From Mobula hypostoma (taxonomy: Eukaryota): a stretch of DNA of 64,000 bases. A model generated the notes under the pieces. That model made no database searches and was not told where the DNA came from. It was given only the letters and a program-made list of their open reading frames with translations. Location: positions 157,668,001 to 157,732,000 of the forward strand of contig NC_086097.1 in NCBI RefSeq assembly GCF_963921235.1, written 5' to 3'. The stretch's first letter is position 1. Each line of letters opens with the position of its first letter. The position numbers were made by a program, and so were the translations under genes. Shown here one piece after another: positions 1 to 64,000 of this stretch.

Positions 1-100
1 ACAGAGCTGGATTCAGTATTAGATTGCATAGAAATCAGAGCAAGTGAAAGAACTTTTATTTCATATCTTTTCAATCAATAATTTGTCACATTTTACCAAC

Positions 101-295
101 CTGGATATCTCCAGAGACAGGAGTGTAATAAGCCCTACGGAAGATTTCTGTCACGTTCTTCAAAATGTCAAGTAAGGCTAGGATGTCTCCACTGTAGCTT
201 GTTCCTCCCTCTGAAGTGTCTGCCAGCTTTCTTATAATTGCTGATACCCCATCACCGATTAGCCCTCGCTGGGCCTTAGTTAGGTGTTCTCTTGT
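101..295 (-). CDS. ADGRB1: ADGRB1/BAI1 exon, start of GAIN domain (subdomain A)
   Basis: atctgcag|ACA AGA GAA ... ATC CAG|gttggt; 195 nt, phase 0-0; [76 protein letters not shown] and EIFRRAYY favour BAI1 over BAI2/BAI3. Confidence 0.96.
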
Positions 296-3200
296 CTGCA
301 GATTAAACAAACATGTTGTATAATGCACAAGACTGTGAAAATATGAGCAGATTCTGTGACATATAAACTGTTTTTATGCCTAACACCAATTTTTTTGTGC
401 TAAATTCATTCATAAACTATGCTGGTAATATCCATGATAATATCAAGAAGGATTATTGAGCAATCTAATCACAAGAACAAAAAATACTTAAGTTGTACTT
501 CAATGATATGGATATTTTTCATATTTGGATTTCTATTTTAAATTACTTAAATGGGCCAGTCGCTCACCAAATAACCCTTTTCAATTCTTTCAATTGCAAA
601 CATTTTTTCCTGTGTTATAAAAATAGAATATCAGTGGGCTGTGTATGAAATTAATTAATGACTTTGTGGACCGCCCTTGCTTAAGAAGCATTTATTAAAC
701 AAACATCTCACACTATCCAAATTGTCTCACAACAAGGCTCCAAGTCTCACTCTGTTTATTAGCAACAATACCCTTTATCAGCCATTTTATTTTTAAAGAA
801 AATATTTATATAGAAAAATAGAATGTATATTTTAATTTAATTGTCACCAACTCCACTGCATAAGAAAGTGTTCCTCATTATTTTCCTACTGTCTGGAATT
901 CTTGTGTAGAACCTTTTAGCTTGCTCCCTTTCCCCATTTTCTTCCCTTCCACTTTCACTGTGTGTTTAGTAAAATCTTCCCAAGACATCTTAGCATTCTA
1001 CTGGATAACTGCCTCTTCTTTTGGAAGATGTGCTGTGAAGATTCCTTGCATAAGTGAACTATTTAACTGCAAGTTACTGTGATTTGTTGGGGTCAGGTTT
1101 GGAGAGGAACCTCATGAAAGTAACTCTACAAAAGTTGTGTGCAGCAAGAAGGTTCTTTGGCCAAGGTTGATTTCTGAGGCAATTTGTTTCAGATATTCAA
1201 ACAGGCAGAAGTGTCTAGAGCATATTCTGGCTCTATTTCTGAACAGTGTCTTTGTTTTTTTTTAATAATTCACCTTCATCATCTTGGTAACCTTGACAGC
1301 AAATTGCTTTGCTTACAGTGCAAATTCTTTGCTTCACATATCAACTATGGTAATTCACCACACCAAATACATTTGTGTAGATCCTTACACTAGACCATCA
1401 ATGTGCCAAATCCATACTGATGGAGCAACCCTCTTATAGTTTACAATCATATCCGTCCTTCCTGCAAAGTTGTGGTTGCAGGAATAAGTTGAATTACTGT
1501 GCTGCACTTCTATCAGGACTGGGAAAATCTGTGATCATGCCTCAGATCTTGAACAGAATGCATCAGGGAACAACTAAAAACACCATTTTCTTATTATTTT
1601 TGGTGCATCTGGCTGTAATTGATAAGGCATGCGTTACTGCCCATCCCTAATTTCACTTGAGAAGATGGCAGTGGCTGACGGAGGAGGGCCATCTTCTTAA
1701 ACAGCTCCAAATTTCTAGAGGAATATCCACGTGATGGTGTTTGCTAGAGAGCTCCAGGATTTATGTACAGCAACAATAAAGAAACATTGTTATTGTTCCA
1801 TGTTGGAATGGTGTACGACCTGAAGGGAAGACTGAGATAGTGATGTCTGATGCACATGTATTTTATGACAGTAAATAACTGCAGTACATTTGTTACTGGC
1901 TCTGATAGTTTCCATTTTGTACCAGCGGTGGACAAAATTAATGTTAAAGGGAGTTGATGGGTTACCAAAGCAAGTAGACTGCTCAATCCTAAGTGTTGTT
2001 AAGCTATTCGAGTGATGTTGGAGCTGTACATTTTCAGTCACGTGGAGTGTGTTCCACACATTCCTGGTTCATAGCTTGAAGAAGCTAGAAAGAATCTGAG
2101 ATGTGATAAAGTGCACCAATCTCACAGAATACCCAGCTTCTGAGCAGTTGTTATAGTTATATATTTATGTGACTGGGCTTAGTTGCATTTCTGGTCAACA
2201 GGATGCTGATGGTGATTGATTCAGAAATGACAGAGACAACAGATGCCAACAGGAATTGGCTCAACTCTTTCTCATTTGAGCTGATAGTTTTGTGGCACAG
2301 ATGTTGTCACTTATCAGCCTGTGCCTGAACACTGTCTGGGTCTTGTAGCATTCGGGGATGGGCTGCTGCATTTGCTGAGGATTTGTGAATTGAAGTGATC
2401 ATTATCCAATCGTGAGTAAACATTCCCGCTTCTGACCTTATTATGCAAGGAAGGTCATTAATGAAGTAGTTGAAGCAGCTTGGACTTTGGACTCTGCCCT
2501 GAGGAACTCCTGGGGCTGGGATGATCAGCTTTTAACAACCATTTTCAACACTGTGCTCATCAGAATTCACACGCCCTGGAGTGGAACATGATTACTCTGA
2601 AGCTTGCATGTATATTTTCATTTTTCAGTCTTTTATAGTGTTGGCCATGCTTATTCCCAGATTACCTTTTGTTTTGGTCAATACTTATGGGAATTGTGCG
2701 GCAGCAACCAATAAGATTTCCATAGCACTTCACTTCACACAGGTGCTCATGGTTATCTGGAATGAGCTGCCAGACCAGGAGGCAAGAGACAGATATAATT
2801 ACAACATTGAAAAGGCATTTGAACAGCTATTTAAATGGGAAAAGTAATACAGAGAATATTGTGGATGATTTAGTGTGTGTTGTTTTAGATAGGAGCTATA
2901 AGGTGTACATGTAAAACAAGCCACATTGAATCATCCACAGTATTCTCTGCATTACTTTCTGGTTCTTCATTGGTTGCTTTCCTCCCTTGCTAATGCCTGT
3001 TATTTCCAGCTCCGTTATCCTCACTCTGTCCTATTCCTTAGCACATGGTCAAACACAAGATTTGAAACATTCACTAAATCCCCTCAATGCTGCTTCACAG
3101 CACATTCATCTATTGTTTGGCCTACTGATGCTTCTCCCACCCTGACCTGGCTCCTGACCTGGCTCCTGACCTTCCTTTTTCTTCAGTACCACAGAACTAT

Positions 3201-5069
3201 TAATTGTCGTTTCTAGCAGCCGGATCTCTATCTGGAAACATCATAGCTTGGGATGGCAACTGATCATCTCCAAGACAATGAAAAATTGAAGAGTTGTGAA
3301 AACAGCCCCATCTCCCCACCATTGATTCTATTTATACCTCCTACTGCTTCGGGGACTCGGCAAAAATAATCAAGGACCCTTCCCAGCCGAGTCATTCTCT
3401 CTTCTCCCTCTTTCATCGAGCAGAAGATACAATAGCTTGAGAATAGTATCACCAGACTCAAGAATTACCTCTTTCTTGGTATTCTGAGACTATTGAACAA
3501 ACCTGGTTTATGATGAGGATGAAATCTTGATTTCTCAGTCTACCTTGTCAAACCTTGCACCTTATTTGTCTGCCTGCGCTGCACTGGAACACTATAATCT
3601 GCATTCTATTATTTAGTTTTTTTTGTCTTTTGTACTGTCTCGATGCACTTATGTATGTAATGGATGGCATACAAAGAGAAACTTTCAACTGTGTCTCAGT
3701 ACAATAATATAGTGATTGCCAATCACCTGCTGTCCAAGCATTAAGTGAGATGTTACTGAATTTTCAGATGATCTGACACTGCCGTCTTAGGGTAACAAAA
3801 CAGTTCAAGGGTATTAAAGGTGGGATGTGAAAAAGGGAACGAGATGAAAGAAAGGTAAAGGAGCAGATAGAGAGGCTGAGGGAACCAGGGCAGAAATAAC
3901 ATGTAGTTAGGAAAACAGGGGAAACTTAGGGGACAGGGGTCAAGTGAGAGCAATAAGAGAAATTGAAGAAAAAGTGGGAAAGGATGGAGGAATTACATAA
4001 AAAGTAGTGATATTAACCCCAGAATTAAGTGAAAGATGGGAATTACAGATGAGGGCAAAGATGGTCAAAAAGTAACGGTCGTGACATAAAAGGAAAAACA
4101 ACAAGAAAGAAAGAGATGGGAACCATAGGCAGTGAAGGACCAGTAAAAATCAAGGGGAGAAAAGAAAACTTAGACAGAGACTTGTTAAGGCCAGCAGCTC
4201 TCACATCACAGGCATCCTGTGGCTTTTCTCCCACATAACACAAAATTAAATTAAGGTCGGTAATGTTGGCAGCATGAGCTTTTGTAAAAGATACAGATTA
4301 CTTACTAAAGTTATACCCTGGACAACAGCACTTATTTATGTGAGTGTTTAGGTAATATTTTAATCTCTCTCTGGCTGCAGTCTAGCAACTGAAATTAAAA
4401 CATGATTTTTCAAAAGAATGAATGCAAAGCAAAATTAAGTTCTGAAATAAATTTTAAGGTTTGCAATTAAATTAGTTAGCCACTTATTTACTGTATAAAA
4501 GCATTTAACGTCTGATTTTAGTATTATGTTACTTTCTTCAAAGAAACCCCTTAAGGCATTACAAATTGTGTTAATGCCTTAGGCATTTTAACGACACTAT
4601 GTTTAATTTAAATCAAAATATAAGCATATTAAAAATACGAGTTATTCAAAGAGCTATGACAATAATTGATTAATTGATATACAGAAATTAACAAGAAATA
4701 TAAGGTCATAATGAACTCAGGAAGATTACAATTTCATAAAGTATTTCCAAATGGATGAATCTTAACTGACGTATTTTGGGCTCCCAGGAAATAATTTATG
4801 AATTCTACCACAGGCAGAAGCCAGAAAGATTTTCTTTGCTTTATTTCAATTAAATGAACACCATGATCCATTTCTGGGACGATAAGTATGGAAGGCAATA
4901 TAAGCAATTTTCTATTTGCTACTTCAACCAATAAATTACAGCAATATTATCTAATTTCTTTCAAGCTTTTGACCTGATTTAACAAATGCATCAGTTACAA
5001 CTGTATCTTCACACTACCTAGTTTAGAAAATTAGTCAAATAGGTTGTGAATGAATATATTACTGTACAA

Positions 5070-5199
5070 GAGAATCACAGAAAGGTAGCAGCAGAGGAGA
5101 GTGCACTTGGCCCATCGTTCATGCTGATTCTATTCAAAAGCAACTTATCTTACCCCACTCCTCCGCCTTCTCCCCATGGCTTTAGAAACTGACATGTAC

Positions 5200-5250
<51 letters not shown>

Positions 5251-5255
5251 CACAC

Positions 5256-5305
<50 letters not shown>

Positions 5306-5710
5306 CTCTGTCTCTCATTTTTTGCATGCAAGGCATGGTCGGCCCAAACCAACCCCAAATGAATGGTTCAGGAACATGTATACCCAACCTGACACACATG
5401 GTCTGGTCTGGTCTGATCTGATCAGCCTTGCTCGAGTGATTGATTTTAATCACTATCTGCTCTGTATCGGTTCTTCATGATTTTAAATAACTTGATCAGA
5501 TTTCCTTAGAATCTCCCCTATTCCAAGAACACCATCAGCTTCTCCAGTCTATCAGAGTAACTAGTCTAGTTTCCCTGGAGTTATTTTTGCAAACCCTTCT
5601 TCACCCTCACTCATACCCTTACATCTTTCAAAAGCATTAACACCCTGAACTGGACATAAATTTCATTTGTGACCAAACAGGTTCATCATGATTACCTTGC
5701 TCTTGTACTT
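5070..5710 (-). mobile_element. Degraded CR1 LINE 3' fragment (contains the microsatellite)
   Basis: agaatcacagaaagg...cacttggcccatcg tail and ccctgaactggacat-like CR1 RT-end residues; boundaries approximate. Confidence 0.45.
5192..5305. repeat. (CG)n(CA)n microsatellite, continuous alternating purine-pyrimidine tract
   Basis: acatgtacgcgtgcgcgcgcgcacacac...cacgc, read directly; the source of the HTHT/VCVC ORFs. Confidence 0.97.
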
Positions 5711-5711
5711 T

Positions 5712-6270
5712 AAGATAAGATAAAACTTTATTTATACCAAAGGAAATTATTGTTGCAAAGTTGCTCAGTCGGAAATATATACTTTAAAATACAAAATGTA
5801 AGCGTTGAGGGATGAAAGAGAATATAATATGTGCACTGAAAAGTAATAGTTCAAAATACAGCTGTGCAATGAAACCATATATTTATATACTTAAAGAGGA
5901 GGAGTTGTAGAGTCTTTTAGCCACAGGGCAGAAGGATCTCATGTGGTGTTCTGTGTTGCACCTCGGTGGAATCAGCCTGTTACTGAAGGTGCTCCTCTGT
6001 TTGTCCTGTGCGTCATGGAGGGTGTGAGAGGGATTGTCCGTAATGCTCCATAGCTTCTGCAGCATTCTCCTCTCAGACACAAGCACCAGGGAATCCAGTT
6101 CCACCCCACAGAACAGAACCAGCCTTCCTGACGAGATTATCCATCTTCTTGGTGTCAGCTGCTCTCACCCTCCAGCCCCAGCAGACTACAGTGTAGAATA
6201 GAATGCTGGCCACCACTGAGTCATAGAACATCTGCAGCATAGCACTGCAGACACTGAATGACTTCTTTAT
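5712..6270 (-). mobile_element. Rex1/Babar LINE 3' fragment
   Basis: ORFs 6073..6333 and 5883..6104 (MLQMFYDSVVASILFYTVVCWG...LVRKAGSVL; RSFCPVAKRLYN) are typical Rex1 C-terminal residues; aagataagataa tail. Confidence 0.75.
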
Positions 6271-8815
6271 GCCTCTGTTTATAAGAACATCATAAACTCC
6301 TCTGCAGTACAATAAACAATGGTTCATAACCATACAGCTCTGTCACATTTATTTTTTTGGCAATTCTTCTACTGCACTTTTACTTCAAGGACTCTGAAAT
6401 TATAGACAACCCTATTTTTAGTGTGATATGTAACATTCTTGGGCATCAACATACACCCATAAGTCATCAAAAATTTCCATCAAATTTTCATTAAGATTAT
6501 TTTGTATTTAAGATATTCATACTGACTTTCAAACTGTTTTCTTTTGTTCCCGCTTCTAAAAGATTCTCCACTATCGTAAACTATTTGGCCTGTTGTGTCA
6601 AGTTTATTCACTGAACAGCAGTGTAGCATCTACAGTATCTGCATTTCTCCAGTCCTCGGCCTTCCGCTGTGTGCAAGATTATAGCTAACACCACCACTTA
6701 GCAACTTCATATCCATTCGTGTAATTAATTCTGCTGAATGCTGTGTCATATTTCTAATCTCATCCCTGATGTCCAAATATGAAACTATAACTTTCAACAT
6801 GAAATCAGAAAATACACCTCTACTCATGAGTTTTCTTCAATTACTCAGAACGTTGTGGAACTTATTGAGGATATTAAACTCTTCAGGTCTGTGTTACTTA
6901 ATGCCAAAGTTGTCCAATTAGTCCCATTTCTCTTTCCTCACCACTTAGCCCTGAAATTTTCTCATTACTAGTACTGACCAGACTTTAAGCAAGATGCTCC
7001 AGATCAGCTTAAATTGCTATTGAACTTAAATGTGCACCTCCAATAAATTACCTTTCACTGCTGTAAAGAGATTATATTTTCTTAATTGAAATCTTCCATG
7101 TTTTCCAGCATGTCTGTCAAATCTCCTTTTCTCTTTTACACAAAGGAAAACAGCTTTAATTTCACTTGTCTTTTGGTGGAGCTGGAGTCCTCTATCCCTA
7201 GTATCCTTTCAGAACATCCTTCTGCACACTCGCCAAAGCTTTGACATCCTTTCTACAGTGTGAATCCCAGAAGTGCCACAGACTCCTCTGGAATCTAATC
7301 TGTATTTTATAAAGAATGCTTCTACACATCATCCCTAAATTTATAAAAGCAAGGATATCTTTAAAAATAACACTCTGCCATTTTTAAAGGGTCTTTGCTC
7401 TTTGATTTTGTGCCATTCAATTGACACTGCTTTCCTATATTCTTGTTATCCAATGAATCATCACACTGCAGATTTCATTAACATGAGTCTATTCCTCTGG
7501 CTAACACATCACCACCCTCTTCAAAGTTTATTGCATTTTATGTCATTTCTACGTCATCTACAAACTTCGAAATTATGCCTTCCATACTCATCTAAGTCAT
7601 AAATAGTTAATCAAGAAAGTACATTTAGTTGACATTACATTTTTGTCCACTCTGATAAATTGTTCTTCTACACTATTTTCTGCTATTTAATCAATAATGT
7701 ATCAGTTTTCTCATCCCATCCAATTATTTTTGTGCACAGCTTTATCAAAAACCCTTTCATAGTCTAGATACACATCCTCCTTCCAATATTCTCATTTACC
7801 TGCAACTTCACTCATCAAGCAAACTAATCACATAAGATTAACATAAGGTAAAAGCAAAGTACTGCAGACACTCTAAATCAACAATAAAAGCAGAGAATGA
7901 TGGAAATGTTCAATACGTCAGTCAGGAAAGGCGAAGATAGAAATTCAAATCTAACACCTCAGTTCATTGACAGGATTTAATAATAGGTTCAAAATAATGA
8001 CAGGGCAAGGGAAAGCAGCTAAGGCAAGCAAAGAATAAAGTGAAATCTCTCAGTTAGATTTGGTATTTTAAGTCACTAAATGACAAGCATTAATAAACAA
8101 GACAAAAGCACAATTGTCAAAAACAACCAACATTTTTGATGACAGCAGCACCAGAACCAGCAGATGTTGTGCAAAAAAAGGTTATGATCCGAAATGGTTA
8201 AACACACTTAATGATTAAACAAAATTGAGGCCACCAGGTGTTAAGAGTCAAACTGAGACAGCAATAAAATAAATTTGAGTGCTTATCCTTCAGGTTTATT
8301 AATATTCTCTGATTAAAATTACCCATTTAAAAATTGGCATTTTGTTAATATAAGAAGTTTTAATTTGATAATACATTAGTACATGATCTTCTTTTTAAAT
8401 TCTAGCACACTGTGAAATAAATTCTTCATGGCTTCACAGTTTTTCTTTATTCTTCATTGTCAGTTGTGATTGATGTTGACTTTCTTGGCATTGATTGCCC
8501 GTCCTTAGTTGCCTTGGTGATAGGCCTTTCTCTGGCCTAGTTTAAAGTCAGTGCTGTTTACCTAGCATTGCAAAATCTCAAACTCTGAGCTACCTTGACT
8601 CTATTATTTTATTGAAGCTCTTATGAATGAGGATATTTAGTAAAACAACATGACAGAAAGAAAAATGGGAAAATAAAAATCTCATTTAAACACAGGGCTT
8701 CAGAGCAGGTAGAAAAGAAGAAACCTGCCACAGAGATATAGAAAAGAAATTCCTTTACCGGTTAGACAATAGATTAAAATATACCTCACCTCAGAGTATA
8801 AGACAATACACATAC

Positions 8816-8922
8816 CTCAGTTTGCAACATCTGGTAGTCATTAGATACACATTTGGTAAAGCTTGGAGGTTCCCAAAAGGCGATTCCCTCATCATCTAGG
8901 AGACAATTTCTCAGGATTATTC
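8816..8922 (-). CDS. ADGRB1: ADGRB1/BAI1 exon, HormR domain, second half
   Basis: gttctcag|GA ATA ATC ... ACT GAG|gtatgt; 107 nt, phase 1-0; (G)[35 protein letters not shown], matching BAI1 [20 protein letters not shown]. Confidence 0.93.
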
Positions 8923-9784
8923 CTGAGAACATCAAAATATTTAGTTGTGGTAATTTTCAATAACAGCATTTGGAAAAAAATACGAGTAGCATTGATAATG
9001 AACAATTCTATTAACAAATATTTAAAGTCCTTCCTATTTACATGCAAGATTTAGTCCATTCATTAATAGGCTGATCCAGCCGAGAAGAAGATGAAACTTG
9101 GCAAGAATGTGTCAAAGGTCTGTACAATACACTCCAGGTTGTTAATTTAATCCTACATTGTCAAAGTAATAGACTCTTAATTACTAATCTGAGATCCATT
9201 CTTTCTCCTAAGTAATGATTCAAGGGAAATTCAGCTCATTAATTTGAAGTGAATAGCAGGTTTCTTCAGCTGGGAAACAACATAAGCAACTAGGAAAAAA
9301 TCATGATATAGCTTAGTCCTTGCATTGAGATCTAAAGATTCACGGGTTTATACATTATGGTCTTCTTTTCCTTTCCATTTTGTACTCAAAACTAAATGAC
9401 CTTGATCTTTATGTTGCCCTTTGCTCCAATGTTTCTAAACAATCTTTTTCTGAATAAATTATTTTGTGCCCTTTTGATTTACACGTGATTCGGATGGGAT
9501 AATTTTGATTGTCTCATGATATATTTAGTAAATGGCATTCTGTTTTATTACACTGTCAAATTTATGAAAAGGCTACAGATTTTTGACCTGAAATGTCAAT
9601 AATTCTCTCCAACAATTTTAAATCCTTTCTCATTTCCAGATGCAACACACCCATGAGATACGTCACCACTGGTGGATCTCTATGAGGGTGATTAACATTT
9701 TAATCCCCTCTTAATGTGCAAGCACATCAAACATATTGAAATTTAGCATTGATATGTGGTATTCAAAAACACAGATGTTTATTA

Positions 9785-9910
9785 AACAGAAGAAAATCTG
9801 CAGATGCTGGAAGTCTAAGCAACACAAAATGCTGGAGGAACTCAGCAGGCCAGACAACATCTATGGAAAAGATACAGTCGACATTTCGGGCCGCGACCCT
9901 TTAGCAGGAT
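9785..9910 (-). mobile_element. Penelope-type terminal fragment with degenerate minimal hammerhead
   Basis: aaaatctgcagatgctgg...aaaatgctggaggaactcagcaggcc...cagtcgacatttcgggccgcgaccctttagcagg; the reverse complement gives CUGCUAA-AGGGUC..GGCCC-GAAAU-GUC-GACUG. Confidence 0.7.
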
Positions 9911-10164
9911 TGATTAATAAACTGACTGATAAGTATATAAAGGCCAAGCATTCAGAGGACACACCACAATTAATAGTACACTGATAATGTCTCCTAGTAT
10001 AGTGATGAAATGTTTGCAAGAAAATTCCCAAGACTGGAGAACACCTCAGCCCAACCATCGACCACCTGAGCTACACATTTTCTGAATTATTTGAAACATA
10101 CTTTTAATGTTCAGTAGGAGGTTAAATCTCTCAATTGCCATTAGGAGGGAATGAAGCTCAGAGG

Positions 10165-11173
10165 TGAGTGCTTAGCCCCCTGCTCTACTTGCTTTACACT
10201 TATGACTACGTGACTAAGTACAGCTCCAACACCATATACAAGTTTACTGATGACACTACTGTTGTGGGCAGTATCAAAGGTGGTGATGAGTCAACATACA
10301 GGAGGGAGATTGAAAACTCGGCTGAGTGGTGTTATAACAATAACTTATCACTCAATGTCAACAAGACCAAGAAACTGATTGTAGACTTCAGGAGAGGGAA
10401 ACCAGAGGTCCATGAGCCAATACTCATTGGAAGATCAGAGGTGGAGAGGGTCAGTAACTTTACATTCCTTCCTGGATGTCACCATCTCAGAGGACAGGTC
10501 CTGGACCCATCAACATTGCAAAGAAAGCACACCAGTGCCTCCACTTTCTCAGGAGTCTACGGAGATTCGGTATGTCATCAAAAAACCTTAACAAACTTTT
10601 ATAGATGTATGATGGAAAGTGTACTGACTGGCTGCACTATGGCCTGGTATGGGAACACCAATGCCTTTGAGCAAAGTATCCTATAAAAGACAGTGGATTT
10701 GGCCCAGTACATCACGGGTAAAGCCCCCCAAGCATTGTTTACATCAACATGAAACATTGCCATAGAAAAGCAGCATCCACCGTCAAAGATCCTCACCACC
10801 CAGGCCTTGCTCTTTTCTTGCTGCTGCCATTAGGTAGATGGTACAAGAGCCTCAGGATTCACACCACCAGGTTCAAGAACAGTTACTACCCCTCAATCAT
10901 CAGGATCTTTAACAAAAAGGAATAACCATTGTATTTCTGATGTTCCCACAACCAATGGTCTCACTTTAAGGACTCTTTATCTTGTTATTTCATGCTCTCA
11001 TTATTTATTGCTATTTATTTGTATTTGCATTTTTACAGTTTGTTGTTCATTGATCCTGTTTACAGTTACTGTCCTATAATTTGCTAAGTATCCCCACACG
11101 GGAAAAAGAATCTCAGAATTGTATGTGGTGACATGTATGTACTCTGATAATAAACTTTACTTTGAACTTTGAA
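10165..11173 (+). mobile_element. Rex1/Babar LINE, 5'-truncated (RT C-terminus and 3' UTR)
   Basis: ORF 10168..10686 VLSPLLYLLYTYDYV...KFTDDTTVVG...LNVNKTKKLIVDFRR; ends aataaactttactttgaactttgaa. Confidence 0.88.
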
Positions 11174-11209
11174 GTTTCTTCCCGGCTAACTCCTGCCGGC
11201 AGTAATTAC

Positions 11210-11311
11210 CTGCAGCACTTGGAGGGCAGTTAACCACTGCAGATTCGCCTGCTGCTGTCTTTGTCCACACCATTGAGTTGTAATTTTCTTCCTGACAGTA
11301 TTCATGAGGTT
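11210..11311 (-). CDS. ADGRB1: ADGRB1/BAI1 exon, hormone-receptor (HormR) domain, first half
   Basis: ttgcttcag|AA CCT CAT ... GCT GCA G|gtaatt; 102 nt, phase 1-1; (E)PHEYCQEENYNSMVWTKTAAGESAVVNCPPSAA(G), homologous to BAI EPHEIC...WKETPAG....CP.NATG. Confidence 0.93.
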
Positions 11312-11809
11312 CTGAAGCAAAATGATTATGTCATGGTTAATGTGAATTCATTTTGATAAGCTCCAATATTAATATGTACCATACAGCAAAAGGAAAACAG
11401 AAAGATTCGATTGTTATTTAAGAAGAATCTTTCGATCTCAAAACCTAATGAATCAGAATATTGTTGAATATCATATCAACTGAATGTTCTAGATACTGTA
11501 AATCTGAAATAAAAAGAGAAAATGCTGAAAATACTCCATAGGTCAGGTGACAAAGAAGAAGCGGTAATCAGTTAATACTTGGAAATGTTAGAAATGAGCT
11601 AGCTGTGAGATGCAGAGCAAGGGGGAAAGGGGAGGATAAACAAAAAGTACAATGTGATTGCAGGAAAATGAATAATGAAATATGGTCTTGGCAAATTTCA
11701 TGGAGAATAGACCAACAATAGTAAGGTGGAACATACATAAGAACAATAGGATCATCGTATAAAATAGCAAAGCTATATTTCATAATGAGTTTTCATTAGA
11801 ACCCTTCAA

Positions 11810-12152
11810 AAGGTGATGCTTCAAAAAGGCGGCATCCATCATTAAAGGCCTCCATCACCCACAACATGCCCTCTTCTCATTGCTACCATCAGGGAGGAAG
11901 TACAGGAGCCTGAAGACCACATTTAATATTTCATGAACAGCTTCTTCCCTTCCACCATCAAACCTCTGAACGGACAATGAACCCATGAACACTATCTCCA
12001 TATTTTCCCTCTCTTTTTGCAGTACTTATTTAATTTTCTTTTTTACATGCACTTCTTATTGTAATTTATGTTTTTTATTATGTATTACAATGTACTGCTG
12101 CACCAAACAACAAATTTCACAACATATGCCAGTGATGCTAAACCTGATTCTG
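11810..12152 (+). mobile_element. Rex1-related 3' end fragment
   Basis: aaggcggcatccatcattaaaggcctccatcacccac...ttcttccc...aacaaatttcacaacatatgccagtgatgctaaacctgattctga; same tail as 25690-26148 and 58015-58460. Confidence 0.7.
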
Positions 12153-13322
12153 AGAATGTTGAGTCTATAAGGCTGTAATATACATACATATGATAAGGTG
12201 TTATTCCTCACAATCTGGTGGGATAGGTTTGCAAGTGAGATATAGAATGATCCAAGCAAGATTAAATGAAACAGCATGATCGTGGAAACTTGAGGCCATT
12301 TCTGTGCAATAATATTCCACAAAGTGATAGCTAAATCTGCTTTTCGTCTCCCTGACGTGCATTTTTCAGTGAAATGTTCATTGTGGGTGTGGTCACAAGA
12401 CTGTGTCATGTGACCAGCTATCCCAGAGTATTTTACTGTATCATGTTTGCAGGATCAGGTGACAGTGAATAACAATATTAACCCAGAAAGTGAAATTTAT
12501 AGAATCAGAGGTCGTTTATGAAAAACTACCTGTCCTGTTTAGAACCATACCTAAGAAAATAGCTTGAATTTAATTTGAGACTATGACAGATAGGCTCTTA
12601 TTTGTACTCATTAAGACCTTTGGGATTAACACAACACAATTGAAGAACAGCAAACAATCACGCCAGTCAACCTTTGTGCCTTGTTGAACTTCCCAGCAGA
12701 ATGTCAGTACCAAAGAAGTCATCAGGAACTTCTGTAACACATTGGCTTGGAAAAGTAGATGTCAACACATCAAAATTCACAGCAAATACAGGTTGGCAAT
12801 AGAACAACAAATTTTAGAAATGACTTTGAGTAAGAATAATGCATGTGCAGATTATCTGCATGCTAATTCTGCAACATGATCAGTATGTTAATTTAGGACA
12901 GAAACTCTTCTCAGATCTGTATTCACAAGAGAATGTATCAGAATATTGAATATTCTCTGGGTATTGAGGAATGAAAGGAGATGTAGACATGGCAGTCATG
13001 GTGTTTACAAAAAACATGGTCCTTGATCGTCTGACCTTAATGCAATCAAAAATATTGCACCCAACACTGCCCATTTTGCTTTAGTGAAGCTGAGCGTGCA
13101 TTTCTGTGCAACCTAATGTCAGCCAGAATATTTCCCTCGAACTGGTGCAGGCAACCCCAGTGCAATAAGATCAATACCAGAAGAGATCACTGCACAAGGG
13201 TAAAGTATGTTTTAAGATGAGAGTGAGAAACCCTTTAGAGCAAACATTATAAGGAAAACAACACTTAACCCTCTGCCCAGCACACTGTAGCAGTAAATAA
13301 TTAAAATTACTCTGTACAGAAT

Positions 13323-14240
13323 ATAGAGTCATAGAACACTACAGCACAGAAACAGGCCCATCTAGTCTGTGCTGAACTATTAATCTGCCTAGTCCAGACC
13401 TGGACCACTGCCCTCCATACTCCTCTCATCCATGTACCTATCCAAATTTTTCTTAAATGTTGAAATTGGCCTCACATCCACCACTTACGCCGGCAATTTG
13501 TTCAACACACTCATCACCCTCTGAGTGAATAAGCTGTCCCTCAAGTTCCCTTTAAATATTTCATCTTGCATTCTTAACCTATGACCTCTAGTTGTAGTCT
13601 CACCCAACCTCAGTGCAAAAAGCCTGCTTGAATTTACCGTATCCAAACCCCTCATAGTTTTGACCGTCTCTATCAAATCTCCCCTCAATCTTCGACGTTC
13701 TAGGGAATAAAGACCTAACCTGTTCAACCTTTCCCTCTACTCAGGTCCACAAATCTCAGCGACATCCTTGTAAATTTTCTCTGTCCTCTTTCAATCTTAT
13801 TTTTATCATTCCTGTAGGTAGGTGACCAAAACCACACGCAATAATCCAAATTAGGCCTCACCAATGTCTTATGCAATTACAACATAACATCCCAAATACT
13901 GTACTCAGTACATTGATTTATGAAGGCCAATGTGCCCAAAACTTTCTTTACTATTCTATCTACCTGCATTCCACTTTCAAGGAATTATGGATCTGTATTC
14001 CCAAATCCCTCCGTCCTACCACATTCATTGCTACTGCTCACCATGTAAGACCTACTCTCAAAATGCAACACCTCACACTTGTTTGCATTAAATTCAATGT
14101 CATTGTTCAGCTTCTTTTTCCAGCTGGTCCAGGTCCCACCGCAAGCTTTGAAGGTTTTCCTCGCTGTCCACTACACCCCCAATCTCGGTGTCATCCACAA
14201 ATTTGCTGATCCAGTTTACCACACTATCATCCACATTGAT
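13323..14240 (-). mobile_element. CR1 LINE 3' portion
   Basis: ORFs WISKFVDDTEIGGVVDSEE and LGLYSLERRRLRGDLIE...FTQRV; chondrichthyan-type tail atagagtcatagaacactacagcacagaaacaggccc. Confidence 0.9.
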
Positions 14241-16164
14241 ACAATATGTTGCACTTTTAACTTTTGCCTCCCGAAAAGGATACGAAGAAAATTTGTCAGT
14301 TGTTTCCAAAGATCTGTGATTACCACAGTAGGAAGACAAACCTCAGGCTTTAGCTTGTAATCGCTGTGCAGCAGCTTAAGTTGAACATAAATGCCTTTAA
14401 GTTTATGAATCCAGATGCGATATAATGAAAGTCTGGAATTAGCACGGTTGGAAAGGATGCCGAAATCTGATATAAGTTGTATACAATTTTTTTCTTTATA
14501 ACATCAGCCCATCACCAGCCCTTCTCAGAGCCAATTAAATATCTTGCTCTGAATGTACTATAATTTTCATTAATTTTGTACAATATTTATTTTCCCCTGA
14601 AGGCATGAGCAATTTCACAGGCAAGCACTCGTATGGATGAAGGGTTTAATGAATAGACTAAAAGATAGCAAACTTTTGGCCATGTTATGCCTGTCAGAAT
14701 TCATTCATAATTAATATTTGGTTTGGTTATACCTGGATTAAGTTATTATCTGGTTGAGGATTAGCCAGAACCTTGTAGTTACATTAGATTGAGATGATGA
14801 CTTTTTACAATCAAAAGGAATTGTATGAAAGCTGTGCACGTGTATTTTTGTTCTAGTATTTTGCACAATAAAATTCCACTTATCCGCCTGGCTTGGCATT
14901 GTTAAATATCTTGCTTGAATGTTCTATAATTTGCACTAAACTTGTCAAGATGTTTTTTTTTGTTTTTTTAAATATGTACAGGTAATATTAGGAACTGTAA
15001 AATAGACTACCTTTACTTCTGGAGAGTGTCTATTTTCTGATAGCCTGTTTATTTATACATTGTAGTATGTCCAGTTTGAATAACTCATTTTGCTGAAGAG
15101 TAAACTTTATTTCTAAAGTACCTTCAGCTAATTCCATGCATAGGCATTGTTAAGAAATAACAACACTGGCAGAGAAATTGTATCAAAAGCAGCAAATCAA
15201 TTCAGTGAATTCTGTGTATTCACTGAAATTCATCAAATAATTAATGAAAAGTTATTAAGTAAGATCCAGGTGCAACTCAAACTAGACATACTTAATCAGA
15301 CTCAAAAAAATGGCAGATTCAATCCACAAAGCACCAAGTAATTGGCATCCCCAAGAAGTATACATCACGTCTGTTATTTTCTCATTGCATTTAGGGAGAT
15401 TTTCAGAGCATGCTTAATCACATTCACTGTAGGTTTTAGATTATTGAGGGAACAATATGATATTGTATTCTAAATTGAGAGACAGTATGAAATTTACAGG
15501 AATTAATCTGTAAGTATTGAACAGAGAAAGGTGGCATTTCATTTCATTCATTTCTGAATAGGAAAGTGGGGAGGATTCCATCAAACTCTATACTTATAGG
15601 TGGCAGTATTTCTTTTTGGGAAATCAAAAGATGAGTTACCTACTGCAAAAAAACACTGTCTATGACCTACATTTTGAACCAGTGAATATTTGTGTCTGCT
15701 CAGGCTGTGACTGCTGTCAGAGGCAAAACAGGCATTCTTGCTACACACAGGATGTTACCTTGAAAATTCTAACGTACGTAAGGGTTAGGACACATACACT
15801 GAGCAGCTAGAGATGCTCAGAATTCACAGCTTTCTAACCTTGCATGGGTTAATTTATTTAATTGGAAAATATCATTCTCCCTTCAGGACTTTTATATTGT
15901 TTTTTAATATAATTATCCCAAATTCTACTTTCCATGGCTTCCATTTATAAAATCAAATTGCTTGACAACCATTTACTGCTGCAATGGTCACAGAGGCACT
16001 GTCTGCTTGTTGCTAGGTAACATGGCCTGTGGTTAATTTGGGTGCAAGTGTCAGCAACTTGATAATTGCATCTCCCAGCAGTAACCGTCAGCAACTATTA
16101 GAAGAACATGTTGAGCTGAAAGTCATCAGTGCTTTGAATGTCTCAATATTGTGTTCTATTCAGA

Positions 16165-16487
16165 GCTCTCTATTAATGATACTAGTTATTCAGCTTTATT
16201 CAAGATCTGCCTCCTTCAAAAACGAACCATGTTATGTTTTCATGTATACTTTGACCCTTACGGGTTGCTGTCAAGCTTCCCCGTGTGTTATGTACTGAAC
16301 GTAAGCTGGGTAGTTGACTTTTAAGTAAAATAAACAGCTGCACGTTTGTTCCGCACTTCTCTATCTCTTGTATGTGTTATTGATGGGCACCCAGCTTTCC
16401 AGAACCACAAACATGCTCATTCACTGCTCTATATTAATGATACAAGCTATTCAGCTTCATTCATTATCTGTCTCCTTCAAAAACAAA
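16165..16487. repeat. ~62-bp imperfect direct repeats (16165-16226, 16426-16487) flanking a small TG...CA LTR-like segment
   Basis: gctctctattaatgatactagttattcagctttattcaagatctgcctccttcaaaaacgaa versus gctctatattaatgatacaagctattcagcttcattcattatctgtctccttcaaaaacaaa. Confidence 0.8.
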
Positions 16488-17724
16488 TCTCCTAAATGAA
16501 AGGCATTTAGAGTAAACTGCCCCCCAAGTCTTCTCTCCTAGCAGTTTCAATTTTAAAATAACTGCTCAGGCAATCCATGCCAAATTTCATGCCTTTTTCT
16601 TCATTGCTTCCTTTTTTAAAAAAATAAATACAGAATAGATACAGAGTCACAGGACAAATACAACAGTGAAAATCACATGAACTCAGCTGTTGGCAAAAAA
16701 ATTCACAACTAATTGACCTGCCCTCTTGTAACCTCAGACTACTGTCTATTTCCTCTGCATCACTTAAGCAACATGTTTAATGCAATAGTTTTCACTTCAA
16801 TCAATCCATGCGGCAAAATATTTTAACAGCTAACCCTACACTCATCCCAAAGAATGCTACATGGATTCATCAGTGCAAAAATAGGCCATTCAGGCTCTTA
16901 AATCCGTGCTGGTGCATGTGCTCCAGGAGAATCTTTCCCATCCTACTTCATCCCATGTTGCCATATTTTCATTTGTTCTTTTCTCCCTCACGTGCCTATT
17001 TGATTTGACTTTAGCATGTTCTGCAATTCCCAGCATTATCCGAGTGAGTACACTTTTCCAAATTTCTCACTGCCTTTTAGTGACTATACCTTTGCTTACA
17101 TATGTATTTATTTGCTCTAGCTTTGGTCTTCCAAAGAAGAAAACAAATTTGCTGCATGTATCCACTGAACTCTTTAAGCCCTTGCAAAATATTCAAGATC
17201 TTCTTTGAAGTCAACTCCTAATCATAGCATAGAGCCATACTGTTGTAGCATCGTAATGGTCATAAGGACACAGAAGACAGAAAATTGGCCCTACAACCCC
17301 TTACAGCTCTGACATCATGCACCACTCACACAAATCCTATATCAAATAAACACTTAAAAGTTATACGGAAGTGTTTTCTATATGAAGTAATGCTATTTCA
17401 CAGTTTTATTTACTTAGTGACAGTTGAATGAAACAACCACTCTACATTCTTATTTCTGAAGAAAATCCAGCTTGTTCTCCTGAGTGTTAATTATCTTTCA
17501 CTTAAGATCTTAAATAACATCCCCGTTGAACCTTCTGTTTTGTTTGATGAAGAAAATACTGCTTGACCTCATGTTTCTAACGATCCTGTTTTTACACAAG
17601 TATCATCTGCTGCATCCTTTCAGTTTCTGCATCATTGTTTTATTGCACATTACCACACTTACTGCCCATTCATTACTCCTGTTTTGGATAACCTGTTCTG
17701 TATGGAGACAAAGACAATATTTAC

Positions 17725-17889
17725 CTGGACATTTCTTGTCATTGCACAGTCTATACTCCTCTTGAGGTCCTTCACACTGTAGCCCTCCATAAAATGGTCC
17801 GTAGCAGGCCCTCACTCGAAGCTGTGTTCCGCCATCACAACTTTTGGTGCAAGGTTCCCAATTGGTCCATTTTTGCCACTTTCCATCCA
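17725..17889 (-). CDS. ADGRB1: ADGRB1/BAI1 exon, TSR (human TSR5 equivalent)
   Basis: ttttgtag|TG GAT GGA ... TGT CCA G|gtaaat; 165 nt, phase 1-1; (V)DGKWQKWTNWEPCTKSCDGGTQLRVRACYGPFYGGLQCEGPQEEYRLCNDKKCP. Confidence 0.95.
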
Positions 17890-18333
17890 CTACAAAACAA
17901 GACATTAATGTAGAAAATGGTCTTCAGTTAACCTGGTACATCTGATGCACTGGTTACCAGGAGTTTGAGGTATAGAACATTCCTGTATCAAGCACCATCT
18001 ACAAAATATAACCTGTGATAATATAGTTATATTCACAAGAACAACAAGAAAGAGTTTACAGTTTGACATAAAGAGTACCCACAGTGATGGTTTAGAATTC
18101 CAGTTTTTCCGAAAACCAAATTTGGTATTAATTAGGAAAGCAACACATTTTGATGGAAACAAACAAACTGCTGGAAGAGGAATTCAGTGGGTTAAGCAGC
18201 ATCTGTGGGGGTATGGTGGGGTGAAGTTATCACAGACATTTCAGGTTAACACTCTGCATCAGGATTGAAGGACACCTGAAGTTTCAGGTCCTAAATCAGA
18301 TCCTGAAATGTTGACAGATTCTTCCACCACTTG

Positions 18334-19243
18334 TGGGGGTAGAAGGGTGGGTTGGCAAGTTTGCAGACGACACAAAGGTTGGTAGAGTTGTAGATAGTGT
18401 AGAGGATTGTCAATATTGCAGAGAGACATTGATAGGATGCAGAAGTGGGCTGAGAAGTGGCAGATGGAGTTCAATCTGGAGAAGTGTGAGGTGGTACACT
18501 TTGGAAGGATGAACTCCAAGGCTGAGTACAAAGTAAATGGCAGGATACTTGGTAGTGTGGAGGAGCAGAGGGATCTGGGGCTACATGTCCACAGATTCCT
18601 GAAAGTTGCCTCACAGGTAGATAGGGTAGTTAAGAAAGCTTATGGGGTGTTAGCTTTCATAAGTCGATATAAGGCGATATAATGATGCAGCTCTATAAAA
18701 CTCTGGTTAGACCACACTTGGAGTACTGTGTCCAGTTCTGGTCGCCTCACTATAGGAAGGATGTGGAAGCATTGGAAAGGGTACAGAGGAGATTTACCAG
18801 AATGCTGCCTGGTTTAGAGAGTATGCATTATGATCAGAGATTAAGGGAGCTAGGGCTTTACTCTTTGGTGAGAAGGAGGATGAGAGGAGACATGATAGAG
18901 GTGTACAAGATAATAAGAGGAATAGATAGAGTGGCTAGCCAGTGCCTCTTCTCCAGGGCACCACTGCTCAATACAAGAGGACATGGCTTTAAGGTAAGGG
19001 GTGGGAAGTTCAGGGGGGATATTAGAGGAAGGTTTTTTACTCAGAGAGTGGTTGGTGCATGGAATGCACTGCCTGAGTCAATGGTGGAGGCAGATACACT
19101 AGTGAAGTTTAAGAGACTACTAGACAGGTATATGGAGGAAGTTAAGGTGGGGGCTTATATGGGAGGCAGGGTTTGAGGGTCGGCACAACATTGTGGGCCG
19201 AAGAGCCTGTACTATGCTGTACTATTCTATGTTCTATGTTCTA
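18334..19243 (+). mobile_element. Relatively young CR1 LINE, 5'-truncated, inserted in a Penelope-type remnant
   Basis: ORFs 18407..18682 and 18682..19176 (KFADDTK; LYKTLVRPHLEYCVQFWSP; FFTQRVVGAWNALP); tail tattctatgttctatgttcta; Penelope-type sequence on both sides (about 18160-18330 and 19270-19460). Confidence 0.93.
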
Positions 19244-20064
19244 CACCCTCACCCCACCTCCCTCCCCCACATCCACAGAGAGCTGCTTGACCTGCTGAAT
19301 TCCTTCAACTGAATGAAACATGAGGTTCAAGCTCCTGCATCAGGACCGTAATGTCAACAGTTCCTCCCTCCTGCGCCCCCCCCCCCCAACAACCATTCTC
19401 CCTCCTTGAGAGTGCTCAACCCACTGAGTTTCTCCAGCAGGTTATTTGTCACTCCAGATTCCAGTATCTGCACCTCTGAAGGTATCTGAGGTACCAAGAT
19501 ATTGAGAGCTAAATAATAACAATGCCAGTACATTGAATGACAATGACAAAGTGCTTAAGAAGCAAATACTTCTGCTTCTCTGCTTTTAATGCTACTTCTT
19601 ATCAGGCATCACCACAAGACAAAGGAAACCACAAATGTGGTGTTGCCCTTATTCAGACCTTGAAAAACACCTACACAGAAAGAAAATAGACACAATTTAA
19701 TATGTTAGATATTCTGCGGTTGAGCTTAATGTAATATCGAACCAGCATTTTGACTTCAGACTACCAGGAATAAAAGTCTCATGGAAGCACCTTTCAGCTC
19801 ATTCAATTTCACTTTACACAGGAGGCAAAATTGACTGTCAAGAGATATTTCTTCACTGTTAAGATGTTCCTTTGTCCTCATAAAACAGTATTATAAATAA
19901 TAAAATCCTTTCCAAGCAGTGAAGGAATACAATCCTATTACAACGTGCACCATGAAGGTTCCTCATTTCAGCAGCCCTCAAAATAAACCAATGATTGGAA
20001 AAAATCCCGGCCAAGCATTATTATTTTACCAGTCAACAACTGTTATGCAACATTACCAACTTCT

Positions 20065-20258
20065 GGTGGCGTAGTGGCATCAGCGCCAGACTTCAGCGCA
20101 AAGGCCCCCGAGTTCGAATCCAGCTGGCTCCCTTGCACGCTTTCCATCTGTGCTGGGTTCAGCGTTGAGCTAGCAACTCGGCCTCATAAAAATAAGAAAG
20201 CCTGCTAAAAAAATGCCGTCATGATGGTGTCCCAATGACTCCACTCCAGTTCTTCTTC
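20065..20258 (+). mobile_element. tRNA-derived SINE with target site duplication
   Basis: A box TGGCGTAGTGG, B box GAGTTCGAATCC; flanked by accaacttct (20055-20064) and accaaattct (20259-20268). Confidence 0.8.
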
Positions 20259-21714
20259 ACCAAATTCTTATTATTAACCCTATTCTACTTGTCAAAGCAT
20301 GGGACATTTAGTCAGACTCTCCTTACCATTAGTCCATGGTTTCTCACTATTAATTGACAGAGACTGAGCATACTTATACAAAAAAAAGAACCAAGCATCA
20401 CTCAGGTGAAAAAAAAATCTTAAAATCTGCTGACAGTAATTATTTTTCTGGACCAGGATGTATCAGGTGGTTGTGGGTTCCCAGAAAGACTTGCTTGCAG
20501 AGTGATCTCCATTCGTCCCAAGTATAGGACCAGTAATTCTTAATGCCTGGAAGGGACATTGACTTAATGGAGCAACTAACAATCCACTGGAGGGACTCTG
20601 TGTTGGGCAGCAGCTGTGGGGAAAAAGGGAATTGATACTGTTTCACATTGAAACCCTCCATCAGTCCTGAATCATCCACAATTCAAGTTGGAAGACCTAG
20701 AACTAGGGATCACTGTTTAAAAATACGGGGACTTCAATGCCCTTTGAATCTTACTTGGAACTCACTCCTTTATCCTCAGAAAGAGATGAAGTTTTATTTT
20801 TCTCTAACCTGTAAGCCTTAAAAGTCTCTTCCTCAAAGGATTAAGAAAGCAGTCTTTGTTATGTTTTTAATGCAAAGTTAAATGGATTCTTGATGAGCAA
20901 AGTGATGAAAGATTACCATTGTTGAACAGAAATAGGGAGTTGAGGTTATAATTAAATCATCCACAATCTTATGAGTGGCAAAGTGGATTTAAAGGACTCT
21001 GGATACTCCTCATCCTAACTCAAATATTCTTATACAACACTTCCTTACAAACGAATAGAAGAACTATTTAGATTTAGATCTAAGTTCCATCTGAAAGTAA
21101 ATTTCTAAAGCTGCCATCTAAGATATTAAATTTAATTCATTTCCCTTTTTTTAGGATAGGGGCAGTGCTGGTAATATATTTTAATGCTCAGATAATAGGT
21201 GACTCGGAGGAAACTTCTAGATGCTGAAAGGTCAACATTTATTGTGCATACCTAATTTTCCTTGATCTGAATGACTTAGTAAGTCATTTTAAAGGGCTTG
21301 TTTTGATTTAGAGATTCACTCATATTAAATGTCAAATACATATAGGTTGTGCAAAAATGGCAGAGTTTTTTTCCTTTGAAGACCATCAAAAGGAGCTTTA
21401 CAACAAATCAATGGACTTCTGGCCAATATTACTAATGACAGCTTATTAACAGAGCTAAATTCTAATAATAATTCAGAATTTCAATTTAGCAGCTTCCGTA
21501 GTGGGATTTGAACATTATTCCTTGGATTGCTATTGAGGAGCGAAAAAAAAAACCTGCAGTTACTGGCAGGTAGTATACTCACAGTTCAGGCAGCATATGA
21601 CAAAAGTTCATCAACTTGAAAAGAGAACTGTTTTGCACTCCACAGTTTCAGCCTGGGCCTTTTCTGTTTTTAACATCTGTATTTGTTAGTCAAGATTGTT
21701 GAATGACTGGACTT

Positions 21715-22016
21715 GTGGTGGTAGCATAGCGGTTAGTGCAATACTATTACAGCTTGGGGTTTTGGAGTTCAATTCCAGTGCCATCTGTAAGGACTTTCTG
21801 TGGGTCCCGTCCATGGAGTGCGTTGGGTGTTCCCCAGATGCTCTAGTTTCCTCCCACAGTCCAAAGACATACTGGATAGGTTAATTGGTCATTGTAAATT
21901 GTTTCATGATTAGGCCATGGTTAAACAGGGGGGTTGTCAGGGATTGCAGGGTGGCATGGCTCAAAGGGCCACAAGGGCCTACTCTGCACTGCATCACTAA
22001 ATAAAATAAAATAAAA
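21715..22016 (+). mobile_element. tRNA-derived V-domain SINE (HE1-like)
   Basis: gtagcatagcggttag A box, ggagttcaattcc B box, V-domain tttcctcccacagtccaaagac...aggttaattggtcattgtaaattg, (TAAAA)n tail. Confidence 0.8.
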
Positions 22017-22338
22017 CCATTACACCACCCTATATTGCTGTAATGGAAAGTTTAAGGCTGCAGATGCTGAGAATCTGAAATAAAAACAGAAAATGCTATA
22101 AAAAAAAACTCAGTGGGTCAGGCGCCATCTGTGGAAAGAGGAATAATGAATGATTTGGGACCACTTGGCAGTTCAGATCCTACTGAGCTGCGAAGGATCC
22201 CAGATCTAAAATTTTAACTGTATCACTTTCCACGAGTGTTTTCCGGTCTACGGATTGTTTCCAGCATATTTTTCTTTTGCCCTTCTCACACTGTACTGTC
22301 CTCATCTTAACTATTTAAAAACAAATACACAAACTCAC

Positions 22339-22503
22339 CTGGACACTGCCTTGGAAAGCATGGTCTGTTTTCAGACCAGTAGCCCTGGCATTCAGCTCCT
22401 CCAAAGGAAGGACCATTGCATTCCCTTGTCCTCTGCTGAGTCCCGTTCGAACAGGTGGTGGAACATTGACTCCAGCTCGACCAGTCGTTCCAATTCCCAT
22501 CCA
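22339..22503 (-). CDS. ADGRB1: ADGRB1/BAI1 exon, TSR (human TSR4 equivalent)
   Basis: C14-aataag|TG GAT GGG ... TGT CCA G|gtgagt; 165 nt, phase 1-1; (V)[54 protein letters not shown]. Confidence 0.95.
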
Positions 22504-23569
22504 CTTATTGGGGGGGGGGGGGGAAGAAACAAAGAGACATCTCAACGTTACATTTTTAAGGTTATGATGGAAATCAGCAAAGATAGCCCAGGCTAGTTTT
22601 GGATTACAGTGGAGAACTGAAATAACTGATAACATAGGTAACATTATTGTGCTGGGAATATGAAAGTAATCATTGGTGACATTCAGCACGGAGATGTGAT
22701 AAAGCAGCAGGGTGAGCTCAATACTTCAACAAAAGCAGATTGCTCATTAGTTCTAATGGCATTTCTCTCTTTTTAAAATACGTCATGTTTTGTTCTTTAT
22801 TGCATTTTGTCTGTACTTGCCTCCCAGTGAACAATGCTGTTAGTCATGAATCATACATATCTTTACCTTTTACTCACCCATAAATCATCTATTCTGGTAT
22901 TGTGTTTGAAGGCTGGGCCCATTTGTCCCTGATTATGTTCCTGCAAAGTTCCGTTTTGTTAAGGATACAACATTGAATGCAAGTTCTTCATTTTTTGCTA
23001 TTTTTGTATTGTGTCGAAACTACCTACAGAGGGAAACTCCCCCTCCCCTTCCAATCAACAGATTGCATTTCTCCATTGTCATCCTTGTCAAAAGCAGACT
23101 AACCTCAATTAAGGGTGAGAATCCTAGCTGCATGCCTGATTAGAAATTACCACACAGATGCTATGTTTAATCAGTAGGAATTTTTGAATCTGGCTTTAAA
23201 TTAGTAAATACATCTGTCAAACGCACATTTATTTTACAAATATCTAAACGAAGTAATACCTAATACTGATTTCACACCATTTTTATTATCTGCTTTGGAT
23301 GCGCACCATAAGGAAATAAAAGAAAACCACGAGACTTGTTGGAGTAGGTTTGGTGTGTTCCAGGAAGGAGTAATGTCCATATTTTTCATCTTAACATTAT
23401 AGAAAAAGTCCATCAAGTCCATACCTACCTATTTAATATAGTGTGCCATGTCAATATTTACCAGAACTGATAGAATGGCCTTAGAGTTATTTAACCCAAA
23501 TAATAAACACAAGTTAGAATCCAGAATTTTCTTGACTATTACTTGGATGACACAAAGATGCTTCTAGAA

Positions 23570-23870
23570 GACCTGCTGCCTCATTGCTCCAGTGCCCCTT
23601 GTTCTTTCATGACCTCTGGTACTGTCTATGTGGAATTTGCATCTTCTCTCTGTGGTCTAGTGAGTTTCTTTTGGTGTTCTGGCTTTATCCCATGTCCCAA
23701 AGACAAGCAGGTTGATAGGTCAACCTGGTACAAATAGTCCCTAATGTACGTGTGAGTGCTAGAGTTTTGGTGGTGCTGATGTGAATGTGGAGAAAGTAAA
23801 ATAAACTCAGGATTAATGTAAATTGGTGGTTGTGGACTGAAGTGCTGTTAGTATATTGTATGAGTCAGAT
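23570..23870 (+). mobile_element. Degraded V-domain SINE
   Basis: ctgtctatgtggaatttgcatcttctc...ggctttatcccatgtcccaaagacaagcaggttgataggt; boundaries approximate. Confidence 0.55.
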
Positions 23871-25049
23871 TGTATTGTTGAAATTTATATAATATATTGA
23901 AAAAAAACCCACTTGTTTCACCATTAAAAAACTGAATGAACAGATCAGAAATTAGAATCAGTGAGCAGGAGATATATATTTTTTAAAAGTCTTCAAATAA
24001 TAGTGAGACAGAAGCTATGTGATCAAGAATGGAATTATAAGTCAGAGATCTCGGTACTGACCATTACTGGTAGGAAGGATAAGCAGAAAAACAAGATTAA
24101 AGAGTTAGAGGCTTCAAGGAGGGAAGGGAAGTTGTTTTAGGGAAAGATTGTACTGGTCTGGAATTTGTGCATGTTCTTTCACCTTGAATTAGACTTAAAA
24201 GCTGCTTTTGGATCACTACATTTCACCAGCAAAAATTTCTGAGTCAATTAACGGCACTGGAAAATTGGGTTGGACACTATTAAATAGGATTCACCCTAGC
24301 ATATCTGAGGTTTGCTATAGGTATAATGGCAATGCCTGATGCCCAGCAGTAATTTTCAATTCTCCCAACAGAAGTAGGCTGTTAATGGTGCAATGTGCTG
24401 TACGACCTCCATTTACTACACATTAAAATAAGGAGTAGCCTGCCGGGAAACTGGCAAAATGACACAAGTCAAAAGGTCCCCACTTGGACATCAATGGTTT
24501 GCTCACAGCCTCAGCTGGAGTCATTTCGTCTTATTCTATTCTTATCCATAAATTTCACTGACCAGGATCACAAAACCTCTACATTATGTGTCATAGTGTG
24601 AGGTGCCACAGTAACTGGTCTGTTGGCATGCTTGAAACTGACCGTGACCTGGACCCCATTATGCCATGAGAGCCCATTGGTTCAGGCGGTTGTGTGGGGA
24701 TGTGGGAGAGCACATGTCCATTTTCCTCACCTCCGTGGCAGCCTATTTCATTGCAGCATTGTGACTACCATGGAGAGGTTACCTTGTTTAACTTTCTTCC
24801 CAGTGGGCAATGGAACAAGGCAGGCAGCCGTCATTGGCAACTGCACAAGTTAAGTTGTTATGTATGTTTCGGGATTTTTTTAAACAGCTTTTTCACCAAT
24901 TTCCCATTTTTTCTATTCAAAGTTGCTAGATGAAGACTGAAAGGAGATGTGGCATTCAAAGTATATTTGAACAGATCAAATTACTATAACATATGAAAGA
25001 TAAATTTCATGTGCAATAATTAATTAGTCAGAATGTGTTTCCAGGACAA

Positions 25050-25395
25050 TGTTCTGAGTGTAGAACATACAGCATAGAAAAATTGAGCTCAGTATAGAAC
25101 CTTCTGGCCATAATGTTGTGCTGACTCCTTAACCTATTCCAATATCAATCTAACCCTTCTCTCCCACAAAGCTCTGCATTTTCTATTCACCCATGTGCCT
25201 AAGGATATCCTAAATGTCCCAAATGTATTTGCCTCTACCACCCGTAGGTGTGTGGCAGTGCATTCCATGCACCTATCACTCTCTGTAAAAATCTTGCCTC
25301 GGATATTCCCCTATACTTGCCTCCCAACACCTTACAGTCATGCCCCTCTTGTATTCGATATTTCTGCCCAGGAGTAGTAGAGAGATTTCTCTCTG
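25050..25395 (-). mobile_element. CR1 LINE 3' end fragment
   Basis: ORF residues GHDCKVLGGKYRG..FLQRVIGAWNALP; tail tagaacatacagcatagaa...ccttctggcccataatgttgtgctga-like. Confidence 0.75.
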
Positions 25396-25689
25396 CTAAG
25401 TGCTGGTGACATTCAGAAGATTCATCCTGGTAATTATTTTTTGTTGAAATTATCATTCTGTTTTATAGAGCATTTTCCCAGCAACAGGCAGCTTAGGAAA
25501 ACTTTAAGCTATATTAATGAGCTGAACACAGAATATTATGAGGAAGTTTCCCCCAGGTCTCTTTGAAAAGTATCAGCTGTGCGACAGTTTTGAGTCTGTT
25601 AAAGGTCAGCATAATAAAAACAAAATATCTTAATGTAGACAAAAGTTTAAGGAGTAATTTTAACTTAAGATATAAGGTGGAAAATACAA

Positions 25690-26148
25690 TTACATCTGGT
25701 ACTAGCATCACTGCCTGGTATGAAAGCTCCAAATCATAGGATGGTAAAAAGCTGCAGGGAGTTGTAAACTCAGCCATCTTGGGCACTAGTCAGCTACCAT
25801 CAAGGCCATCTGCAAAAACTTGTGCCTGAAGATGGCGGCATCCGTCTTTAAGGACCGTCACCACCCAGGACATACCTACTTCTCATTACTGGCATCGCGG
25901 AGGAGGTATTCAGCTGCCCTTAGAAGCACACTCAGTGTTTTAAGAACGACTTCCTCCTCTCTGCCATCAGGTTGCTCAGTGATCCATGAACCAATGAACA
26001 CTACCTCACTACTTTGCTCACTCTTTGCATTGTTTATTTATATATATTTCTTATTGTAATTAGAGTAATTTATGTATGGCACTGTACTGCTGCTGCAAAA
26101 CAACAAATTTCATGACATAGGTCAGTGATAATAAACCTAATTCTGATT
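25690..26148 (+). mobile_element. Rex1/Babar 3' fragment
   Basis: agcatcactgcctggtatg...KMAASVFKDRHHPGH..FSLL; tail aataaacctaattctgatt. Confidence 0.75.
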
Positions 26149-26303
26149 TCCTCCTCTTTTACCCTGAGCCCTGCAATATCTTCAATGTCTTCAGTGGAGA
26201 TTCAACTCAGAACAGGCATAAAAGCAACATTAAATTCTTCCTGAAGCTGCTTGGTTAGAGATGACCTTGAAGTCTGAAATGGTGTCAAAGAGAAGACACT
26301 TAC

Positions 26304-26468
26304 CAGGACAGAGTGCAATGTTGCAGAACTTTGTTTGCTTCTCAGGACCTTCACAAGGATTCCCTCCAAATTGGGGCTGTATACAGGAACGGGTGCGATC
26401 TCGGTGACCCCTACCACATGTGGAAGAGCACAAGCTCCATGGTGACCATTCCTCCCAGACACCGTGGA
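26304..26468 (-). CDS. ADGRB1: ADGRB1/BAI1 exon, TSR (human TSR3 equivalent)
   Basis: ttttcag|TC CAC GGT ... TGT CCT G|gtaagt; 165 nt, phase 1-1; (V)[78 protein letters not shown] is characteristic of BAI1. Confidence 0.97.
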
Positions 26469-29400
26469 CTGAAAACAGAACAACAAGATCTTGATCTCTT
26501 GTAAGGTTTGGTATATCTGTGAACGTGTGGAAGAAAGTTCATCAAAGCAAATTGGATGGACCTGAAAATTCGATAAAAATGTAAACTGACTGAAGAGCAA
26601 CACTTCACAAAAAACTGATGAAAGGGAATAGTCCTAAATGAGTTTTAAACTGATTGTCCTACCTCGGCTGCAAAACAAACAAAAAATTATAATTTGCATA
26701 AATTAATCTCCCGATAGCATGTATTCTGTTACATGCAACTAAGTCATAAATGTCCATCTGAACCATAACCTGGATTAAGTTCATTCGAGTTACTGAGTGA
26801 GATGAAGTAAATATCAAAAGGTCTGTTCTCCTGATAAGCAACCACCAATCCATAAGCTAAAGTACAAACTTCGACCGCTAAATACATACTTGGTCAAAGA
26901 AGCCAATAATAACCTTCATTAGGCCTCACACAGGAGAATGGAATTTTTTTTCATCTTCTCATCAAAAATTTTCATCTGAATAGCTCATGACATCGTAAAG
27001 CATTTCATGGCTTCTGATTTTCGCTGGAGGGAAAGCATTATTATTGATGAGGAAACCTGAAAGTTTCCACAACCAGGCAAACCATTTATCGTTTAATGAA
27101 ATAAGTTTACAGACAAGTAATGACTAAGAGACTAGAAGAACTTACCGTGGAATGGAGTGTAAGAAGGGAGGATTAATTAGTGGCTCTCAATTCGTCACGC
27201 AAGGCTGATATTATTTAATATTTCACCCAAAAGACTGCACAGTCAACAGTGTTCTACTTCCTTAAGTCTATTTTGCTCACGGTTCTACAGTGATCTTCCT
27301 CCACTGACAAGGAGGGAAAAATACTATTATTATGCTGATAAATGTGAGAAATAACAAAATGGTCTGCACTTCAGACAGATAGCTTAGGAATATAACTGAG
27401 ATTGAACAAACTGGTACGCAAGTTCTAAAATCGATTCAGCAATAGTAATAAGCTGCATTGGGGTTGCTCACAGCCTGACTGCATGTAAGAACAAAGGTGT
27501 GCACACCTCCTGCACTGGAAGATTAGCGTAAATTTCCAATTCCTAAGGTTTGGATTTGGACAACACAGCCAATGGAATAATTAATATTTGGAAAGGCTCG
27601 ACCAGTCTAAATATGGTAAGGATCCTCAGTAGCATGGCAATCTATTACGTGGTAAGGTTTGAAAGAAAGCCTATCACCATCCAGCTAACCTTTGATTATA
27701 ATAGTAACATTCAACTAGCCCATGTCTGACTGGCCATTCTGTCAAAACATTATACTGACGACTTGTAGGTTCGTGCACACCTAATGCAGGGCTATCTCAT
27801 CTGCTGGATGAACACCAAAAACTGCAATAAAGAGATCATACTTGTAACTTTCATCCCTGGTCTCGTGATAGATTCCAATCCCTTTTTGCAGTGTTGCAGG
27901 GACTGATCAATATGTGTTTACTGGAACCATGGCAGACTGCACCATTTCTTCCAATTAGGAGTTAAACACTGGTAGCTTCAAGTCTCAAGAAATTTTATTG
28001 TTTTTTTAGTTCATTTTTATTCCTGAATCTATTTTCTCTACTCCAGGCAAAGACTATTCATATTTCAAAATATCTGGATTTCTACTAAATGTTCACTGGA
28101 ATTCAATTGTACTTTTTGTGGGTAAACTTCTCAAGCAGTTTCTTGAATCCTCAAAAGATTAATACAATGCAATAGGTACAGTATATGCAACTTATAGGTT
28201 ATAAATAATCAGGAACACGCTTACCAATACTTGAATTGGTTTCCAAGCACCAACCTTATCTAATGGTAATTCTCAACCCACATTTTCTAGTGGTTTGCTC
28301 TCTGAAGAACAGCATTTATTCTGTGATGCATGGTATCATATTGCTTAAAAATGTAAAGCATAATCTGTGAATAAACATTCACTAGCCTTATGGCTTTGAG
28401 AAGTGGGAAGCAGTTCCATTCCTAAATATTGCCAGGCTTAGTTCAAACGCAAGTTAATCCAAATCTTCTGAGTTCAGTTTAGCCTAATTTTGTTTGGCTG
28501 GACTCTTTTTGTATTCAGTGCACTGTTCAGTGCACACAAAACCAAAACCAAACAAGTACTAATGGAGATCCTTTGTGTCTTTGTGATTTGAATGCATAAT
28601 TTCAATCCTTTCAGACTGACTCTTGGTTCAATGGATTTGGGCAAAGTACTTGGACCAAGGCCCAAGGTGTTTTGTTCAGCTACTACAAAATAACAATTTA
28701 TTTGTTAATTTTTTTCCCCTACAGGAAGTGAGAACTTTGGTCTTGCATTGGAAGGACACATCTTTTGGAGCTAATTTAACATAAAAAGACAGAATAGCCA
28801 AGTCCAATGACGGTACTCAAATGAATTCAAAGCAAGAGCAAACAATAGTTCCCAATTACCTCTCCACTTGTCTCCTTTTTATGCTTGGTTTGCTCTTTTA
28901 CAATTCAGTCATTTCCTATGGGATTATCGTAAGAAAAGTATTTCTTCCTATATCAAATGGCTTCTGCTTGGCCAGCACTGGATGGTTGCCATTATTATCA
29001 AATCAAATAACTTATCCATGCAAACCATATTGGACGCAAGATCTTTATCCTGACAACTATGAATTGCAGTTCTCTGACTAAAACCCAGATTATTAAGTCT
29101 TTTATCAAGTCTTCAATCACGATCACCGATCATAGATGTTTCCTGTTCTAAGATTACCTTCCCAATCCTGATGCCTGCTACCGAGCTGTCACTTGAGACC
29201 CTGTTTTTTTTTTATTTTAATATAGGTATGAAAGACTGTGCTTTGTATATTGATTATGCTTGATTCCACAGAGGAGTTCTTTCTTGAATAATTGGCTAGG
29301 CTACACAGAATGCAAGTAAAATAATTATACCTAGAAGATATTCAGCCTAACAATATGTTCCTAAAGTGGTCCATATGCAATTTACTCTGGCTAAAAGAAA

Positions 29401-29784
29401 CCTTTGATAAATATGCTGTGATTCCCCTAAAATAATCAAACATTCTTGACAGCCCATTAACACATTTTATTAACAATGTAAGATTTACTTATCTCCTTGG
29501 GCTAACTGGCCATTCTTTCAGAAACTTAAACAAAGGAGCCATCATACCCCATTGTGCTCATTTCGGTCTACACTCATTCCAGCAACTATCAATCTTTTTC
29601 CAACAGGGCTAATTTTGCAGCTTCAGTTTGTGTTTTCACTATCACATCAAAAAGTTCATCCATGCACAGCAAACAGTATTTAGCTTCTTCTTAAATCCAC
29701 ATATCGATTGAGAGAGACAGTTGATGAGTTATTCCAGATGCTGATGTAAAGTACCACTGTTAACAGGCTAAAAGAATCGGTTGT

Positions 29785-32700
29785 AAAATGGAGGCGGTGA
29801 ATCACAGTGATGTTCTGTCGGCTACATACAATATTTCCAAATATATCTCTTTTGAATTACTTTCACTGCAATCTACAGCTTGCAATTTCCCTTTAAGCAA
29901 TGTACTTTTAAATCAATTTAATGAACAACAGATTTCACAGTCTTCTGAGGGACTTGGATTTAACACTCAAGAAAGCAAGAATGGCACATTTAAGCAGACC
30001 ATGGCCGGAAGTGAGGCAGGAGGGGGGACTCCAAACTAGACTGAAATGCAGAGGGATTTGGTCCCTTCTACCCAGAATCTTGTTAGCAAGTATGCAGTTA
30101 CTGCAGAAAAAGATTGAGGACCTGAGGTCAAGACTGCTGCGTGAAAGTGAAATGAAAAATTGTTGTGTTCTGTGTTTTACCGAGACTTGGCTTACTTAGC
30201 GTACACCAGATATGGCGATCAGACCCAAAGGCTTTTCAATACACAGGATCAACTGAACTGCTTATTCAGAAAGGGCAAAAGGTGGAGGTGTGTGTTTCAT
30301 GATGAACTCTTGGTGGTGCTCGAATGTGGCAGTTTTGTCATGCTCGTGTTCCCCAACCTTGAACACATAACAATCCAATGTAGATTATTTTATTTACCAA
30401 AAGAATTCCCCTATGTGATCCTGACCGCAGCGGCCGACTATAATCAAGCACTTGAGATACTGTACGATGCTGTCACCAAACATAAAACAGTCCACCTTGG
30501 CGTATTTCATATCATAGTCAGGCATTACAATCAGGCTTGGTTGAAGAAGTCCTTCACCTTTTACCATCAGCACAAAGCCGAAAGCACCAGAGGTTCGAAC
30601 ACATCAGACCACTGCTAAACAGTTCAATGCCCAGACCACATTTTGGGAAATATGATCAATTGGCTGCCCTTCTCCTACCTGCAGAGGCTAAACAGCAAGG
30701 CTCCAGAGATTAGAGCCACAAAGAGGTGGTCGCAGGAGGCAGAGGAGTGGCTATGGGATTGCTTTGAGTCAGTAGACTGGGCCATATTCAAGGACTCGAG
30801 GATCTGAATGAATACACCACGGTTGTCACAGACTTTATAAAAACAGTCATGGATGAGAGTATCCTCACAAAATCATTCACAGTCTTCTCCATCCAGAAGC
30901 CCTGGATGAGCCTTGAGATCGGCAATCTGCTGAGAACCAGATCAGAGGCATTCAAGTCTAGTGACCAAGGAGGTTACAAGAGGTCCAAGTACGATCTCCA
31001 GAAGCAACATCATAGGCAAACTGACAATTCCGGACCAAACAAATCAATGAAGGATGTTTGACAGCTGCGGGAGGGCTTCAATACAATCACCTCTTACAAA
31101 GTGAAATCAAATGACAATAAGGCTTCACTTCCAGATGAGCTCAATTACTTCTATGCTTGCTTTGACCATTAAACCATAGAGGAATCCACAGCCCCTGATG
31201 ATCTGGTAATTTCAGTCTCCGAACCAAAATGAGAGCATCCTGTAGGAGGGCGAACCCATGGAAAGCATCTGGCCCAGATGGGGTACATGGTCAGGTAGTA
31301 AAGACCTCTGCTGATCAATCGGATGGAGTGTTCACTGACAAGAGAAAATCTGCAGATTCTGGAAATGCGAGCAACACACACAAAATGCTGGAGGAACTCA
31401 GCAGGCCAGGCAGCACCTATGGAAAAACGTACAGTCGATGCTTCCGGCCAAAACCCTACGGCAGGTCTGGAGAAAAAAAGAAACAGAGTAGATTTAAAAG
31501 GTGGGGGAAGGGGAGAGAGAAACACAAGGTGATCGGTGAAACAGGGAGGGGGAGGGATGAAGTAAAGAGCTGGGAAATTGATTGGTGAAAGAGATACACG
31601 GCTGGAGAAGGGGGAGTCTGATAGGAGAGGGCAGAAGGCCACAAAAAAAAAAGAAAAGGGGGGAGTGTTCATTGAGATGTTTACCCTCTCTCTTTCAGAA
31701 TCTGGGTTACCCACTTGCTTCAGGCAGGCTTCCATTGTATTGGTGCCCAAGAAGAATGTGGTAATCTCCCTTAATGACTATCATCCAGTAGCAGTAACAT
31801 CCACAAGGATGAAGTGCTTTGAGAGATTGGTGATGAAACATATCAACCCCTGCCTGAGAAGCGACTTGGATCTGCTCCAATTTGCCTACTGGCACAACAG
31901 ATCCACAGCAAATGCCATTTCATTGGGTCCTCATTTAATGCTAGAATACCTAAACAGCAAAGATGAATACATCAAGATATTCTTTATTGAGTATAGCTCA
32001 GCCTTCAATCCTATCATCCCTTCAAAACTTATTAATAAGCTTCATGACCTTGGCCTCAGTACCTCGGTTTCTTCACTTGCAGATCACCATCAGTTTGGAT
32101 TGGCAACAACATTCCCTCCACAATTTCCATGTGCACACCACAAGGCTGTGTGCTTAGCACCCTGCTCTACTCTAAATATACTTATGAATGTGTGGCCAAG
32201 TACAGTCCCAATGCAATATTTAAGTTTGCTGATGTCACCTTCCGTCATTGGCCAAATCAAATGTGGTGACAAATCAATATTATGGAGGGAAATTGAAAAT
32301 CTGGCTGAGTGGTGCCACAACAACAGCCTCTCACTCAATGACAGCAAGTCCAAGGAGCTGATTATTGACTTCAAGAGGAGGAAACCAGAAGTCCATCAGC
32401 CAGTCCTCATCAGGGGATCAGAGGTGGAGAGGGTCAGCAACTTGAAATTTTTCTGAGCTGTCATTTCACAGGATCTATCCTGGGCCCAGCACGTAAGTGC
32501 AATACTGAAGAAAACATTGACAAACTTCTGTAGATGTAAGGTGGAGAGTATATGGACTGGCTGCATCAGAGCCTGGTATGGAAACACCAATGCCCTTAAA
32601 AATCCTACAAGAAGTAGTGGATATGGCCCAGTCCATCATATATAAAGCTTTCCCCACCATTGAGCTCACCTACTTGGACCATAGTTGCAGAAAAGCAGTA

Positions 32701-33085
32701 TCAATCATCAGCGACCCCCGCCGTTCAAGTCATGCTCCCCTCTCACTGCTGTCAGCAGAAACAAAGGTAAAGAAGCCTCAGGACTCACACTACCAGGTTC
32801 AGGAACAGCAATTACTCCTCAACCATCAGGCTTCTGAACCAGCAGCAATGACCACTCAACTTCACTTGCCTAGACACTGAACTGTTCCTACAACCAATGG
32901 ACTCTCTTTCAAGAACTCTTCATCTCACGTTCTTGATATTTATTGCTTATTTAGTAATTATTATTTATTTTTTCTCTCTTTTTGTATTTGCACAGTTTGT
33001 TGTCTTTTGCACACTGGTTCTTTCATTGATTCTATTATCGTTATTGGATTAATTGAGTATGCCCACAAGAAATTGAACCTCTGTT
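29785..33085 (+). mobile_element. Near full-length, frameshifted Rex1/Babar LINE (APE endonuclease plus RT) carrying an internal Penelope-type insertion
   Basis: Endonuclease start LPRILLASMQ...CCVLCFTETWLT (29921..30199); KPW (30849..); KASGPDG; RT LPTCFRQASIVLVPKK..LNDYHPVAVTS..MKCFERLV..DLLQFAY; C-terminal LNDSKSKELIIDFKR; Rex1 3' UTR. Ends approximate. Confidence 0.88.
31339..31661 (-). mobile_element. Penelope-type terminal fragment inserted into Rex1 with a 14-bp TSD
   Basis: Flanked by ggagtgttcactga (31325-31338) and ggagtgttcattga (31662-31675); contains aaaatgctggaggaactcagcaggccaggcagc and a degenerate hammerhead. Confidence 0.82.
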
Positions 33086-34370
33086 TTCATGACTGAGCCT
33101 CTTCCCAAATTCAATAGTTTTGTTGCCGCATTGTAAGACACAGTAAATGTATTCAATTGCCTCATCTCATTTATTTCTAAGCCTGCATCCTTTAGCTCTT
33201 CCCACATTGTCCTTTTCAAGGATATATCCAAAGGCTTATCAAACCCAGAATCCCTACCAGCTTAATTTAACATAGTTGCTCTATTCTAATTAATTCATTG
33301 CTGTGCTATTTAATAGAAATTCCAAACTTATTTTCTTTTCTTGGTGAAGTTGGTGATACCACCTTGCATCATGGAGGAATATTAATGTTGCTATGAACTT
33401 GAATAAAGATATTATGCAGCTGAAATGCCAGAACAAAATGTACCAATGCATGATCTAGTAGAGGAATGAGATAAGTACCTTAAAGTTTTGAATCACTGCA
33501 CACTACTCTACAGTTAGTCAAATGTTATTTGTGTCATGGATAGGCCATTTTGTCTCTAAAGGGTGTTATAGCATGTCCAGCCACAACATTAAATAGTCCT
33601 CCAAATAAGCTTATAATAATCTGCGTGCTGCTCTTAGCTGACAATGAACAATCTTTATCATTACATTGATGTAAAGAAAATAAGTAGATATTACATATTT
33701 CTAATATTGACAACATATTTTGAGAGAATATTTACTTTTATTTTTTACTATTTCTAATCTGAGCTGCTCAGAAGATATCATATTACCTTTCAAGATCAGT
33801 GCATATATGAGCAAGGCAAGTCCTTCCCAAAATAATGGTGACCTTGCAGCAGAACAAAATGAAATATGTGTAATGAACGCTGAAGATCAGGAACTATGGC
33901 TTTGCTAAATTAGGTAATGTCTGGGAATTTATGAGAATGCTATTCTTTGAACTCTGGATCTGAGGTGAAGTCCAGCACTGACTGAGTGAAAATCTCCTCT
34001 TCTCACATCTGTTAAAAGTTTTAAACAAAGCAAGTGAGTCATGTTTTAATTCTGCATTCATGGTAGAAATCTATAGAGTTCTGAAAACTAAGCACTTGGA
34101 ATTGTTGACATGGGGCATGGATTTGTCGCTCTGATAACATGTTGTTGATCTTGGGATTGGTGCACATTGCTGGGACAAACATAAAGGACAGAAGCATTGC
34201 ATCAAACCAATGTCATTCTTGACTTTGGGACTTGGATGCAATACAGTAAATTTCCCAGCATGGTCAAGGTTAAATACCTTGGTAAGTCACAAGTACAGGA
34301 TAAAATTAAGAAGGTAATTGGTGAAGGCAATGCACAGCAACAACAAGTGTTTCCATTAGTTTAAGCAAAC

Positions 34371-34535
34371 CTGGACACACTGCTGAATTGTTGCATAGTC
34401 TCATTTCTCGCAGAGGTCCACTGCACGAGGTGCCATATGGAGATGATACACAGGATCTCATCCGGGTCTGTGTACCCTGCCCACAAGTCGAAGAACAGAC
34501 AGTCCAGGCGGACCATTCCTCTGCTGCAGGGTCGC
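34371..34535 (-). CDS. ADGRB1: ADGRB1/BAI1 exon, thrombospondin type-1 repeat (equivalent to human TSR2)
   Basis: Minus strand ttttcag|GC GAC CCT ... TGT CCA G|gtttgc; 165 nt, phase 1-1. Translates (G)[54 protein letters not shown], matching the BAI1 DPAAEEWS...[16 protein letters not shown] repeat. Not in the ORF track. Confidence 0.95.
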
Positions 34536-36269
34536 CTGAAAAAGAAGATTCATTTGATTGTTACTCGGTTATGGCTTTGTTGCTGTGCGGCCTTCTTGTT
34601 ATTGCCGATCACAATGAATGATGTTAAACAGATTATGACAAAAATGCCAGTAAAATAGTTTTAAAAGAACTGTATGCAAGGCGAAAAGGCAAAGCAGGTG
34701 AGGATTATGGGGAATTGCGTGAGAATGGGGGAAAGCAAAGTAAGAGGACTGCAGGATTGCTGCAAACGGGTAAGAATAGGCAAAATGAAATGCATTGCTG
34801 GCCACATGCTAGTAAGAGTGTTTGGAAGTATAATCGTATACAGTGCGGGTGTGAAAATTATTTAGACCATGCTGTGAGTCAATATGAATTCCAGTTGAAT
34901 GAAAGTGAACTGCTTGCTAAAAACAAGAATACCTCTAAAATATGTGCTTTCAGATCGTGCAAACTTTGCCTTAGTTTGGCAGAACTATTATAGGCATGCT
35001 TCTGAAATGGAGATTCTTTTTTGTAGTCACTTTCCAAATGTCTAATGTTTCAAAGTAGAAAAAAATGAATTGGTGGTTATCTTATTGTCCTCTCAATGCC
35101 TTGATGTACAATGACACTTGATGGCAGAATGCTATTAGTGCCCTATTCTCTCTCTATTATAACAGTGGCAAGATGTCCAATGTAGACAACTCAGGTTTGT
35201 TCTATTAAAGTATTAAAGTACAACTCAGACATTTAAATGCATTCTGGTGCTGGCAATTCAACTTGGTTGTAAATTAGCTGCAGAGTGAAAATCAATGTTT
35301 CTTTTCTGGGAGGCTGCCTTAAATAAGACATGGTATTTGCATCTTATGAAATAGCATCTTGGGTTCAAGGAAGGTTTGAGACATTCAGCAGGATGACAAA
35401 TGCCATCAAACCAATGAATAACAACAGGAATGGAGGAGATGCATTCGGGTGCTGAAGCACCCAGGTCAGTAAACTGGGAGCAGCATCCTGTTTGTGGCTT
35501 AACCATTGAATTGTGCGATTTGAAGTCTCATGTAGACAGCAGATGCTCCTTTATGTGGAGCTAAATTCCAGTTCATTTAAAATGTTCATCTCGACATATA
35601 AGTCACGTGAATTCAAATAAGGATCTGTTTTTATTTCAATAAAGGACTATTGATTGTATAGAAATAACAGAAAGTGGGATCATTTTGTGTGAGACGTGGA
35701 ACCCATGAGAATTAATGCATTTGATTAAACTGTCATGATAAAAAGCAAAGTCAAGGAGCAATTGTGATCTATTTCCTATTTTAAATATTTATTTTTATTA
35801 CTATCTTCTGGCCTGTTGAACGTATCCTCGCCTGTTCAGACTGGTGGCAAAATAATTTCCCTCTTTTTCCAAATGAACTTGAACCACTGTTCTCCATACT
35901 TATCCAGCAGTCTCAGCTAATTTCAGATTTCTAGCATCTGCAATACTTCACTTCCACTGAAGAGAATACTCATGTTCAGTTCCAAGGGGTTAAAAGTTGC
36001 CCTGGTTCTTTACTCCTTGTCCGTTTGGTCTCCTGCATTGAATAATTTAGCCCAGATTTTAATGAATATCTCTGGCATTTTTGAGACATTCTGAATGGTT
36101 TCATGACTGAAATAGACTTCGGTACAAATGAAGTCTGTTTTGATGTTAGCAGGGAGCTTGCATTTTCTCCTTGTGACAGTAAGGATTTCAACTGACCACT
36201 GTGGCTTTTTCCCCACATTCCAAAGCTGTTCTGGTAAGGGCGGCTACTAAAAATTGCCCTTGGTCTGTG

Positions 36270-36445
36270 ATGGCCAAGTCATTACATATATTTAATGATA
36301 GATTCTTGATTAGTCAGAGCATCAACGGTTACTGGGAAAAGGCGGAGGATGTGCGTGAGAGGGAAAGTCAGTCAGCCATGATGGAATGGTGGAACACACT
36401 CAATGGGCCAAACAGCCTAATTCTTCTCCTATATCTTATGGTCTT
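36270..36445 (+). mobile_element. CR1 3' tail fragment
   Basis: gatagattcttgattagtcagagcatcaacggttac...tcagccatgatggaatggtgga...gggccaaacagcctaattcttctcctatatcttatggtct. Confidence 0.7.
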
Positions 36446-37118
36446 TACTGTGGGGAGCATGGAATCAAAATGGAGTTGATCGTCTGATGGGAGAGAAGTA
36501 GTTGCACAGTGATACAGTGTGAAAGAAAGGGCAATGATGACTCTGCTGGGAGCCAGCATGGAGCCAACCTGGTGAACAGCATCCTTCAGTGTTGTAGTAA
36601 GTAACAAGGTCCATCATGATATTTGAGTTTTAACCTCATGCTTATTAAGTAAAATGGAATTCATCACTTTTTCATAAAGAATCTATTTTCAAATGTCGAG
36701 TCATAGCCACAATAATAACTATAAATGAGCATCCATAAAAATATTTCTAGGGATTGATTTATGGGACTTCAAACAAAGTGTTGGTATGCAAACATTGCTT
36801 AGTATCCATTATATTTTACCCAGCAAGATTTGACAATTTGTTAATTGACTGTAGGAAGTGCAGAACTTGTTTTATTGAGGCAACAGAAAGCTGGAGGAAC
36901 TGTCTTTGTATATAAAGACTTTATTTGTAGACGTGATCTGGTCCGAGGAGAGATAAGAATGGAAAATAGAATGTTATATTCACTATTGTAACTTGCATGA
37001 TGAGTGGATCTGCGGCTGATCTTTGCACCCTTCATTAAAACACAAAGCCATATCCTGAGCTGAACCAAGGGGTATTCTGATCTTGTTAACACATACAAAT
37101 TGTTGTGCAAACTCAGCA

Positions 37119-37252
37119 CCCTGATGAAGGGTCTTGACCCGAAACACTGACTCTTTCTTCCTCTCCATGGATGGTACCTGATCTGCTGAGTTCCTCCAGC
37201 ATTTTGTGTGTGTTACTCTGGACTGTCAGCACCTGCAGAACCTCTTGTGTTT
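37119..37252 (+). mobile_element. Penelope-type terminal fragment with hammerhead core on the plus strand
   Basis: cc-CTGATGA-agggtcttgaccc-GAAAC-actgactc...ctgctgagttcctccagcattttgtgtgtgtt. Confidence 0.8.
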
Positions 37253-38658
37253 CAGATCTTGCTAACGCTTCCAATTTAGGATGAATAGCTTTCCCTGCAT
37301 TATGAACTGAAGAATTCAAATCATATATTTGTGCTTGGATCCATTTTTTTTAGATTTCCAGTGTATTCTCAAATTTCTGGTTGAGTTGTCAGTGAACACA
37401 CATAAGGACATAACTAGATTGGACAAGAACTGAGGACCATGATGAAAGTACCTAGCATGGTATCAAAATTTTAATATTTTATGCTATGGACACATGTACA
37501 TCTCTCCTATCCTCTTAACATTTATTCAGCTCCAAGAATTCCACAAAAAAATCGAAGCAAGCAAGAGTCAAATACCACTGTTTTGAGACCCTATCAGACA
37601 TTATCACCTGAAGCTCCGTCACATTTATGTAGAGGTTCCAGCGGAGAGCAAACCATTAGTTTCTGATTTTTAGTATCTATTTTTTCCATTGATATTTGAG
37701 GATAAGATATACTTGAATTCTTGTGGTTCTAATGATACCCATGAAGAATAAAGAACTTAGAAAGCAGGAGCAAGATTAATCAATATTCCCCCTTAAGTTT
37801 ACACTCCTATTCAAAAAGATCACAGCTGATTGACACCGTGCACCATGTTCCAATCTGACATCCACGCCCTTTTAGTCTTTCACAGCCTTGGACCAGGTAC
37901 TTCCTGTTGAAGTTCACCCTAATGCTGATGCCATTTCCTGATCGTGTTTTTTGAATGTTGAAACTGGAACTTGAATTGCTTTATTAGTGTCACATGTACA
38001 GTGGTACAGTGAAAACCTTAGCTCGGATACTGTTGATACAGATCATATCATTACAAAGTGCATTAAGGTAGTACAAGGAAAAACAATAAAAGAATGCAGA
38101 TAAAAGCGCAACAGCTACAGAGAAAATGTAGTGCAGATAGACAATAAGGTGCAAGCTTATAATTAGGTAGATTGTGAGGTTGATGAATTAATTACTTACC
38201 AAAGGGAATTGCTTTAAAGAGGCATGACATACGCACTTCAAGATACATTCACATTTCAACCAAGCAGTGAATTAAGCTAAGAGTAGTGAAGCCAAAATAA
38301 TTCAAAGGGGCCCCTCTGATACTGATTTTAAATGTTAAAATGTCATTTACAATCATATAAACCACATTGCTGGAAACTCACTTCACAGATAGAAATTTCC
38401 TTGAACTGTTACTTACAACTCTTGGATCCCATGACTTTTGTAACACAATGCTCCTGCTGTTCACGGGGTTCTGGGGCCACCTGTACATTGTGCTTGGTAG
38501 ATGCTGGTATCTCCCCAGAGATTCATGCAGCATTGTTTCCTTCCCTGTGTGTTGACTTTTCTTATTCAATGCCATGAAGGAAGGAAAAACTATAACGACA
38601 CTGACCTACATACAGTATTTCTATAGGTCAGTGTGTAAATCTCATTGCCACTTCCAGT

Positions 38659-38672
38659 CCAGTAGGTGGCAG
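38659..38672 (+). promoter_or_regulatory. Candidate CTCF binding site
   Basis: CCAGTAGGTGGCAG matches the CTCF core consensus CCASYAGRKGGCRS; not obviously inside a repeat. Confidence 0.4.
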
Positions 38673-39741
38673 TGTTTATGAAGGGTATAGGTTGGATTTT
38701 AACAGGAGTAAACAGTTAATATCTTAAAGCAAATATGTCATCTTTTCACGATGATTATTTTGGCAATTTTTGATGTGGATGAGCACAAAATGTACAGGCA
38801 ATTTTGTATAACAAATTCAATTACTTTCTGAAAAAATGAATTTCTCTTCTTCACTGTCCTAAGTAGCTGAACTTTTATTTTGTCTCGTTTTATAGTATGC
38901 GAGGTTGAACATCATTTTTCTGAATTAGTGAGTGTGTCTTCTTGAGCTCAGATTCTGTACACACAGCCAATCTTCTTTTTCTTACTGTAGCTAAAGTTAT
39001 TATATCCACAAAGGTTTTTCAGATCAATTTAAATCAACATGACAAGAAGAAAAATGTATTACAAAGATAGGTAAAAGAAAGCACAGAAAGTAGTTTCACT
39101 GAAGCATGTGATTAACTTTTACTGGGATATATATTCTGCATTTTAAATTTACTAATGCTGTTTTTGTGCTGTTAATAGTTAGCTAGGTCAATTGTTGGCT
39201 CAGAAAGGATATAGTGATTTATCCAATTTCTATGACCAATAAACAAGCTTTGTTAACATTGATCAAATCATTAAGAAAGTGACTCCACTCTAGAGAATAG
39301 ATTTGGAAAATATTTGATTATGGATTTCGTCCAGGAATGTGATGTTCCTGTTTTTCCTTTTTATGTCCTTATGGCAAACCGTTTTCTCTGAAGCTCTTTA
39401 TTCACTCCGAAGTTCAGGAACATCATTCCAAGGTATTTAGTGACCTCCCTACCAATTCCTATCATTAATCAGACATCTAAATGGACAATGTACCCATGGA
39501 CATGACCTCACTGCCCTTTTTGCACTGCTTATTTTAACTTAATTATTTAATACATATACATGCACACACATAAAGTAACTCAGTTTTTTCTCTGTATTTA
39601 TTTATCATGTATTTCATTGTACAGCTGCCATAAAGTTAACAAATTTCACGACATTTGCCAGTGATATTAAATCTGGTTCTGATTTCTGAAGAAGCCTCAA
39701 TGTTTAAGTCAGCTATGAGTTTCACACATAAGGTAAACGTA

Positions 39742-40634
39742 GGTCAAGTTCAAGTTTAATTGTCCGTCAGCCATACATGAACACCCATGAATACAGGTTA
39801 CCCTGGGGCCAAAATGCAAAACACATACCAAAAGTCATTCACAGCACAAGGCACACATAGTATGTGTAAGACAGCAGTAAAATACAACCACACACACAAA
39901 AAATTCAGTACAAGTCCCTGAGTCCATGAATGTTGCAGCAATCTGCAGCTGAACACAGTATAACTTGTCATAAACAAAAGAAAATCTGCAGCTGCTGGAA
40001 ATCCAAGCAACACACACAGAATGCTGAAGGAACTCAGCAGGCCAGGCAGCATCTATGGAAAAGAGTACAGTCGACATTTCGGGCTGAGACCCTTCATCAG
40101 TATACATCTTCTTTGGCTAAGCAACCACTGCAGAGAAGCACTGACTCCAGCATGAACATTGTGCCACCCTGCCTCCAATGGAGCACACTGACTCTGATCC
40201 CTCTCTTCTGGATGGCTGCAAACAGGTGACATCACATTTTCTGAGGCCTAGCCCTTGCTATGATTGAGGCCACACAGCTCCCCCGCTGTTCACCAATAAA
40301 TCAGAGCATTGGACTTGCAGTATTCCACATTACCAGTGTCCCCCAGGGCCTTGCGGTCACAACAAAGGCAACTAAGACAATTATTCTCAGTTGGACTGCA
40401 CACCGCCTTCATGCACCAACACCTCCCTATGGGAGGCAGTAGCACAATCCGCACCAAATCCAGCTCCTTCAGTTTCTCTGCCAGCAAGCAACTTGCTGAT
40501 GGGGAACCTGCAGTACTTTAGGTTCTTAATGTCCAGTAGGGTTTTGTCATCATAAGAAATGTGTTTGAAAAATACAGTAACACCTTTGGTTGGCCCTATA
40601 TAAAGCACTGCATCTGAATGTGCTGCCATCTTAC
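39742..40634 (-). mobile_element. Non-coding LINE-dependent interspersed repeat with a Penelope-type insert (about 39972-40100)
   Basis: Minus-strand start gtaagatggcagc, tail gacaattaaacttgaacttga; internal aaaatctgcagctgctgg...cagtcgacatttcgggctgagacccttcatcag. Confidence 0.55.
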
Positions 40635-41819
40635 CAGTTTACATCTTACAGATGATAGAAAAATGATAAACACACAGACATGAGTCACAGTCTGTAGGTC
40701 TTTAGTACATTTATAAACTATTTGAGATTCATTCGCATAAAATGTCTGAGCAGACTCTTATGGTGGTGCAGAAGTCCTTCGGCAGTCAATACAATGAGGC
40801 TGTTGGGCCAGCTTCTGCACAGGCTGTTGCTAGAAATGGGCCTGTGGTTAGCTTTGTACTTTTTTTCCCCAAAATTTCACAGCTCCCTGATTTAAGACTG
40901 CTAAATAAGCTTATAAATAAAAACACAAATGGCCTTAATCATTGCCTTGTAAATTATATTTCCTAAATTGGGTGTTAGCAAATACAAGATGGTAATTGGT
41001 CAATTACATTCTATTTCCTGAGTAAGCCTTTTGTGAATTGCTCTTTGGATATTACAGATAGGAATTTCGGGGAAATAATTCCCAAGGTAAATGCCTGAAA
41101 TAAGAGATTTTAACAGCATTCCATTCCTTAAATAGCTGAGTCAAGGGACAAGGAGATAAATGTTTCGAGATGCTCACTCTCCTACTTCTGTAACTTTGCC
41201 AGACAGCCAGTAAATCTTTCACAGCTTCTCAAAAGTTCAACTACACTTCTGCTAAATCTACACTGAATGACCCCATCCTTACACACTGTAGGCATTTCCT
41301 GCAATGACTCCAGCAGAATTTACATAAGTGCTTACACAGCAGTGATCATGATTCCTTGCAGTATTTTGCCACCCCTAAGATAAGTCCTTTCACCCAATCA
41401 TTTAATGAAAGTTACATATGTATAAAACTGTGGCGTGTACATTAAGGTAGTTCATGACTTTCAATTTATTGGGCCACAATACCTACATTTCCTGCCCACA
41501 TTTGCAATGGTACCATGGAAGCCAAGGAAGGAGAGATCACATACCAGCATACACAGAAACATACACTCCCTTGGAGCTACAGTACTTAAATAGTCAAAAT
41601 GAAAGGACTTTTTTCATTCATTATTGTATTAACAATCCAAGGAGTGTGGAAGTAATTTAGGACAGTGCAACTTAAAGACAATACCTACTAATACAATACC
41701 CAGAAAATGGATGTTCAGAATATTTTTGCTGCGTTCTGAACAGCCTATATGGAAGTCAAATCAATGTAGCTAATTAATCCAAGCCTTCCCTGGTAACACT
41801 CCCCAACTCTTCTGCACTA

Positions 41820-42705
41820 CATTGGTGGCTGCATTGTTGTTGCTTCACACAACCATGCTGTGCTTGTCAATTTTGTCTCCAACTTCTAGCCTGCTCTTAA
41901 ATTCACTTGCTCCATTTCTGACACCTCCCTCTCCTTTCCATGCACCCACCACTTTTTGTGTAAAAAATCCTAGCTCTGACATCCCCCTAAACTTTCCTCC
42001 CATCACCTTAAAATGATGTCCTCTTGTATAAGCCATTTCTATGCTGGGGGAAAGGCACTGGCTGTCCACTCTAATGAGGCCTCATATCATCCTATACACA
42101 TCTGTCACATCACCTCTCATCCTCCTTCACTCCAAAGAGAAAATCCCTAGTTCGCTCAACCTTTCCTCATATGACACGCTCTACTCTGCATCCTCTCTAA
42201 AGCTTCCACATCATTCCTAGAGTGAGGAGACCAGAACTGGACAAAAGACAGCAAGTGTGGTCTGACCAGAGTTTTATATACATAACTGCACGTGCCTCTT
42301 GCGCTCAGTTCCCTGATTAACAAAGGCAAACACACCACACATCCTCTTAACCAGCCCATCAACTTGTGCGGCAACTTTGAGGGACAAATGGATATGGGTC
42401 TCAAGATCCCTCTGTTCCTCCACAGAACTAAGAATCCTCTCATTCTAATCTTGTTTTACAGCTGCGCGGACCAACCATTGCTCTGAGCAGGAATTTTTTA
42501 CCGGCCTGAAAACTGCGTGACACGTTATATAAAAGAAAATTCTAGCTGCACAGAAAGAAAGGCTATGTGGAAGGGAGCATTTTAGTTACTGTGCAGCCAT
42601 GTACCTCTGCAGCTAAGAGGAAAGAGTGCTCCTGTATTCTGCCTTCAAGTTCAACCTCTCAAAGTGGATCACTTCACAATGTTCCAACTGAACCCCATCT
42701 GCCAT
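41820..42705 (-). mobile_element. Degraded CR1 LINE fragments
   Basis: ORFs YKTLVRPHLLSFVQFWSPH; TRGHHFKVMGGKFRG..FFTQKVVGAW; LEHCEVIHFERLNLKAEY; interrupted at about 42430-42630. Confidence 0.8.
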
Positions 42706-42709
42706 GTCT

Positions 42710-43500
42710 GTGACAGATGGTGGCGAGGAGGCACACAGGAGTGAGATATACCGGCTGATTGGTTCAAACAACACCCAGCATTGAATGTCAGAAAGAGCAA
42801 GGAATTGATTGTGGACTTCAGGAACAGGAAGCAAAGGGACCACACAAGTCCTCATCAAGGGGTCAGCGGTGCAAAGAGTGAGCAATCTCAAGTTCCTGGT
42901 CGTCAACATCTCTGAAGATCTATCCTGGGCCCAACATATTGATGCAATTATAAAGAAGGCACATCAGCAGCTATATTTCATGAGGGGTTTTAGGAGATTC
43001 AGTATGTCACCAAATACTCGCAAATCTCTTCAGATGTACAGTGGAGAACATTCTAACTGGTTGCATCACCATCTGGTACGGAGAGGTGACCGCAGAGTAT
43101 CAGAAAAAGCTTCAAAGCATAGTAAATTCAGCCAGCTCCATCATGGACACCAGCCTCAGAAAGGTGGCACCCATCATTAAGGACCCCCACCACACAGGAC
43201 ATGCCCTCTTCTCATTGCTGCCCTCAGAGGGGAGGGACAAGAGACTGAAGACACACACTCAGCATTCTAGGAACAGCTTCTTCCCCTCCGCTATTGGATT
43301 TCACATTTCTGAATGGTCAATGAACACAACCACACTATCTTTGCAACACACATCAAAGTTGCTGGTGAACGCAGCAGGCCAGGCAGCATCTCTAGGAAGA
43401 GGTACAGTCGACGTTTCAGGCCGAGACCCTTCGTCAGGTCTGCCTATCTTTGCTCTCTTTTTGTACTACATATGTGTATATATACTGTATATATATTTCT
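42710..43500 (+). mobile_element. Rex1/Babar 3' portion
   Basis: VQRVSNLKFLVVNISEDLSWAQHIDAIIKKAHQQLYF; ENILTGCITIWYG; IIKDPHHTGHALFSLLPS; RNSFFPSAI. Confidence 0.85.
43345..43443 (-). mobile_element. Penelope-type terminal fragment with a near-intact minimal type I hammerhead, 10-bp TSD
   Basis: TSD ctatctttgc (43335-43344, 43444-43453); minus strand CAGAC-CUGACGA-AGGGUCUCGGCCU-GAAAC-GUC-GACUG. Confidence 0.82.
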
Positions 43501-43555
43501 AGTTACCAAGACACTCTTGTGTCCCCTTCTAGCTCTCCTTATCCTATACCTTATG

Positions 43556-45081
43556 ACAAGCATGTGAAGAAGTGGCTTGGAGTACCGAGCAGCCTCACCA
43601 ATGTTGCAATCCACAGTAGCCAGACAAAGCTTACCATCCCAGTGCAATCCCTTGTTGAGGAGGTCAAGGTTGCCAAAGTAAGATCATTCTTGATGCTTTG
43701 AGACTCAAAAGACCCTGTCATCAAGAGCACCCAGCCGGATGTGAGATCAGGCAGGAAGTGGTCAGCCCATGTAGCAGTTGATGAGGCAGAGTCTAGATTG
43801 AAGCACAAGGAGATGGTTGGAATTATCCAGCTAGGCCGCCAGGGACTTAGATGGACAACCTACAAGTGGTGGTCATCTTCTACAGGTAAGGAGCGCCGTG
43901 AGCTTGTAACACAAGAAATACGAGAGGTAGAAGAGAGAAGAGGTTAGCTAAAACAGCTGGCCTGACCAAACAAGGGGTTTGGACTTGGTGGGAATGTGTT
44001 GAACAGCAACATCTATCTTGGAATGTTCTCTGGCAGATGGAAACGTTCCGCATCTCTTTTCTATGCAGAGCAGCGTACGATCTGCTCCCAACACCTGCCA
44101 ACCTCATCACCTGGTATGAAGATAAGCCAGACAGGTGTGCTGCTTGTGGCGAGAAGGGAACACTTCAACATATCTTGAATGCGTGCAGAGTCAATCTTTC
44201 CAGCGGCATGTACACTTGGAGACATAACAACATTCTCTAAGTTGTAACAGAAGCAGCTGAGCAGAGAGTACTGCAGCACAACTTATCTCATGCCCCATGC
44301 TGCACGAAACATCGCATATCATTTGTGAAAGAAGGCTCCAAGTCAAGGGTGTACAGCGCAGGCTCACAATCAAGCATACTTTCTTCAGCCAATGATTGGT
44401 GTGTCAAGGCTGACCTGGACGGGAAAGGCAGTTTCCTGGAGCAAATAGCTTTCACAACATTGCGTCCAGATATAATCGTATGGTCTGACACCAGTAGAGA
44501 AGTGGTTATTGGTGAACTCACAGTCCCCTGGGAAGACAACGTTGATGAAGCCCATGAGCGCAAGTTAACCAAGTATGCATAATTAAGATCAGAGTGCAAA
44601 GACAGAGTGTGGAAGGTCTCATGCTATCCATTCAAAGTAGGTTGCCGTGGGTTTATTTCGTTCACTTTCCAGAAGTGGCTGCGTGACCTTGGCTTCACTA
44701 GAAGGGAGATCAAGTCAACCAGCAGGCCTGTAGCTGAGGCAGCAGAGAAAGGATCAGCATGGGTGTGGACCAAGTATGTCCAGAGGGGCAGATAGTCAGA
44801 CAGTGTATACATATCTTGTAAACCCTTCAGTAGTTGCATAGACACCTGAAGAGCAGACTATCTGTTGGATGGAAGTGACCAACAACTCTGATAGAGGCAA
44901 ATGCCAAGTTTTTAAGCTCACCAGTGGGAGGTGATGCTTTAGCACTGCTGGCCCACCACCTCGAGGGAGTCTTGATCATAAGCTGGCCGAAACTCATGAA
45001 GACAGGTGGCAGATCAACTGATGATCCCACTGGTGATAGTACAGGACAGTTAACATCTTAGTCCAACTGTATTTTGAACTC
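43556..45081 (+). mobile_element. 5'-truncated HERO-clade non-LTR retrotransposon (restriction-like endonuclease type)
   Basis: Frameshifted ORF: KKWLGVPSSLTNVAIH...GRKWSAHVAV.EAESRLKHKE..G; CCHC knuckle CAACGEKGTLQHILNAC; YTWRHNNIL; PD-(D/E)xK nuclease LRPDIIVWS....VIGELTVPWE...EAHERKLTKY; VGCRGF; stop at 44795; 3' UTR; 9-bp TSD taccttatg (43547-43555, 45082-45090). Confidence 0.9.
44956..45031 (+). ncRNA. Putative non-circularly permuted (pseudoknotted) hammerhead ribozyme in the HERO 3' UTR
   Basis: GAGU-C (44967-44971) pairs with GAA-ACUC (44989-44995); UUGAUC (44972-44977) pairs with GAUCAA (45012-45017), which directly precedes CUGAUGA (45018-45024); weak stem II UGG/CCA; outer helix CCACCU/AGGUGG. 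Confidence 0.6.
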
Positions 45082-46975
45082 TACCTTATGGCTATCTTAT
45101 ATCTCTCAAGAGCCCTATCAGATCCTGGCTTCCTAAACCTTAAGGACATTTCTATCTTTCTCTTGGCTAAATATTCCATTTCTCAAGTTTCCTTCACCTG
45201 GCAGGTCTTAATTTCTTAACATTTCTTCACATAAAAATTCTGAAAATGATCAGTCAAGGATGCATTAATGGAGGTCTATAGGGAAAGGATGCATCAATGT
45301 TGCACAACATTGTAACCTTGTAATGTCTGATGAAGTCAGACTTGATATTTTGTTTAGTTTGGGTCACCCTATTATAGCACTGGAATGAGTGCAGAAAGCT
45401 TTACAGTCGATGTTGCCAAGACTTGAGGAACTGAGTTATATGGAGAGGTAAGACAGGCTGGGCTTTCACTCCATGGGGCATAGGGGACTGTGGAGTAATA
45501 ACATAGAGGATTGTAAAATTGTGAAGGGCCTGGATAGGGTGAACCGTCTTTTCAAAGATCAAATTTATTATCAAAATATGAATATCATATACAACCTTGA
45601 GAGTCAACTTCTTGCGGGCACTCAAAACAAGGAAACACAATAGAATTTATTAAAAACACACCCACACACACAAGACCACCACATATCCCATTTACAAAAG
45701 AGGACAAATCATGTGAATAATTCAAAAAAAAGTAAACAAAAACACATGGAGTTCACAGCTGCCGAGTCCATTCAGTGCTTAGGCAAGTGGTGCTTGTCCA
45801 GGAGCCTAAAGGCTGCAGAGCAACAATTGCTCTTGAACCTGGTGGAGTGGGACTCTAGACTCCCTGCACCTCCTGCCCAAAGTTGTAACGAGAAGAGAGG
45901 AAGACCAGTCAAATGCAGGCAGACATCGTTGAACACCTCTTCATTTTAGACTCTCGTCCGCAATGATTTTAATCTTTTTTTTTCCCAGGGGTGGGAAAAT
46001 TGAAAACTAGAGGATATAGTTTTTATATTAGAGTTGAAAGGTTTAATAATCTGAGGGGGAAAATTGTCAACATCCATCCACACAACAAGTTGATGAACAT
46101 TTCCAGGCCTTTCCACAGAATAAGTAAGAAAGACAGAGAAGCAAAGCACGACAACTTCCGCAAAAATTTATTTCTAGATGTACAGCAAATGGTGTCCTGT
46201 TTAACACTAACATTGGAAAGGGACTTTCCTTTATCAAATTGCTTTTTGATGATAAGAAGGAAGTTGCAGAAAATTTACTTAGGAGTTGCAAACAGTAATC
46301 TATGCCCAAGAACAGCATGGTCTCCAAAAGGAACATACGATAGACCTGCCAACAACTATGGTTGTCCTTGATAAAAGAAACAGAGGGGAAAAAAACTGCT
46401 CCCAAAATGCCCTTTTTGGATCATTACTGTTAATTGTATCAATCGTGTAAATGCAGTTGGTGTGTACCAGTACTAAAGGCATGAAAAGATGGTATGTCAC
46501 AGAATCGGGTGCTCTGGCCTCAGTTTATCACAGATAATGTAAATGTCCATGATGGAGGTACTGAAGATATGAAGAAATTAAATACTGAAGTATTTGCATT
46601 ACGATCAGAACGACCAAGATCTTATTAAATGAATGAACAGACTGAAGAAACTGAGTGGCTGATTGCTGCTCCTAATTCATATTTTTTATATTGATATTGT
46701 CTCAGATCCTGTTGAAGGACTGGAGAGGCAAATCTCTCATGCAAAATCTCAGCAAGTCTGAACTCCACCAATGATCAATATGGGCCCAGCCACAAGGTGA
46801 ATTGATGCACTCAGCCTTCCAAACCTAATAATGTTCCTCAGGTATCCTCATTTGATAGTATATGTAGAAGTCTGGGACTTAAATTAGTTTATTTTGGAAC
46901 TGATGGCAAAAGCAAGATCTGCATATCATTGCTATCCATTGTAAAAATAATGCAAGTCACATATACTACCCCATA

Positions 46976-47062
46976 TTCAAACACTTAAGAGCTGAGATGG
47001 AGGTTCCTTCTATTACACTGTAGAAGTACCAGACAATTTTCTCAGCTCTTTAAGTGTTTGAA
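46976..47062. repeat. Inverted repeat forming an ~87-nt hairpin
   Basis: ttcaaacacttaagagctgaga (46976-46997) versus tctcagctctttaagtgtttgaa (47040-47062): 22 bp with one bulge; inner cttcta/tagaag stem. Confidence 0.85.
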
Positions 47063-47299
47063 ATATAAAGATATATTTGAATTAGCCAGATAAGGAATCT
47101 GACTGAGTCACTAACCAGGGTTATAACAGCAGAGTGCTCAAGTAACTGAAATAGCATCTAAAGGCCTGAGATGTTAGTCCGAGAGATCAGTTAAAGTCCC
47201 ACAATGATGGCTAGGAAATTTAAACTCAAACTTTCTTTGTTTACTCACACCATGGGAATGTCTTCTGCAAAACTATAATCTTCAATCACTAATTGTATT

Positions 47300-48654
47300 T
47301 GAATGGCGGAGGTCGTTAGAAGTTAATCACATTGTCTGGAGCTAAAGTGAGACAGAGTCCAGGCGATGGGGCTTAGTCCCGAGAGCGAGGAGTGAGCTGT
47401 TATTTGACTGATTTAAGTGCCAGGCCAGATTGGAATGTTCAGGTATAGGCAGAATTGAGACGACAGGGCCCAGACCCGAGGATGTATCAAAGTGACAGGG
47501 CCCAGACCTGAGAATGTATCAAAGTGACAGGGCCCAGGCCTAAGAGTGAAGAACAAGCTGATGTTTGATCAATCTAAGCACTGGGCCCAAATAAAAAGGT
47601 CAGGATGTCAGGGCCGGTGTTCAGCTTGCTGCTCAGTGAAGGCTGATTTATACTTCTGTGTAGTAGCCTACGCCGTAGCCTAAGCAAGTGGCCTACGCCG
47701 TTGTTAGCATTTATACTTGTGCGTTGGTGTGTCTGCGTCGCTCTGCAATTCACCGCGAAAACGCAAGTTGGTGGTGGGGTTTCTATGCGACCGTGTTGAA
47801 ACACAACATGAAGAAACTCAAACTTCAAACAATGGCGACTAAAACTGAAGGAGGGTGAATTTTCTGTGCTTGTCCAGCCACTGAGAGACATGGACGAGTA
47901 AATGCATTTCAAATATTTTCGGATGTCGGCAGGTAGATTTGACGATTTGGTTCATCGTCTCCAACCATTTATTTCGCATCAGTACGCACAGTATACTCAG
48001 AGACTAGCAATCACCATTCGAGTTTTAGCTTCAGGTGGAGTCAACAGGCTGTAGCAGCTAGCTACAAACTGGCATCAAGTGCAGGGTCCTCCATAATTTT
48101 AGAGGTCTGTAAAGCTTTATGGAAAGCATTGCAGCCAGAGTTCCTTCCCTGCCCTTCAATCGCCCAATGGGAAGCTATTGCAGCGTAGGAGGAAATGCGA
48201 TGCTACCAAGCAGACCAATCACAGTTGTTGCAGTCTGCATCGCCGCGACGCGTAGTGACATTTTTGGGGAGGTGCACGTCAGGCTACGGCATAGAGTACG
48301 TGGCTACGCCGTACCTACAGCGTCAATTTGACGCAGAAGTATGAATTGGTCTTGAGGTTTACTCTTTTTTGCACTGAACTAAGGCTGTGGCCTGCAACAA
48401 ACGGGCTCCAGCACCAGCTGTTGTGATGACTGGCTTCATGACTGTGAACACACTTTTGTTAACTTTAGTTCTGAATGTTATTTGCTTACTTTTTATTGTT
48501 TGCATGATTTGTTCTTTTTTTTTGCTCATTGGTGACAATCTTTTTTAATGGGTTCTGTTGGGTTTCTTGCTTTAGTGGCTGCCTGTAAGGAGACAAATCT
48601 CAAGGCTGTATATAGTACACCCACTTTGATAATAAACGCACTTTGAACTTTGAA
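47300..48654 (+). mobile_element. Non-coding interspersed repeat with a Rex1-type 3' tail, interrupted by the Harbinger element
   Basis: Starts aatggcgg; internal ~32-bp tandem gacagggcccagacc.gag.atgtatcaaagt; ends aatctcaaggctgtata...gataataaacgcactttgaactttgaa, like the Rex1 tail at 11110-11173. Confidence 0.6.
47640..48352 (+). mobile_element. PIF/Harbinger DNA transposon, internally deleted non-autonomous copy
   Basis: TIRs AGGCTGATTTATACTTCTGTGT and (rc) AGACCAATTCATACTTCTGCGT, 17/22 identical; 3-bp TSD TGA (47637-39, 48353-55); transposase relic [40 protein letters not shown] and [12 protein letters not shown]...[16 protein letters not shown]. Confidence 0.88.
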
Positions 48655-48949
48655 GTGCACAGTAGGTAATCAGTCATTATCTGAAAGATATATTAATACT
48701 TTGGATGAACTTTTTATCAGTATCTTGACACAACGTTCTGTTTCACTTGCAACCATTTTGTTTCCAGAGGCTGATCCACTTTGATAATAGTGAAACACAG
48801 GTTATTCTGTCCCCAAAGAATATTAGTGAATCGTATTAGTCTTTACAACAATATGGCAGACTCATGATTACGATTGTTGAGACAAGCATTTAAATTTCTG
48901 ATTTATTTAATTAAACTTAAATTCCCCTGTTGCTATGGTGAGATAGTAT

Positions 48950-49995
48950 ATTAGCAGGGATAAAGAACTGAAAGCAGGGAGTTGGGATGCAATGTTATTC
49001 ATGTTATGCTGCAAATAGTAGATGCCACAGGGATCAGTAGTGGGATCTCAACCATATAGTTTGTATTAAGTGAGGGACTGAGTACATTGTAGCTGAATTT
49101 GGTAGCTAGGTGGGAAAGCAAACTGTGCAAAGCAAGGGAAAAGGCTATAAAGGGAATATAGATAAGTGAGGGAGTAAAATGTGTTGGATAAAATATTATA
49201 TGTAGAAATTAGGTAATGTAATTTGGTGAAAAATAAAGAAAGTAAAACGTTTAAATGTAAAAGAACTAGAGAGTACCAATGTAGAGAAGGTTCTGAGTAT
49301 TCTTATACCTGGAACAGAATATATCAGCAAATCAGCTATAAAAGTAATTTTGGGAGGCAAATGGACTGAGGGCCTTCAGTAAAAGGAGGATCAAGCACAA
49401 AAGTAGGGAATGACATGCCATTTGTACAGGGTATTCGTCAGATACTGCCTGTATTTTTGCCACATTTGTGATTGTCTTATTTAAAGATGGATATGCTTAT
49501 ATTGGAGGCAAATCACAGAAGGTTCACTTAGCTGAATTACGGTATGATGGGGTTGCGACATACAGAAAGGTTTGGTGGGTGGTGTATATTCATTAGGGTT
49601 TTGAATAATGGGAGCCAATCTGATTAAAACATAAAATTCTGAAGAGTCTTGACATGCTAGACGTTAAGGGAATGTCTTCCCCTACACCTCCACCCCAGGG
49701 GGTAAGCTAGAACAAAGAGGCATCATTTCAGTATACAAGGCCAGTAATTTGAGATGAAGATGAGGAAATATCTCTTCTCTCAGGGGTCCTGTTTCTTTGG
49801 AATTTTGTGCTCAGAGGATTGTGGAAAGTGAATTATTGAATATATTCAAGGACAAGGTAGATTTTTGGTCCGGAGGGACGGAGAAATGGGGATTAGACAG
49901 GAAGTGGAGCAGAGACCAGGATCAGATCTGTCATTATCTTACCGAAGAGGACTGAGACTCTGCATGACTTCCTCCTGTTCCTATTACTTATGTTC
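48950..49995 (+). mobile_element. Old, degraded CR1 LINE
   Basis: gccacagggatcagtagtgggatctcaac (PQGSV.GP), aggcaaatgga.., tttgagatgaagatgaggaaatatctcttctctcaggg, and a cctgttcctattacttatgttc tail. Confidence 0.65.
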
Positions 49996-51584
49996 AAAGT
50001 GTGTAACAGCTAATGGAGCATAAATCACTGATACATCTGATGAAAAGATATATCAAGATGTTACATCTATAAACAACGATCCGACAAAACGACCAGACAC
50101 TCTGCTTTCAATGATGTTAGTTTTAACATTGGAAATAAATGAAGCATAAGATTAAACATTGATGACATGGTGTATGTTTACATTTCAAATCACAAGTAAC
50201 AGATTGCCAGGATGGGACACAGCATTCAAATTCTGAATGGAAAATTCTGAAGCAGAATCGTTATGACTAAAGAGGGGCCATTTGGTCATTAAATCCATTT
50301 TTGCTTGAGTTAATCATGTCTTTTCTGTAGTTTTTTTTTACTTCTCAATTAAAGAGTTGGTTGCGTTATAGATTTATGAGAGTTCCGTCCACATTGCTTC
50401 TCAACATCATTCCAGTTTATTTTTGTTTCTGATTTGTGGAAGTTTTGTAGCTACCAGGCAGGTTAGTGAATAACTGCAAGTATTGTGGCATCCAGTCACA
50501 TAAACAGAAGGTCAGGGTTCATTCCCAGATCAATGTTAGACCAAATGATTCATTTCTCAAAAGACACAGAGCTCACAGAGGCATCATGCTGGAATTCAAC
50601 TTCAGGGCTGCTGGTCTTCTTAGGGACCTTTACTAAACATGTTTTACCATTTGTATGCATACAGTTTTTCAGTCCGGTGTCTCTTGCATAATATTGATAT
50701 TGTGAAAAACATCAGAACAGCCTTCTTTGAAATCACATGGCTATAAATATTTGGAGTAACTCTGCATGAAAAGTGGCGTCAAGCAGCGGCGTGCAGCAGG
50801 ATGTCAGCAGGAAACTTCTGCTTCTCTGTGACAAGTATGTCAGTGGGCAATGAATGCAGGCATCGAACAATTGATTTTATCAAACTATTATCCCTTCAAA
50901 ATTTTCTAACACTTAAACATTTTGCTTTAAGGAAGAATAAATGAGTAGAAATGCCTTAGTAGGTATAAGTTATGATTGATCAACTCATTCTGATTTCTGA
51001 AATAGATGCAGTCAACATAGCTGATGGGAGTCTCCTTAAGGTTAGAACACTGTGCACATAATGAACTATTACCAACAGAGCCTGAGAGACTGAAATCCCC
51101 AGCATTTCCATTAGTATGCAGCCAGCTACTGATCTGAATGGACTAGGACATACTAGTTCTGCCAACACACTGAACAGAACAGTCGGTTGTATTAAATGTC
51201 TTTTATGTAATCCTTTTTACGTCACATGATAGCTTCCAAATAAACAAAATAGCGGTGTGAAGTTTCAATAGAAAACTCTAATTCTATTCAATAGAACGAG
51301 AGAAGAACACGGGATCACAGATGACAGCTTTGTACGCAATCTTTCTAGAACTAAGAATCCATGCTTTCCTACTGGCTCTTATTTCAAGTCTACACTAACA
51401 TGCGGGACAAGGTATCTGTTTTCCAGTAGAACTAAAGTATGATGAATTTCTGGCAATTCATTTTCATTTTGTTAAACATTCTAAAATTTTTAAAGAAAAA
51501 TTATGGTTTGGAACCAAACATCACCAACAGGTGATTCTGGAAGTACTGAATAAACATTAAAAATGATAATTTTGTGAATTTTTG

Positions 51585-51900
51585 GCTGGCACCATAGTAG
51601 CATAGCGGTTAGTGTGACACTATTACAGCGCAGGGCGTTCCAGAGTTCAGAGTTCAATTCCAGTGCTGTTCTGTAAGGCATCTCTGTACATCCTCCTTGT
51701 GGAATGCATGGGTTTTCTCCAGGTCCTCTGGTTTCCTCCCACAGTCCAAACGCATACCAGGTAGGTTAATTTGTCATTGCAAATCGTCCCGTGATAGATT
51801 TGGGTTAATCGGTTAGTTGGGGGCGGCTGGGGCAGTATGGCTCAAAGGATCATAAGGGTCTACTGTGTGCTGTATCACAAAGTAAAATAAATTAAATAAT
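51585..51900 (+). mobile_element. tRNA-derived V-domain SINE (same family as 21715-22016)
   Basis: ggcaccatagtagcatagcggttag, gagttcaattcc, ggtttcctcccacagtccaaa...aggttaatttgtcattgcaaat. Confidence 0.82.
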
Positions 51901-54900
51901 AATGTTGTGACTTTGTTGGTTTAAATTGCTGAACTACCTCATATGGGAAATACTACTTCCCTCCTTCAGTAGGGTGCTGATTGCTACTAAGGTTAGATGC
52001 TTATTTGTCAATGTCCACGTTATTTAAATTTCAAACCATTTTCCATACAGTACAAACAAACAATTTTGAAACTTGCTCTTCCTTCCTTTGGAATCACAAG
52101 GCCATCACACAACGATTATTTCTTTTCTGCTTACTGCATCTACAGTAAACATCAAGTCTGTATCAACCAGCCAAGTTCCTCCTCTCCACAAACTGCCACT
52201 GTGGGATGGCCTAGCTTAGCCCTGGCGGAAGGGTCAATTAGGAGTTGCCAACTGGAATTTGGTGGAGCATCCAACAAACTTTCTGTTCGAGTTAACAGAT
52301 TTAGGTAACTGAACTAAATCCATCGACTGCACAGGTGTTTTAGGGATGTTTGTTGCCTAATTGGAGACCTTTGCAAAACTGATCTAGCAAGAAAAAAGCC
52401 ATACGTCAGTGTGCAATGCATTGTTCTGTCTCTAAATTGCATTCACAGAATCCTTTGTCAGGATGTTTCATCTAATCAATGTATATTGTACATGATGCTT
52501 TCTTTCAATCATTCTCTGCCCAATTAATGTATTGAAACGAGTGAATTTAATATCATTATTTCAAAATTCTTCCTCTTTTCTTTGAGTGACATACTGTATG
52601 TAGTCAATGGTGTAAGTCTTTCAGTCTTGTTTTTATCCACGATAACTTTTTCTTAGTGTGATAACACAGATATAACTTAGGATATGTGACAGTATCATTA
52701 CTAGAGTGCTGGCGCACTTCACAATAAATCGGGAATATTGGAGCAGAGACTTCTGAAGAGAATGTATAAGGAGCGTATGTCTGATAACTGAGATACCAAC
52801 ATCCAGCCTCTTCACAGTTCAGTGTAGAGACCCAACAAAGCAGCATGTCAGTTTCTTCTAATCCAAGATTTTAATCACTGCTAATATCCCTTATATCTCT
52901 TTGACTACCAGTCAGACTTTCAAACATTTCAAAGTTTGGTTGCTATGAATATTTTAATGAGAACATACCTCAGATTTTAAAGAATTTTGTTCTTTCTTTC
53001 CTCACTGTCCACATAACTTAAGCTACAAATCAAAGTGACACAAGCATTCAGAGTTCCATTTTGTTTTTCTTTCCTTTGCAACAAGGTTATGCTTGCTCAC
53101 TCCACAGCTGTGCAAGATGAAGACTAAGGTTATGTTCTAACCTGATAGCAATATAAAATTCAAAAGTGTATACTAGTTCATGAAGGATGATGACTTCAAG
53201 TTAAAGAATTGGATTAAAGAATGTAAGTTCATACTTTGTACTCAATCAATCACAGGGAAGTTGCACATGGTGCATCACTGGACCTCAGCATACAGCACTT
53301 CCAGAATTTTCTAGTCTTCCTGGCTCAACCAATTTTAACAACATTTTAGCGTGCACTAACAAACTGCATGGTATTTCAAAAATTAGACTATCTGACAGGT
53401 TAAGTAAATCTGTAAAACTGACCCTCTATAATGAAACAATGCTGATATTTATCATAATACAATTTTCATAAGCTATTCTTCTGTCCCCCCTTTGGCCAAA
53501 TTGTTTAATTATAATTTGTATCAAACCCACCCAATATGGCAATTGATTACATTAAGCATATGTGTCAAGAGCTTCACCAATCATTTTAGATACATAAAAC
53601 ATATTACGATAAAATCTCGTTGGCTGTGTCTGCCGTAAAAGCACAACAAACTTGCTTTCTTTTGTTGTTCCAAATGCCCATTTTCAAGGAAACTAGCGTA
53701 ATAAAAAAAAGGAAATGAATTAGAATTTTTTCCCCAACCAGCCACTACCACTTTCAAGAACTGCTCCTGGAAATTACTACTAGAGAGTAAACACAAACAG
53801 TTTCAGAAAATAAATCCCTTCTTTTATGTTTTTCAGATTAAAATATTACCAGATTTTACAGAAGCAGGGGACAAGTTGCTGCCAGAAACCATCACCAATC
53901 AACAACTAACACAAAAAAACCCATCTGCAGTTAGCACCCAGGAGCCAAGAGTGTACAACAGTCAAATACGAGCAGGATTACCACAAAATTAAAGGAAAAT
54001 CTGTGCTGGTAGTCTTAATTTCCCAAAATTAGAAGATGTGTGTCAAATTGATAGTGATTTCTCATTATTAACTCATCCAATTGTTGTGCTTATCTTATCA
54101 GTGCTGTCAAGTAAATAACTCTTTTTGCCTGCTCAGTCTTCAATGCACTATTGCTAATAAATTAAATTAGCTTTTAGCAGGTGATTGCTTCCTATAATCA
54201 GACTCCACACATTTCACTTGCTGGCTACCTTTGGACTTCTCCTATTAAAGTCTGGAGTCCAATGGAACCAAAAACAATTCCTTACATCCTCCTGAGCTCT
54301 TCATCTACGCCAAACTAGCTTTCTTAAAGATATTCTTCAAACCCAAGGGGATCCTGCTGGAATATATTTCTTAGTGCAGAAGTTCTGTAACACACATAAA
54401 AAACATTGAAATTCCAGTAAGGCAAACCTTCAGTCTGACTCCGTAATTTACAAAAATTTCATTCCATAAAGCCTGCCTATATCTCCTATACCTGCAAAAT
54501 GAGAGGATCTCCCTTTATGAACTGCAAGGCAAAACTTGCAAGGAGACCAAAATTAAAACTTTAGCAACACCATGTGCACAAGATTCAACACTCAAAACAA
54601 ATACAAAATACCACATAAAGGCAGACATTCACATGCAAACTAACAGCATGCTCATTCCACATCACTGAAAGCATTACGTTTACAGGTTAGGTTAATGCTT
54701 GCCTAAAAGTCAAGAATACTTAGCAAACACTTCAAATGTTTGCACAGGAACTTCACTGAATAACGGTTACAAGACAAAGACAACCTTTCCCTGGCTACAT
54801 CTCATGACTATTTAACTAACTGTTCCCTCACTTGGCTGATCTGCTGTTTATTTGTACTGTCCTAGAGTTTGAAATTGAAAGTTTACATGACCAATGACAT

Positions 54901-55192
54901 GCAGAAGTTGTCCAGAATATGTATCCCAGTATACCATGCTAACGTGCATCAACATATGAACTATGCCATCCCCAGACACTTAGTCACAGTTCTAACTTGT
55001 CAAATGGCTTCACTGTGTCCTTCTCTGACATGATATGGTACGACTTTTTTCTCCAGTGGAACCAGATTGCTTTAAAAACGTCTACATTTTCCTGAACTAT
55101 TTCATCCATAGCTTTAAGCTACTCTTCACGAATTCATGAAGAGTATGGGATATTTTTGAATAGCTGTCTGATCCAACTGGTAAAATAAAACA

Positions 55193-55362
55193 ACACACAT
55201 CAAAGTTGCTGGTGAATGCAGCAGGCCAGGCAGCATCTCTAGGAAGAGGTACAGACAACGTTTCGGGCAGAGACCCTTCATCAGGACTGCCTGCTGCGTT
55301 CACCAGCAACTTTGATGTGTGTTGCTTGAATTTCCAGCACCTGCAGAATTCCTCGTGATTAC
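55193..55362. mobile_element. Fold-back Penelope-type insertion with a hammerhead and a 14-bp TSD
   Basis: TSD ggtaaaataaaaca (55179-55192, 55363-55376); inverted arms 55191-55225 and 55290-55324; minus-strand CAGUC-CUGAUGA-AGGGUCUCUGCCC-GAAAC-GUU-GUCUG. Confidence 0.85.
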
Positions 55363-55549
55363 GGTAAAATAAAACACCGAGTTTTCTTTTTCAGTGAATT
55401 CAGAAAATTATACCCATAATTGCATTTATTAACAGTTTATATTATGGTAAACAAAATTAGAATAATCAAAGTTGCAAGTATTTGTACAACTACTTGGAGC
55501 AAGTATTATCATTCAGATTTTTTTATTGGAAAATCTTCCCTGATGGAAC

Positions 55550-55815
55550 ATGGCATGGTAACATAACGGTTAGGGAAACGCTTTACAGTGCCTGTGACCC
55601 GGGTTCAATTCCCACCACCATCTGTAAGGAGTTTGTACGTTCTCCTCATGGCCGCTCTGGTCTCTTCCCACAATCCAAAGGTACACAGGTTAAGGGTTAG
55701 CAAGCTGTGGCCATATGAGGTTGTCGGAAACACCGCAACACTCTTTGACAAGAGTGATGCATTTCACTATGTTTCAATGTAAGTGTGACAAATAAAGTTA
55801 ACTTTTATCTTTTAA
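55550..55815 (+). mobile_element. tRNA-derived SINE
   Basis: ggcatggtaacataacggttag, gggttcaattccc, ctgtaaggagtttgtacgttctcc; tail gtgacaaataaagttaac. Confidence 0.75.
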
Positions 55816-55824
55816 TCTTGTAGC

Positions 55825-56352
55825 TTGCTGGCTGCAGCTTGTTCACAATGCAGCAGCAAGAATCTTAGCTAAAAAAAAGAGAATCTGAGCAAATTTCACT
55901 GGTTTTGACATTATTTCACTGGTTGCCTGCGCCCTTTAGGATCATTGTTAAAATATTCTTAATTGTATATAAGGCTGTGAATAATCTAGCATCTCTGTAT
56001 ATTTTGGAGTATCTATCCCCTTACATTCTGAATCATAATCTTAGATCTGCGAATACTGGCTTGCTTAGTGTTCCTAGAGCCATACAGATAAGAACTGGTG
56101 ACGCGGCCTTTTGCTCCTACGCACCAAAAATCTGGATTACTCTACCTGTCTGTTGATGTTGATTACATTTATATAATTTGGTATATTTGATTACATTTTA
56201 TTCCATATAATATTTGTCTTTACTTAGATTTTTAATTCTATCTTGTATTTTAATGACTATAGTGTTTACCATTACAATCTGTGTAAAACATTTTGAACTT
56301 GCATCTTAATGTATGCAAAGGTGCTATATAAAGTTATTATTATTATTATTAT
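55825..56352 (+). mobile_element. L2 LINE 3' fragment
   Basis: LQLVHNAAARIL...FHWLPAPFRIIVKIFLIVYKA...RTGDAAFCSYAPKIWITLP; (TTA)n tail. Confidence 0.82.
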
Positions 56353-56474
56353 TTATCTTCAGATATGAAGGGTGGCAAACTGGTGAAGATCAATTAAAAC
56401 ATGTGAAAATTGCTCTGAATAGTCACGTTTAACAAGGCTGTCCTGTCCTTCACCTCTAGGTGACCTGCTATAAA

Positions 56475-56701
56475 GGGGGGGAACGTCGACTCAGACAATG
56501 AGAGGACTGTGTGGGACATTTTCATGCCTTACAAGGCGCAGATTGGAAGTCTGTGTGGGGCGCCACTCCTCACACAGACAATAGAGCAATGTGTGATTAA
56601 GTGCTTTGCTGAAGGACATAAACACGCTGCCACAGCTGAGGCTTGAACTAGCAACCTTGAGATCACTAGACGAACGCCTTAACCACTTGGCCACGTGCCC
56701 A
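56475..56701 (-). mobile_element. tRNA-derived SINE with a 7-bp TSD
   Basis: Minus strand gggcacgtggccaagtggttaagg (A box), ctagttcaagcc (B box), tgtccttcagcaaagcacttaatcac core; TSD ctataaa (56468-56474, 56702-56708). Confidence 0.8.
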
Positions 56702-57009
56702 CTATAAAATCAGTGAAAATGTCTTAGAAACCAAACTGAGAAATCAAATGATTTCATTATTTTATATGAAAAGCTTTCTAATTCCTCTGTGGTGAAGAAA
56801 TTGAGAACAATTTTTAGAGTTCTGTTCCAGGCCGAATTAAAAGCTTATGGATTCATCCCCAATGTTTTGTTAGTCTGGTCTATTCTGACAAGGCTGGGCA
56901 GATGCTATAGTATGAGCAAATATTAACATTGCCCCTTGCCAAACTTGGGTTATTAGGAAATGACACTTTAAATGCATCAGTGTATCTCAGCAGTATTTAT
57001 TAAATTGGA

Positions 57010-57500
57010 AAATTCATAAATTGGTGTATTATTGTCACATATACCAAGTAACAGTGAAAAAGTTGCCTTGCATACCATTCATTCAGATCAATTCATTACA
57101 AGAATGTCTATATTTTTATGACATTTACAGCCATGTAGACATTTTTATTACCAATGAGGTAATAAAAGGTAAACAATAATAGAGTGTAGGATAAAGTGTT
57201 ACAATTACAGAGAATGTGGAGTGCAGGTAGAAAATAAGGTACAAGATCATAATGAGGTAGATTGTAAGGTCAATTCCAGTTTATTATGCTAGGGAAGCTA
57301 CAATAGTCTTATAACTGCAGGACTGAAGCTGTCCTTGAGCTTATTGGTATGTGCTTTCAGCCTTTAGTATTATCTGCCAAATTGGAGGGGGCAGTAGAAA
57401 GAATGTACATGGTGAGTGGAGTCTTTGATTATCGAGTCAGCAAGAAGTGTACACAGAGTCGCTGGAGGAGGGTCTGCTGTCCGTGATGTACTGAGCAGAT
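57010..57500 (-). mobile_element. LINE-related 3' repeat (second copy at about 37970-38181)
   Basis: tattattgtcacatataccaagtaacagtgaaaagttgccttgcatac...agatcaattcattaca...gtgcaggtagaaaataaggt, shared with 37980-38180. Confidence 0.55.
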
Positions 57501-58014
57501 AATGCTGACTTGGCACACGTGACATAAGTCCTGCAGTGCAATTCTAGCTACAAACTCAATAGTGGAAATACTGTTTCAGATTTGATGTCAGTATGCGAAT
57601 AATTGCTGAATTCCACTATAAATCCACATAATGGAGGCACCATTAATTTTTACAGAATAGTCTTTCTGCATGACACCTATTATGCAGCCACATAAAACTT
57701 CCATATATCCCGAACATGGTATGAATCCACTGCTCCTTAGGCTCTTAGTCAGCTGTATACAGTACTTACAATCTGAAATTACCTCCTACCAAAAGACCAA
57801 ACTCAGCATAGACCATTATTTTATTTTGAATAAGTTTAAAGCACAAATAGATGCCTGAAATAAGTTTTCACTTGTTTGATTTAGTGTGGTGACTTGGATG
57901 CATTTTTCCACTTTGTATCCCTCTTCTTTCCCCTTTGCCGGCTGTGAGCACTTACTACCAGTGACAACCCAGTGTCCTGACATGATCAGTGCCATTGTCA
58001 CTGCCAATGTCCAT

Positions 58015-58460
58015 ACAGAAGCAGAATAGGGTTTAATATCACTGGCATGCGTTGTGAAATGTGTTAACTTAGCAGTACAAAGCAATACATGATAAATATA
58101 GAAAAAATTCAAAAAATGAATTACACTAAGTATGTATATTTATATTAAATACTTAAATTTAAAAATGGTAGTGCAGAAACAGGAATAATAAAAGTGAGTT
58201 AGTGTTCATGGGTTCAATATCCATCTGGAAATCGGATGGCAGAGGGGAAGAAGCTGTTCCTGAATTGCTGAGTGTGCGGCTTCAGGCTTCTGTACCTCCT
58301 TCCTGATTGTAACAATGAGAAGAGGGCATGTCCTGGGTGATGGGGGTCCGTAATAACAGACGCCGCCTTTCTGAGGCACTGCTCTTTGAGGATGTCTTGA
58401 ACACTGCAGAGGCTAGTACCCATGATGGATCTGACTAATTTGACAACTTCAGTCTGGATG
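58015..58460 (-). mobile_element. Rex1/Babar 3' fragment
   Basis: ORF 58214..58486 CLRKAASVITDPHHPGHALFSLLQSGRRYRSLKPHTQQFRNSFFPSAIRF. Confidence 0.85.
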
Positions 58461-58571
58461 TCTTCCACTGGGCCACATTTCCTCATTGCCTAGTCACCCA
58501 CCTTCTCTCTCAGACACTCTTACTGACAGCAGCAATGCACAAAATGCTGGAGGAATTCACTGGGTTAGGCA

Positions 58572-59448
58572 TGTGACAAGAATACACATAGATTAAGATG
58601 TAGCTGCCCTGTGCTGGCACCAGTGGGATCAGCAGTTGGTCTGCCACCTGTCTTCAGGAGAGAGAGAGATAAGGAAAACAATGGAGCAGCATTTGGAGAT
58701 GTGTAATGAAGGGACGGGAGAGAGAGCTGTCTGGAGCGGCTCCCCCTTTGAACCCTGAACTGTTTGAAGTGATGGACAGGCGATACCCCAGCAGGGGGAT
58801 AAAAAGGGACAGGTTCGCTAAGGCAGGACACACACACGACACCCGAGGTAACGAGACCCTGGAAGCGGTGCGTCTCCCACAAGTCAGTGGGAAGTTTTGG
58901 AAGGCCGGTTGCGGGACCGGGCCATAGACGCACAGGGTGGAAAGGCACGATCGGCGGGAACCTGGTGTGTGTCCACCCTTGCCTGGGTGCCAGGTTCACT
59001 GCAGGGAAACGATCGTATCTGGAAACGGAGGGGTCACGGTCGGTGACCTCAGATGACATCACAGAGGACTCGCCCGAAAGCTGACTGCTAAGGTCTGTGT
59101 GGAAGCCTTGAATATTCATTCGTTTTGCTCTCTCTCTCCTTCCCCCCACTGTCCATCGCCACGGCAGCGATTACTGCGAACTGAACTGAACTAAATTGAA
59201 CTGAACTTTGCGTCACTTTGAAACTGGTCATTTACCCTTAGACAACGATAGAGCTTGATTGATCCTGTTATCTTAATTCTGTGTACATGTATGTTTATCA
59301 CTGCTGAACTGTTGCATTCATTATCCTTTTGATTAGAGTACTGTGTTGCTTGTTTCGTTAATAAAACTTACTTAGTTCTAGTAATCCAGACTCCAACTGA
59401 GTGATCCATTTCTGCTGGTTTGGCAACCCAGTTACGGGGTACGTAACA
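58572..59448 (+). mobile_element. Solo LTR (877 bp), probably Gypsy-type
   Basis: TGTGACAAG...GTACGTAACA termini, 4-bp TSD ggca (58568-71, 59449-52), TATA-like gataaaaagg near 58800, AATAAA 59360-59365; splits a Penelope-type remnant. Confidence 0.85.
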
Positions 59449-59842
59449 GGCAGCAACTATGGAAGGAAATGGGTGGTCAATGTTTTCATTTAAAACTATT
59501 CAACTGCTGTCGACCCAAAATGTGAAATGCCCATTTTCCTTCCATGGACATTGCCTGACCAGTTTTGAGCAGCTGGTGAAAGACAGCCTAATAGCTTTCC
59601 TGTGGCCTGAAATCCGTATCATAACTAACTGCTTCTCACTGCTATTAAAATCAAAGCTCACATACACCCTTGTTCACCCTTAGCCATAAATCTCCCCCAG
59701 TGCAGCAGGTTTTTACTTCCAATTCCTCACCTGGCCTTTTCTCAACCATCCTCTCTACTCATATCTCCTTTCCCTTGATTATCTTCTTTTCGTTTTAATT
59801 CCTGCCATCGCCCCATCTTCTCTCCTATCCCAAGTTCACCCA

Positions 59843-59940
59843 ATTTTCATTTCATGCACCCCTCTCTTCCTGGTTACCCCCTTTTCATTTCATGTACCCT
59901 TCTCTTCCGGTTTACCCCTTTTCATTTCACGCACCCCACT
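59843..59940. repeat. Short pyrimidine-rich tandem repeat, ~37-38-bp unit, about 2.5 copies
   Basis: ttttcatttcatgcacccctctcttcctggttacccc repeated. Confidence 0.7.
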
Positions 59941-61053
59941 CCTCGTTATTTTACCCTCAGTCACCTCCTTTGCTCCACTCCAACCCAGTATCATCTTAGT
60001 TAAAACAGTGATATTTTTATATGAACCTATTTCATCTGCTTTCTATTTCTATAGAATACCAAGGGAAGTTCACTCATTTTCAAAAATTGCCTGAGTAAAA
60101 TTGAAGTACTGCAGGACAGGAACACAAATACTAAATTAATGTCACTTAGTCTGTCCAAATGCAAGGTGTTTTTATTGCACACACATTACCAACTTATCTT
60201 TTAACATTACATTTCTGCTACTCAGAAAGGTCACAGTGTTATTAATGCATTAGAACTGGAGCAATAATCACCTCAACCCACAATTATAGATCACCTTTTC
60301 TATTCTCCCTCTAATGGTAATAGGTGCTTGGGGAGACTATTGAAAAAGGAAATTGCTGTAATTTCCTTCAATTGTAATCAATATTTCTTAGCATTGGTTT
60401 GATAGTTTCTATACATCTAAAAATTTGAGACACTTAACTTGAGCAGCTACAAAATAGTGTGTTTGAAAATTATGGAACTGACGTCACAGGTGCAACAAAA
60501 GTATACAAAAAGAATGTCTTAAAGACATTCAAACCAATGTTTCCTTGGGTTAATTTTCAGGAAACTCAGGCCATCATCAAAATGGTGTAAAATTATCTCC
60601 TTTCCTCTGCTAAACTGTGTACCTCAGAGGCAGGGCCTGCTCAGACTGAGATTCTTCATCAGTCACAGACATATAAACAATAAACAACATTCATAATTAT
60701 GACCTGGAAACAAAAATTACTGCCGTGGAGCCCCCATGTACATGGAACACTTTTCTCTAACAGTTGCTCTCCAGAGTAGCTTACCCTTAAGGTTGCTACA
60801 TATAATAAGGTAAAAACATTAAATTACTGGTACAGGTGAAGGCTTGAACCTACAGGTACTTTGACGAATGAGAAGGGACTTGACTGAAACACCCTGAGGA
60901 TCCTTGAAAAAATGGATGTGGAGAGGATATTTTCTACTCTGATTGTGACAAAGCAGGCTTGATTCACATTCCTGCTCCTATCTCGTACTTTCATGTGTGT
61001 AAGAGGCATTCTACACTTACCCAAAAGTGTAAGTAACATTTAAGCAACCCAGG

Positions 61054-61148
61054 CAAAATGCTGGAGAAACTCAGCAGGGCTGCTGAGTTCCTCCAGTATT
61101 TTTTGTGATTTGCTTTGATTGCCAGCATTTGCAGATTTTCTCTTGTTT
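61054..61148. mobile_element. Fold-back Penelope-type fragment
   Basis: aaaatgctggagaaactcagcag-gg-ctgctgagttcctccagtatttt hairpin, followed by ccagcatttgcagattttctcttgttt. Confidence 0.7.
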
Positions 61149-61172
61149 GTAACTAATATTTAAGAACACTTT

Positions 61173-61798
61173 AGACCATAAGACCATAAGATTTAGGAGC
61201 AGAATTAGGCCATTTGGCCCACTGAGTTTATTCCGCCATTTCATCATGGCTGATTCAATTCCCTCTAAGCCCCAATCTCCTGCCTTCTCCCCGTAACCCT
61301 TCATGCCCTGACTAATCAAGAACCTATCAACCTCTGCCTTAAATACACCCAACGATTGGGCCTCCACAGCAGCCTGTGGCAATGAATTCCACAGATTCAC
61401 GACTCTCCTGCTAAAAGGAATTCCTCCTCATCTCTGTTCTACATGGATGTCTCTCTATTCTGAAGCTGTGTCCTCTGTTCTTAGAATCCCCCACCATAGG
61501 AAACATCCTCTTCACGTCCTCTCTTTCAAGGCCTCTCAACATTAGTTAGGTTTCAATGAGATACCCCCTCATTCTTCTGAATTCCATTAAGTACAGGTTC
61601 AGAGCCTTCAAATGCTCATCGTATGCCTTTCAATCCCAGAATCGTTCTTGTGAACCTCCTTTGAACCCTCTCCAATGTTAGCACATTCTTTCTTCGATAA
61701 AGTAGTAAAAACTGTTCATAATACTCCAAGTGAAGCCTCACCAGTGACTTACAAAGACTCAACATTTCACTACTGCTTTTAAATTGTATTCCTCTTGA
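61173..61798 (-). mobile_element. CR1 LINE 3' portion (older copy)
   Basis: Tail agaccataagaccataagatttaggagcagaattaggcc; ORFs NLWNSLPQAAVEAQSLGVFKAEVDRFL and KSLVRLHLEYYEQF. Confidence 0.88.
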
Positions 61799-62669
61799 AA
61801 TAGACAATAGACAATAGACAATGGGTGCAGGAGTAGGCCATTTGGCCCTTTGAGCCAGCACCGCCATTCACTGTGATCATGGCTGATCATCCACAATCAG
61901 CACCCCATTCCTGCCTTCTCCCCATATCCCTTGACTCCACTATCATTAAGAGCTCTATCTAAATCTTTGTTGAAAGCATCCAGAGAATTGGCCTCCACGG
62001 CCTTCCGAGGCAGAGCATTCCACAGATCCATAACTCTCTGGGTGAAAAAGTTTTTCCTCAACTTCGTTCTAAATGGCCTACCCCTTATTCTCAAATTGTG
62101 GCCTCTGGGGTTCTTGACTCCCCCAACATCGGGAGCATGTTTCCTGCCTCTAGCATGCCCAATCCCTTAATAATCTTATATGTTTCAATCAAGATCCCCC
62201 CTCATCCTTCTAAATTCCAGTGTATACAAGCCCAGTTGCTACAATCTTTCAACATATGACAGTCCTGCCATCCTGGGAATTAACCTCGTGAACCTACGCT
62301 GCACTCCCTCAATAGCAAGAATGTCCTTTCTCAAATTTGGAGACCAAAACTGTACACAATACTCTAGGTGTGGTCTCACCAGGGCCCTGTACAACTGCAG
62401 AAGTACCTCTTTGCTCCTATACTCAACTCCCCTTGTTATGAAGGCCAACATGCCATTAGCTTTCTTCACCACCTGCTGTACCTGCATGCTTACTTTCAGT
62501 GATTGATGAGCAAGGACACTTAGATCTCATTGTACTTCCCCTTTTCCTAACTTGACACCGTTCAAGTAGTAATCTGCCTTCCTGTTCTTGCCACCAAAGT
62601 GGATAACCTCATATTTATCCACGTTAAACTGCATCGGCCATGAATCTGCCCACTCACCCAACCTGTCCA
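61799..62669 (-). mobile_element. CR1 LINE (younger, nested in the previous CR1), interrupted by an LTR at 62670
   Basis: Tail (tagacaa)n; ORF 62239..62487 VKKANGMLAFITRGVEYRSKEVLLQLYRALVRPHLEYCVQFWSP. Confidence 0.92.
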
Positions 62670-64000
62670 TGTCATGGTCCAGATCGGGGTCCCTTTAAAT
62701 TTAGCTTGCTTATGTTACGATCCGGACCGTTGATTCCCCGTTTTCCCGTGTCCCTCGACTTTGGTGATTAGAGGCAATTAACACTCAGCTGAACCGGTAG
62801 TTTATAGTCCCTGGCTTTCAGCCGTCCGGGGCGGGAGTGTCTGCAAAGTCACGGCGTGCCAATGTCATCTGGCCGGAGCAAGCCTTGTCTCCGCCCGAAG
62901 CGAGTGCCGGTAATTCGCCTTTCCTCTCTGGAGCAACCCTGTCCAGTTACCTCGCCAAAGTGAGCCTCCAAAGTTTCTTCATCAAGATGGGTCCATCAGT
63001 TAACCCGCCGGAGAGAATCAAGAGCCGCTGTCTACTGTTCCCGGGCTGAGTCGAGAGCTCGGCACTACCCGGAGGTCCCAAGCACCACGTCCTGGCTCCG
63101 GTGGCATCCAAGTACCACGTCCACATCCTGGCCCCGGTGGCATTCAAGTACCATGTCAAGTCCTTGCCCTGGCGGCATTCAAGTACCATGTCCACGTCCT
63201 GGTCCTGGTGGCATTCAAGTACCACGTCCACATCCTGGCTCCAGCGGCATTCAAGTACCATGTCAAGTCCTTTCCCTAGCGGCATTCAAGTACCATGTCC
63301 ACGTCCTGGTCCTGGTGGCATTCAAGTACCATGTCATGTCCTGGCCCTGGCGGCGTTCAAGTACCATGTCAAGTCCTAGCCCTGGCGGCATTCAAGTACC
63401 ATGTCAAGTCCTGGCCCTGGTGGTCTGTGATTCCTGTCCTACCCCCTTGTCTGAATCCCTTCTCTGCCCCTCTCGCCTCTAGCCCTCATCTGCAGCCCCC
63501 GCCTGCACTTCGGTCTAGTTCCATCACCGGAGCTAGATAGGTACTGTCTGGTGTTCATTCATGTTGGTCTCGTCTTGTCCTCGCCTCCGTGGGGGAAGTC
63601 TGGCCGTCTTGCCGTTGCCCCGCAGGGAGTCGTGTCTCATCTTGTCTTGTCCTTGCCTCCGTGGGGTAAGTCAGGCCGTCTTGCCGTTGCCCTGCAGAGG
63701 GTCATGAGTCTTGGCCCTATGTCCTGTACCCAAGGAGGGGTCCCGGCTCTCTGTTCTGTGTGCGAGGCCCGGCCCTATGTCCTGTACCCAAGGAGGGGTT
63801 CCTGCTCTGTGTTCTGTGTATGTGTCCATTGTTCCATGTACCTGCTCTCCCGAGACCGAGGCTCTGTGTTCCCATGTTCTGCCTCTCCCTAGCCCATGTC
63901 ATGTCCATGCCCGGTTCTGGGGTCTGAGCCCGAGGCAAGACCCAGGTATTGGGTACTTGCCCAGAGTCCATACCCTAGCCTCTTCATGTCTCCTCTAGTT
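62670..64000. mobile_element. GC-rich LTR-like element inserted into CR1, running off the window end
   Basis: CR1 similarity stops abruptly at acctgtcca|TGTCATGGTCC; GC-rich with tttatagtcc and internal tandem arrays; the other end is not visible. Confidence 0.6.
63080..63421. repeat. Minisatellite array inside the LTR-like element (33/39-bp variants)
   Basis: ccctggcggcattcaagtaccatgtcaagtc alternating with ...taccatgtccacgtcctggtcctggtggc, about 9 units; further two-copy repeats at about 63572-63697 and 63713-63819. Confidence 0.9.

What the first reader, a model, noticed from the sequence alone, without database searches (positions are those of the whole stretch)
44956..45031. Rearranged (pseudoknotted, non-circularly permuted) hammerhead ribozyme in the 3' UTR of a HERO retrotransposon
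Seen in sequence: about 170 nt after the HERO stop codon the hammerhead parts occur in an order that no type I/II/III circular permutation gives. From 5' to 3': stem III strand GAGU plus cleavage base C44971, stem I strand UUGAUC, a short linker, stem II strand (GCUGGCC), GAAA-CUC closing stem III (4 bp), an outer helix CCACCU/AGGUGG, then GAUCAA (perfect 6-bp stem I partner) directly followed by CUGAUGA and UCCCAC. The CUGAUGA strand therefore has to reach back into the loop closed by stem III, forming a pseudoknot. Established: the hammerhead core consensus is CUGANGA/GAAA/UH; RLE elements such as R2 use HDV-like ribozymes at their 5' ends; permuted hammerheads have been reported, but I cannot confirm from here whether this HERO-linked instance is catalogued. 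Inference: a 3'-UTR ribozyme could define or regulate the element's RNA 3' end. This copy retains 110 nt downstream of the predicted cut up to the TSD, so the template that integrated was uncleaved or religated, which suggests slow or regulated cleavage. Caveat: stem II is weak here (CCA/UGG with two mismatches next to the core).
Basis: partly seen in the sequence, partly recalled or inferred. Interest (0 to 1): 0.85.

Follow-up and report, generated by a model that had tools for sequence, protein, structure and literature searches.

The report
Split-core hammerhead ribozyme in HERO retrotransposons
The tail of this jumping gene, and of dozens of distant relatives, keeps every catalytic letter of a hammerhead ribozyme inside a conserved six-helix pairing pattern whose core strand is broken in two, so it is likely a new form of self-cutting RNA that would let the element's RNA be cut and rejoined into a circle before it is copied into the genome.

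Summary
Across 30 distant HERO-type tails the strand after CUGANGA does not pair with the strand before GAAA (46% paired, shuffle level). It pairs with an upstream strand (helix A). The true stem II partner lies upstream (44950-54), behind a hairpin set flush between the two. The six-helix model covaries strongly (81% paired, score 0.61 against 0.10-0.15 when slid). A search by helices alone recovers exact NUH/GAAA/CUGANGA in 33 of 36 hits. So the core is split between A9 and G10.1 by a four-way junction, which none of the six published block orders allows (PMC10085705). The motif is in 54 of 76 tails, on most branches of the tree. All 30 copies with a 5' UTR are partial tandems with one fixed junction, which fits a rejoined circular template. 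Cleavage is untested, and no genomic copy starts or ends at the cut. This scan saw another copy earlier (e1-8034208) and called it non-catalytic; the upstream partner answers that objection. Ten literature searches found no HERO hammerhead.

The parts
43556..44795 (+). 5'-truncated, decayed HERO-type ORF (end of RT, CCHC knuckle, restriction-like endonuclease), stop at 44793-95
   Evidence: about 94-95% identical to intact family copies; 44% amino-acid identity to Tetraodon polyprotein AAN12398
44918..44929 (+). helix A, 5' strand
   Evidence: 12 of 12 pairs with 45025-36; covaries
44930..44949 (+). hairpin B, flush between helix A and stem II; this copy has G>A at 44934
44950..44954 (+). true stem II 5' strand; G44950 is the G10.1 equivalent
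   Evidence: first pair G-C in 28 of 32 and G-U in 2
44956..44961 (+). 5' strand of helix P (stem I-II interaction helix)
44966..44971 (+). stem III strand, U16.1 and C17; predicted cut after 44971
   Evidence: the cut site is inferred from the hammerhead core
44972..44977 (+). stem I 3' strand
   Evidence: 6 of 6 pairs with 45012-17; 93% of cells paired across relatives
44984..44988 (+). stem II 3' strand; this copy has G>T at 44984, breaking the fifth pair
44989..44996 (+). G12-A13-A14-A15.1 and stem III strand; this copy has C>A at 44996
45004..45009 (+). 3' strand of helix P
45012..45024 (+). stem I 5' strand and core C3-A9 (CUGAUGA)
45025..45036 (+). helix A, 3' strand, starting at the first base after A9
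   Evidence: first pair formed in 28 of 32; the position before it in 0 of 32
45037..45081 (+). rest of the 3' tail up to the insertion end
   Evidence: 30 of 30 copies share it and diverge at 45076-45090
45082..45090 (+). target-site duplication, right copy (left copy 43547-43555)

Best explanation
The 3' UTR of HERO-type retrotransposons carries a conserved six-helix RNA structure with a complete hammerhead core, which likely self-cleaves after C17 (C44971 here) and likely lets the element's RNA be cut to unit length and rejoined into a circular template. Shown by covariation: the order is helix A 5' - hairpin B - stem II 5' - P - stem III/UH/stem I - stem II/GAAA/stem III - P - stem I/CUGANGA - helix A 3'. 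A9 and G10.1 are therefore on different strands, joined through a junction with no unpaired linkers. Inferred: helix A stacks on hairpin B as in a four-way junction, which would place G10.1-C11.1 under the A9-G12 pair and rebuild the active site. Inferred role: a partial-tandem copy is transcribed through two ribozymes; cutting at both frees a monomer whose two ends are the two halves of one ribozyme, held by helices A, II, P and III; joining (by the ribozyme or an RtcB-type ligase) gives a circle; the element's protein primes inside the circle at the fixed tail end and copies more than one round. That would leave an uncut ribozyme at the 3' end and a variable piece of tail at the 5' end of each full-length insertion. 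My odds: conserved structure 0.97, self-cleavage 0.8, circle role about 0.45. The confidence figure is for the split-core ribozyme; the circle is the likeliest of three roles. The window's copy is a truncated relic with three weakening changes.
For: Structure: sequence-only alignment of 30 tails, 81.0% of cells paired against 54.7% shuffled (0 of 500), covariation 0.614 against 0.097-0.147 when slid; 31 of 33 pairs show two-sided changes. Junction: with helix A and stem II picked independently, hairpin B closes flush in 18 of 25, against 0-3 of 25 when slid by 1-3 nt. Catalytic signature: a helix-only scan gave 36 hits in 75 tails, 33 with exact NUH, GAAA and CUGANGA, none with G17 in register; position 7 varies freely (U19, A6, C5, G2 of 32) and G10.1-C11.1 is kept in 28 of 32, as in the consensus of PMC3088659. 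Controls: core in 47 of 76 tails, 0 of 76 reverse strands, 0 of 76 ORF ends, 0 of 1520 shuffles. Tolerance of the split point: HRIMA-1 ribozymes carry an extra U there and cleave (PMC10085705). Role: 30 of 30 copies with a 5' UTR are preceded by their own tail at one junction with no added or lost bases; 13 of 30 pieces run through the cut intact; the insertion's own tail is the closest of 27 to its upstream piece in 6 of 18 and in the top two in 9 of 18. Tail-to-head junctions also appear in other families. Precedent for ribozyme-made circles: PMC7229834, PMC6765202.
Against: No cleavage was tested. No paper I saw shows activity with A9 and G10.1 on separate strands, and PMC10085705 assumes block C cannot be interrupted. 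No genomic junction at the cut: 0 true 5' junctions (the single hit L152 is unrelated DNA) against 5 at a control site, and 0 3' junctions. In 8 of 18 partial tandems the own tail is no closer than others (ranks 12-18, and one interrupted tail at 27), against a strict same-molecule origin. With about 28 bp holding the products together, swapping partners to close a circle may be slow (inference). One tail (L081, read by eye) has G17 and a broken first stem II pair; 10 tails long enough to judge showed no motif. The base before G10.1 could pair with G12 in 24 of 32, a possible inactive fold. Shuffle and slide controls do not correct for phylogeny.
Confidence: 0.72

Rival explanations
1. The fold descends from a hammerhead but no longer cuts; it is the structure that the element's protein binds to start reverse transcription (the reading of earlier finding e1-8034208).
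For: It lies in the 3' UTR, where R2-type proteins bind (PMC6765202 passages). All genomic copies are uncut and none ends or starts at the site. The strand after CUGANGA is indeed held in helix A.
Against: Stem II does form, with an upstream strand (85.9% paired, four pairs with two-sided changes). Conservation follows catalytic rules letter by letter (free N7, H17, G10.1-C11.1) while helix sequences turn over at 54% mean identity. A binding site has no evident reason to follow these rules on nearly every branch. Binding and cutting are not exclusive.
Confidence: 0.15
2. It is an active ribozyme whose job is 5'-end trimming: in read-through transcripts of tandem copies the upstream ribozyme frees the downstream unit, as the HDV-like ribozyme does for R2, while the unit's own 3' ribozyme is slow or blocked by protein. 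The RNA stays linear.
For: Tandems are general. 17 of 30 upstream pieces stop between the cut and the tail end. Contig L037 starts one base into the predicted 3' product. L122 and L123, whose piece lacks the ribozyme, share about 970 bp of upstream flank.
Against: 13 of 30 pieces run through the cut. No 5' junction at the cut, whereas R2 5' junctions follow its cut (recalled; abstract of PMC3774820). Without regeneration the upstream pieces would shrink each generation, yet one exceeds 1,400 nt.
Confidence: 0.25
3. It is an ordinary type-SGC hammerhead with a weak stem II after CUGAUGA, perhaps reached by a switch from the helix A fold.
For: Block order S-G-C and a P helix as in type SGC.
Against: That stem is at shuffle level: 46.3% against 43.2% (83 of 500), covariation 0.199 against 0.178, first pair formed in 3 of 30; no slide of up to 3 columns gives more than 60%.
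Confidence: 0.03

Closest known systems
Type-SGC (HRIMA-1 and variant) and type-CSG non-circularly permuted hammerheads, Eckert et al. 2023, PMC10085705
   Same: Same connectivity class (circular order C-S-G), short stem I-to-II linker (mostly 3-5 nt), a helix joining the outer sides of stems I and II, pseudoknotted core, and a break point where HRIMA-1 has an extra U.
   Different: Block C is split: the stem II strand lies about 70 nt upstream of CUGANGA, joined through helix A and hairpin B. The paper's descriptors need CUGAUGA-(U)-G followed by stem II and cannot match. [quoted passage not shown] Those were shown to cleave; this is untested.
Classical type I/II/III hammerheads (consensus in Perreault et al. 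2011, PMC3088659)
   Same: All core letters C3-A9, G12-A15.1, U16.1, H17 and stems I-III.
   Different: Non-circular order and two extra helices inside the core. The core insertions described in the sections I read are of 1-2 nt. Rfam 15 gave no hammerhead match at E up to 10.
Hammerheads of Penelope-like elements and retrozymes (PMC7229834, PMC6765202)
   Same: Ribozyme in a repeated end of a retroelement found as tandems; circles shown for retrozymes and proposed for Penelope-like elements.
   Different: Those are type I or III hammerheads in other element classes. Here the host is an autonomous element with a restriction-like endonuclease.
HDV-like ribozymes of R2 and L1Tc
   Same: Self-cleaving RNA in a non-LTR element; R2 is in the same superfamily.
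   Different: Other ribozyme class, at the 5' end. Here the motif is in the 3' UTR, about 110 nt before the insertion end.
Zebulon / HEROTn of Tetraodon (identity of AAN12398 and BAC82599, and the 'partial tandem' description, are recalled; the paper is not held)
   Same: 44% amino-acid identity over 472 residues; in the tree AAN12398 sits among motif-bearing families; partial tandems are seen here directly.
   Different: Its own 3' UTR could not be fetched; I found no report of a ribozyme in it.

Membership tests
Hammerhead ribozyme class | Core letters CUGANGA, GAAA, UH | tested here: met
   window copy intact; 29 of 30 family copies; 33 of 36 helix-only hits
Hammerhead ribozyme class | Stems I, II and III paired right next to the core, with covariation | tested here: met
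   93.1%, 85.9% and 98.9% of cells paired, two-sided changes in each
Hammerhead ribozyme class | A helix or contact bringing stems I and II together | tested here: met
   helix P, 76.7% paired, 5 of 5 pairs with two-sided changes; its role is by analogy to PMC10085705
Hammerhead ribozyme class | Site-specific self-cleavage 3' of H17, lost with G5A | not testable with these tools
   needs in vitro transcription
Type I/II/III (circular permutations) | Block order CGS, GSC or SCG without pseudoknots in the core | tested here: not met
   order is S-G-C with crossing stems I, II, III; no Rfam match
Type-SGC hammerhead (Eckert 2023) | Block order S, G, C | tested here: met
   47 of 76 tails, 0 in controls
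Type-SGC hammerhead (Eckert 2023) | Stem II strand follows CUGANGA directly (0-2 nt inserted) | tested here: not met
   46% paired, shuffle level; the partner is upstream
HERO clade (R2 superfamily) | Single ORF with RT, CCHC knuckle and restriction-like endonuclease | tested here: met
   zf-RVT hit E 5e-4; homologues carry PF00078; CCHC and PD..D-type motif read from the translation (motif recalled)
HERO clade (R2 superfamily) | Groups with named HERO elements in an RT tree | tested here: inconclusive
   groups with AAN12398, whose cluster holds BAC82599; their names Zebulon and HEROTn are recalled; quick tree of the C-terminal half without R2, R4 or NeSL outgroups

The most novel reading that the evidence does not exclude
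HERO retrotransposons carry a seventh natural hammerhead topology, with the catalytic strand split between A9 and G10.1 and rebuilt by a four-way junction, and use it to cut and rejoin their RNA into a circle, so that an autonomous R2-superfamily element moves through a circular RNA template.
Probability: 0.42. Interest if true: 0.93.

Novelty: new variant of a known kind. Interest (0 to 1): 0.86.

Why it matters
It breaks the stated rule that the CUGANGA strand and its stem II strand cannot be separated, which explains why descriptor and Rfam searches miss it and suggests more split ribozymes are hidden. It would be the first non-circularly permuted hammerhead family in genomes of known eukaryotes (against PMC10085705) and a ribozyme at the 3' end of an R2-superfamily element. 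It makes a direct test of why these elements insert as partial tandems. HERO elements are among candidates screened for gene insertion (PMC13580325 passage), where an unnoticed self-cutting 3' UTR would matter for template design. The junction is also a natural place to graft a sensor onto a hammerhead core.

Tried and rejected
Rfam: no hammerhead match. RNA evidence: no listed holder is on record as RNA, and all are contigs. The 10- to 50-fold depth jump near 44993 looked like a cut product but comes from an LTR family that holds the last 85 nt of the tail, so it is no evidence. Searches listed no place where many molecules begin or end. Genomic junctions at the cut: none. Contigs L051 and L067 end exactly at H17 and L037 starts one base into the 3' product; molecule type is unknown and assembly breaks can mimic this, so I count it as a weak hint only. 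The lookup of contigs for named proteins is closed, so 3' UTRs of named species were not read directly. The careful tree did not finish; the quick tree is used. Papers not held: the Zebulon paper and the 2012 hammerhead review. Literature searches with no HERO hammerhead or split core; the library lacks most subscription papers and Repbase reports.

Full report
Observation. The insertion is a 5'-truncated copy from about 43556 to 45081 with a 9-bp target-site duplication. It belongs to a family of more than a thousand copies in this 3.5-Gb genome: 1,658 candidates, and 1,415 pattern matches against 236 for the reversed pattern. An intact 504-residue frame from copy L011 finds 266 long homologues at E up to 1e-30; named ones come from bony fish, lamprey, lancelet and bivalves. 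It is 44% identical to the Tetraodon polyprotein AAN12398, which I recall as Zebulon; its cluster holds BAC82599, which I recall as HEROTn. Rfam gives no hammerhead.

The correction. Thirty family copies show that the window's copy differs from most at 44934, 44984 and 44996. In typical copies the five bases before GAAA pair fully with 44950-54, upstream of the cut site. The twelve bases after CUGAUGA pair fully with 44918-29, and a hairpin fills 44930-49 exactly. Energy folding of two typical copies gives these three helices (z -3.5 and -3.1; the window copy -0.9).

Relatives. An alignment search of metagenome contigs returned 80 loci at 31-58% protein identity. I examined the tails of 73 whose match reached near the C-terminus, plus L001, L005 and L120. 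The S-G-C core (stems I and III meeting at one UH) was in 47 of 76 tails, 0 of 76 reverse strands, 0 of 76 ORF ends and 0 of 1,520 shuffles; 4 more passed with relaxed rules and 3 more with wider limits, 54 of 76 in all. Of the other 22, 8 show a partial or decayed motif by eye (L038, L051, L052, L067, L081, L091, L107, L120), 4 are too short, and 10 show none. The 51 motifs reduce to 32 at under 80% identity, mean 54%. On a quick protein tree the motif is on nearly every branch, including deep ones; it is missing from the outermost three rows and from a few others. L040, which has the full motif, is nearly identical in protein to a scallop record (P0095).

Covariation. To avoid circularity I aligned 30 of the 32 by sequence alone (two with long B arms left out). 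My six-helix model has 81.0% of cells paired against 54.7% in shuffles (0 of 500) and a covariation score of 0.614 against 0.097-0.147 when slid. By helix: A 71.9%, B 70.4%, II 85.9%, P 76.7%, III 98.9%, I 93.1%; A and B suffer from misalignment around variable loops. The region ends were set from my model, and the controls do not correct for descent. With helix A and stem II picked independently, hairpin B closes flush in 18 of 25 cases and in at most 3 of 25 when slid; 7 of 32 were left out because the pick for helix A fell elsewhere. Several families have long, branched B arms, so only the junction is fixed.

Is it catalytic? A scan that asked only for helices at the model's spacings, with no core letters, hit 36 of 75 tails: 33 had exact NUH, GAAA and CUGANGA, 2 had G12A, and 1 was the same motif slipped by one base (some hits are near-identical). 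Position 7 takes all four bases, and the upstream strand starts with G10.1 paired to C11.1 in 28 of 32. This is the consensus given in PMC3088659 (passages and section 8 read). One decayed-looking tail, L081, has G17. Cleavage itself is untested.

Comparison. Eckert et al. 2023 (PMC10085705; parts 1-6 of 8 of the main text and parts 1 and 8 of 42 of the supplement read; figures and alignments not seen) define three blocks that 'cannot be interrupted' and six orders. [quoted passage not shown] Their oligos and descriptors show an extra U between A9 and G10.1, followed by stem II, one base and the I-II helix, the same run as 44949-44961 here. The HERO form is thus their connectivity class opened at that U, with two helices put in and the RNA ends inside helix A. 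It works like a type-SGC/CSG hammerhead by anatomy but fails membership on block C. Unseen supplement alignments could in principle hold a similar RNA, but the descriptors exclude it. Ten searches found no HERO hammerhead or split core; most subscription papers are not covered.

Role. Of 30 copies that hold the 5' UTR, all are preceded by the element's own tail (26 by BLAST, 4 short pieces by eye) at a junction whose 18 letters keep one register in 30 of 30. Pieces run from about 15 to over 1,400 nt; 13 pass through the cut intact, 17 stop short, none starts at it. Pattern searches found no true junction at the cut on either side. In 18 testable insertions the own tail is the closest of 27 to the upstream piece in 6, second in 3, fourth in 1 and unremarkable in 8. 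Tail-to-head junctions also show in about ten metagenome families. A fixed junction argues against a fresh end-to-end jump at each insertion, which in R2 adds untemplated bases (recalled). A circle closed at the ribozyme explains the uncut tails, the fixed junction and the renewal of long upstream pieces, as for retrozymes (PMC7229834 and PMC6765202, passages). Read-through of tandems or jumps between RNAs are not excluded and may account for the 8 mismatched cases. RNA data were not informative.

Earlier work in this scan. Finding e1-8034208 saw helix A on another copy and concluded that the RNA does not cut. I confirm helix A, but stem II forms with another strand, so that objection does not hold. 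PMC10294476, PMC7650587, PMC13580325 and PMC2684134 were read as passages for HERO context only.

Verdict. A real, clade-wide RNA structure; a new hammerhead topology; likely self-cleaving (0.8); role most likely cut-and-rejoin to a circular template (0.45). Interest 0.86.

Noticed in passing
G000, at least 2,679 places; L153-L175: An LTR retroelement family (about 900-bp direct repeats about 4.1 kb apart, TG...CA ends) holds the last 85 nt or so of the HERO tail, apparently antisense at the start of its LTR. The core there reads CUGCUGA, CUGUUGA or further changed in 20 of 20 copies. Described only.
   Followed up: partly
L122 and L123 (G000:C50 and C40): Two full-length copies share about 970 bp of upstream flank at 96% identity but have different 3' flanks and are no closer to each other than other copies: possible 5' transduction or gene conversion.
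   Followed up: partly
L120 (G000:C1:153168417-153171454): A second, distant HERO family in the same genome (38-49% protein identity) with a decayed copy of the same motif.
   Followed up: partly
L051 end, L067 end, L037 start: Two contigs end exactly at the predicted cut base and one starts one base into the 3' product; molecule type unknown.
   Followed up: partly
L031:3120-3145 and metagenome loci such as L036, L039, L040, L043, L056, L058: A short 5' UTR motif, repeated a few times, is conserved at the head of distant HERO families right after the tandem junction; possible promoter or protein-binding site.
   Followed up: no
L046, L060, L066, L077, L045, L111: Arm B is 50-95 nt or longer and branched in some families while the junction is kept; in L045 and L111 the motif lies about 660 nt after the ORF.
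   Followed up: partly
L114-L119: An unrelated repeat family has GAAA and CUGAUGA close together but no HERO protein match; not tested with the full descriptor.
   Followed up: partly
window 42700-43300: A decayed fragment of another LINE (CR1/L2-like reading, from recall) lies just upstream of the HERO insertion.
   Followed up: no
L014: A copy with an internal deletion that joins the N-terminal part in frame to the endonuclease end (303-residue open frame).
   Followed up: no
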